The translations under genes and the position numbers were made by a program. A DNA stretch of 64,000 nucleotides, taken from positions 30,010,001 through 30,074,000 of the forward strand of contig NC_086097.1 in assembly GCF_963921235.1 (NCBI RefSeq), written 5' to 3'. The notes beneath the pieces were generated by a model, which worked only from the letters and a program-made list of their open reading frames with translations, made no database searches and had not been told where the DNA came from. Positions 1 through 64,000 of this stretch are shown piece after piece; positions within the stretch are counted from its first letter, which is position 1; every line of letters starts with the position of its first letter. Source of the DNA: Mobula hypostoma (taxonomy: Eukaryota).

Positions 1-297
1 ACACCCTGATAGGGTGTCCGTAATGAATAGACGACGACCCCGGTAACTTGAACCCACGCTGTTCACAGACCTCTGATATCCCGATGCGCTGGCACTGTCG
101 AGGCTGCAATGAGGTCGGTCCTCGGCGTTCGTGCCGAAGAGTCCACGGTTAAAAACACAAGACCGGCGTGGTCTGGTTCGGAGCCGCATTCTTGAGTAAG
201 ATGGACGCTCTGCCGTCAGGGCTTACTGAGGCCTGGCTGACCTGCTGTCTTTCAAGGGCCATGAGAGCGAGGGCTACGCGAACTTGATTAGGCATTT
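1..297 (-). mobile_element. Gypsy LTR retrotransposon, decayed: gag C-terminus (degenerate zinc knuckle) and region leading into the protease; continues beyond the window start
   Basis: Minus-strand translation across frameshifts gives MPNQVRVALA...TTPVLCF/RGLFGTNAEDRPHCSLDSASASGYQRSVNSVGSSYRGRRLFITDTLSG. This resembles the Gypsy gag knuckle (LCFYHxxFGxxAxxCxxPC) and the LFITD..SG segment preceding the protease. It joins 6525 once the LINE at 298-6509 is removed. Confidence 0.8.
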
Positions 298-1120
298 CTT
301 CTTCTTCTTGTGTTGTTTTATGGCGGTTGGCAAACCAGCTTTAAGGTGCATTACCGCCACCTGCTAGACTGGAGTGTGGATCGTTGGATAAACAGGAGAA
401 GGGAAAAGAATTGCATTCCCTATATTCCGTATAATAAACCCGAGTCTTTCAGATACTTCATGATACGGATCTGTATTTCTCTTGAATTCCCACTTAAAAT
501 ATCTTCTATACCCACAGCAGTTTTTTTGTTTATCTTAAGCGCTCCTATCATCTTCACTCTTTCTCGTTGGTACTTCTTACATTTTATCAATACCTGTTCA
601 ACTGTTTCTGGTTGATTACACTGTTCACACAACCCAGTTGGATGTTTCCTTATTTTATGTAATGTGTAATTAAGACTTGTGTGTCCAATTCTTAAACGAT
701 TGATGATCACTTCTGTCTTTCTATATCCACTTGACAATCTTTTGTATCTGACTTGCCTCTGTATTTTGTACAGTTGCCTCCCTGTTTCACTCTCATCCCA
801 GTGCTTCTGCCATGTCTCCTCAATACTGCACGTGTTTTTATAATGCTTTTGACTTCTCCTTTGCTTGGAGGGATCTGGACCTCTATTATAGACAATTTGA
901 GTGATTGTCTGGCTATATTATCCACCTTTTCATTATCCTCCACTCCACAATGAGCAGGAACCCAAAGAAAGCTTACTTCTACCCCATTTTTGGTCAGTGT
1001 ATATAACTTGCATAAAATCTCCAATAAAATATCCTGTCTACTTTCTGATTTTCTTGATTTTATCGAGGTTAATGCAGATAAACTGTCTGAACAGATTGCA
1101 GCCTTTTTGATATTATTTTC

Positions 1121-1964
1121 AAAGTTGTAACAGAAGCAGTTGAGCAGAGAGTACTGCAGCACAACTTCTCTCGTGCCCCATGCTGCACAGAACATGGCAT
1201 ATAATTTGTGAAAGAAGGCTCCAAGTCAAGGGTGTACAGCACAGGCTCACGATCAAGCATACTTTCTTCAGTCAATGACTGGTGTGTCAAGACCGACCTG
1301 GACGGGAAAGGCAGTTTCCCGGAGCAATTAGCTTTCACCACATTGCGTCCAGATATAATCGTATGGTCTGACACCAGTAAAGAAGTGGTTATTGATGAAC
1401 TCACAGTCCCCTGGGAAGACAACATCGATGAAGCCCATGAGCACAAGTTAACCAAGTATGCAGAATTAAAATCAGAGTGCAGAGACAGAGGGTGGAAGGT
1501 CTCATGCTATCCATTCGAAGTAGGCTGCCGTGGGTTTATTGCGTTCACTCTCCAGAAGTGGCTGCGTGACCTTGGCTTCACTAGAAGAGAGATCAAGTCA
1601 ACCAGCAGGGCTGTAGCTAAGGCAGCAGAAAAAGGATCAGCATGGGTGTGGACCAAGTATGTCCAGAGGGGCAGATAGTCAGACAGTATATACATATCTT
1701 GCAAACCCTTCAGTAGTTGCATAGACACCTGAAGAGCAGACTATCTGTTGGATGGAAGTGACCAACAACTCTGATAGAGGCAGATGCCAAGTTTTTAAGC
1801 TCACCAGTGGGAGGTGGTGCTTTAGCACTGCTAGCCCACCACCTCGAGGGAGTCTTGATCATAAGTGGGCCAAAACTCCTGAAGACCGGTGGCAGATCAA
1901 CTGATGATCCCACTGGTGATAGCACAGGACAGTTAACATCTTAGTCCAAGTGTATTTTTAACTA
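1121..1964 (+). mobile_element. 5'-truncated RLE-endonuclease non-LTR retrotransposon (HERO/R2-like): endonuclease region and 3' UTR, inserted in the Nimb RNase H region
   Basis: ORF 1208-1678 has LRPDIIVW...VVIDELTVPWE...KLTKY...FEVGCRGF (PD-(D/E)xK restriction-like endonuclease). The Nimb frame (..WIEE|NNIKKAAICSDS) resumes on both sides. No clear TSD. Confidence 0.85.
1849..1914 (+). ncRNA. Hammerhead-like motif with non-circularly permuted strands (G12 position is A in this copy)
   Basis: GGAGUC|UUGAUC (1849-1860), AGUGGG-C-CAAAACUCC (1864-1879), GAUCAA-CUGAUGA-U-CCCACU (1895-1914). All three stems can form. Confidence 0.5.
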
Positions 1965-4900
1965 TTCTTCTATCCAAGATAATGCACACAAAATTGCCAT
2001 TCATTCTGTTGTATACACTGATAAATGGTTTGATGTTCTTTTCCTGATACTAGTTTTGCACTGAGGAATGTAGTTTGCAATACCTGTGTGGCCAGAGCTA
2101 GGGTCTTTTGATCCATCCGTAGATATTACAAGTTCATTTCTAAAATGCGAGTCTATATATTCTTGTACTATCTGTTTGATTCCATAGTTAGACTTCTTTT
2201 TTAAAAGTTGTTGCAGGTTTTTATCCACTGTATGCATTGTAAAGAGCCATGGAGGAACATCAGATATTGGAACTGTAGGGCTATATTCCATTTTCGTGTA
2301 GACCTTATTTTTGTGCTGCTGCATAACCGATCCATCCAAAGTTATTATAACTTGACTTATTATGTTCCCAGCAGTCTAATATAGCTTTAGCTGGATGTGA
2401 GTAGTTATGCCCCATGATGTTAACCCAATAATGTAGCATTGGCTTTATTCTTCTAAGTCTTAATGGTATTTCCCCCATTTCAACTTGACGAGCTGATATA
2501 GGTGATGTTCTGAATGCACCACTACATATCCTGAGGGCCTGGGCTTGCTCATCATCCAGCATTTTTAAATTACTGTCTGCAGCTGACATGTAAGCTACAC
2601 TTCCATCATCCAATGTAGCCCTCATTAGAGCTTGATAAATATTTAATAGCGATATCCTGCTCGCACCCCAGTCCTGCGCAGCAAGGCCCCTCAATAAGTT
2701 GTTTTTTTTACATTTGTTTGTAATTTTCTCAATTTGCTTTTTCCATGTAAGTTTCTCATCAAATAACAAACCAAGGAACCGAATTACCTTTACCTGCTCT
2801 AATTTTTGTTCATATAATTTCATGGAAATTGGTTTGTGACTTCTTGAGAAACATATCACTTGCAACTTATAGACAATTTGAAACCCCATTTATTTGCCCA
2901 CTCCTCCACTTTATTTATTGCATCTTGCATTTTTCTTTGTATATAAATTAAATTTCTTCCCCTCACCCATAAAGCCCCATTATCTGCATATAAGGATTTC
3001 CCCACACTATGTTTAACTTGCGCAAATATGTCATTTATCACTATGGAAAATAGTAATGGACTGCAGTCACTACCTTGTGGTGTTCTGTTTTCAACCAAAT
3101 ATGTCCTGGAGTACTCTGTTTCCACCTTGACTTGAATTGTTCGACCAAAAAGAAAGTCTAGAACCCAATTATATAATTTTCCTTCCACCCCTAGTTCTTT
3201 CAATTTGATTAACACTCCCTCTTTCCAGAGCATGTCATATGCCTTTTCTATGTCAAAAAATACCGCCAGGACCCAACAAACTTTATTTGTTTGAGCCTTC
3301 CTAATTTCAGATTCCAAGCTAAGTATTGAATCTACTGTAGTTCTTCCTTTACGAAAACCACTTTGGTAGGGAGAAATAAGATTTCTTTTTTCTAGAAAGT
3401 ATGTAAGTCTATCAGTTATTATTCGTTCCATAAGTTTACCTAGTTGTGAAGTTAGTGCAATTGGTCTATAATTTGTTGGGTCTGATGAATCTTTACCAGG
3501 TTTTAATACTGGAACAATAACAGAATGTTTCTATGCAGTTGGTAGTTTACCTATTTCCCATATTTTATTAAACAGTCTCTGTAGAACTAGAAGTACACTT
3601 TTTGATAAATGCTTCAGCATTATACCCCATACTTGATCCTTCCCAGGAGAAGATGGCCAGTCATTCATAATGGCTCTTTCTCTTTCTGTTACACTAATAG
3701 GTGTATCCAGCACTTCTTCAGATGTTGTTCTTTTGTCTGTAATTCCTGAATTTTGCTTAAGCCTCTCCTCCCTTTGCTGTCTAGCCTTGACCATCAAATT
3801 CTCCGAGCTATGTATGTTTACAAAAGTTTTTGCCAATATTGCTGCTTTTTCTACATTGTTAATTGCCATTTTGTTCTTACTTTTTAGCACAGGAATCTCT
3901 TTACTACTTATACCATTCACTTTCCTTATCATGCCCCCTATTTCGGATAGCTGAGTTTCTCTTCCAATTTTGTTACAATACTGTCTCCAAAATGCTCGCT
4001 TTACTTGTCCGATTGTTTTCCAAACTTCTGATTGTTTTCTTTTGTATTACATTAGTGTTTCTACCAAATGTTGTCTTTTTAACATTTTAAATGCTTTATT
4101 TCTTGCTTTTATACTTCTACTACATTCACAATTCCACCATGGAACATTTTCCTGTTTCCTGTACCTTTACTTTTCAAAATTGTTTCTTCTGCTGGATTTA
4201 TAATTGCTGTGACCAATTTATAATTCATTTCTTCTGTATCTGATATATTTTCATCTAAAATCTTAGTGCATCTTACTTCACTTCTTGTTTGAAATGTCTC
4301 CCACTCTGCCTTATTTATTTTCCACCTTGACACTTTCGATCCTACATTTTGTTCCATTTTAACCTGAATCCTTGTGAGTAAGGGATAGTGATCACTTCCT
4401 ACTGTAGTTTGTTTCAATATGTTCCAAGTACTGATCCCTGCTAATTCTCTACTTACAAATGTTAAGTCTATTGCAGTTATATTTGTAAGTAGAAAATATA
4501 TTATATTCCGGGATATATCTCATACCTTCTCCATTATTTATACATACCAGTTTTTCATCATCTAGAAATTCTTCTATCACTAATCCATTTTCATCCACAT
4601 TTTTACATCCCCATAGTGTACTGTGTCCATTGAAATCCCCACACTATATTATTTTCCCTTGCATCCTACCACCCACTTCGTTTAATGTATCTTTGCTTCG
4701 TCTTCTACATGGATTATAATAATTTATTATTACCAAGCTTTCTCTGCCTATCCATATTTTGACTATTATTGATTCATACTTCTGCCCTATGTTGACTATA
4801 TTATATCTCATCCCACTGGCTATAAATATTACTACTACTCCACCATTGCTATTGCTTCTATCCCTCCTAATAGCTGTACATCCTTGTAAAACAAAATCTA

Positions 4901-5902
4901 ATTGTGGTTTCAACCATGTTCCTTGTATACACAAGAGGTTTTTCCTTAAGTTCTGATACATATTTCTTAAATTCTTGACCATTTGCGATAAGACTCCTTG
5001 CATTCCATTGCAGTATATATATTGCTATTAAGATCCCGCCTCCCCTGCCTGTGATCTGTTTGATCCTCCATTCAGTGTTTTTTCAACTGCTTCCCACCTA
5101 AGCCCTGTAATACCAAGATATTTTTCTGCAGACTTGACTATAATTTTAATTTTTTTCTGTTCTTTTGTCTGTTTGCGCTGAACAGTTAATTGAATCTACC
5201 ATAAACAGTACGAAATCTTTTCTATTCATTATTAGTGTATCCTTATTTATCTTATTACAGCCCTCACAGTTCAGCGGTTTATTATTCCCTGTATTTGTTT
5301 GCTTAGTAGCTTCCTCCTTTTCAGCAAAACCTTTCACTGCCTCAGCGTAACTAATCCCTTGAGTTACTTTAACATATTGTATCTCAGCTGGCTTCTTGCT
5401 AATAATGCACCCTCGTTAAGCTGCGCTGTGTTCCTCGCCGCAATTGCAGCATTTCAGCCTAGCTCCCGCCTCACACTTCCCGTATTCATGTTCTCCAGCG
5501 CATCTCCCACATCTTTTTCCCCCTCTGCAGACCACCGCAATGTGCCCAAATTTCTGACATTTAAAACATCTTAAAGGCGGTGGTATATATATTCTGACCT
5601 CATAACACATATACCCTAAATAAACTTTAGTCGGCAATCTCTCTTCATCAAAGTTAATCATCACTGATAAACTATCACACTTGTTTTCCATCTCTTGTAA
5701 CTTCCGAACGTTTGGCCTCAATAATCTTTTCTCCTTTTACGTTCTGTTTAATTTCACCCATTGTAACTTTTGTTGGTATCCCCGAAATAACTCGTCCACT
5801 TTCTATTGTCGAGTATTGAGCACTGTACTTTTTTTGCCATCTATTTTATTTAATCTTATCACTTTGCTTTGCTGAGCACTATCCCGACATATCGCTAATA
5901 GC

Positions 5903-6082
5903 AATACACATAAAAATTGCTAGTGAACGCAGCAGGCCAGGCAGCATCTCTAGGAAGAGGTACAGTCGACGTTTCAGGCCGAGACCCTTCGTCAGGACTA
6001 ACTGAAAGAAGAGATGGTAAGAGATTTGAAAGTGCGAGGGGGAGGGGGAGATCCGTCATCTGCAGATTTCCTCGTGTTTGCG
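5903..6082 (-). mobile_element. Short Penelope pLTR insertion with inverted tail segment
   Basis: 14-bp TSD atatcgctaatagc (5889-5902) / atatcactaatagc (6083-6096). 5903-6054 is homologous to the pLTR at 15170-15320 in reverse. 6057-6081 is the tail in forward orientation. Confidence 0.9.
5963..6000 (-). ncRNA. Minimal type I hammerhead ribozyme (Penelope pLTR), intact core
   Basis: Minus strand reads UAGUC-CUGACGA-A-GGGUcucgGCCU-GAAAC-GUC|GACUG. Confidence 0.8.
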
Positions 6083-6524
6083 ATATCACTAATAGCGGTC
6101 CATTTCGTAATATCTTGGCTCTTTTGACTTCGCCTATAAATTTGTTGATTACCTTCGTCAAATGAATCGGGTTCCAATCCCCGAAAGATGCCCCGTCTTC
6201 GTACAGTTTTATAATTGCTTTAATCTCATCTTCTTTCCATTCTTTTGCTAGCTTTTTTCGATCATCCCCGACCCCTCAGAATTTGACTGCTCATACCTGT
6301 TTTCTTTTCTTACTCCTTACACTCTATTCCTCTTTCCCTCCATCTTCCATCTCTAACTCACTTCCCGAATTGTCACTTCCTCCTGCCATTCCCCCGTCCA
6401 TTCGCAGTCTAGTTGTTTAGCCAATCACTATCATCCTCCGAAGAACCAGCATAAATCCAAAGTAAAACACTGCAGGCAGAACTCCGGGACCAGCCCGACC
6501 AGCTGGCCCCTTGATTTAGCATTT

Positions 6525-6952
6525 GTTGAATAATGAGCTCTTTAAAAATAAAGCAAGGATACTAATTGCCCAGGAGAGATAGCACGTGGCCCATTAGCTC
6601 TGAATGCCTAGCATCACCTGGGGCGGACAAGGGAGCAACAGTTCTGCTGCTCAAACTCCGACAGTCCAAAACTCTGTACTAGGTGAGTTTTCTGAGTCAC
6701 ATATTTATCACGTACAAGCGGGTATTCTAGTAGAGTCACTCTGGCTGCAGTGGAACTTCTTAGCTATGCTACGGCTTGATAGAATTTGGTATTGTCCACG
6801 GTGATTTCTCGCAGCGCGAACTGGGCTGGGCTTCCGCCTGTGTGAACCACGCGGTAGCGCGGCTCCCAAATCTCCGGCGGCTTGAAAACGACTGCGTTGT
6901 TCGACGTGTCGTTCAGTGACTCCGGTATCGTCCGAGAGCATTGGGGTCACCA
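6525..6952 (-). mobile_element. Gypsy element primer-binding site and gag N-terminus, decayed
   Basis: PBS-like TGGTGACCCC (minus, 6943-6952). Then NAVVFKPPEIWE/ATAWFTQAEAQ/FALREITVDNTKFYQAVA*LRSSTAARV..LLEYP...DKY...KTHLVQSFGLSE.../SELMGHVLSLLGN*YPCFIFKELIIQQM, matching the Gypsy gag pattern KLPxFW...WFxQxEAQF...ITxDxTK. Confidence 0.85.
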
Positions 6953-7180
6953 GCGTAGCTTTTGTAGATAAATGTGTGCTTCACTAAAGCCGCAGCCCTT
7001 TTCTTCCATTACGAACAAAACCCAAAGTGCTATTTCTCCTGGGCAATTAATATCCTTTATTTTTAAAGAGCTCATTATGCAACAAATGCCTAATCAAGTT
7101 CGCGTAGCCCTAGCTCACATGAAAGACCTCATTTAAGTCCTGACAGCAGTGCGTCCATCTTACTCAAGAATGCGGCTCCG

Positions 7181-8341
7181 CATATTCAAGAACGATGATG
7201 CACAAAGTAACCCTTTAACTGAATACTTTACATTACCACAGGAAGTTCATAAAGCACCAGTGTTTTATAAAATGTTCAAGCATTCTGTGGGTGAATCGTG
7301 TAACAATCTCAAAGCGGTATGGCAGAAAGATCTTGGAAGCGATATTGAAGATAGTGGTCAAATATTTTATCAAATGTGGGTAGACATATTAGGGAAGCGA
7401 GAGGGAAATTTATTCCATATAAGATAGTACACATATTATTGGACATCAACTAGACGCTACAAAATCGGGTTTGTTGATAATTTATGCTGGAAATGTAAAA
7501 GTGAGGTGGGCATATATTTTCACGTGATTTGGGAGGGTTCCATGGTTCGTCCATTTTGGTGTAAAGTTCTTGATTTGGGGAGTTGGTCGGGTTCCACACT
7601 GCCCTTGGGCCCATGACTTTGTCTCCTGAGTGATAGGACAATGAAACCTAATGTAAACAATGCCAAGTTCACTATTTTAAAGGTGGGTCTCATCACAGCT
7701 GCAAGAATTATATTGCAAAACTGGGGGAAAAACCCAGATGTCCCACTGTGAAGGAATGGACTGAGGAAATGATTAAGATTTCATCATATGAACACATGTT
7801 GAGAAGAACTAACAGTGAGGGAAAAGTGCAAGGCACGTGGGATCGATTTTGGTTGTATGTTAATTTAAACTTAAATTAGAACTACTTTCTGTTTCTAAGT
7901 TTTACTTGTTTTCCTGTCATGGGATGGCTGTGTAAAAGTGCTGTACCCTAGCTGCTCTGATATGCCGATCTGCTTTGTTAAATAATAATAAAAATTTGAC
8001 GTGTGGTCACGTGGCCAAGTGGTTAAGGCATCCGACCAGCGATCTGAAGGTCTTGAGTTCGAGCCCCAGCCGAGGCAACGTGTTGTGTCCTTCAGCAAGG
8101 CACTTAATCACACGTTGCTCTGCGGCGACACTGGTGCCAAGCTGTACGGGTCCTAATGACCTTCCCTTGGACAACATTGGTGTCGTGGAGAGGGGAGACT
8201 TGCAGCATGGGCAACTGCTGGTCTTCCATACAACCTTGTCCAGTCCTGCGCCCTGGAGAGTGAAGACTTTCCAGGCGCAGATCCATGGTCTCGCAAGACT
8301 AACGGATGCCTTTTTAATAAAAATTTGAATTACAAAAAAAA
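7181..8341 (+). mobile_element. 5'-truncated L1/Tx1-type LINE 3' end with poly(A) tail
   Basis: 12-bp TSD aatgcggctccg (7169-7180, 8342-8353). Translates to LKAVWQKDLG...YYWT...NLCWKCKSEVG (ORF2 C-terminal Cys region). A-tail at ~8333-8341. Confidence 0.85.
8000..8314 (+). mobile_element. tRNA-derived SINE, full length
   Basis: A box TGGCCAAGTGG and B box GAGTTCGAGCC. 14-bp TSD taataaaaatttga (7986-7999, 8315-8328). Near-identical copies at 25735-25948 (-) and 37263-37561 (+). Confidence 0.9.
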
Positions 8342-8679
8342 AATGCGGCTCCGAACCCGACAACACCGGTCTTGTGTTTTAACCGTGGACTCTTCTGCAC
8401 GAACGCTAAGCGCCAACCTCAATGCAGCCTCGACCGTTTCTTACACTGACGGCATTACGTCAGACCCCGTTTCTCAAAGTGAATAATGTGTGTCATCTGT
8501 CATTCATTGTATTACCCTACACAATACCACTCCAAAACCAAGGCTACCCAAACTTGTTATCCTTGCCTTTATTCTGACAGAAACATACAGAGCAGCAGCC
8601 AAAATGCCGGAGGAACTCAGCAGGCCAGGCAGTATCTATCGGAAAAAGAAAACAGGCAGCGTATTGAGCCGAGACTCAT

Positions 8680-9290
8680 CAGGAACATACAAACTCCGTA
8701 CGCTCAAAATTTCACTTTCCCACTTACCAGAAAACAACCTGTCCCAATCCACACGTGCCAGATCCTTTCTGATACCATTAAAATTGGCCTTTCTCCAACT
8801 TAGAATCTCAAACCGAGCACCAAACCTATCCTCCTTCATAATTATCTTCAAACTAACGGCATTATGATTATTGGGTTCAAAGTGTTCCCCTACACAAACG
8901 GCTGTCACCTGCCGTGCCTCCTTCCTTAATAGGAGATCTAGTATTGTACTCTCTCTAGTTGGGACTTCTGCATTGATTAAGGAAATTTTCCTGAACACAT
9001 TTGACAAACTTCATTTCATCTTTGAGAGTCCTAGTCAATATGTGGAAAGTTAAAACCACCTATCACAAGCTTAAGTTTCTTGCAACAGCCTGTGATCTCT
9101 CTACAAACTTGTCCCTCTAAATCCCGCTCGCTGTTGGGTGGTCAATAATAGAATCCTATTAACGTGGCCATATCTTTCTTATTCCTCAGTTTCACCCGTA
9201 TAACTCAAGTAAGCGAGTTCTCTGATCACTGCCGTGACATTTTCCCCGATTAGTCACGTTACCCCTCCCGCCTATCCCGTCTGAACCCTG
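8680..9290 (-). mobile_element. CR1 LINE ORF2 fragment (APE region)
   Basis: ORF 8636-9007 has PTRESTILDLLL...VGEHF..NNHNAVSLKI...LSWRKANFNGIRKDL, typical of CR1. Confidence 0.75.
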
Positions 9291-9914
9291 GAACGCTGAA
9301 AACTAAGATGGTTTGTTACTCCAGATTCTAGTGTATGCCGTTTCCTGTAACTCTGCAGTCAAATAGGCTACCTTGGACTGTGCTTATCCGTGTCTCTCAT
9401 AATTTTATATCCTAGCAGAGTTAACCCCTCCGCCTCCCCGGAGAAAACAACCCAGGTTTATCCGACCGCTCCTTTTAGCACACGCCCTCTAAACCAAGCG
9501 ACATGCCGATTAACTAATCCGGCACCCGCACACTCTTTCCGTAATGGGGCGACCAGAACGACACGAAATGCTCCAACACAAGAGAATCTGCAGCTGCTGG
9601 AAATCCAAAGCAACACACACAAAATGCTGTAGGAACTCAGCAAATCAGGCAGCATTTATGAAGGGTCTTTGCGCCAGAACATGGACGGTCCATTTCCCTC
9701 CATCCGATCCGCTGAGTTCCTCCGTCAATTTATAAAACCACAAGACCTTAAAACATTGGAACAGATTTGGGCAATTCGGCCCACTGAGTCTGTTCCTCTA
9801 TTCGATCATGGCTGATTTATTATCCCCTCAACCCCATTCTCCGCATGACCTTGACCCCCTTTTCAACCTCCGCTTTAAATACAATTATCCAAATTTGTTT
9901 TAGCCATGGATATC

Positions 9915-10280
9915 TTTCAAAGTTCACAGTGACTTTATTATTAAAGTACATGTTACCATATACAACCTTAAGATTTATTTTCTTGTAGAAAAAAATAAAG
10001 TAATACAATAAAATTTACGAAAAAGACATGACTGACAATTAGTGTTCAAAAGACGATAAATTGTGCATATAAAAAAAGAGTTGCAAAGAGTTCTTGAAAG
10101 TGAGTCTGTAGGTCGTGGAATCAGTTGAGAGTGGTGGTGATTGAAATTATCCGCGCTGGTTCAAGGGCTTGATGGTCGAGGGAAATAGCTGTTCCTGAAC
10201 CTGGTGGTGTGGGGCCTTAAGGCCGCTGTATCTCCTGCCCCGTGGTAGTAGCGAGAAGAGAGCCAGACCTGGATGATGGG
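9915..10280 (-). mobile_element. Rex1/Babar-type LINE 3' end
   Basis: HTTRFRNSYFP C-terminal motif on the minus strand, then AATAAA and a (TTTGAA)-like tail. Confidence 0.6.
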
Positions 10281-11599
10281 GACTTGACAGGAGCGAGCGG
10301 CTGGAATTTGGGATTGAAGTCCTTTCACTCCCGCTTTCACCCCCCCCCCCCCACCGTCCCCGCGCAACCGGACCATCTGAGGAGAATTCCCGGCACTATA
10401 TTCAGAGAACACGGAACAGTACAACACGGAATCAAGCCCTTCGGCCCTCGAGTAACCCTATTGAAAACAAATGTTAGATCCGCTCCTCCGAGTGGGATCT
10501 TGCTCTGAACACACTTCCTGTCAAATGCTGCCGGCTCTGTGAGAGCCACTAATCCTGACTCAAACCCACGGGCCGCTTTGTGACACAACTGCGATTTGGA
10601 GAGAGTTTAAAAAAAAATAACAGTTTAATTCTAAAGTCAGGTTTTGCGAGAGAAAATGGTTTTGTAACCTGAGCCCATCTACCAAACGATATCCGGTGTA
10701 CATGGATGTTAAGATTGTTTTTTTTTAAGATTCACTCAGTGATTCTTCCCTTCTGCCATCAGATTTCGGTACAGTCCATGAACTCTGCCGTAGACAATCC
10801 CAAACCCGGCTGCAACCTTATCTTTGGGAGAGGAGGGGTCTTCAAAGAGGTACTACAGCTGAGGACAGCTTGTAGGACTAACCTAGGACGGGGGACTCTG
10901 TCGACGGCCTATACCTATGAACTACCTCGCTATTTTTTTTTGCACTATTTATATTTATTGTTCCTCAGTTTTTGTTTAAATGCTTTGCACTATAATGCTG
11001 CCACAAGAGAACAAATTTCATGTCATATAAGAGAGTGATAATAAACCTGATTCTGATTCAGACTCACACATTGTCCCGGGAGTGGGGAATGGGAAGGCGG
11101 GTGAACTCTGTTCCCGTACTAATGAAGCATCCTCACCAATGCTCTGGGCACGACTGTTTATTCTCCTCTATTGATGCTGACTTACTTGCTGAATTCCTCG
11201 GGCATCTTGTGCATGTTGCTCCCCGGCACTATCATATTTCCCTAGCCCGTAAGTCAGTAGCTCGTCCCCGCTGTATCCATCCCTCAGTAGTCCAGACCTC
11301 AGAGGGAAAGAACTCTTCCTCACCTATGCCAGAATCGACCCTGGTTCGCCCTCTGCGTTGGAGAGTCAAGTTTGGGAGTGCCGCGGTGCTGGCACAGGAA
11401 ACGTGATGGTGGGGTCAATACAATCAGGGACACAAAAGACTGCAGGTGCTGGAAATCCAGAGATGCTGTCTGACCTGCTGAGTTCCCCCACAACAGGTTG
11501 GAAGAACTCAGCACATCAGACAGCACCTGTGGAGGGGAATAAACAGCCGACGTTTCCGGCCGAGACCCTATTTAAGGACTGGAAAGGAAGGGCATAGAA

Positions 11600-11970
11600 A
11601 CCAGAACAATCCAATCGGGGCAGTGACCCTTCATCGAGATGTCCGGGACATTCGGGGTCATTGGTCCCCCTTGACGCATGGACAGACTCCTAATCATTGA
11701 TAGCATCTCACCGTGCGTAGAGGTGCAGCCCTCTTCCTCCTTTTCGCGGGACGTCCCAAGATTGGCACTGGAGCCTCTGGTGCGGATGAAGTCTTTGACT
11801 CTGATAGCGCTGCGCACCCCGCCTCAGCCGAGTCTGCTTTTGAGGCCAGCTCAGCCGCCGCCGCGCCTTTAAATCCTTCGTCCTGGTGGGGCGCGAACAC
11901 AGTGCTCTATCATCATTCAACTATTTAAAAGCGGAAGCGCTCTTCTCGCCCTCCGCCGGTCTGTAAGTGG
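11600..11970. promoter_or_regulatory. CpG-rich non-repeat island, candidate promoter/first exon
   Basis: Dense CpGs. CCAAT/ATTGG at ~11611, 11660 and 11761. TATTTAAAA 11922-11930, CGGAAG 11932-11937, pyrimidine tract, then GTAAGT 11963-11968. No recognisable protein. Confidence 0.3.
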
Positions 11971-14900
11971 TTTGGATGAGTGTGCCTGACATCTCACTAG
12001 TTCAACAGAGCCGCTGTACAAACAACCGTCAGAGCTGTTCGTAAAGTAAATTAGCGACGGAGGAGTTGTCATTTGGGGAAATTCCAAGTTTCCATGAAGT
12101 CGGGTTTATAGAACAGAGAACACAGGACATTATAGTACAGTGGTACAGTATCGGACATTCGGCTCACGATGTTGTTCTGACCTTTTAATCTACTCTAAGA
12201 TCAAAAGCCCTTCATTTTCTGTCATCCACGTGCTTATCTTAAATGCCCCTAATGTATCTGCCTCTACCGCCACCCACCACTCTCCGTGTATCAAACCTAC
12301 TTCTAACATCCCCCTATACTTTCCTCCAATTACCTTAAAATTATGCCCCGTTGTATTAGCCATTTCTGCCCTGGGAAAATATTTCTGGCTATCCACCCTA
12401 TCTATACCTGTTATCATCTTATTCAGCTCTGCCAGGTCTTCAGTTGGGTCATTTGCATTGAGATCTTGCTTTTGTATGCCTTAGTTTTACACTGTATGGT
12501 TAGATTTTATGTATAAATCGTATATCATTTCTGTCATGTGCATTGTAAGACCATGAGATATAGGGGCAGAATTTGGCTCATTGAGTCTGCTCCACCATTT
12601 CACCATGGCTGCTCCATTTCCCTCTCAGCCCTAATCATCCGTCTTCTCCAGTACCCCTTCACACCCTGACTAATCAAGAATCTATCAACCTCTGCCTGTT
12701 GCAATGAGCGAAGGAAGTGAACCCAAGTGCTGGACACAGGCACGGAGATTGTGTTAGGATGCTTACGCGGATGTGAACATTGAACAGTTAACAGGAGGGA
12801 TCTTGGCACGGAGCCTTGACACAGAGAGACGGAGTTTCATAGGTAAACCTTGAAACTGGGGCAAAACTTAGAGCACATGGTCCTAGGCGGCCGGGAAACG
12901 TTAATTACCACACAGGCAAAACCAACGATCTGGCGACTAGTGGTTGTAACGCCGGGGTTCTTATGCTGCAGGTCTTGATGGAAACCAGGTGTGCCTTCAT
13001 CAAAGAGAATTAGAAGCAACTGGGAAATATACACAAACAACAGGAATTCTGCAGATGCTGGAAATTCAAGCAACATACATCAAAGTTGCTGGTGAACGCA
13101 GCAGGCCAAGCAGCATCTATAGGAAGAGGCGCAGTCGCCATTTCAGGCCGAGACCCTTCGTCAGGACTAACTGAAGGAAGAGTGAGTAAGGGATTTGAAA
13201 GCTGGAGGGGGTGGGGGAGATGCAAAATGATAGGAGAAGACAGGAGGGGGAGGGATAGAGCCGAGAGCTGGACAGGTGATAGGCAAAAGGGGATACGAGA
13301 GGATCATGGGACAGGAGGTCCGGGAAGAAAGACAAGGGGGGGGTGACCCTGAGGATGGGCAAGAGGTATATTCAGAGGGACAAGGGAGAAAAAGGAGAGT
13401 GAGAGAAAGAATGCGTGCATAAAAATGAGTAACAGATGGGGTACGAGGGGGAGGTGGGGCCTTAGCGGAAGTTAGAGAAGTCGATGTTCATGCCATCAGG
13501 TTGGAGGCTACCCAGACGGAATATAAGGTGTTGTTCCTCCAACCTGAGTGTGGCTTCATCTTTACAGTAGAGGAGGCCGTAGGTAGACATGTCAGAATGG
13601 AACTGGGATGTGGAATTAAAATGTGTGGCCACTGGGAGATCCTGCTTTCTCTGGCGGACAGAGCGTAGATGTTCAGCAAAGCGGTCTCCCAGTCTGCGTC
13701 GGGTCTCACCAATATATAAAAGGCCACATCGGGAGCACCGGACGCAGTATATCACCCCAGCCGACTTACAGGTGAAGTGATGCCTCACCTGGAAGGCCTG
13801 TTTGGGGCTCTGAATGGTGGTAAGGGAGGAAGTGTAAGGGCATGTGTAGCACTTGTTCCGCTTACACGGATAAGTGCCAGGAGGGTGATCAGTGGGGAGG
13901 GATGGGGGGGGACGAATGGACAAGGGATTTGTGTAGGGAGCGATCCCTGCGGAATGCAGAGAGAGGGGGGGAGGGAAAGATGTGCTTAGTGGTGGGATCT
14001 TTCTGTCTCTGTCTCTGGAGACAGCTTATCCACTGATGTCTACTATAAGCCTACTGACTCTCACAGCTATCTGGACTATTCCTCTTCTCCCTGTCTCTTG
14101 CAAAAACGCCATCCCCTTCTCGCAATTCCTCCGTCTCCGCCGCATCTGCTCTCAGGATGAGGCTTTTCATTCTAGGACGAGGGAGATGTCTTCCTTTTTT
14201 AAAGAAAGGGGCTTCCCTTCCTCCACTATCAACTCTGCTCTTAAACGCATCTCCCCCATTTCACGTACATCTGCTCTCACTCCATCCTCCCGCCACCCCA
14301 CTAGGAATAGGGTTCCCCTGGTCCTCACCTACCACCCCACCAGCCTCCGGGTCCAATATATTATTCTCCGTGACTTCCGCCACCTCCAACGGGATCCCAC
14401 CACTAAGCACATCTTTCCCTCTTCTCCCCCCCCCGCTTTCCGCAGGGATCACTCCCTACGCGACTCTCTTGTCCATTCCTCCCCCCCATCCCTCCCCACT
14501 GATCTCCCTCCTGGCACTTATCCGTGTAAGCAGAACAAGTGCTACACATGCCCTTACACTTCCTCCCTTACCACCATTCAGGGCATCAAACAGTCCTTCC
14601 AGGTGAGGCAACACTTCACCTGTGACTCGGCTGGGGTGATATACTGCGTCCGGTGCTCCCAATGTGGCCTTTTATATATTGGCGAGACCCGACGCAGACT
14701 GGGAGACTGCTTTGCTGAACACCTATGCTCTGTCCGCCAGAGAAAGCAGGATCTCCCAGTGGCCACACATTTTAATTCCACATCCCATTCCCATTCTGAC
14801 ATGTCTATCCACGGCCTCCTCTACTGTAAAGATGAAGCCACACTCAGGTTGGAGGAACAACACCTTATATTCCGTCTGGGTAGCCTCCAACCTGATGGCA

Positions 14901-15223
14901 TGAACATCGACTTCTCTAACTTCCGCTAAGGCCCCACCTCCCCCTCGTACCCCATCTGTTACTCATTTTTATGCACACATTCTTTCTCTCACTCTCCTTT
15001 TTCTCCCTCTGTCCCTCTGAATATACCTCTTGCCCATCCTCTGGGTCGCCCCCCCCCCCGTCTTTCTTCCCGGACCTCCTGTCCCATGATCCTCTCGTAT
15101 CCCCTTTTGCCTATCACCTGTCCAGCTCTCGGCTCTATCCCTCCCCCTCCTGTCTTCTCCTATCATTTTGGATCTCCCCCTCCCCCTCCAACTTTCAAAT
15201 CCCTTACTCACTCTTCCTTCAGT

Positions 15224-15261
15224 TAGTCCTGACGAAGGGTCTCGGCCCGAAACGTCGACTG
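15224..15261 (+). ncRNA. Minimal type I hammerhead ribozyme, intact; predicted cleavage after 15256
   Basis: UAGUC-CUGACGA-A-GGGUcucgGCCC-GAAAC-GUC|GACUG. Stem I is UAGUC/GACUG, stem II is GGGU/GCCC, and stem III is the palindrome ACGU. Confidence 0.88.
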
Positions 15262-15394
15262 CGCCTCTTCCTATAGATGCTGCTTGGCCTGCTGCGTTCA
15301 CCAGCAAATTTGATGTATGTTGCTTGAATTTCCAGCATCTGCAGAACTCCTGTTGTTTGTGTTTAAATTCACTACAGCGAAGCCTCTTCCGGTG

Positions 15395-18300
15395 ATGCCT
15401 ACACCGAAGAAGTTTAGATCCTCTCTTCGACGGGAGTTCAGTGAAACCATCTCTCACTGCTCCCCATCTGTAATTTCTTCGGCTCTTCAACTTTTCGACC
15501 ACACTTTGACTCAAACTCGCTATCACAGCCATATATCCTTTCTTGGAACGTGCCTCCGTCGCCAACTTACTCCAGTTGGCTTTAGGATTCGTTTCCAAGC
15601 CTCTCAATTTGGACCTTCTGAGGATCCCAGGTACTCACATTTTATTGACTCTGCCTCTCGCCGCTTCTCCCGTCAAGCTCTGAAGGCGACGCTCTCCGCC
15701 ATGAGGAGGTACTTGGTGTCCCTATCCCAGACCCTTCCACACCTTCGGGACACTTTCTTCGCCGTCTGTAATGGTCCTACCCGTTATTTCATCCTCCGTC
15801 GGATTCACGCCTGCAATCGCCGTTTTTTTGACTTTGTCATGTTAGGCAAAGATCGCAAGATCCTACATCTACGGACTCCAGAGCCTGCCGGCCCCGACGC
15901 TAGCAGGCATGAACTTTCAATTGCGGCCCCTGCCATTGATCTCGGCGGCTCCAACACCTCAGGACATATTCAAAACCCGGACTCCAGCAACGACCATGGA
16001 CACATTCGAAGTGATTGCGCAACCACCAACTGCAACTCCAGCCTTGAACTCCAGGCTGGGTCTTTATGTGCTGCTGTTGTGACTCCCGTCTCCCCTTCCC
16101 CCACCACCACTCCGCAGCCCCGTCTTCCTCAGATCCCACCGTCAACTCCTGGGCCCTCAGAGGCTCCATCTTCCTCTCACCCCAACCCTCCCCTCTCCAC
16201 TGACACCTCCAGCCTCCCCCCTCCCCCCTCTGACCCAGCTCTCATCCGTGCCGGGTCTTTATCATCCCCTCCGACCTTCAACTGTCGGAGGCAGAGCGCT
16301 CTGTCCTCAGTAAGGGCCTCACCTTTGTCCCCCTTCTCCCACACCTCAGTGAGTTCCGTGTTCGCCATGATGCAGAACTTTTCTTCCGCCGTCTCCGTCT
16401 CCGAGCCTACTTCTTCGGCAAGGACTCTTCCACCCCCACCGATGACCCCCTTCTCCCGTCTTCAACCCTCCTCTTCTTCATGGACACCCCGCTCTGGTCT
16501 TCTGCCTGCTCTGGATCTCTTTATTGCTAACTGCCGACGGGACATCAACCGTCTCGACTTCACCGCACCTTGTCCTCACTCCTTCGGAACGCTCTGCTCT
16601 CCACTCCCTCCGCACTAATCCTAACCTTATTATTAAACCCGCTGATCAGGGGGGTGCTGTTGTAGTCTAGCGTACTGACCTCTACCTTGCCGAGGCGCAG
16701 CGACAACTCGCGGATACCTCCTCTTATTTACCCCTCGATCATGACCCCTCTAAGGAGCACCAGGCCATTGTCTCCCACACCATCACCGACTTTATCCGCT
16801 CAGGGGATCTCCCATCCACTGCTACCAACCTTATAGTTCCCACACCCCGCACTTCCCGTTTCTACCTCCTACCCAAGATCCACAAACCTGCCTGTCCTGG
16901 CCGACCTATTGTCTCAGCTTGCTCCTGCCCCACGGAACTCGTTTCTGCATACCTCGACACTGTTTTATCACCCCTTGTTCAATCCCTTCCGACCTATGTT
17001 CGTGACACTTCTCACGCTCTTAAACTTTTCGATGATTTTAAGTTCCCTGGCCCCCACCGCTTTATTTTCACCATGGATGTCCAGTCCTTATATACTTCCA
17101 TCCCCCATCAGGAAGGTCTCAAAGCTCTACGCTTCTTTTTGGATTCCAGACCTAATCAGTTCCCCTCTACCACCACTCTGCTCCGTCTAGCGGAATTAGT
17201 CCTTACTCTTAATAATTTCTCCTTTTGCTCCTCCCATTTCCTCCAAACTAAAGGTGTAGCTATGGGCACCCGTATGGGTCCTAGCTACGCCTGCCTTTTT
17301 GTTGGCTTTGTGGAACAATCTATGTTCCGTGCCTATTCTGGTATCTGTCCCCCACTTTTCCTTCGCTACATCAACGACTGCTTTGGCGCTGCTTCCTGCA
17401 CGCATGCAGAACTCATTGACTTTACTAACTTTGCCTCCAACTTTCACCCTGCCCTCAAGTTTACCTGGTCCATTTCCGACACCTCCCTCCCCTTTCTAGA
17501 TCTTTCTGTCTCTGTCTCTGGAGACAGCTTATCCACTGATGTCTACTATAAGCCTACTGACTCTCACAGCTATCTGGACTATTCCTCTTCTCACCCTGTC
17601 TCTTGCAAAAACGCCATCCCCTTCTCGCAATTCCTCCGTCTCCGCCGCATCTGCTCTCAGGATGAGGCTTTTCATTCTAGGACGAGGGAGATGTCTTCAT
17701 TTTTTAAAGAAAGGGGCTTCCCTTCCTCCACTATCAGCTCTGCTCTTAAACGCATCTCCCCCATTTCACGTACATCTGCTCTCACTCCATCCTCCCACCA
17801 CCCCACTAGGAATAGGGTTCCCCTGGTCCTCACCTACCACCCCACCAGCCTCCGGGTCCAACATATTATTCTCCGTAACTTCCGCCACCTCCAACGGGAT
17901 TCCACCACTAAGCACATCTTTCCCTCCCCGCCCCCCCCCTGCATTCCGCAGGGATCGCTCCCTACACAACTCCCTTGTCCAATCGTCCCCCCCATCCCTC
18001 CCCACTGATCTCCCTCCTGGCACTTATCCGTGTAAGCGGAACAAGTGCTATACATGCCCTTACACTTCCTCCCTTACCACCATTCAGGGCCCCAAACAGT
18101 CCTTCCAGGTGAGGCATCACTTCACCTGTGAGTCGACTGGGGTGATATACTGCGTCCGGTGCTCCCGATGTGGCCTTTTATATATTGGTGAGACCCGACG
18201 CAGACTGGGAGACCGCTTTGCTGAACATCTACGCTCTGTCCGCCAGAGAAAGCAGGATCTCCCAGTGGCCACACAGTTTAATTCCACATCCCATTCCCAT

Positions 18301-18435
18301 TCTGACATGTCTATCCATGGCCTCCTCTACTGTAAAGATGAAGCCACACTCAGGTTGGAGAATCAACACCTTATATTCCGTCTGGGTAGCCTCCAACCTG
18401 ATGGCATGAACATCGACTTCTCTAACTTCCGCTAA
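15395..18435 (+). pseudogene. Penelope ORF (N-terminal domain, reverse transcriptase, Cys linker, GIY-YIG endonuclease), frameshifted
   Basis: ATG at 15395 (MPTPKKFRSSLRR). RT motifs MDVQSLYTSIP, GVAMGTRMGPSYA and RYIND (catalytic DD altered). CKRNKCYTC linker. VIYCVRCSRCGLLYIGETRRRLGDRFAEH GIY-YIG. Split across ORFs 15317, 17073 and 17539. Confidence 0.92.
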
Positions 18436-18728
18436 GGCCCCACCTCCCCCTCGTACCCCATCTGTTACTCATTTTTATGCACACATTCTTTCTCTCACTC
18501 TCCTTTTTCTCCCTCTGTCCCTCTGAATATACCTCTTGCCCATCCTCTGGGTCACCCCCCCCTTGTCTTTCTTCCCGGACCTCCTGTCCCATGATCCTCT
18601 CGTATCCCCTTTTGCCTATCACCTGTCCAGCTCTCGGCTCTATCCCTCCCCCTCCTGTCTTCTCCTATCATTTTGCATCTCCCCCTCCCCCTCCAACTTT
18701 CAAATCCCTTACTCACTCTTCCTTCAGT

Positions 18729-18766
18729 TAGTCCTGACGAAGGGTCTCGGCCTGAAACGTCGACTG
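18729..18766 (+). ncRNA. Minimal type I hammerhead ribozyme, intact core; predicted cleavage after 18761
   Basis: Same motif as 15224-15261, with a G-U pair at the base of stem II. Confidence 0.82.
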
Positions 18767-21519
18767 CGCCTCTTCCTATAGATGCTGCTTGGCCTGCTGC
18801 ATTCACCAGCAACTTTGATGTATGTTGGGAAATATACAGTAGGAACTGTAGCACAATCAAAGGAAATTAGGAGAAGGATAGGGAATTAACAATCAGGACT
18901 GTGACACTGCCTTAAGTTTGCCAAATGACTTGGCCTCCACAGCAGCCTGTAGCAACTAATTTCATAGATTTATCAGTCTCTGTCAAAAGAAATTGCTCCT
19001 CATCCCCTTGCTAAATGGATGTCCCTCTACTCTGAGGTTGTGTCCTCTAGTCAGACTCCCCCACCATCGAAAATATTCTCCCCAGATCCACTCTTTGAGG
19101 TCTTTCAACATTCGATAGGTTTCCGTGAGACTCCTCCTCATTCTTCTGAATTCCAGTGAGTAGAGACCCAGAGTCTTCAAATGCTTCTCGTATGATAAGC
19201 CTTTTGAAACAAAATCATTTCCGTAAATCTCCATTGAACTCTCTTCAATATCAGCACATCCTTTCTTAGATAAGGGGCCCAAAACTGCTCACATTACTCC
19301 AAGTGAGGCCTCACCAGTGCCTTATAAAGCCTCAACATTATATCCTTGCTTTTATATTCTAGTCCTCTTGAAATGAATGCTAACATTGCATCTACCTTCC
19401 ACACCACTGACTCAACTTGCAAATTAACCTTTAGGGAACCCTGCACGAGGACTCCTTAGTCCCTTTGCAGCTCAGATTTTTGCATTTTTTCTCCATTTAG
19501 GAAATAGTCCCCCTTTTCATCCCTTCTACCAAAGTGCATGAGCATAAACATCCCGACACTGTATTTCATCTGCCACTTCTTTGCCTATTCTCTTAATCTT
19601 TCAATGTCCTTCTGTAGTCTCTCTGCTTCCTTAACACTATCTGCCCCTTTACCTCTCTTTGTATCATCAGCAAACTTGGTCACAGAGCCATCAATTTCAT
19701 CATCCAAATCATTGACATATAATGTAAAAAGAATTAGTCCCAGCACAGAACCCTGTGGAGCACCACTAGTCACAAGCAGCCAACCGGAAAAGGCCTTCTT
19801 TATTCCCATTCCTTGCCTCCTGCTCTATCAATGCTCTATCCATGCTAGTATCTTACCTGTAATACCATGGGCTCTTAACTTGTTAAGCAGCCCCAAGTGT
19901 GGCACCTGGTCAAAGGCCTTCTGAAAATCCAAGTACACAACATACACTGATTCTCCTTTGTCTATAGTGCTTGTTATTTCTTCAAAAAATCCAACAGATT
20001 TGTCAAGCAAGATTTTTGCTTAAGTAAACTAAGCTAACTTTGGCCTATATTATCATGTACCTTCAAGTACTCTAAAACCACATCCTAAACATTCAATTTC
20101 AACATCTTGGCAGCCAATAACCTATAACCTCCTTTCTTCTGCCTTTCTCTCTTGAAGTGTGGAGTGACATTTGCAAATTTCCAGTCCTCTGGAACGATGC
20201 CAGAATCTATTGATTCTTGAAGGATCATTACAAATGCCTCCATGAAATCTTCAGCCACCTCTTTCAGAACCCTGGGGTGTCAATCATCTGGTTCGGGTGA
20301 CTTTCAGTTTCCCAAGCACCTTATCCATAGTAATTGTAACTTCACTCACTTCTGCCCGCTGACACTCTCAAACTTCCAGCTTACTGCTAGTGTCCTCCAG
20401 AGTGAAGACTGATGCAAAATACGTATTCAGTTTCTCCACCATTTCCTTGTCCCCCATTACTACCTCTCCAGCATCATTTTCCAGTGGTCCAATGTCTACT
20501 CTCACCTCTCTTTTACACTTTATGTATCTGAAGAAACTTTTGGTATCGTCGTTAGTATTATTGGCTAACTTACCTCCGTATTCCATCTTTTCCTTCTTTA
20601 TGGCTTATTGGTTACTTTCTGTTGGCTTTTAAAAGCTGTGCAATCTTAATTCCCAATATTTTTTGCTCTACTTTAAGCCCCGACTTTGGATTTTATGTTG
20701 GCTTTGACTTATCTTGTCAGCCACAGTTGTGCCATCCTGCCTTTAGAATACTTCTTCTTCTTCTTCTTTGGATGTATTTATCCTGAGACTTTTGAATTGC
20801 TCCCAGAAATTTTAGCAATTTCTGTTTTGCTGTCATCCCTTCTAGTTTTCCCTTCTAAGCAATTTTGGCCAACTCCTTTCTCATGCCTCTGTAATTCCCT
20901 TTACTCCACTGTAACAGTGATACATCTGACATTAGCTCCTCTTTCTCAAATTGCCGGGTGGATTCTATCATATTATGATCACTCTTCCCCTAATGGTTCC
21001 TTTACCTTAAACTCGCTAATTAATTCTAGTTGATTACACAACTCCCAATCCAGAATAGCTGGTTCCCTAGTGGGCTCAACCACAAGCTGCTCAAAAAATC
21101 CATCTCATAGGCATTCTACAAGTTTTCCCTCTTGGGATCCAGCACCAAACTGATTTTCCCAATATTCCTGCAAATTAAATCCCCATGAATATCATAACAT
21201 TGCCCTTTTGACATGCATTTTCTATCTTCCATTGTGATTTGTAGACTGCATATTTGCTTCTGCGTGGAGGTATATATATCACTCCCATCAGGGTCTTTTT
21301 ACCTTTGTTGCTTCTTAGCTCTACCCACAATGACTCTATACCTTCTGATCCTATGTAATCTCTTTCTAATGAATTTAATTTCATTTTTTTTTACCAATAG
21401 AGCCACCCTACCCTCTCTGCCTACCTGCCTGACTTTTCAATACAATGTAAATTCTCAGGCATTAAGCACCCAGCTATATCTTCTTTCAACCACGATTCAG
21501 TGATGCCCACAATGTCATG

Positions 21520-22510
21520 CATAGATAAGAAATCTACAGCACATTACAGGCCCTTCAGCCCACAACGTAGTGCTGACCATGTAACCTCCTCTAGAAACTG
21601 CCTAGATTTACCCTACCATATAACTCTCTATTTTTTTAAGCTCCACGTACCTATCTAAAAGTCACATAAAAGTCTCTATTGTATCCACCTCCACCACTGC
21701 CACCAGCAGTACATTCCACGCACCCATCACTCTTTGTGTGAAAAACTTACCCCTGACATCTCCTCTGTACCTACTTCCAAGCACCTTAAAACTATGCCCC
21801 CTTGTATTAGTCATTTCGGCCCTGGGAAAATCCTCTGGCTATCCACACAATCAATGTTTCTCATCATCTTATATTCCTCTATCAGGTCACCTCTCATTCT
21901 CCATTGCTCCAAGGAGAAAAGGCCAAGTTCACTCAACCTATTCTCATAAGGCATGCTCTTCAATCCAGGCAACATCCTTGTAAATATCCTCTGCATCCTT
22001 TCCACGGTTTCCATGTCCTTCCTGTAATGAGGTGAACAGAACTGAACATCGGTTTTGACCAAGGTCTTATATACCTGTAACATTACCTCACAGGTTTTGA
22101 ACTCAATCCCACGGTTGATGAATGCCAATACACCATACTACTTCTTAACAAAACTGTCAACCTGCACAGCAGCTTTGAGTGTCCTGTGAACTGGGACCCC
22201 AAGGTCTCTCTGATCCTCCACACTGCCAAGAGTCTTACTATTAATACTGTATTCTGTCTTCAAATTTGACCTACCAAATGAACCATTTCACACTTACCTG
22301 GGTTGAACTCCATCTGCCACTTCTGCATCCCATCGATGTCCCACTGTAACCTCTGTCAACCCTCCATATTATCCACAACACCCCCAACTTTTGTGTCATC
22401 AGCAAACTTACTAACCCACCCTTCCACTTCCTCATCCAGGTCATTTATAAAAATCATAAAGAGAGGTCCCAGAACAGATCCCTGCGAAACACCACTGGTC
22501 ACCGACATTA
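21520..22510 (-). mobile_element. Second CR1 (RT C-terminus + 3' UTR) nested in the long CR1
   Basis: [12 protein letters not shown]...FADDTKVGG and VQFCSPHYRKD. It interrupts the host APE between AQLQI and DIVGITESW. Confidence 0.75.
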
Positions 22511-22634
22511 ATGCAATCTGTAACTGTGCTACGGGTTCAATTACCTTATTCCATATACTGCATGCATTCAAATATAATACCTTCAGTTCTGTATTCATCA
22601 CCCTATTTGATTTTGTCCCCCTTTTACATTGCAG

Positions 22635-23120
22635 CTTCTTCTTCTGATTTTTAATGGTGGTTGGTAGTCCAACTTAAAGGTGCATTACCACCACCAACTG
22701 GACTAGAATGTGGTGTAGAGATTTGGGAAGCAAAACTCCTACTAGTTCTTTATCAACTGAAAATAAAATTTCTCAAAAAGCCCCATAGATTGTAAATAAT
22801 GAAAGACAATATTGTGAATGTAATTAAAGTAAGTCACTTCCATGACTTGGAAAAGTTTCTAAATGAAATCTATCAACCCCTAAAGATAGTAGTGCAGCCT
22901 ACATTTGCTTTCTTTCAAACTTAAATGCTTCACATTGTAAAAGAATGTGTTCAACTGTTTCATAATGATGATAAAAGCTATACACCCCAGAGTGATGTTT
23001 TCCAACAAGAGACAAGGAATAATTAAAGCACAGTATGTCCACTTCTAAGTCGAGTCAATATAATTCCTTCCTTTCTTGTTTTACCCCCTTCTCCCATCAA
23101 TTTTATGTATTCTGTAAAGG
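22635..23120 (-). mobile_element. Nimb/I-type LINE 3' fragment
   Basis: (GAA)n tail and 3' motif ggtgcattaccaccaccaactggactaga, similar to 346-372. RLRSGHTVL...YHHYETVEHILLQC on the minus strand. Confidence 0.7.
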
Positions 23121-25734
23121 GGTCGCCCCTTATGCTCATTATCCCACAGGTCTTGCCAAAATCCCCTCATTTGCAACTTTGCCCTATCAGCAGCCTGTCG
23201 TTGCTAGTGGCACACTGCTTCCATTTTCCATTCCCCTGCCAAATTAGTTTAAATCCTCCCGAAAAGCTCTAGCAAATCTGCCCACAAGGATATTGGTCTC
23301 CCTTGAGTTCATCCCGTTTGTATAGGTCATACCTGCCCTAGAAAAGATCCCAATAATACAGAAATCTGAACCCCTGCCCCTGCACCATTTCCTCAGCCAT
23401 GCATTCATCCACCAAATCATCCTATACTTAGCCGCACTGGCGCATGGCACAGGTAGCAATCCAGAGATTACTACTCTGGAGGTGCTGCTTTTCAGCTTTC
23501 TACCTAGTTCCCTATAATCTCTTTTCAGGGCCTCCTCACCTTGTCTACCTATGTCATTAATGACAATATGTATCAAGATTTCTGGCCGCTCATCCTCTTC
23601 CTTTAAAATGTCGTGAACCGGATCTGAGACATCCGTGACCCCGGCACCTGGGAGGTAACATACCATCCAGGTGTCTCCATCATGTCCACAGAATCTCATC
23701 ACTATTCTTCTGACTGTAGAATCTCCTATCACTACTGCAGTCCTCGTCACCTCTCTTCTGTTCTGAGCTACAGTGCCAGATTCAATACCAGTCTTCTGCA
23801 ACCAAGGGGTGACTACCTCCCTGTAGCTCCTATCAATCATTTCCTCAGTCTCCCGTATGAGCTGAAGGTCATCGAGCAGCAACTCAGTCCCTTAACACAT
23901 TCCCTGAGGAGCTGCAGCTCGCTGCACTCGGGAGGCTGGAGGTCTCTCAGACTTTCCACATCTCACACAGTGAACAAACCACAGCCTCTGTATCCATTCT
24001 CACTGCACTAATGGTGCTCTAACAGATGTGCAATGAAGAATAAAGAAGGAGAAATTTACCAGATACTTATCTCAGCCAATCCTGATCTTGCCTGAGCATG
24101 GTGAGCCAAAGCCACTCCTTCAATAGCCCACTCACAGAATGGCTGCTCGGGTTGCCCCTGCCTTATTTTTATTCGCCCTTTCTAATGAAGCCGTTCATTG
24201 ATTGAGCACAGTCCAACTCCAAAAACTGTCACAAAGTGCAGCATTTTTTAATCTTCAGCCGGGGACCTAAGTGAAATTGTTGCCTTTTCTCATGCTCTTG
24301 TACACCGATTGGGCACAGTCGAACTCCCTTGTCTTTACGTACGTACCTGTGACGGTGCGAGAAGTGACTTCATTGTATCGCACCTTGTTCGGCGACGTAA
24401 GGTACAATGGAAAAAAATGCTTACAGTGGTATCCCAGGCACATAGATTTATAGGAAATTAAAGATTTGCTTTATTTGTCACATGGGCATTAAAACATACA
24501 GTGAAATGTATCATTAGCATAAATGATCAACACAGTCCAAAGAAGTGCTGGGGGCAGCCCACAAGTGTCACCACACTTCCTGCACCAGCATAGCATGCCC
24601 ACAACTCACTAACCCTCACCCAAAAGACCATAAGGCATACATACAGAACTAGGCCAGGTGCCCCATCGAGTCTGCTCCACCATTCCATGATGGCTGATTT
24701 ATTAACCTTCTCAACCCCACTCTCCTGTCTTCTCCTCATACCTTTTGACACCCTGATTAATCAAGAACCAGACAATTTCTGCTTTAAATATACCCAATGA
24801 CTTGGCTTCCACAGCTGAATGTGGCAATGATTTCCATAGATTCATCACCCTTGGGCAAAACAGTTCCTCCTCATCTCTGTTCTAAAGGGACATCCTTATA
24901 TTCTGAAGCTGTTCCCTCTGGTTCTAGAATCACCCTCTATAGGAAGCATGTTCTCCCCATCCGTTTTATCCACTCATCCATTCTAGGTTTCAATGAGATC
25001 CCCTCTTATTCTTCAAAACTCCAGCAAGTACAGGCCCAGAGCCATCAATCAGACCTCATGTTAATCCTTTCATTTCTGGAAGCAACGGAGACCTTTGGGA
25101 TCTGGGAGGAATTTAGAGACCCACAGGGAGAATGTGTAGACAGTGAGAACTGAACACCACTCTTCCGATCACTGGCACTTTTGCCCCCACGATATCTGTG
25201 CCAAGCAGGAGGCAAAATTAAACTAAATCTCCTGTCTGTACACGATCCATATCCCTTCATTCACTGCACATTCACGTGTCATACAGATTCTTAAACAGCT
25301 CTATGATATCTGTTTGTAATACCACCCCTGGCAGCCTGTTCCAGGCACCCACCGCTCTCCGTGTAAAATAACTTATCCCGCACATCCTATTTAAACTTTT
25401 CTCCCTCTCAACCTTAAATGCATGACCTCTAGTATTTGACATTTCAACTCTAGGGAAGTGGTTCTGACTGTCTACACTATCTATGCTCTCATGATTTTAT
25501 AAACTTCTATCAGGTCTCCCGCCAGCCTCTGCTAGCACCGAGAAAACACCCCAAGTCTGTCCAAGCACCCTTTATAACTCATGCCCTCTGATGCAGGTAG
25601 CGTTCTGGTGAACCTCCTCTGCACCTTCTCCAAAGTCTGCACAACAGCTTCTTCTCACCCACCACCAGATTTCTGGACAGATAATGAACCTATTAACACT
25701 ACGTCCTAATTTTGCTCTTTTTTTTGTATTATAA

Positions 25735-25948
25735 AGGCATCCGTTAGTCTTGCGAGACCATGGATCTGCGCCTGGAAAGTCTTCACTCTCCAGGGCGTAG
25801 GACTGGACAAGGTTGTATGGAAGACCTGCAGTTGCCCATGCTGCAAGTCTCCCCTCTCCACAACGCCAATGTTGTCCAAGGGAAGGGCATAAGGACCCAT
25901 ACAGCTTGGCGCCAGTGTCGTCGCAGAGCAATGTGTGATTAAGTGCCT
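25735..25948 (-). mobile_element. tRNA-SINE copy (5'-truncated), same family as 8000-8314
   Basis: Reverse complement closely matches 8098-8311. Confidence 0.85.
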
Positions 25949-27616
25949 TAAAAGTACATAAATACCAACATATATTTACAATTTAAAGAGCATTATAAAA
26001 AAGTGGTTTAAATTGTTTACAGGGCAGTACAATGACAGTGATACAGGAGGGTAGCGGGGGGCTAACTAGAATGATTCATCAGATTAACTTCTCGGGGAAA
26101 GAAACTTTTAAGATGGAGTGAAATTTTTGTTTTAATAACCCTATGGTGCTTTTGGAAAAGGCAGCTTGCAAGGTGGGTGGCACTTGCAGATTTTTCCTGC
26201 CCTCTTCTTTACCCTGGACACATACAAATCCTGTACTGATAGTAGACTGCAGCCAATGGCCTTTTCTGCCAAGATGGCAGTTCACTGTAGTTTGTATACA
26301 TTGTGAGAGGATGCTGCACTGAACCAGACACTAATGGCTGATATAAAGATGGCAATGTAGCATACTTAAGGTCCTTGTAGCAAGTCATAGGGACGTACAG
26401 CACAAAACACTGACCAAGAAGCCCATCTCAGCTAGCCCCATCCGCCCAGGTTTGGCCCATATCCCTCTCAACCTTTGATATTTAGTTCAAAGATTCAAAG
26501 CTTCATTTATTATTAAAGAATTACAACTCTGAAATTCTTCTTCTCTGGGCAGCCATGGAACCAAGAGAGGAAGTATGATCATCAACATCCAAAACCCTCC
26601 TCCCGCACAAAAAAAAACAAACAAGAAATGGAACAGGCACATCAATCCTCAAATCCCTCCTCCCGCACAAACAAACAAGAAAGATCAGGTGAAAAACATA
26701 GAATACTGTATAAAACACTATAAGACTAATAAAAGTCTATAGTTCAGGTCCACATCCAAAACGTAGAAAACCTGGGTAACACTCTCTGGGCACAGTGGCA
26801 GGCATTCCCGTCTCCATTAGCGGAATGATCAGAAAGGCAGGCAGCCGGCGCTCATCCTCCACTCTCACCTCGATGCTTCAGTCTCCCTCATCACTTTAAT
26901 CAGTGCACAATGGAAGCTTGAGTCAAACATCAGCTTGCACCCTGTCCCGCAGCCTAGCCACCACAAGGTCTGTGCACACTGCCTCTGTCTCCTGGAATCC
27001 CCTTGGAGACTGCAGTGTGCTGAAGCACCCAAACAATCTCCAAATTTCCACACTCACCTCGATGTTTCAGTATCCCTTGTCGATTTAATCAACGAACAAC
27101 GGAAGAGGTAATCGGTGAATTGGAGTTGAACATCAGCTCAGGCCGCGACCCGCAGCTTGCCTGCACTTGCCACCTCTGCCTCCCAGAATTCTCGGAGTCT
27201 GCAGAATTCTCTTAGAATATCTAAACAGTCTCCAAACAGCAAATCATGGGCTCCAACAGTTTCAGAGTCACATCGAAGATGGAAAACAAGCGTAACAGAC
27301 ATAAAAGAAGTGAAATATATGGTTTCATTATATATCCAGAAGATGTCAACCAAAGGAGCATAGCAGCATTTTGAATGGAAGTGCTGGTATTGGTACTGAT
27401 TTATATTTGTCACAAGTACTGTAGCAAGAGACAGTACAAGGCTTGTTGTGCATATTCTTTATACAGATTAAATCATTACACAGTGCATTGAGCTAGATTG
27501 ATCTTAGAGAAAACTAAAGTTTGACACAAAATTATGGGCTGTACTATGCTATAATATTCTACATATGCTGCTTATTCTATATTCATGTGTCTGTCTAAGA
27601 GCTTCTCCAATGTCAT

Positions 27617-30416
27617 TTTCAGGGGGATGGGAGCCAGTATGATAGAAATGAGGACGAGCCAGCAGGTTTACAAGTAGATGATGGGTGTAACACGAACGTA
27701 AGGAAGGACAAGCCAATGATTGAGTACAAATGCAGACAGAGCGAAGAGTTAAACTGTACTACAGAGGCAAAGTTCAAAAGGGCGAAGAATGCAGTACTGA
27801 AGGTGCTGTACTTAATGTGCGTAGCATTCAGAATAAGGTGGACGAACTCGTCGCGTAGTTAGAGATTGGTCAGTATGGCATTGTGGCCATCACTGAGTCG
27901 TGACTGACGGAAGGCCATTGATAGGAGCTTAACATCAAAGGGTAAAAGTTGAATCGAAAGGACAGGCAGGAAAGGCATAGACGGTGGTGTGGCTCTGCTG
28001 GTAGGAGATGGAATTACATCTTTAGAAAGAGGTGACATAGGGTCAGAGAATGTTGAATCTTTGTGGATGGAGTTCAGAAACAGCATGGGTAAAAAAAAAC
28101 ATAATGGGAGTCATATATAGACCTCCAAATAGTAGCCAAGATGTGGGGTTGAGATTGCAAAGGGAGCTGGAAAAGGCATGTAATAAGGGTGATGTCACAA
28201 TTGTAATAGGGGACTTCAATATGCAAGGGGATTGGAAAATCAGGTTGGTGTCAGAGCGCAAGAGAGGGAATTTGTTGAATGCCTACGAGATGCTTTTTTG
28301 AGCAGCTTGTGCTTGAGCCTACTCGGGGAAAGGCTATCTTAGATTGGGGCCTGTTAGGGAGGTTAATGTAAAGGAACCCTTAGGAGGCAGTGATCATAAA
28401 ATGATTAAATTCATACTGCAGTTTGAGAGGAAGTAGCATAAGTCATATGTATCGGTATCACAGTGGAATAAAGGGAATTACAGAGCCATGTGAGAGAAGC
28501 TTGCCCAGGTGGATTGGGGCTGGATACTGGTGGGGATGACGGCAGAGCAGAGATGGCTGAGGTTTCTGGGAATAGTTCACAAGGCGCACGGTAGATATGT
28601 CCCAAAGAAGTCGTCCTCAAATGGCAGGAGTAGGCATCCGTGGCTGACTAGGGAAGTTAAGGACTGCATAGAAGCCAAGGGAAGGGCATGTAAGGTAGCA
28701 AAAGTGAGTGAGAAGTTGGATGATTGGGAAGCTTTTAAAATCCAACAAAAGGCAACTAGAAAAGCCGTAAGAAGGGAAAAGGTGAAATGTGAGGGCAAAT
28801 TAGTCAATCATGTAAAGCAGGAAACTAAAAGTTTGTTCAGTTATATAAAGAGCAAAAGCGAGGCGAGAGTTGATATCAGACCACTGGAAAATGATGCTGA
28901 TGAGGTAGTGATGGGGTTCAAAGAAATGGCAAATGAACTTAATAAGTACTTTTGCATCGGTCTTCACCGTGGAAGACACTACTAGTGTGCCAGAAGTCCG
29001 TGAGTGTCACAAAGCAGAAGTGAGTGCCATTGCTATTACAAAGAAGAAAGTGCAAGGCAAACATAAAGTTCTGAAGGTGGATAAGTCACCTGGACCAGAT
29101 GGACTACACCCCAGAGTCCTAAGATAGTTTGCTGAAGAGATAACGGATGCATTGGTCATGATTTTTCAAGAACCACTTGATTCTGGCATGGTCCTGGAGG
29201 AAGTAACCAGCAGGGTGGACAACGGAGAGGCAATGGATGTCATTTACTTGGATTTTCAGAAGGCATTTGATAAGGTGGCACACATGAGGCTGCCTAACAA
29301 GATAAAATGGTATGTCCTTACTGGAAAGATACTGGCATCAATAGAGGAGTGGCTGACAGCCAGGAGTCAGCAAGTGGGAATAATGGGGTCATTTTCTGGT
29401 TGGCTGCCAGAGATCAGTGGTGTTCCTCAGAGGTCAGTATTGGGACTGCTAACTTTCACATTGTTTGTCCATGATTTGGATAATGGAATTGATGGCTCTG
29501 TGGCAAAGTCTGTGGATGATACGAAGGTAGGTGGAGGTAGGTCGTGCTGAGGAAGCAATGTAACTACCGCAGGACTTAGACAGATTGGAAGAATGGACAA
29601 AAAAGTGGCAGATGGAATACAGTGTTGGGAAATGTATGATATGCAGTTTGGTAAAAGGAACATTAGTGCAGACTATTACCTAAATAGGGAGAAAATTCAA
29701 ACATCAGAGGTGCCGAGGGTCTTAAGAGTTCTTGTGCAAGACTCCTAGAAGGTTAATTTACAGGTTGAGTCTGTGGTAAAGAGGGCAAATGCTATGTTAG
29801 CATTTATTTCAAAGAGAATTGAATATAGAAGCAAGGAGATAATGCTGGGTCTTTATAAGATACTAGTCAGGCCACACTTGGAGTATTGTCAACAGTTTTG
29901 GGCTCCATATCTCAGAAAGGAGAGATTCCAGAGGAGGATCACGAGGATGATTCCGATAATGAAGGGATTGACATATGAGGAGTATTTGGCAGCTTTGGGC
30001 CTGTACTCACTGGAATTTAGAAGAATGTGGGGGTATCTCATTGAAACCTACTGAATGTTGGAAGGACTAGATAAGGTGGATGTGGAGAGGATGTTTCCTG
30101 TGGTGGGTGTATCCAACACTAGAGCGCACAGCCTCAAATTGAAGGGCAACTTTTTAGAACAGAGGTAAGGAGGATTTTTTTTTTAGCCAGAGAGTAGTGA
30201 ACCTGTGGAATGCTCTGCCACAGGCTGCAGTGGAGGCCAGGTCCATGGGCATATTTAAAACGGAAGCTGATAGTTTCCTGATTGGTCAGGGCATCAGAGA
30301 ATATGGCGAGAAGGCAGATGTATCGGGTTGAGTGGGATCTGGGATCAGCCATGATGGAGTAGACTCGATGGGCTGAATGGCCTAATTCTGCCCCTAATGT
30401 TTTATGGTCTCATGGT
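27617..30416 (+). mobile_element. CR1 LINE ORF2 (APE-RT) and 3' UTR, decayed, with an internal deletion near 29195
   Basis: LKVLYL, GVIYRPPN, IGDFN, KSPGPDGLHPRVL, YLDFQKAFDKV, VDDTK, RPHLEYCQQFWAP. Ends in a (TTATGGTC)-like tail. Confidence 0.88.
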
Positions 30417-30697
30417 TGTATCTGCTTCCATCATCACCCTGGCAAAGCATTTCAGGCATCCACCAATCTCTATGTAAAAATCTTTCCCCACACATCTCCT
30501 TTAAAGTTTCCTCCTCACACCTTCTAGTGTCTGGTGCTCCATGTCCTGTCTGCTTAATCAGGGTGAACAGGAGACTTTCCCTTCACATTACCTGTCCTAT
30601 TCCCACCTTCTCCGCTACTGAAAACCGGTTTTCCCTCCTTCCGAGTTATGATGAAAGCCCTTAGCTCTCAACCTGGTTCTCTCTGAGAGGCCCGGAA

Positions 30698-30995
30698 AAG
30701 TGGCTATTAGCATAAGGCTTTACAGCGACCGTGGTTCAATTCCTACCACTATGTGAAAGAGGCTTGTATGTTCTCCCTGTGACCCTGTGAGTTGCCTCCA
30801 GGTGCCCTGGTTTTCTCCCACATTCCAAATATGTACAGGTTAGAGTTAGTAAGTTGTGGGCATGTTATGCTGGCGCTGGAAGCATGGTGACAGTTGTGAA
30901 CTACCTCCAGCACATCATCAGACTGTGTTGGTTGTGGACAAAAAAAAACAATGATTTCACTGCAAGTTCCGGTTTACATGTGATAAATAAAGCTA
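30698..30995 (+). mobile_element. V-SINE/HE1-like tRNA-derived SINE; further copies at ~41903-42210 (-), 45676-45935 (+) and 56078-56370 (+)
   Basis: B box GGTTCAATTCC and central domain ttgtatgttctccc...gggtttcctcc.ggtgctcc.gtttcctcccacattccaaa shared by all copies. Confidence 0.7.
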
Positions 30996-31886
30996 CACAC
31001 ACCAAGTGCTGGAGAAACGCAGCTGGTCTGGCAGCGCCTATGGAGGGAAATAAACAGTCGATGTTTCGGGCGAAGACCCTTCATCAGGACTGGAAATGAA
31101 GGGGGAAGACTCCAGTAGCCCTCCTAAGCTTCTCCTAAATTTTGCAGAAGAACCCCCATCCACCACTTCTGCTGGCAGCCCATTCCACACTCACAGCACC
31201 CTCTGAATGAAGTTTACCCTCAGGTTCTCCTTAAACAATACACTTTTCACCCTTAACCTCAGACCTCTAGTTCTAGTCTTACCCAACCTCAGTGGAAAAA
31301 GCCTACTTGCACTTACTCTACGTATACCTCATTCCCCTATGTTCCAAGGAATGAAGTCCTAACCTACTCAGCCCTTCGCTATAAATCAGGTTCTCATGTC
31401 CTGACAAATCTTCTAATACAAATCCAAACATTTGCAATTAGCTTGCTTCCGGTTGTTCATGCATAAGACGTGAATTTTTAGTTTGATTACATCAATGGTG
31501 ATTTCACAATGTGAGTGTGCATTAAAACAGGCAGGAGGTTAAGCTATGAATTTATTTTTACACTGATTGCATAAAATGTTTACTTAAAAAGGACTTCCAG
31601 CAAATGCCGAGCAGGGACTTAATGCTCAGTGAATTATTTCTTATCAAAATCAGAGACTTTTTCCCAGAACAGAAACAGCTAATCACTGTATACTTCCATG
31701 TACACATGTTAAATAAACTTCAGTCTTGAAATCTTGAATCTTTAATCTAACTTCTTGAAATGCATTAGGGACATTTCAGAGACTCTTAGATAGGCACATG
31801 GATGAATAAAAAATGCAGGATGGAGAGGTTAGATAGATCTTAGAGTAGGTTAAAAGGCCGTCACAAATTGTGGACAGAAGGGTCTG

Positions 31887-32455
31887 CAGACGTCCCACCT
31901 CTCCCGGAAGTTCTGGGAGTCTCCCGCATATTAATAGCGACTCCCTGATGCCCGCAAATTATATACAATGTCCCGGAAATCAATTTTTTTGAGAGCGAGA
32001 GAGAGAGAGAGAGAGCAAGAGAGGGAGAGCGCGAGTGAGAGAGCGATAGAGTGAGCGCGAGAGAGAGAGAGAGCGTGCGCGCGAGAGAGTGAGAGCGCAC
32101 GTGAGAGAGCGCCATGGCAGAGTGTTCCAAAAAAAAGAAAATATAAAATGTATGTCACCCCAGACTACCCTAAAGTGTACCCCTGCCTAATAGGGGTCAA
32201 AAATAATGACAGTGTTGCTCACTGCACTGTTTGCAACAGTGGCTTTTCTATTGCCCGTGGTGGGTTAAGACTGTAAAAGACATGTTGAGGTGAGTTTAAC
32301 AGGTGTCATTTGTTCAACGTTATTTAAAGCAGCTGTCTAGCTGCTAAGGAGCTACTCTATTGCAGACATCCCACCTCTCCCAGAAGTTCCGGAAGTCTCC
32401 CGCAAATTGATGATGCTACCTCCCTGAAATGAGTTTTTGCAGGGTGGGATGTCTG
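31887..32455 (+). mobile_element. Non-autonomous hAT-like DNA transposon with BED-finger exon remnant
   Basis: TIR cagacgtcccacc (31887-31899) / ggtgggatgtctg (32443-32455). 6-bp TSD ggtctg (31881-31886, 32456-32461). gccATGg at 32114 leads, across frameshifts, to ...AHCTVCNSGFSIARGGL/DCKRHVE followed by GTGAGT (32290-32295). Confidence 0.8.
31991..32110 (+). repeat. Imperfect (GA)n microsatellite inside the hAT element
   Basis: gagagcgagagagagagagagagc... seen directly. Confidence 0.9.
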
Positions 32456-35400
32456 GGTCTGTACTGTGTGGTACTGTTTAATGTTTTTAAAGCTTTAAAC
32501 ATTGTTCCTCTAAATTCTCACCGTCCGAGGGCAAAGCCTAGGGCCAAAGTCCAGAGCTGAGTGAATCCAGAGGTCAAAGACTATTATCAGCAAGTACGGA
32601 TGTAATTGTCTGCAAGTCCGGGCTGGGGACTGGTGGTTGGAGGCCCAAATCTACAGGCCTGAGGACTGGAGGCCTGGATGAGGCCTGTCCTTGGGTTGGA
32701 GGCCTATCAGTGCATATGTGTGAGCGCAGGGAGTGCGTGAGCAGAAGGGTGGAAAAGAGACTTGTTTTGTTGTTGCTGCTGCTTGTGTTGTTCTGCTGAA
32801 CACTGAACATGCTACTGTATGTGGCAACGTTTGTGGGCTGCGCTCAGCACATCCTTAGTTTGTGTTGGCACATGACGCATTTCACTATATGTTTCGATGT
32901 ACGTGTGATAAAAAGTCTGACTTTGAATTTGAATCTGACATATTCGGACTGTGTAGGTTGTTGATGCAAATGACATTTCACTGCATGCTTCAATGAACAT
33001 TTGATACATAAGTCTGAATCTGAACCTGATGTCATTGAGGCCCTCAGTGGCTCCCTCTCTCACTTGGAATTGGGACGGCTGCACTTTCAGGTCTCTCTGC
33101 AGAGGCCTGCAGTTTCCAGTGAAATACAGAAGAAGTGGGGTCTCCCTTTCAGGTAGAGCACTAGTTCGACTCCGGGATGCGAATGAGAAACAGGACAGTG
33201 ATCTGATTGTGTAACAGTTGGACAGGATATCCACTGAACAGCATCTCCCTCCCATCAATCTCACCAGCTTTTACATAAAGCATCCTATCCTGATTCATCA
33301 CTGTATGGATGATATGGTAACTGCTCTGCCCAAGACCATGGGACATGTGAGCACAATTCAGTCATTCTGCCGATTGAGTCTGCTCCACCATTTACTATCT
33401 CTCTCAGCCTCATTCTCCTGTCTTCTCCCTGTAAGCTTTGATGCCCTTACTAATCAACAATCTATCAAACTCTGCTTTAAATATACCCAATGACTTTGCC
33501 TCCATAGCCATCTGTGGCAATGAATTCCACAGATTCACCACCCCCTTGCTAAAGAAATTCCTCCTTATCTCTGTCCTAAAGGGACGTCCTTGTATTCTGA
33601 GGCTGTGCCCTTTGGTTCCTCCACTATAGGAAACATCTTCTCCATGTCCACTCTATCTAGGGTTTTCAATAGTCTACAGGTTTCATTGAGATCCCCCTCA
33701 CTCTTCAGAACTCCAGTGAGTGCAGGCCCAAAGCCATCAAATACTCCTCATACCTGGGGTCATTTCATTCATTCTCGTGAATCTCTTCAGGACCTTCTCT
33801 AATGCCAGCACATTCTCTCTTACATATGGGGCCCAAAGCTGCTCAGTGCTTCAAATGCAGTCGGATCAATGCCTTATAAAGCCTCACCAAGAAACTGCAG
33901 AGAAGACCAATCAGTCTGCCGGAGGAGCTCAGTGGGTTGACCAGCATCTGTGGGAGGGAATTAATTCCCTCAAGGCTTTAACCCAAAGAACCATCCCACA
34001 GATGCTGTTCAATCACTGAGTTCCTCCAGAAAAGTGTCCGTTGTTCCAATTTCAGCATCTGCACTCTCTGGTGTCTAAGCTCCAGAGGGTCATGAACACA
34101 GCCCTGTCCATCACACAATTCAACCACCCCCTCCATCAACTCACCTAAGAGGAAAGTTGGATCAGCCATGATAATATGGCGAAGCAGACTCGATGGGCCA
34201 AATGGCCTAATTCTGCTCCTGTGTCTTACGGTCTTATAATCAAAAACCCTTCCCTCCTGGTCATTTTCTCTTCTCCCTTGTCCCAGAGGGCAAAAGGTAT
34301 ACACAGTAAGCCTGAAGTCAGATCACCAAGCCTAAGGACAGCTTCTACCCCACTGTTATCAGACTGCTGAAGGTTTCCCTAGTAGAGATGGGGCCCAAAA
34401 CTTCTCACAGTGCTTCAAATGCTGTCTAATGTACTTGCCTGATGTGCAAATATGTTAGAAGCTTTGAAGAGATGTTTAGATAGGCACATGAAGATGCAAG
34501 GATGTAGACATTATGTAGGTAGGAGGGATTAATTTTGGGGGGGGTTGTTTACTTTTTAGTTGGTTCAGCACAACATCGTGGACTGTTTCTGTGCTGCACT
34601 GTTCTATGTTCTATATTCTATGTAGTACAATAAGATGGACTCTTGATCTCAGAATCTACTTTATTATGGGCTTGCACTTTACTGACTACCTGCACTGCAC
34701 CTTCTCTATAACTGTAACACTTTATCCTACATTCTGTTTTCTTTTGTACTACCTCGATGTACTTATGTACGGAAACATATACCTTTCACTGTATAGTGAT
34801 ACATGTGACAATAAGGATCATGGAACAACTTCATTCACCATATTTACACGTATTAGAAATGTACTGTGGTGTGTTGGTCAGGGTGTGACATACAACAAAA
34901 ACCATCAACATTCAATAATTATAAAGAATTATACTGTCTATTATACTGGTTTTTAAAAATCTAATACAGTTAGAGGTTAAGGAGAGATATGGAATAAAGT
35001 GTGCACAAATAAATAAATAAATAAATAAATACCAGCATGTATTTACAATGTGAACTGCATTACAAAAGTGGTTTGAAGTGTTTACAGTGCAGTGCAGTGA
35101 TGGGTTAATAGAGAAAGGGGGTGAGTGAGGGGCTAACTAGAATGATTGATCAGATGAAAGTCTCTGGGGAAAGAAACTTTTAATATGACATGAAGTTTTT
35201 GTTTTAATAGCCCTGTAGTACTTTCCAGAGGGAGCTTTTGGAAATGGTAGTTTCGAGGGTGGGTAGTGTCCACAATGACTTTTCCTGTGCACTTCTTTGC
35301 CTTGGACATGTACAAGTCCTGCAGCAATAGCTAAACCAACAATCAATAACATTGAACATTCCTCGACCTAATCTGCTAGGAATGTTCCTTTGGCGTGGCG

Positions 35401-36862
35401 TGAGCCTTCACTGCTATGAACACTTCCTACTTGAAGAGTTAGTTTTGAGACTCTGTTCAGGAAGGTCTGTGGATACCTGCCTACACGGCAGTCCGGTTCT
35501 ACACCAGTAACTCCGCTCTGAACCGCGGTCAGCTTTCGCTCTCTCACTTCCCACAGCAGATGTGTTTCACATTCTTAGGGAATTTTTTTTATTTTTCTTC
35601 CAACAAAACCAGCTTTTGGCTCCTAATACTCTTTGACACCAAACCCTTCCAAATATGGGAAATTGCACATTGGAAGTGCTTAAGTATTTATGTGGAAAGA
35701 GTAAGCGGCGGGGGCCAAACCAATGATGAGTAACAGTTGGCGTGATCCAGGATATTGCTGTGTCACAAAACCCATGCCGAACATAGAACATTTCGGCACA
35801 GTACAGGCCCTTGACCCACAATGTTGTGCCAACCTGTTAACCTACTGTAAGGTCAATCTAAATTTTCCCTCTATTTTTCTATCATGCATGTGTTTATGGA
35901 AGAGGAAGACGGAGGGAAAATTTACCAGAAGCTGGATTAATTGATGTTCATGCTATCAGGTTGGAGACTACCTAGACAGAATATGAAGTATTGCTCCTCC
36001 AACCTGAATTTGGCGTCAATGTGACTATAGAGGAGGCCATGGACTGACATGTTGGAATGGGAATGGGAAATTGAAAATGGCGGCCACTGGGTGATCCTGC
36101 CGTTTATTTCCATCCAGAGATATTGCCTGAACTGCTGAGTCCCTCCAGCATTTTGTGCGTGTTGCTCAAGGTTTCTAGCATCAGTAGAACTTCATGTTTA
36201 AGATTCCACCTGCTCCCTTAACTGATGTGCACCGCTTTCCACTGCATCACCTCCCATCTCCCTTGATACCTGTAGTAATCTACCAACATCTGTCTTGAGT
36301 AATGTCAGTAACCGAGCGTAATCAACAACTAAGGACAGGTTGGGAAGAAATGTTTTTACCCCATGGATGGTGAATCCTTGGAGACCACCACCCAGCCGTG
36401 TAGGGACGAAGGAATCAGAAACTCAAGATTTTGCAGAGAGATCCAGAGTAACATGCACAAAATGCTGGAGGAACACAGTAGGTCAGGCAGCATCCATGGA
36501 GAGGAAGAAACACCTAACATTTTGGGCCGAGACCCTTCATCAGAACTGGAAAGGAGGGGGTAAAAGTCAGAATAAGAAGGTGGGGAAGGAGGAGAAGGAG
36601 TACAAGCTAGAAGGTGATAGGTGAAGCCAGGTGAGGTGGAAGGTAGATGGGTGGGGGAGGGGCAGGTGAAGTGGGAAGCTGGAGGTAGATTAGTAGGTCA
36701 GTATGTTTTTGGGATTGGTGCAGGAAAGTGGAATGAAAGTGAAAAGTCACTTGATAGAGTAACCACGTCTCTAAAACAATGTAATGGTGGCATCAAAAGA
36801 CTGATGTTTATAAAATTATGAGAGGCATAGATAGACAGCCAGTATCTTTATCCCAGGGCTGA

Positions 36863-39830
36863 AATGTTAATAAGGGTAGCTAAGAAAGTAAATGGTATGT
36901 TCGCCTTTGTTAGTTGTGGGACTGAGTTCAAGAGCCTCGAGGTAATGTTGCATCCCTGTAAAACCCTGGTTAAACCACACATGGAGTATTGTGTTCAGTT
37001 CAGGTCACCTCATTACAGGAAGGATGTGGAAGCTTTAGAGAGGGTGCAGGGGAGATTTGCCAGGACAATGTCTGGATTAGAGAATTTATCACATGAAGAT
37101 AGGTTGAGCAAGTTAGGTCTTTTCTCTTTGGAGCAAAGGAGGATGAGAGGTGACTTGACAGAGGTACAGTATACATGATAATAAGAGCTATAGAAAGAGT
37201 GGACAACCAGAGGTGTTTTTGCAAGACAGAAATGGCTAATATAAGTGGTCATAATTTTAAGACGTGTGGGCACATGGCCAAGTGGTTAAGGCATTGGGCT
37301 AGCTACCTGAAGGTCGTGAGTTCGAGCTCCAACCGAGGGAACATGTTGTATCCTTGAGCAAGGCACTTAATCACACATTGCTCTGCGACAACACTGGTGC
37401 CAAGCTGTATGGGTCCTAATGCCCTTCCCTTGGACAACATCGGTGTCGTGGAGAGGGGAGACTTGCAGCATGGGCAACTGCAGGTCTTTCATACAACCTT
37501 GCCCAGGCCTGTGTTCTGGAGAGTGAAGACTTTCCAGGCGCAAGACTAACAGATGCCTTATTAATTTTAAGATCATTGGAGGCAAATATAGGGGGGGTGT
37601 CAGAGGTATTTTTCTTTACACAGAGAGCAGTGGATTGATAGAACAGCCTGACAGGGGCGGTGGTAGAGGCAGGTACATTAGGGGCATTTAAGAAAATCTT
37701 AAAATTGGCAGATGGACGATAGAAAAATGGAGGACTATGTAGGAGGGAAGGGATAGATTGATCTAAGAGTAGGTTAAGAAGTGGGCACAACACTGTGGGC
37801 CAACGGGCCCGTACCATGTTGTAATGTTCTACATTCTATGTTGTATAATAGAGGGCATGCATTTAAAGTGAGAGGGGAAAAGTTAAAGGGAGATGTGCAG
37901 GACAAATATTTTTACACAGAGAGTGGTTGAATGGGGTGAAAGGGGTGCTGGTGGAGGCAAATTTAACAGGAATTTAAGAGCAATACACACAAAATGCTGG
38001 AGGAACTCAGCAGGTCGGGCAGCATCTATGGAAATGAATAAACAGTCGGCGTTTCAGGTGGAGACCCCTCACTGGGACTGCAGAAGAAAGGAATTAGGAA
38101 AGCCTGGAAGAGCCAATGAAATGTCTTTGGCAAATAGGATTAAAGAGAATCTCAAGGCATTCTACAGTATATATACATACATCAAGAGCAAGAGGATAAC
38201 AAGGGAGAGGGTGGAACCACTCAAGATAAAGGGAGGATGTTGCTGAGATCCTTAATGAGTATTTTACATCAGTATTACCAAGGAGAAGGACCTGGAGGAC
38301 AGGGAGATCACTGCCACTTGTATTAATATGCCAGGGCATTTCAAGAGGGGTAGGATATACCCCAGGTTATTGAAAGAAGCAAAAGATGAGATTGTTGGGG
38401 TCTTGACCAATATCTTCATGACCTCCCTCACCACAGATATGTCCCGGAGAACTGGCGAGTAGCTAATATTGTTTCATTATTCAAGAAGTGAACCAGGGAT
38501 AATCCTGGAAAGTATAGACCAGTGAGAATCACATCAGTGGTAGGAAAGTTACTGGACAGAATTCTTAGGGATAGAATTTATGAGCATTTGGAAAATCATG
38601 GCTATTTAGGGAGAGCCATTCTGGCTTTGTGCAGGGCAAGTTGTGTCTTGCTAACTTGATTGAAGTTTTTGATGAGGTGACATGTGTGATTGAATTTAGA
38701 GCTGTGGATATTTTCCACCTAGATAGATTTTATTAAGGCATTTGATAAGATTCCTCATGGGAGGCTCATCCAGAAGATTAAGATGCATGGGATCTGTGAT
38801 GAATTGGCCATTTGGATACAGAACTAACTTGCCCATTCGAGACAGAGGGTAGTGGTGGAAGGAACTTATTCTAGCTGGAGGTCTATGATTAGTAGTGTTC
38901 TGCAGGTATCCTGTACTGGAACGTCTGCTATTTGTGATGTATATAAATGACCTGGATGAAAATGTAGATGTGTGGGTTAGTAAGTTTGCAGATAATATGA
39001 AGATTGGTGGTGTTGTGGATTGTGTCGAAGATTGGGAAAGAGTACAGTGGGGTATAAATCAAATGGAGATATGGTTGGAGAAATAGCAGATGGAGTCTGA
39101 CCCAGCCAAATGTGAAGTGTTGCACTTTGGTAGGCCAAATATAAAGAGACAGTATGCTGTTAAGGGAAAGACCCTTAACTACGTTGAGGAGCTGAGGGAT
39201 TTTGGGGTCCAAGTCCATGGCTCTTTGAAAGTGGCTACACAGGTCGATAGGGTGGTTAAGAAGGCATATGACATGCTCACCTTTATTAGTTCAGGCACTG
39301 AGTTCAAAAGTCAGGAAGTTATGTTGTGCTTTATAAAAGTCTAGTTAGGCTATATCCGGAGTATTGTCTACAGTTCTGGCCAGCCCCATTATAGAAAAGA
39401 CGTCAAGGCTTTGGAGAGGGTGCAGATGAGGTTTACCAGGATGCTGCTTGGATAAGAGGGCATGTGGTGTGACAGGATGTTGGACAAGCCTAGGTTGTTT
39501 TCCCCGGAGTGGTGGAGGCTGAGGGGAGATCGGATAGAGGTTTGTAAGATTATGAGAGGTATTTAGTAGACAGTGTTCAGGCAGTATCTCTTCCCCAGGG
39601 TTGACATGTCTAATAATTGGGAGCATGTATTTAAGTTGGGGGGGGGAGGGTCATTTCAAAGGAGATGTGAGAGGCAAGTTTTTTACACAGAGGATAGTTT
39701 GTATAGATGGAAATGGAAAGATATGGACATTGTGTAGGCAGAAGGGATTAATTTATTTGGCCATTTCATTACTAATTTAATTGGTTTGGCACAATGTTGT
39801 GGGCTGAAGGGTCTGTTCCCGTGTTGTACC
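36863..39830 (+). mobile_element. CR1 RT/3' fragments (36863-~37930 and ~38100-39830)
   Basis: KPHMEYCVQFRSPHYRKD; YINDLDENV...KFADNMKIGG; KCEVLHFG; DFGVQVHGSLK. Confidence 0.8.
37263..37561 (+). mobile_element. tRNA-SINE, full length
   Basis: A and B boxes. 11-bp TSD taattttaaga (37252-37262, 37562-37572). Confidence 0.9.
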
Positions 39831-40692
39831 CTTCAATAGTCCCCTACTATGATCTCGATGGGTCAAGAGGACATGTCAGTACTTCATAACTGTCATGACA
39901 GTCTGTGCGTTCACCACACCCCCAGACAGTGCATTCCAGACTCCAACCATCTTCCAGGTGATAAAAATATTCCCCATTTCCTCTCTGAACCTTATTCCCC
40001 ATAAACCTCTGTTCTCCAGTAGGAGTACAGTCTCTGCTGTAGGGGATAGTTTTCAGTTATCTACCCTATTGATGTGCTTCACCATTCTGTCTATCTTGCT
40101 TCAAAGGTAAGTCTCCGCACATCACGGAAACCAGCATCCCCTCCATGGACTCTGTCTACACCTCACTGCATCAGTAAAGCAGCCAGCGTAATCAAAGACC
40201 CAACCCAACCAGAACATTATGTCTTCTCCTCTCTCCCTTGGACAGAAGATACAAAAGTCTGAAAGTACATACCAGCAGGCTCAAGGATTCAAAGATTTTA
40301 TCCCACTGTAATAAGACTATTGACTTAATCTATTTCATTATGACCTTGCACCTTATTCTCAGCCTGCACTGCACTTTCTCTATAACTGTTACACTTTAAT
40401 CTGTATTCTCTTGTTTTCGCCGTGTACTACCTCAATTGTTGTAATGAAATGATCTGCAAGACAAGTTTTTCACTATACATGTGACAATAATAAACCATTT
40501 TACTAATTTAATTTTAGTTCACTGTTTATCAAATTATCCTTCACTAGGCAGTTTGGTTGCCGCAGCATCAGGGTTAACAATATTAAAGCATTTGACATGT
40601 TTAATTCCTTGAGGCTGTGAAGAAACTGCTGTCTCAAAGATTATTGTTCATTGCCACAGAATATCTCCTTTAATCTCCATTACAACATAAGC

Positions 40693-40886
40693 AACATACA
40701 TCAAAGTTGCTGGTGAACTTCCTTACTCACTCTTCCTTCAGTTAGTCCTGACGAAGGGTCTCGGCCTGAAACGTCGACTGCACCTCTTCCTACAGATGCT
40801 GCTTGGCCTGCTGCGTTCACCAGCAACTTTGATGTATGTTGCTTGAATTTCCAGCATCTGCAGAATTCCTGTTGTTTGCGTTCAAA
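40693..40886 (+). mobile_element. Short young Penelope pLTR insertion with inverted 5' segment
   Basis: Perfect 14-bp TSD attacaacataagc (40679-40692, 40887-40900). 40693-40718 is inverted. The remainder is nearly identical to 15200-15368. Confidence 0.92.
40743..40780 (+). ncRNA. Minimal type I hammerhead ribozyme, intact core
   Basis: TAGTC CTGACGA A GGGTCTCGGCCT GAAAC GTC GACTG. Confidence 0.82.
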
Positions 40887-42749
40887 ATTACAACATAAGC
40901 CATCATTCCCGTTAAATATCATTTATATTTTATGTTGACATCCTATGAATGTGCTGTTGGAATATTTACTTTTCCAAAGGTCATTTCAAATGCTTAAGTA
41001 TGTAATTATTCATACCACAGTTACACAGTCAGAACACACGCTCACCAAGAATGCCAGCCCACCTTTAATTAAGGCGCTAATGTATTTTTTCCACTGCCTT
41101 GAACTCAAATAACCAAAAACAAAATATCTCTTACTTTGGAAGCAGCCCAGCGATCCAAATATTGTTTTAAATTTTCCAAAGAAACCGTAACAAAACTGTT
41201 GATGCTGGAATCTGGAGCAACAAACAATCTCTTGGTGTCTGTGGAGGGGAGAAGGAATTGTTGATGTTTTGGATTGAAATTCTGAATCATGACAGTATAT
41301 TGCTATTTCCCCTTATTTCCCTTTAGCTCTAAAACTTAGTCAAGGTCATACAGCACAGAAACAGGCCCCTCAGCCCAACTCATTCATGCCAACCAAGTGG
41401 CCTACCTGAGCTAGATCTATTTGCTCATGTTTGGAACATATTCCTCTAAACCTTTCCTATCTTGTACCGATTTATGTAAGTACCTTTTGAAGGTTGTTAT
41501 TGTATCAGCATCAGATTTAATGTTACTTACATATGCAATGGAATTTGTAGTTTTGCCATTTATATATAATAAATGGATTGTGCAGAAGGAGAGCAACAGT
41601 AGTTGCATCGCCATGTGGATTGGAAAAGCTGCAGAGGGTTGTAGACTCAGGCACTCCATCGTGGGCACGAGTCTCCTCAGCATCGAGTACATTCTCAGAA
41701 AGGCAGCATCCATCATGAAGGACCCTCACCACTCAGTACACGCCCTCTTCTCAGGTACAGGAGCCTGAGCATCTGTGGCTTTAGGAACAGCTTCTTCCAC
41801 GATCAGATTTATGAACGGTCCACAAGAACACTGCCTAATTTAATATTCTTACCATGCATTGCACTACATAGCTGCTGCAAAACAGCAAGTTTCACTGCAT
41901 TAAAGATTAAAGATTAGCTTTATTTGTCACAAGTGTGTTGAAATATCGAGACATACAGTGAAATGTGTCATTTGTATCAACAACCAACACAGTCCAAAGA
42001 TGTGCCGGGGGCAGTCTGCAAGTGTCACCATAGAATGCCCACGGCTCACTAAACCTGGCCCATAAGTCTTTGGAATGTGGGAGGAAACTGGAGCACCAGG
42101 AGGAAACCCATGCGGTCATACAAACTGCTTATGGTCAGCGATGGGAATTGAACCCAGATCACTGGCACTGTAAAGCATTACACTAACCACTGTCCTACTG
42201 AGCCACCCTGCTGGTTTATTATTGCCATCAGTGATAATCTGATTCTGAGCTTACATTTCCCCTTCTTGCTATCCTCCATAAAATATTTCACTGTGTACTG
42301 TTGGGTTCTCAGCTTCATTTACCAGAGGTTCACATGGTATTAGTCCATGGCAACTTGTGCCCAGCCACTCTCACGCAATAATGCAGAGACTATCCTGGTG
42401 CCTGCTAAGCATGATGTCAGGCACCAAACAAACCCTTACAGCGATTGTGAGGGTGGGGATCCTTGAATCAATATTATTTACTGTGAATAAGAACAACAAG
42501 GGATTTCAGCAAATATATCTCTGATAATGCTGCAGTAATGTTAAACCACAGATTTAATATAAAAAAAACAGGTTGTTTGATTCCAAGGCTATAAATCTTG
42601 GAAGTGGATAGTGTAGTAAGGAAACTGCAGAAGGGCATGTTGTTAATCCTATCAACCATCCCACAGCTGCATTCACTTCCTGAGAACTTTTACACAAATG
42701 CAAAAGCAGGAGGGGATTTCACCGCCTGGGGCTCTGCCAGACCTATAAA

Positions 42750-45700
42750 GTCACAGAGCAGTGCAGCACAGAAACATGCCCTTCGGCCCATCTCATACAT
42801 ATTGAACCATTATTTTGTCTAGACCCACCAACCGGCATCTGGACCATAGCCCTCCTCACCCCTCCCATCCATGTACCTATCCAAAATTTCTCTTAAATGT
42901 TACATTCAAACCTGCATCCACCACTGGCAGCTCCCTTTACCTTCTAAGTGAAGAAGCTTGCCCCCCTCAGGTTCCCCTTAAATATTTCTCTCTTCATCCT
43001 TAACCTATAGCCTCTAGCTGTAGTCTCACCCAACCTCAGCAGATAAAACCTGCTTGTATTCATCCAATCTATACCCCATATAATTCAGTATACCTCTCTC
43101 AAATCTCCTCTCATTCGCCTACGCTCCAGGGAATAAAATCCTAACCTATTCAACCTTTCCCTATAACTCAGGCCCTCGAGTCCCGGTGGCATCCTTATAA
43201 ATTTTCTCTGTACTCTTTCAAGCTTATTGATGTTGAAGGAAAACATAATCTGTGACCTGTCTCCATCTCACCACCTTTTCCCAAATTCCTAAATGACCCT
43301 GGTTAACAAAACTTAGAATGCAGAACACAGAACAATGAAGCACAGGAACAGGCCCTTCAGCCCATGATGGCTCTGTTGAACATTATGCCAAATTTAATTA
43401 AATCTCTTCTGCCTACACGTAAACTATATCCCTCCATTCCTTGTATATTCATAAGTCTAACTAACAGCCTCTTAAATGCCTCGATCGTATCTGCCTTTGC
43501 CACCACCCCTGGTAGCACAATCCAGGCACCCACCATACTTCTTCCCCCTTCCTTTCCAGTCCTGATGAAGAATCTCAGCCCAAAAGGTCGATTGTTTGTT
43601 TCTGTTTGGTGCTGCCTGACCTGCTGAGTTCCGCCAGCACTTTGTGTTGGAATATTGCGTTCAGTTCTGGGTCGTCTCATTATAGGAAGGATGTGGAAGC
43701 TTTAGAGAGGGCGCAGAGGAGAGTTACTGGGAACATAGAACATAGAATAGTACAGCACAGTACAGGGCCTTCAGTCCACAATGTTGTGCCGACCCTCAAA
43801 CCCTGCCTCCCATATAACCCCCCACCTTAAATTCCTCCATATACCTGTCTAGTAGTCTCTTAAATTTCACTAGTGTATCTGCCTCCACCACTGACTCAGG
43901 CAGTGCATTCCATGCACCAACAATTCTCTGAGTAAAAAAAAACCTTCCTCTAATATCCCCCTTGTACTTCCCACCCCTTACCTTAAAGCCATGTCCTCTT
44001 GTATTGAGCAGTGGTGCCCTGGGGAAGAGGCACTGGCTGTCCGCTCTATCTATTCCTCTTAATATCTTGTACACCTCTATCATGTCTCCTCTCATCCTCT
44101 TCTCTCCAAAGAGTAAAGCCCTACCCCCCTTAATCTGTGATCATACCTTACTTTCCATTTTTCTATTTTCTATTTATGATTTATAATTTAAATTTTTAAT
44201 ATTTACTATCGATTTGTAATCCAGGGAGCGGGAAGCGCAGAATCAAATATCACTATGATGATAGTATGTTCTAGTATCAATTGTTTGGTGACAAAGTATA
44301 AAGTATACTCTCTAAACCAGGCAGCACCCTGGTAAATCTCCTCTGTACCCTTTCCAATGCTTCCACATCCCTCCTATTGTGAGGCGACCAGAACTGGACA
44401 CAGTATATGGAATATGGATTAGAAAGCATGTCCTATGAGGATAGGTTAAGTGAGCTTGAGCTTTCTTCTTTGGAGCGAAAGAGGATGAGAGGTGATTTGA
44501 TAGGGATGTATTAGATGATATGAGGCATATATCAGGTGCATAGCAAGACACTTTTTCCCAGGCTAATATAAGGCAGCATCATTTTAAGCTGATTGGAGGG
44601 AAGTATAGGAGGGATGTCAGAGTTAATTTTTTTATACAGAGAGTGATGAGTGTGTGGAACACCCTGGCAGGAGTGGTGGCACAGACAAATATATTAGAGA
44701 AATTTAAGAAATACTTAGATTGGCACATGGATGATAGAAAACTAGACAGCTTTTTAGAAGGGAAGGGTTAGATTGATCTTAGAGCAGGTGTAAAGGTTGG
44801 CATAACATTGTGGACCAGAGGGCCCATACTATACTGTTCTATGTTCTGCACCAGCTCCTTATCACCATCCTACGTAGATGCCATTTTTGATGCAATGGCT
44901 AAGAAAGCTCACCAACGCCTCTTCTTCATTGGAAGGCTAAGAATATTCAGCATGTTCCCTCTGACCCGCACCCATTTTTATTGATGCACCACATCCTATC
45001 TGGATGCATAATGGCTTGGGATGGCAACTGCTCTGCACGTGACCACAAGGAACTGTGGAGAGTTGTGGATGCAGTTCAGAACATCACAGGAATCAGCTTT
45101 CCCTCCATGGACACTGTCTACGCTTTTTACTGCCTTCAGTAGAGCAGCCAGCATAGTCAAAGACCCCACCCACCCTGAACATTTTCTCTTCTCCCCTCTG
45201 CCATTGGGCAGAGGTTACAAAAGCCTGAAAATACATACCATCTGGCTCAAGGACAGCTTCTACCCTGCTGACTGTCAATCTCCCTGACGCACCAAGCTCC
45301 TCAAATTCTTTTATGTGTTGATCTAGATCTGTGATCTCGTGTCCCCACTAAAAATGCAACCAGAATCTCCCTACAATGGAAACTGACACTGAGAAGTTAG
45401 CAGAAGCTGTGAGGAAATGGAAGAGTTAATATTTTATTTGTATAGACCTAACAAAAAACCACTTTAAAATGTTCCTGCATGACGTACCTTGCAAAGTCAC
45501 TGCGGCATTTAGTGAGGAGGTATGTAGGCGGGTATGAGATCAGGCAAGGTGTGGGATCAGTCCATGTAAAGGCCAGATATTTTGTAAAATAATTGTTTAA
45601 ATTATTGCTATGCTTCCCTTAAGTAGTTTATACATGCCGAATGTTGGGCAATGCATTTTCCTCTTTTAAAGAGTGACACAGTAGCATAACAGGACAGAAC

Positions 45701-47560
45701 ATTGGCGTCAGAGTTCAATTACCGCCGCCGTCTGTAAGGAGTTTGTATATTCTCCGTCTTGGTTTCCTCTAAAGATGTATGGATTAGGGTTAGTAAGTTG
45801 TGGGCATACTATATTGGCACCAGAAGCATGACGACACCTATGGGCTGCCCCAGAACAATGTGTTGGTCGATGGCACAAAATTACGCATTTCAGTTCGCTG
45901 CTTCGATGTGCATGTGACAAATAAAGCTAATGTACAAACTTGGTTGTTTTCTTTGGAGCGGCGGAGGCTGAGGGGTGATCTGATAGAGGTTTATAAAATT
46001 ATGAGATGCATAGATAGAGTAGACATGGAGTATCTTTTTCCCAGAGCTGAAATGTTAAATACCAGAGGGCATGCATTGAAGGTGAGAGGAGGTCGGTTCA
46101 AAGGGGGTGTGAGGGGAAAGTTTTTTTTACTCAGAGTGTGGTGGATGCATGGAGTGCACTGTCTGGTGTGGTGGTAGAGGCAAATACATTGGATGTTTTT
46201 AAGAGATGTTTAGGTCAGCACATGAATGTGAGGATGTTGGAGGGATATGGGCATTGTGTAGGTAGTAGGGATTACTTTTTGGGATTTTTAAATGTACTTT
46301 CTGGCTGCTTCAGCGCGACATTGTGGGCAGAATAGCCTGTTCCTGTGCTGTACTGTTGTATATATGTTCTATGTTACCTTTCTCTTTTATTTTCCAAAAT
46401 AGAAACTTGCTTCTTGTTTATTCTCTTCATTTTCCAAGATAGAAACTTGCTTCTTGTTTATTGAAATCCATGCTGACTTTTGTTTTAACAGTGCAACGTT
46501 AGTGCAAGTCAGATTGGTAGGTGATCTTTTCTGATGTTTTATAGTTTATGTGTTATTTGTGAGGCCATGGCACCTCTGTCTTCAGGGACTCATTGAGTTA
46601 TAGAGCTCAGAAACAAGCCCTTTGGTCCAACTCATCCATGCTGAACAAGGTACCAACCAAAGCTAGTCTCACTTGCCCAAGTTTAGCCCATATCTCTCCA
46701 AATCATTTCTATCCATTCTATGTACTGTACCTCTTCAGGTATCTTTCCAATGTCCATGCCTCAATGAACCTAAACCATCAACTGTCCGCTTCCCTTTAGA
46801 GACACTGCCTGACCCACTGAGTTCCTTCAGCACATTGTGTGTTTGTCCAGTTTCCAGCATCTGCTGTCTCCTGTGCCTATTGTCTTTTAAATGGTGTTAT
46901 TGTACCTGGTTCAGTCACTTCCTTTGGCAGCTTGTTCCATATACCTACCACCCTCTGCATGAAGAAGTTGCCCTTCATTTAAATCTCTCCAATCTCACCT
47001 TAACCCTATTCCCTCTATTTTTTGACCCCCTTCTCCGAGAAAAAAAAATGTATTCACCCTATCTATGTGCCTCATGATTTTATACACCTCAATGAGGTCA
47101 CCCCTCAGTCTCCTACCCTCCAAGGAATAAAGACCTAGCCTCCTAACCTATAATTCAGGCCCACAAGTCCCGGCAATCTCCTTGCAAATCTTTGCACTCT
47201 TTCCAACACATTGAAGTCCTTCAGATAGCAAGGCGATCAAAACTGAACAGAATACTTCAAGTGCAAACTCAACAACATCTTTATCACATGGACATTGAAA
47301 CACACAGTGAAATGAGTCATTTGCTGAAACAACCAACACAACCTAAGGATGTGCTAGGGGCAGCCCACAGGTGTCATCACATATTCCAGTGCCAACATTC
47401 CAGGGCAGTCTGCCTTTGGGCCTTCAGACCTTGGCCCCAGACTCTCAGGCTTGTAGACTTCAGGATTCTGAAGTGTGAACAATCCTGCCCCAACTCCTAT
47501 ATTCAGTACCCTGACTAATGAAGGCCAGCATGTCAAACACTGCATTCACCACCCTGTCAG
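42750..47560. mobile_element. Cluster of CR1 3' fragments on both strands, with a Rex1 fragment (~44880-45270 +) and SINE pieces
   Basis: RGDMIEVYKILRGIDR...TRGHGFKV at 43796-44095 (-) and 45940-46130 (+). Rex1-type HPEHFLFSPLPLGRGYKS...LKDSFYP at 45021-45287. Confidence 0.7.
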
Positions 47561-49784
47561 CCATGATACCCCTATTGGGAATCTGTGTACTGTTCAGTAA
47601 AATGTCCTTCCTTTGCCACATGGGAGATTCTAGCTGGCTCCACTATCCCAGACAACCACTTGCACAGGCATGTCTTCAGCCTGAGCTCTGCACTCCAGTC
47701 CCCATTCTGGCTCCCCTCTCATCCCTTCTTTTCTCCTCACCTGCCCATCACCTTCCTCTAGCTTGCCTCCCCCTTCCCTTTCTCACATGGTGTTCTCTCC
47801 TCTCCTTCTTCAGCCCTTTATCTTTACCACCCAACACCTCCCAGCTTCTTACTTCATCCCTCACTTCCCCCTCACCTGGTCTTACCCAACACCTTCCTCT
47901 TTCTCTTCCCCTTTTCTTTTCAGTCCTGATGAGGGGCCTCAGCCTGAAATGTTGCTTGTTTATTCCCCCCTGTATAGATGCTGCCTGACCTGCTGAGTTC
48001 CCACAGTATTTTGTATGGTGTTGCTCGGGATTTCCAGCATCTGCAGTATCTCTTGCTTTTCTGGTCTAGTGTGCTGTGTACACTTTTGATACAGGAAGGG
48101 TATAAGCGTGTGATTGCAGTTCGGGGAAGATCAACTGAATTCATACCCCTGGAATGAGCAGGCTGCCTAATGGGGTTAGATCGCACTAGTTATGTTGGTT
48201 CCGTGGGAGTTCAATGAAAGGGTGATCGATTGAAATACTCAAGGTACTGAGGGTCTTGACAGGTTAGAGGCAGACTGGATGTTTCCTCCTTTGAAAGAAA
48301 CTCGAACCATTTAAGACAGATCATTTTTCTCAGTCTGAGGTGCATGAATTGTTGTAACTCTTGATCATAAAAGCTGGTGGAAGTCAAGTTTTTCCAATAT
48401 TTTTAAGAATGACAAATAGATTCTTAATAAGGAAATGGATGGAGTTGTGAAAGCCTTTAAAAAGGCAAGTTTTTATTATTATTTGCAAGATTTGTTGTGC
48501 ACATTGGTTGCTTGTCAGTCTTGGTTTATGTATAGTTTTTCATAAATTCTATTGTATTTCTTTATTTTCCTGTAAATGAATCTCAATGTACATACTTGCG
48601 CATACTTTGATAATAAATTTGACTTTGAGTAGGACAGGAAGGTTGAGCTTGCAAACAGATGAAATATGATCTTATTAGTTATGTAGCAATCTGAGTCACC
48701 CATTCCTGTTTCCATTTCCAGGTAACCTATGTTCCTCACCCTCTCACCACCCACTGTCTCTTCCTGCCATTGCTTATACTCTAGCTGGGCAATGTCAACG
48801 GTGGTGAGACTGAGGTTCAGATCTCAAAACCACAGTCATGATCTTCTACCAACCTCCTTCTGTGGACTCGGTCTGCACTTCCGTTGCCTCGGGAAAGCAG
48901 TCAGCATAATCAAGGACCCTTCCCACCCCAGGAGACAGTAGGATGTGCAGACAGAGTCCATGGAGGGGTACTTCTCCCTCTTGGACTGAAGGTACAAAAG
49001 CTTGAGACCATGTACTGCATGGCTCGAGGACAACTTCTACCCTGCTGTTGTAAGACTCTTGAAAGGACATCTGATATGATAAAGATGAACTCTTGACCTC
49101 ACAATCTGCCTTATTGTTGCCCTTACACTTTGTCTGCAACCCTATGCTCTGCATTCTTTTGTTCCTTTTTACTACATTAATTACTACATTAATTTACTAA
49201 TTAAAGTATACACTGATCTGTCGTGATAGTACACAAAAGCTTTTTACCATATCTTAGTACGTGACAATAATAAATCAATACTATCTACCCTACATTAAAC
49301 CCACGTTATATTCTCCTCACATTCCCATCAACTCCCCATAATTTGACACCTCACCTACACACTAGGGCCAATTTACAGTGGCCATATAACCTATCCATAC
49401 AATTCAGCAGATACACTATATTGTGCATTCTGTTCTAGCTTCTCCTTTTGTACTACCTCATTGTACATGTATTAAGTGATCTGCCTGGATGGCATTCAAA
49501 GATTTTTCCATTGTATATGTGCCAATAATAAATTAGTTACCATTAACTAATAGTTTGATAGTTCCATTTAATATCAGAGAAATGTATGCAATATACATCC
49601 TGAAATACTTGTTCTTCGCAGACATCCATGAAAACAGAAGAGTGCCCCAAAGAATGAGTGACATTTAAAGCGTTAGAACCCCAAAGCCCCCCCCCAAAAA
49701 AAAACTATCTAATGTGACATTTGTATCGAATGTGAAAGAAGTATCATAGGAACAGTAGATAGGGTCACAAGTAGAATATTTGGC

Positions 49785-51710
49785 ACAAAGGCCTTCATAA
49801 ATCAAAGTACTGAGTACAGATGTTGGGATGTAATGTTGAAATTGTATAAGATGTTGGGAAGGTGTGCATGGGAAAGATATCGATAAGATTTAAAGAGTAC
49901 AAAGGACTTTTACAAGGATTTTGCCAGGACTTGAGGAGCTGACTTATAGGGAAAAGTTGAATAGGTTAGGTCTTTAATCCCTGGAGTGTAGGAGAATGTG
50001 GGGGAGATTTGATAGAGGTTGTACAAAATTATGAAGGGTATAGACAGGATAAATGCAAGCAGGCTTTTCCCCCCACTGAAATTGGGTGAGATCTGAAATA
50101 GAGGTCATAGATTAAGGGTGAAAGGGGAAATATTTCAGGGAAATCTTCTTCACTCAAAAGGTAGTGCAAGTGTGGAACGAGCTGCCAGTGGAAGTAGTGG
50201 ATGCAGGTTTGAGTGCAACATTTAAGAGAAGTTTGAATAAGTACATGGATAGGAGGGGTATGGAGGCCTACAATCTGGGTGCAGGTTGATAAGATGAGGC
50301 AGAGTAACAGTCCAGCACAGACCAGATGGGCGGAAGGACTTGTTTCTGTGCTGTCCTGTTCTATGATTAATCATGGCTTTTTGCCCCAAGTCAGCAAGGG
50401 GCCTAACTCATGAATAGTGGTAATTTGAAATCGTTAAAGAAGAAATAGTGAGGCATCCGGAAAGAAATGGATCCATCAGGCAGATGCAGCATGGATTCAG
50501 CAAAGACAGGTCCTGGTTAACAAACTTTGAGGATATAACAAGCGCAGTGGATAGAGGGGAGCAGATGCACATCATTTACTTGGATTTCCAGAAGGGGTTT
50601 GATAAGGTGCCCCAGAAAAGGTTTATCCATAAGGATGCGTAGAGTTGGGGCTAATGTATTAGCATGGATAGAGGATTGTTTAACTAATAGAAAGCAGAGA
50701 ATTGGGATACATGGGTGTTACTCTGGTTGGCAATCAGTTGTGTGGTGTGCCGCAGGGGTTGGTGCTGGGCCCGCAACAGTTCATGATATACATTAACAAT
50801 ACTGAGGAGGGGACCGAGTATAGTGTATCTAAGTTTGCTGATGATACTAAATTGACTGGAAAAGCAAATTGTGCAGAAGACATAGATAGGTTAAGTGAGT
50901 AGGCAAACGTCTGGCAGATGGAGTACAATGTTGGTAAATGCAAAATCATCCACTTTGGAAGGAAAAATGAAAGAGCAAATCATTCCTTTAATAGTAAAAA
51001 ATTGCACCATGCTGTTGTGCAGAGGGTCTTGGGAGTGTTTGTGCATGAATCACAAGAGGTTGGTTTGCAGATGCAGCAGGCTATCAAAAAGTGCTAGAGG
51101 GATTGAATTTAAGAGCAGGGAAGTTATGCTGCAACTGTACAGGGTGAAGTCACCCTGGAGTAGTACATGCAGTTCTGGTCTCCTTACTTGCGGAAGGATC
51201 TACTGGCCGTGGAAGCAGTGCAGAGGAGGTTCACCAGGTTGATTCCAGAAATGAGGGGGTTAGACTATGAGGAGAGATTGAGTTGCCTGGGACTGTACTC
51301 ACTGGAATTCAGAAGAATGAGAGGAGATGTTATAGAACTTGTACAATTATGTAAGGGATAGATAAAATAGAGGCAGAAAAGTTGTTTCCACTGGTACATG
51401 GGGCTAGAACTACGGAATATAGCCTCAAGATTCCGGGGAGTAGATTTAGGACAGGGATGAGGAGGAACTGCTTTTCCCAAAAAGTGGTGAATCTGTGGAA
51501 TTATCTGCCCAATGAAGCAGGGGAGGCTACCTCAGTAAATATATTTAAGACAAGTTTGGATAGATTTTGCATAGAAAGGGAATTAAGGGCTATGGGGGAA
51601 AGATAGGTAGGTGGAGATAATGCCAGATCAGCAATGATCTGATTGAATGGCAGAGTAGGCTTGATGGACCAGATGGCCTACTTCTGCTCCTCTTTCTTAT
51701 GTTCTTAATG
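49785..51710 (+). mobile_element. Two CR1 RT/3' fragments (49785-50370, 50430-51710)
   Basis: [45 protein letters not shown]. Confidence 0.82.
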
Positions 51711-51962
51711 TTGTCAAGAGCAGAAGTGTGAGGTACAGTGAGTTCATTGGTCTGTCTGCAGTTATTAATAGCCCTTTGTCACCAGGGTTCCCAGATGAAA
51801 ATGGTCAGCATCAATCTCAAACTGGCCAAACTTCTGCAATCTCTCTCGGTGAGAAGTGAGTGACACAGACAAATATCACAGGTGCAGTTGGCTGAGAGAA
51901 CAACACCTCCAAGTTAATCCAGAACCACTCCAAAACCCAATTTTTCACCCCGTTTCAAAAAT

Positions 51963-51968
51963 TTTATT
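51963..51968 (-). terminator. Candidate polyadenylation signal (AATAAA) of the C14orf132 transcript
   Basis: Minus-strand AATAAA in non-repeat AU-rich sequence, followed by a G/U-rich tract (ttgggttttggagtggttctgg). Assignment to this gene is inference. Confidence 0.35.
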
Positions 51969-53659
51969 GTAAAAAAAAACTACAGCATTTGAACACGTAC
52001 AGGAAGAAAATAGAGCAGTGAAAATTATCAAATAGCCACATTATACAAATACATCAAAACCAGGAGATATCAGTATAGAACAGTAATTGTAGAGCCACTC
52101 TACATTAAAGTTAATTGGTCCTTTAAATGGAATTTTACCACTAAATTATAATAGTCTGTACAGGGGCTGATATTAATAAATTCAATACAAAACCTCTCTC
52201 AAAACAACTACAGACCTTCACCAATCTCACTTTCTAACTATGCCCTCCCCCAACTAATCTCTGGGGTATTTTACGCCTTCTTCTACCACCTTCGTAACTT
52301 TGCACTTTCCACAGTTTCAACAAACTACATACACAAGAGAAACAGAACATCCCAGAAACCAGTCGCTGAGCCTTCCAGTTAATAACCCTAATCAGGGGTT
52401 GTTATGAGGGGGAGTCTTCAGTCCCACGTGCTTAACCTGACGGGTCCCCCTCCATACCTCAGATGACCAAAATTCAATGCAAGTGAGCAAAGGTAGGATG
52501 CTGCCCCTCCACCTCCATCCCCGTAGCATCTCATTGATGCATCAGAAGAAGTTGACCCCTCGTGTCAGCTGTCAATTAGATGATGGCCAATCCCAAATCC
52601 TCAATATAAACACAGAGATGCTGGAAATCCGGAATAACACATATAAAATGTTGAAGAAACAACATTCAGGTCAGGCAATATCTATAGAGAGGAATGAATG
52701 GTCAATGTTTGGAGCCAAGACCATTCTCATTCATTTTCCCCATGCACTCACATTGACAGCTAGGAATCTATCAATGAGTCACTGTGACTGGACTTCACAA
52801 CTCTGTAGGCAGAGAATTCCATAAATCCTCAACAGGCCGAAGATCCTGATGAAGGCTCTTGGTCCAAAACGTCGACTGTTTACTCTTTTTCATAGATGCT
52901 GCCTGGCCTGCTGAGACCCTCCTACATTTTGTGTGTAGTGCTTTGATTTCCAGCATCTGCAGATTTTCTCTTGTTTGTGGAACAAATATCTCATCTCCAC
53001 TATAAATGGGCAAGTCTCTTACCCTAAGACTGTGGCACCCAGTTCCAGGATCTTCATCCCAAGGAATCAGTCCATCAGTCCCTTCCCAAAGCCTTCAGCG
53101 CCTCACCTTTTGGTCCGCTCAATTCTTGGCCAGTGTGAAGGGCACCGAGTGATCAAAGGAATCATAAACACAAGAGATTCTGCAGATGCTGGATTTCTAC
53201 AGCAACACATACAAAATGCTGGAGGAACTCAGCAGATCAGGCAGCATCTGTAGAGGGAAATAAACAGTTGGCATTTCGGGCTGAGACCCTTCACCAGGAC
53301 CGCCATCTGAGTCTTGGCCCAAAACCTCTCCATAGATGCTGCCTGATCTGCTGAGTTCCTCCAACATATTTTGTGTGTTGACCAAAGGAAGATTGACTAT
53401 GCAGCAAATGTTAAACAGACTGGATATAAAGGATACAGTGAGTACTATGGTCTCTCTCCAGCAGACCTCATCATGATCATGACTCCAGTATTTCTACTAT
53501 TCTTTAATATTTCTTAATTGTATACATGATTTTTTTTATGTTCTATCGCTGAGCAGAAGTGAACCATCTGATTGGCCTATCAGAGTTCTCCTTGAGAACT
53601 AGTTGACTTGATCAGCATTTCTGACCTGGCTATTGTTCACGATTGCGCTTAATTAAAAA

Positions 53660-53825
53660 AAAAACCTCTCAGAGCCTTAGGGCACCCTAAAGGGCTTAAT
53701 AAAGCTTCTGAAGTAGTTACTGTTGTGGTGTAGCATATATGGAAATTGATCAGCAGATATCAAGATCCCACCACCAGTGAAGTGATCATTGCCAGATAAT
53801 CTATTTTACTGATGGTCATTAAGTG
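53660..53825 (-). mobile_element. Old DeuSINE (SacSINE1/AmnSINE-like) 3' fragment
   Basis: Minus strand ...agattatctggcaatgatcac...tgggatcttg...acaacagtaactacttca... resembles the Deu-domain SINE consensus as I recall it. Confidence 0.5.
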
Positions 53826-53894
53826 CTAAATACTAGCCACAGGAAAATGTAAGCACTGCTCTGTTTATCGGTGTAACAGGATGGAATAGGGGGC

Positions 53895-54605
53895 CCTCCA
53901 TTGGTCAGGGTCGACCACAGATATTGTGTTCCAGCTGTCTATGTGATATGCAAGACAGGTCAATACAATATGGAAGCAAGCTGTTGCCGTGCAGCAAGAT
54001 CCCCCTCTCCACACAGCTGATGAATCTAAAGGAACAGCAGAGACCAATACAGTTTGGCACCAGCAGATTGCTAGACTTTCCAATCAGCGTTGAACTCAAT
54101 GTAGGACTGCCTTAGGGACTCCAGCTCTGGATTTTTCCTCAGGGTTTACACCCAAGGCCTTCCCTATGAGGGGGTATGGCCACAAAGCAGTGAAGGTTTG
54201 AGATCAGAGCTTTCCTTCTCCTGAATAAGCTGTCATACACTACTAATGAGCCCATCTGCATGAAATGAGTGGTTTTAAGGTGCCAGTATCCGCCATTGCC
54301 ACTTTCCTTTCCGTAGAAACAGTTCCAGTGGTCTTCGTAGCTAAGCCACATGTGAAGACCAGGAGCAGACTTGGTATCAAAGGTTATTTGATTCACTTTG
54401 GGCAGACGTGGCTCATCAGCCGTGGTTGGCAACTCATGTAGGAGTCTGTGCCGTTCCTTTGGATTCATCAACTGCATGGGGGTGGGGGGTGCCTGCTGCA
54501 AGGACAACAGCTTGCTCTCCATATCATAATCATACTGTCCTGGCTTGCATATCAACTTCGACGGCTAGAATGCAACATCCACGGTTGATCCCAACAGAGG
54601 CCATC
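53895..54605. mobile_element. Inverted pair of RTE-related SINE-like segments (53895-54065 -, ~54440-54605 +) around an RTE-5'UTR-like core
   Basis: Both arms share ttcctttrgattcatcarctg...caacagcttgct..ccatat and resemble the body of the 8000-8314 SINE. Confidence 0.5.
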
Positions 54606-55010
54606 AGATAGGGTAAATGCAAACAGGATTTTCTTCTTCAGGTTGGGTGAGACTAGAACTAGAGGTCACAGATTTAGGTTGAAAGGTGGAATATTTAACG
54701 GGGAACTTCTTCACACAGAGGGTGGTGTGAGTGTAGAACGAGATGGCAGCGGAAGTGGTAGATTGTAACATTTAAGGTAAGTTTGAATAAGTACATGATA
54801 GGAAGGGCATGGAGGGGTATGGTTCAGGTGCAATCAGATAGGAGTAGGCAGACCAGGCTGGCACACAGATGGACTGAGGGGCCTGTTTCTGTTCTGTAGT
54901 GCTCTATGACTCTAATTAGATTTATTACAAGAAACCTTAACACATTTTTTCTTTGAATTGGGTTGGATATTAAACCTACCACTGTGCCTCTGTACCCCTA
55001 TACTAGGGAA

Positions 55011-55678
55011 TAGTACTGAGGGAATGCGTCACTGTCTCAGGGACTGAGGAGCAGCACTGAGTGAACACATCATTGTCGTAACACCTGATGGGCAGTGTTG
55101 AGGGAACACCATACTGTTTTGTGTCCTGAGGGATAGTAGAGGGAACACCTCACTGTCTTAAAGCCTGAGAGATAGTATTGAGAAAATGCCTCACTGTCTT
55201 AGGCCTGAAGGACAGTACTAAGGTAATACCTCACTTAGGCCTTGAGGGGCAGTGTTGAGGGAATGCCTCAGTCTGAGGGCAGAGGGATAGTACTGAGGGA
55301 ATACTGCAATGGCAGATCTGACTGATAGTACTCTGGAAATGCCTCACTATCTTAGGGTTGAGGGACAATACTGAGGGAATGCCTCACTGTCTTAGTGCCT
55401 GATAGCCAGTAGCAAGGGAACACCTACCTCACTGTCTTGGGCCTGAGGGAAAGAACTGAGACTTCACCTCGCTATCTTAAGTCCCGAGGGGCTATACTGA
55501 GGGAATGCCTCACTGCTGGATGAGTAGTACTGAGGGATTAACTCACTCTCTTAGGGCCTGAGGGGCAGTACTGAAGGAACACGTCGCTGCTGGGGTAACA
55601 GTACTGAGGGATCACCTGTCTTAGGGCCTGAGGGGCAATACTGAGGGAATTCTTCACTGCTGGGAGTACTGGGGAAGG
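55011..55678 (+). repeat. Degenerate minisatellite, ~17 units of ~33-44 bp
   Basis: Consensus cagtactgagggaatgcctcactgtcttagggcctgagggg. Units start at about 55011, 55052, 55093, 55134, 55173, 55213, 55250, 55288, 55326, 55366, 55407, 55451, 55492, 55525, 55566, 55599 and 55636. Confidence 0.9.
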
Positions 55679-57289
55679 GTGTCCATATCCCAGAACAGTA
55701 TTTCTAACAGCAATGTCCTGTGCCAATATCTAAACCATAACACATGCAAGTTACCGACACTGCCTTGGACTTTGCAGCCAGTGACTACACTGTGTTCGAT
55801 ACTGACCTCAGAAGAAGCAGCCCCAGTGATCCAGTAATTCCTGTAGCTTGAATCTTCCCTATGTCATATTCTGGTAGCTGTCAGGTGGCAGTTCCAAAGG
55901 TTCCCAATGCCTAGCAACCTGGCTGAACACTGAAGAATTCTCTCAAACAGCAAACCAAGAAGGTAAATACACTTTCCAACTAATATTTTACAGTGATAAA
56001 ATAAATATTGGTATACACACATAAGGTTACATTACATAATAAATTTCACAAACTTATTCTGAACGGTGTAATAATGATTAGTGTAATGCTATTACAATGC
56101 CAGCGACCTGGGTTCTATTCCTGCCACAGTCAGTATGGCGCTTGTACATTCTCCCCGTGGTAGTGTGGGTTTCCTCTGGGTGCTCCAGTTTCATAGAACA
56201 TAGAACAGTACAGCACAGCACGGTACAGGCCCTTCTGCCCATGATGTTGTGCCGATCTTTCCTTTCACATTCCAAAGAGGTGGGTTAGCAGGTGAATTGA
56301 ACACATGGTTGTAATTGTGCGGCATGGCTCGTTGGGCTGGAATGGCCTAATACTGTGCTGCATCTCTAAATCAATGCTAACATTTACCCACTGTCACTCC
56401 AGGCTTTTAGTAGATGTCAGTTATTGACAGGGCAGAGCAGTTGACCGCAAACCTCTTTGCTTTAAAGCACATCCTCTCCAAAGAGATCACAATGTGTCAA
56501 GTGAGAACGAGATGCAAGTAACCAACTCACTATCTCACACTCCTGTTTATCTTCTCGGTCAGCAGGAAGAATCAAATGGGTAGTGACAGCTTTCTTACAG
56601 CCAAACAAGGTAATGGATAGAGGCTGAAGTAATAGATACATGGTACCTCAGTCCTGAAGGTGGAGTATTGACTTAGATCTTCCACGCAGATCTCATGACG
56701 TCCGACTCAGAATGGGGACATTGCCCACTGACCGAAGAGCAACACTCTGAAAGCAGCCTTAATCACTATCCTATTCCCTTATGGATCAGGGTATTGTCTC
56801 AAACCAATATTATGTCTCCAGTCTCTGCCTACCATAGGACCCAGTAGATGAGTAGATTAGCTTCCTGCATCCTGAATTAATGATTCAGTGTCCAGTTCAA
56901 ATCCTGACACCACAGCACATCAGAATATTAAATGAAAATAATTAACTGGATTGCCAAATGCAAATGAAATTATGGTTTGAGCTGGCAGGAAGTGAGGATT
57001 GTAAAATAGACAGAACAAAAAAAAACCTTGTTTTCCACCAATATAATGATTGTTTCCACAATAAATCCCAGAGAACTGATTACACCCTGTTTCTCAGGAG
57101 CCAGTGAAGATTTAAAGATAACAAATCTCAGGAAAGCTGATCATACTCTGTTTCTTTGGAGCCAGTGAAGTCAGTCAGGCATCAGTAATGAAAATCACTC
57201 AGTTTTAATGAGCCAGCTCAGATTTCAGCCACCTGAGGAACAGCATTCAATGAACAAGTCCTCAAACCTGGCATGAAGCTCTACCAGGC

Positions 57290-57880
57290 ACCACTGACCC
57301 CTAGCCTCTCTGTGTAGCACAGTACAAACAGGTCAGAACACTGGAGGGGTACCACCAATAGAAGGAATCCTCCACACCCATTGGTAAAATAAGCGAGCTG
57401 ATTTCAAAATCTTCTCCCAAGCCGTTTCCAGTGCTGAAGCTCCTGTTAGTCAGCCAGCTCCCACCCACACACCACGTTAACCTGACTCCTAAAACAAGCA
57501 CTCCTGAATCCCACATTGTCAAAGAGTCTTCAGGGAGGATGACAAAAATCCTTCAAGGATATTCTCAAAGCTTCTTGAAAAAAGGTATAACACTTTCACT
57601 GACTTATGTGAATTCCTGGCCTAAAATCATTCCAACTGGAGAAAGAACATCCAGGAAGGCACAGAGGACCTTCAGTCTCTAAAGTGGAAGTGCAAGGAGG
57701 CGAAGCAAAAAACAGTACCTCCTAAACAGCCCACCTCATCAAGCATACCTGCTCCATCAGCAGCAGATCTGTGGATTTTTCTGCACACCTTACAGCTCTG
57801 TTCCCCTCAGAACCTATAAAACTGGAATGGAGACGAGTTGTCTACAACCCTGAGAGACTCCCCAAGAAGATGGGTATTAG
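57290..57880 (+). mobile_element. Highly decayed RTE-clade LINE 3' end
   Basis: Residual ...SFKDILKASLKK-like and PKQ motifs (ttcaaggatattctcaaagcttcttgaaaaaa). Confidence 0.5.
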
Positions 57881-59256
57881 TTTTCATTAATTTCTGTGGC
57901 CAGTTGTAACCAAGCTCCTGATTCGTATTTGCCCAACTTGTGCATTTGCTCAAGATCCACTTCCACGCCATTTTGTCCTATTGGGTTGTTTAATCACTGA
58001 ATTAATTGTTAAACTGCATCAGTATATTTGTACTTACAGCAATGATGGAGTGATTCCACACAGGACCGTAGTTGGAGCTTCATATTTGTTCCTACCGGCC
58101 ATTTGATTTATGAAATTCTGGCATCGAGATCCTCTCAATCTTTTGCAGATGTCTGAGAGGGGAATGGAGAGAACCCTAGTGGAAGAGTAACTTATTGCTC
58201 CTCCAGATGGCCAAATTCTGCTCCTTTGTCTTATGTAACTATGGTCCTCCAGCACCCCTGCTTCACCATCTCTTTGAACACAAGCCCAAACCTCAGACAC
58301 AAAGCCAAACAGCTTTTAGAAGCAAAGCAACTCCCACCCAATCTCACCAGTGTGAAAGTATACTTGCTGTTTACAAAGAGATTCAGGTACATAAATCTAA
58401 ACTCCCCAAAAGTTAGAAGCCCTTCCTCAACTCCTAAACTTTTTTTGGTACAGTATTTAAAACTTGACTTCGTTATATCTCATTGTCCACAGGCAGCCTA
58501 CAAATCACCCATGAGGTGGGATTGAAGACAGCCTCAATAAAAACCAAGTGGCACTTTGAATCTGATTTCCAACGTCCTTCTTTTCCCTGGGTAAGGTTGA
58601 TTTGTCGTTAATAAAAGCTATTGTATTTCAAAAGTAACCCTGTAGCAGAGTCTAATCGGTACTGTCGGAATGTGTTGAATATTTGAGAGATTAACACTGC
58701 ACTGTGAATTCCCTCAGAAGAGGGTCTCTCAATAGATGAACATGTTGTTCTTTATATAAGGGCTTCGTTGTTGAAAGATAGCAGACCACAGCTAATCCGA
58801 TAATCAACACCGGCTCCCTGGAGATGTGAAATTAAAGAGGCTGAGGTTTGTTGATTGTCGGGGGCTGGGACCAGGCACATGTGTATCACATGGCTGAGAT
58901 CACCATTAGAGCATGCAGGCTGAAGAAAGGGGCATGTTAGAAGCCGGCTGTGTTCCTCAAACCTGGAGGCAGGCTGGTGCGAGAACAGTTGCCCCAGGAT
59001 GAATTGTATCGGATTAATTGCACGAATGTGACAAGTGCGCGTTCAGCCGATAGATCAACTGGGCCCCCTATGTGTGGAAGGCTTTTGTGTGGGCTTTTGA
59101 GTGTGCACATTTTCGTCTTGTCGGGCCCAGTTCGTCGTTTCCACACAGTAAGTTGCCCAATGTGCACAGTGACTAACATGATTCAGTATAAATGCTTAAT
59201 CCTACTGCTCTGTTGTTCTTGCTCTGTGCACATGTAACACAGGTTGTCTGGTTAGC

Positions 59257-59520
<264 letters not shown>

Positions 59521-61889
59521 TCACAAGGTTTACACGAACCCTCATCTGCCGGTCAGTAGGACCTTGGCTGATAACCACTGCTACCCCCTTCACGAGTTTT
59601 TGCTTCATATCAACAATCTGCTGGAGAAATTCAGCTGCTCAAACAGCATCTGTGAAAGTGCAACAAAAGCGTTACTTATCCAGGCTATGCTCTCTTCAGC
59701 TGTTGCCATCAGGAAGGAGGTACAGGAGTCTTAGATCCCAAACTACCAGATTCAGGAACAGTTATTACCCTTCAACCATCAGGTTTCTGAACCAGTGTGG
59801 ATGATGTCACCCACCTCAATATTAAACTAATTGGATGATAAGAATTGATCTCAGATCTGCAGTCTCATGTCTCCATTTTGCCCCTTATCTTGATTCCCCC
59901 ATCCAATATGAACCAACAGATCATTATCACTGATCCCCTCCTTTGAGAAAAGGAGATCCAGATTTTCGTTTCCATTCCAGTGTAAAAGAGGTTCCTGATT
60001 TTGTCCTTAAGTGGTCTCTCCTCAGTATTAAAGATTTAGCCATGTTATGAATTCATTGGATGTAACTGATAGTTTTTAAGCCTCATAACTTCAATTAATT
60101 CACCCATCAACCATTGAGTATAGCAGTTAGGATGTTATGTTGCAGTTGTATGAATCACTGGTGAGGCCATGCTTGGAGTACAGCGTACTATTTTAGTCAT
60201 CCTTTTATAGGAAAGATGTAGTTAAACTGGAAAGAGTGCAGGAAAAATTTATGAAGATGTTATCAGGACTAGGGGGTCTGGGTTATAAGAAGAGGTTGGC
60301 CAGATTCAGATTTATTTATTACATGTTATCAAAACATACAGGGAAATGTTAACAACCAAAACAGTTGAGGATGTGCTAGGGGGAGCCTGCAAGTGTCAGC
60401 ACACATGCCAGAATCAACATAGCTCGGCAGAACAACACAGAATACAACAAAACAGCAACAGCAAAAACAAGCCTCCCACATTCCAAAGACATACGGGTTA
60501 GTAAGTTAATTATAGGTGTAATTTACTGGCACAAGCTTAGTAAATAGAGAAAATAATTGGAAGGATATATTTTACAATGGGATTTGACGTCAATATATTG
60601 GAAAACGGGATGACTATGGAAAAGCCACGGTACACTTCCAGGAATTCTTTAATACAACATTCAGAAATTCATTGAGTATAAAAGTAGTAAGTAATACTAT
60701 ATAAAACATTAGTCAGACCACAATTGAGAGAACTGTGTAAGCTCTGGTCATCACATTACAAGAAGCACATGGAGACTGTGGAGAGGGTGCACAAGAGGTT
60801 TAACAGGATGCTGCCTAGGTTAGAGGGTATAAGTTAAGAGGAAAGGTTGGACAAACATGGCTCAATTGGCCAAATTCTTCTATGTGTTATGGTCTTATGA
60901 ACAAGACAAAGAGGAAGTGTCTATTGATTGAAAAATAGCTAAGGTAAGTGTGGGACACTGGTGGATCTTAAGGGGGCATTAGAGGTTAGATGCTACTAAG
61001 TTTTCACTAGTGGGAGAGACGAACGAGAGGACATGGTTAGAAGATAATGGAGGGGCCATTTAAAACAGCCATGTGGGAATTTCTTCCTACAGAGTTTGTT
61101 AAATCTCTGGAATTCTTAGATCAGCAGGGTAAATCACTGGAGTTATTTAAGAGCAAGAAAGATTTTTGAGAGATGGGGAATCTGGTAGCGAAAAAAAAAT
61201 CAACTACGAGAGCAAGTCAGACATAAGAGATTCTGCAGATGCTGGTGATCTGGATCAACACGCACAAAATGCTGGAGGTACTCAGAAAGTCAGGCAGCAT
61301 CTTTGGAGCGGAATGAACAGTTTTTTTTTGGGCTGAAACTGCTCATTAGGACTGATGCTCCCTGACCTACTGAGTTAGTAGCTGAGTTATGGCTAATACA
61401 AGGGGGCATAACTTAAGGTTACTGGAGGAAAGTAAGAGAAGATGTCAGGGGTAAGATTTTTTTTGCACAGAGAGTGGTAGGAATGTGGAAAGCCCTGCCG
61501 GGGTGGTGGCAGAGCCATAGGCATTTTGGATAGTTAAGAAACTCTTAGATAGTCACATCGATGAAAGAAAAATGGAAGACTATGTAGAAGGGAAGGGTTA
61601 GATTGATCTTACAGTAGGTTAAAAGGTCAGCACAACATAGCAGGCCAAAGGGCCTGTACTGTGCTGCTATGTTATGTTCTGTGTTCTATCTGGATCAACA
61701 TGCACAAAATGCTGGAGGAGCTGAGCAGGTCTAGCAGTATCGAGGGAAATAATCAGTTGATATTTTGGACTGAAGTTCTTCATCAGGACTGATGTTGCCT
61801 GATCTGCTGAGTTCCTCCAGGATTTTGTGTGCATTACTGGATGAATGCAATGAATTAAGTTGCATCCTGTGGAGGCAAAGGGATAGTCT

Positions 61890-63020
61890 GCTCTGCCATT
61901 CCATCATGGCTGATTCCAGATCCCACTTAACCCAACAGACCTGCCATCTCGCCATATTCCTTGATACCCTGACCGATCAGAAAACTATCCACTTTTGCTT
62001 TAAATATACCCATGGTCTTGTTCTCCACCTTAGTTTGTGGCACAGCATTCCACAGATTCACTACTCTCTGGCTAAAAAAAATTCCTCCTCAACTCTGTTC
62101 TAAAAACTTACCCCTCAATTTTGAGGACATGCCCTCTAGTTTTGGATATCCCCACCATAGAAAACATCCTCTCCACATTCACCTTATCTAGTCCTTTCAA
62201 CATTTGGTAGGTTTCAATGAGATCCCCCTGAATTTTTCTAAATTCCAGTAAGTACAGGCACAAAGCTGCCAAACGTTCCATATATGTTAACCCCTTCATT
62301 CCCAGAATCATCCTTGTGAACCTCCTCTGGACTCTCTCCATTGAGAACACATCCTTTCTGAGATATGGGACCAAAACTGTTGACAATACTCCATGTGTGG
62401 CCTGACTACTGCCTTATAAAGGCTCAGCATTATCTCCATTTTTAGATTCTATTCCCCTTGAAATAAATGCCAACACTGCATTTCCCTTCTTTACCACAGA
62501 CTCAACCTGTAAATTAACCTTCTGGGAGTGTTGCACGAGGACTCCCAAGTCCCTCTGCACCTCTGATGTTTGAACCTTCTCCCCATTTAGATAATAGTCT
62601 GCACTATTGTTCCTTTTTCCAAAATGCATATCATACATTTCCCAGCACTGTATTCATCTGCCACATTTTTGTCCATTCTTCCATTTTGTCCATCCTGCTT
62701 CTATTGCATTGCTTCCTCAGCACTACCTACCCCTCCACCTATCTTTGTATCATCTGCAAACTTTGCCAAAAAGCCATCAATTCCATTATCAAAATCACAG
62801 ATAAACAATGTGCAATGTAGCGGTCTCAATACTGACCCAAGGAACACCATTAGTCACTGGCAGCCAACCAGAAAAGGCCCCCTTTATTCCCACTCGATGC
62901 CTCCTGGCTGTCAGCCATTCCTCTATCCATGCCAGTATCTTTTTTGTAACACCATAGGATTTTATCTTGTTAAGCAGCCTCATGAGTGACACCTTATCAA
63001 ATGTCTTCTGACAATCCAAA
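61890..63020 (-). mobile_element. CR1 RT/3' fragment (intronic; continues at ~63896-64000)
   Basis: DCQKTFDKV, HFGKRN...QRDLGVLV, RVQRRFTRMI. Confidence 0.82.
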
Positions 63021-63029
63021 AAAATATAT

Positions 63030-63895
63030 CAGAATCAGGTTTATTATCACCAGCATATGTCATGAAATTTGTTAACAGCCACAGCAGTCCAATGCAATAC
63101 ATAATAAAGAAGAAATAATAATAATAAGTAAATCAATTACAGTATACGCATATTGAATAGATTAAAGATCGTGCAAAATATATATTAAAAAGTGGGGTAG
63201 TGTTCACAGGTTCAATGTCCATTTAGGAATTGGATGGCAGAGGGGAAGAAGCTGTTCCTGAATCGCTGAGTGTGTGCCTTCAGGCTTCTGTGCCTCATAC
63301 CTGATGGTAACAGTGAGAAAAGGGCATGCCCTGGGTGCTGGAGGTCCTTAATACTGGACACTGCCTTTCTGAGTCACCACTCCTTGAAGATATCCTGGGT
63401 ACCTTGTAGGCTAGTACCCAAGATGGAGCTGACTAGATATACAACCTTCTGCAGCTTCTTTCGGTCCTGTGCAGTAGCCCCTCCATACCAGACAGTGATA
63501 CAACCTGTCAGAATGCTCTCCATGGTACAACTGTAGAAATTTTTGAGTATATTTGTTGACATGCCAAATCTCTTCAAACTCCTAATGAAGTATAGTCACT
63601 GTCTTGCCTTGTTTATAACCTAATGGATATGCTGGGACCAGGTTAGATCCTCAGAGATCTTGACACCCAGGGACTTGAAACTACTCACTCTCTCCAGTTC
63701 TGATCCCTCTGTGAGGATTGGTATGTGTTCCTTCATCTTCCCTTTCCTGAAGTCCACAATTAGCTCTTTCATCTTACTGACGTTGAGTACAAGGTTGTTT
63801 CTGCAATACCACTCCACTAGTTGGCATATCTCACTCTTGTACGTCCTCCTGTCTCTACCTGAGATTCTACCAACAGTGGTTGTATCATCAGCAAA
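63030..63895 (-). mobile_element. Rex1/Babar LINE RT C-terminal fragment inserted in CR1
   Basis: NNLVLNVSKMKELIVDFRK, FKSLGVKISEDLTWSQHI, FYSCTMESILTGCITVWYG. Confidence 0.85.
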
Positions 63896-64000
63896 TCCAC
63901 TGTCTCTCCTTTGTCCACCCTGCTAGTTACTTCCTCGAAGAACTTCCTCCGGGACCATGCCAGAATCAAGTGATTCGTGAAAGATCATGACCAATGCATC

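Follow-up and report, generated by a model that had tools for sequence, protein, structure and literature searches.

A LINE family with a copy in the window, by which we mean the whole 64,000-nucleotide stretch of Mobula hypostoma DNA analysed here, very probably carries in its 3' UTR, as drawn in Table 1, a conserved RNA fold of six helices around a full set of hammerhead core letters. The strands follow each other in the order of outer helix Pa (5' strand), hairpin H, stem II strand and interaction strand, block S, block G, interaction strand with stem I strand and CUGAnGA, and finally the 3' strand of Pa. The simplest description is that of a type-SGC ribozyme reopened at the A9-G10.1 step, inside block C, where a four-way junction of Pa, H, stem II and the G-A core takes the place of the A9-G10.1 bond. 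We consider this split-core fold a real and probably undescribed topology of a known ribozyme class.

Table 1. Features of the LINE copy and of its 3' UTR fold (positions of the window).
Feature	Position	Strand	Remarks
5'-truncated RLE-type (HERO/Zebulon-like) LINE copy	1116..1963	+	from copy comparison
End of the element ORF, restriction-like endonuclease domain	1205..1678	+	RPDIIVWS..DELTVPWE..E..K
3' UTR of the LINE copy, holding the motif	1679-1963	+	
Outer helix Pa, 5' strand	1801..1812	+	pairs with 1908-1919; pairing probability 1.0
Hairpin H, 8 bp	1813..1832	+	runs from Pa straight into stem II; fourth arm of the four-way junction
True stem II, 5' strand	1833..1837	+	pairs with 1867-1871; 1833 corresponds to G10.1 (G in the family, A in the window)
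Stem I-II interaction helix, 5' strand	1839..1844	+	pairs with 1887-1892
Block S	1848..1860	+	1848-1853 belongs to stem III and 1855-1860 to stem I; cut predicted after C1854 (GUC)
Block G	1867..1880	+	stem II 3' strand 1867-1871; G12-A13-A14 1872-1874; stem III 3' strand 1875-1880
Interaction helix, 3' strand	1887..1892	+	1887: family A, window C
Stem I 3' strand, then CUGAUGA	1895..1907	+	stem I 1895-1900; CUGAUGA 1901-1907
Outer helix Pa, 3' strand	1908..1919	+	begins directly after A9
Terminal segment, start of reverse transcription	1920..1963	+	without poly(A); in tandem copies the fixed junction into the next unit follows

The four-way junction is placed at A9-G10.1 because Pa starts right after A9 and no base is left over between H and its neighbours Pa and stem II; in the core-anchored parse, Pa abuts CUGAnGA with no offset in 13/18 motifs, and H has no unpaired base at either end in 11/18. 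The strand upstream of S is laid out like the block-C tail of HRIMA-1 in the supplementary alignment of PMC10085705, with a stem II strand, one base and an interaction strand, and this match makes reopening of an SGC ribozyme within block C the simplest description. Type-SGC hammerheads (HRIMA-1 and a variant) come from Eckert, Friedrich, Weinberg and Weinberg 2023 (PMC10085705), so that the natural non-circular permutation which the initial annotation had brought up is indeed published as the S-G-C order, and the non-circular order proposed for the core of the LINE motif is supported. That paper treats the CUGAnGA block as uninterruptible and allows at most 1-2 inserted nt at this place in any hammerhead known to it; the break between A9 and G10.1 goes against this rule, and the split block falls outside the six orders assumed possible in the same text. 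The LINE motif resembles type-SGC in the S-G-CUGAnGA order, in the core letters and in a fourth helix which joins the far sides of stems I and II, with a stem I-stem II linker of 1-8 nt where type-SGC typically has 3. However, in type-SGC the stem II strand comes immediately after CUGAnGA or is set off from it by one U, whereas in the LINE motif the stem II and interaction strands stand upstream of S, and two extra helices (Pa and H) close a four-way junction. The type-SGC accessions are, according to the supplement note, all but one from IMG/M (the HRIMA-1 rows consulted all carry Ga accessions), unlike the LINE motif, which sits in genomic LINEs.

The helices were evaluated on a sequence-only MAFFT alignment of 13 diverged motifs, with the five length-variant motifs of the 18 excluded. 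A covariation check suggested in the initial annotation came out in favour of stem I (94.6% of cells paired, compensatory changes at 6/6 pairs) and stem III (97.3-98.4%, 4/6 pairs), and against stem II as it had been drawn there. The true stem II, 1833-1837/1867-1871, is paired in 92.3% of cells with 3/5 pairs compensatory, and its first pair, before G12, is G-C (G10.1-C11.1) in 17/18 motifs; the interaction helix 1839-1844/1887-1892 reaches 94.7% with 6/6 pairs compensatory, and is short or undetected in 3/18 core-anchored parses. In the core-anchored parse of all 18 motifs, the paired cells amount to 71/72 for stem I, 90/90 for stem III, 90/90 for the upstream stem II and 139/144 for Pa; partners were here chosen by pairing, so the cross-controls of 0.63, 0.70, 0.76 and 0.46 are the proper comparison. 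Pa shows 10/10 pairs changed on both sides in the register of the relative L227, which is that of most rows and in which Pa and H are 70-83% paired (H 81%), this register having been selected after the alignment was seen; in the window register, where MAFFT shifts our own row and that of L287, the values are 37-52%. RNAalifold, unaided, returned H (with covariation), the interaction helix and stem III.

Taken as a whole, the fold has 37/42 pairs changed on both sides, it was equalled in 0/500 shuffles, and slid controls reached 32-43% against 86%. The full descriptor passes in 18/18 relatives, in 0/3600 upstream shuffles and in 0/53 viral stretches with both core words (54 stretches from a pattern scan of IMG/VR, 53 of them testable and none fitting). 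Kinship may let sequences outdo a shuffle control without any structure, and the 18 motifs include near relatives (about 14 families by our count). Nested folding of the family copy also gives a decoy helix, 1813-1817/1839-1843, a probability of 0.5.

The conservation pattern follows the catalytic core. Exactly ten columns are invariant among the 18 motifs, and these are C-GAA and CUGA.GA: the letters C, U, G, A, G and A of CUGAnGA are the same in 18/18 while position 7 is free (U 11, C 3, G 3, A 1), and GAA of G12-A13-A14 never varies. At the A15.1-U16.1 position, U-A occurs in 17 motifs and U-G in 1. The cut site, placed by pairing alone and unique in all 18 motifs, has a NUH triplet in 18/18 (GUC 5, GUU 5, GUA 4, AUA 3, AUC 1; never NUG), with U16.1 in 18/18 and N17 never G, which supports the GUC at 1854/1855 named in the initial annotation as the predicted site. 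The relatives L214 and L218 have a G after CUGAUGA and an extra C before GAAA, and these two letters would allow G10.1-C11.1 to persist if the junction moved by one pair. Invariant letters, NUH, a free N7 and G10.1-C11.1 are the known catalytic constraints of hammerheads (see also PMC10085705). We take this pattern as strong comparative evidence for a ribozyme, short of proof of cleavage, and we think it likely that an intact family copy would self-cleave, with the cut predicted after C1854.

The motif lies, as the initial annotation stated, in the 3' UTR of an RLE-type LINE. The full unit of the family is approx. 3865 bp with a single reading frame by copy alignment, and the longer copies show one ORF per unit with an N-terminal zinc finger, RT, a CCHC knuckle and a C-terminal RLE; the RT-RLE frame spans about 1190 aa, interrupted by a stop in the copy examined. 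We take RPDIIVWS..DELTVPWE..E..K in 1205-1678 to be the restriction-like endonuclease motif; a Pfam search of this ORF end gave no match, RVT_1 was found on homologues of the element protein, and a PDB sequence search with the 556-aa C-terminal part as the query gave 0 matches. The family is abundant, with 1291 first-look candidates in the genome, of which 40 were scored at 97-100%, and two protein searches of this genome returned the same LINE family and no diverged in-genome relatives. It does not insert into rDNA. Copies are without poly(A), and their ends range from TAAC to TAACTCTTT, extending variably into the junction letters, which is consistent with internal priming. A named homologue is the Tetraodon polyprotein Q7T1J8 (P0081), 44% identical, which we presume to be Zebulon/HEROTn and which clusters with the motif-bearing locus L237 in a quick IQ-TREE protein tree built without Repbase reference sequences. 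The window copy was inserted into an unrelated decayed LINE with RT and RNase H on the minus strand (707-1115 and 1964-5750), upstream of which lie gag-like and endonuclease-like frames.

The letters of the initial annotation are all where it put them, namely GGAGUC/UUGAUC at 1849-1860, AGUGGGCCAAAACUCC at 1864-1879 and GAUCAA-CUGAUGA-UCCCACU at 1895-1914, as are those of its 12-bp helix 1801-1812/1908-1919. Its proposal that A1872 arose by CpG decay from GAAAC also held: G1872 is present in 25/29 copies, picked by an ORF-end query which does not overlap the motif and is therefore unbiased for it, and the family consensus, whose lack of CGAAAC it had named as a refutation, carries GAAAC. The same set has G1833 in 29/29, A1887 in 29/29 and C1866 in 20/29 copies. 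Of a larger set of 133 copies, some of them window-biased, 82 keep the 13-letter core intact together with NUH. The window copy itself is probably dead, as had been suspected, because it has lost G12 (A1872), G10.1 (A1833) and one base of the interaction helix (C1887). The assay proposed at the time, with G restored at 1872, would mislead if only this letter were restored because 1833 and 1887 deviate too, and since strand 1801-1812 is predicted to be required for the ribozyme, a comparison with and without it would therefore mislead as well.

An alignment of 30 endonuclease-domain proteins was taken to metagenome contigs, and the best 80 of 127 confirmed loci were used as relatives; 55 of these 80 have at least 170 nt of downstream sequence, and in many of the 80, CGAAA and CUGAnGA occur at constant spacing just after the ORF. 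A covariance model from 13 motifs (12 relative loci and one copy of our own family, matching by construction) found 34 of the best 80 of the 127 loci at E<=1, all on the element strand, and missed L214, L265 and L266, where the motif is visible by eye. A quick IQ-TREE protein tree of 78 rows places all 34 motif-labelled rows on one 56-row side (SH-aLRT 99), and none of the other 22 rows has the motif. On the motif side, L255, L278, L279 and L284 are without it, and L283 was labelled negative and later matched the covariance model. This side also holds protein records of Tetraodon, hake, lamprey, brittle star and amphioxus, and the host range of the motif may extend to these animals, as judged from the protein tree. 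Motif-bearing relatives span 33-66% protein identity. In one family (L232:512-629 and L293:1684-1800) the final codons of the ORF seem to run into the 5' half of the motif. Rfam gave five weak matches, none a hammerhead, in window positions 1-6000, 0 gathering-level matches in 15 relative loci and no ribozyme in 11 motif-less loci.

The genomic copies are partly head-to-tail. Upstream of the 5' region, every copy that reaches it (40/40) crosses a fixed junction and carries on for 9 to about 1690 nt in the tail of the unit before it; the three shortest matches, of 9-13 nt, are weak. In these partial tandems, which the initial annotation had missed, the ORF is thus flanked by the motif on either side, the junction is constant and the 5' end varies, and 17/40 extend upstream past 1801 and contain two complete motif regions. 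The same tail-to-head junction is present in the relatives L220, L222, L225, L227 and L237. Insertion of a new copy before an old full-length one was ruled out, as 40/40 copies have the upstream tail and their repeats share private variants. Among 19 insertions, non-CpG variants are shared at 71/10713 sites within an insertion (0.66%) and at 304/192834 between insertions (0.16%), a fourfold difference, and private deletions are common to both repeats in L173 (17 nt across the cut site) and L182 (4 nt). Target-site duplications show no excess (2/27 vs 16/702), and single-event insertion of the partial tandems is therefore concluded from the shared variants instead. Two results weigh against the chain proposed in the next paragraph: recurrent variants are shared between repeats 34 times and unshared 62 times, and repeat divergence within insertions (5.3%) is only slightly below that between them (6.8%).

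Sequence runs were uninformative on the RNA: a run search with a query from the ORF end found no matching run recorded as RNA, and one contig from four presumed-RNA runs bridges the cut site, but such a contig cannot tell RNA from DNA. We infer both cleavage and circular RNA from the copy comparisons, and the chain we propose is as follows. A split-core hammerhead would cut head-to-tail transcripts after C1854 into unit-length RNA. Four-way junctions can adopt a stacked-X geometry, in which stem II would stack on the G12-A9 core and Pa on H, so that catalysis would be kept. Cleavage at both motif copies would give a monomer from 1855 to 1854 with both ends still joined by the fold, and these ends would stay paired or be rejoined. 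RT would then start internally at about 1963, cross the site (either ligated or by an end-to-end jump) and run for more than one turn, which would regenerate the variable terminal redundancy. For the whole chain, from cleavage to a closed or circular template, we see the chances as evenly balanced. More tentatively, an entire clade of autonomous R2-like LINEs might replicate via circular RNA from a seventh hammerhead topology, the core being an arm of a four-way junction, with RT copying the circle by target-primed rolling-circle reverse transcription.

The 5' ends of the 40 copies bear on this chain and on the alternative that survives best, according to which the same ribozyme cleaves and the template stays linear: the upstream copy would make the RNA 5' end and help cap-independent translation, the downstream copy would be protected by protein, and long redundancies would be uncleaved read-through of tandem donors. 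Of the 40 copies, 19 end before the site, in the interval from the junction to 1856, and 21 extend across it; ends occur at 0.59 per 100 nt in that interval and at 0.23 further upstream (2.6x, binomial p=0.003; the first-pass end rate, estimated from ends of ordinary copies, is about 0.09 per 100 nt). This enrichment agrees with a linear template, as do the four ends at about 1869-1872, at G12 (L111, L126, L183, L299), which possibly represent a reverse-transcription stop in the folded core. The lack of an in-frame AUG before the zinc finger in 17/20 copies (20 of 30 loci with a zinc-finger match) fits an uncapped RNA and speaks for the proposed chain and for this alternative alike, and R2 with its HDV-like ribozyme offers a precedent (available text of PMC6765202). 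Additionally, a 9-bp subfamily deletion is concordant in 3 insertions and discordant in L164, L177, L180 and L070, always in the 3' repeat only; this one polarity is as expected from a donor with unlike repeats, and the discordance counts against a single circular template because such a template does not predict it, so the linear alternative accounts for it better. Against a linear template, however, 1855 shows no pile-up of ends (none falls on the junction, and none lies 8 nt or less from 1855), and 10 of the 19 short redundancies instead stop no more than 35 nt from the junction; 21/40 templates were continuous across the site, and the redundancy could only shrink without regeneration, yet it occurs in distant families. 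We therefore hold the linear template to be somewhat unlikely, and keep the closed or circular template as our working model.

We find it less likely again that the structure is a non-cleaving docking site for the RT-endonuclease, descended from a hammerhead or merely resembling one. The fold sits at 45-160 nt from the 3' end, in the region bound by R2-type proteins, a cut there would part the priming end from the ORF, and the genome bears no trace of a cut: there is no 5' end within 8 nt of 1855 in the 40 copies with a 5' region, none of the ends of 30 ordinary copies falls in 1855-1890, and deletions in 133 copies do not cluster at the cut site. L173 (G000:C55:41117700-41123500, minus strand), whose two repeats both lack 17 nt around the predicted cut as their centre (window 1847-1863) and with them the whole S block, may have moved without that block; as a single case, the deletion could also be the scar of an imprecise rejoining or jump. 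What stands against docking is that a stem II strand is available, supplied from upstream with compensatory changes, and that the catalytic rules (NUH in 18/18, free N7, G10.1-C11.1, stem I-II contact) are kept exactly over the 33-66% span of protein identity. It is an unlikely reason for the conservation because a binding site has no evident need of catalytic rules.

It is very improbable that the motif is a plain type-SGC hammerhead with stem II at 1864-1869/1909-1914, as the initial annotation had drawn it, switched off by the 12-bp helix: the block order agrees with type-SGC and six pairs are possible in the window copy, but only 51.3% of cells are paired in the 13 relatives of the MAFFT alignment, no better than in slid or cross controls, with 54/108 core-anchored cells vs 46% for mismatched strand pairs, the pair next to the core forms in 3/18 motifs, and the stem is broken in the family because C1866 (20/29) yields a C-A mismatch. 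In the family copy the stem as drawn has -2.2 vs -20.1 kcal/mol for Pa, and its pairing probability is 0.0 vs 1.0 for the 12-bp helix (nested folds only). The canonical SGC register fares similarly in the core-anchored parse (43/90 cells, first pair 3/18), and the stem II 5' strand does not stand directly 3' of CUGAnGA as it would in an uninterrupted block C. Nor does the 12-bp helix behave as the competitor or switch that had been suggested, since in relatives the strand after CUGAnGA pairs in Pa and the strand before GAAA pairs upstream; that helix is Pa, and it conflicts only with 1864-1869/1909-1914, not with the hammerhead.

With the split-core hammerhead as the preferred reading, several known systems can be compared. 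The endonuclease of Penelope is of the GIY-YIG type. Penelope-like elements are, similarly to our LINE family, autonomous retroelements in partial tandem with a hammerhead in the repeated end (pseudo-LTRs), and differ in belonging to another RT clade with another endonuclease than RLE, and in minimal canonical hammerheads as opposed to a large pseudoknotted fold (available text of PMC6765202). Retrozymes (Cervera 2016, available text of PMC4918200) likewise have terminal repeats each with a hammerhead, and are processed to linear and circular RNA, the same model being proposed for the LINE family, where it is inferred; they are, however, non-coding and use LTR machinery, whereas the LINE family is autonomous and non-LTR with a frame of about 1190 aa. 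R2 shares RT with a restriction-like endonuclease, a ribozyme and a non-AUG translation start, and its ribozyme is HDV-like, sits at the 5' end and frees the RNA from rRNA (available parts of PMC6765202 and PMC13580325), unlike the hammerhead-like motif of the LINE family, which belongs to the 3' UTR and comes to stand on the 5' side only by virtue of the tandem structure. The HERO clade, with Zebulon, shares the partial tandem structure, and Q7T1J8 groups with the motif-bearing L237. Zebulon of Tetraodon (HERO clade) was reportedly described in partial tandem arrays by Bouneau in 2003, and hammerhead variants with an extra stem, said to have been described by Weinberg in 2015, may bear on novelty. 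Within the literature covered, that is outside subscription papers and bioRxiv supplements, no hammerhead was reported in the HERO/Zebulon clade, and no split CUGAnGA block.

Should the motif cleave, a hammerhead block could be interrupted after all, contrary to the rule stated for all three. Its escape from Rfam models and standard descriptors would then be accounted for, and a large ribozyme family would be known from across one LINE clade. The partial tandem structure of RLE elements without a fixed 5' end would gain a testable mechanism, and a ribozyme whose RNA ends leave through the core, with the products held by five helices, would lend itself naturally as a scaffold to RNA circularisation. 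Screens of systems for gene insertion have included HERO-type elements (available text of PMC13580325), and their 3' UTR may cut the template, which bears on template design for this use.

Several further observations were made on the element and its surroundings. A relative from the motif-less side of the tree has a terminal repeat (L234:1-94 and 3899-3992) in which Rfam found no ribozyme, and a tandem or circular structure may exist on that side with another signal. The start of the unit, just after the junction, has repeated hairpins of the CCAG-GAA(n)AG-CUGG type in 7 families (L061:5291-5420; L217, L220, L222, L225, L227, L237), a candidate protein-binding or translation-initiation structure. 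Five copies (L109, L116, L121, L132, L137) have internal deletions which all break at unit positions 707-765 and rejoin variously in the 3' part; splicing was ruled out as their origin, since GT-AG ends are lacking, and a template-switch hot spot or SIDE-like derivatives are possible. Finally, in an LTR family of approx. 870 bp with TG...CA ends (570 candidates; L168:1-490, L339-L358), about 80 nt near one end, without the catalytic core, resemble window 1878-1956, and letters like this stretch appear as loose ends in two presumed-RNA runs, with very high depth there.
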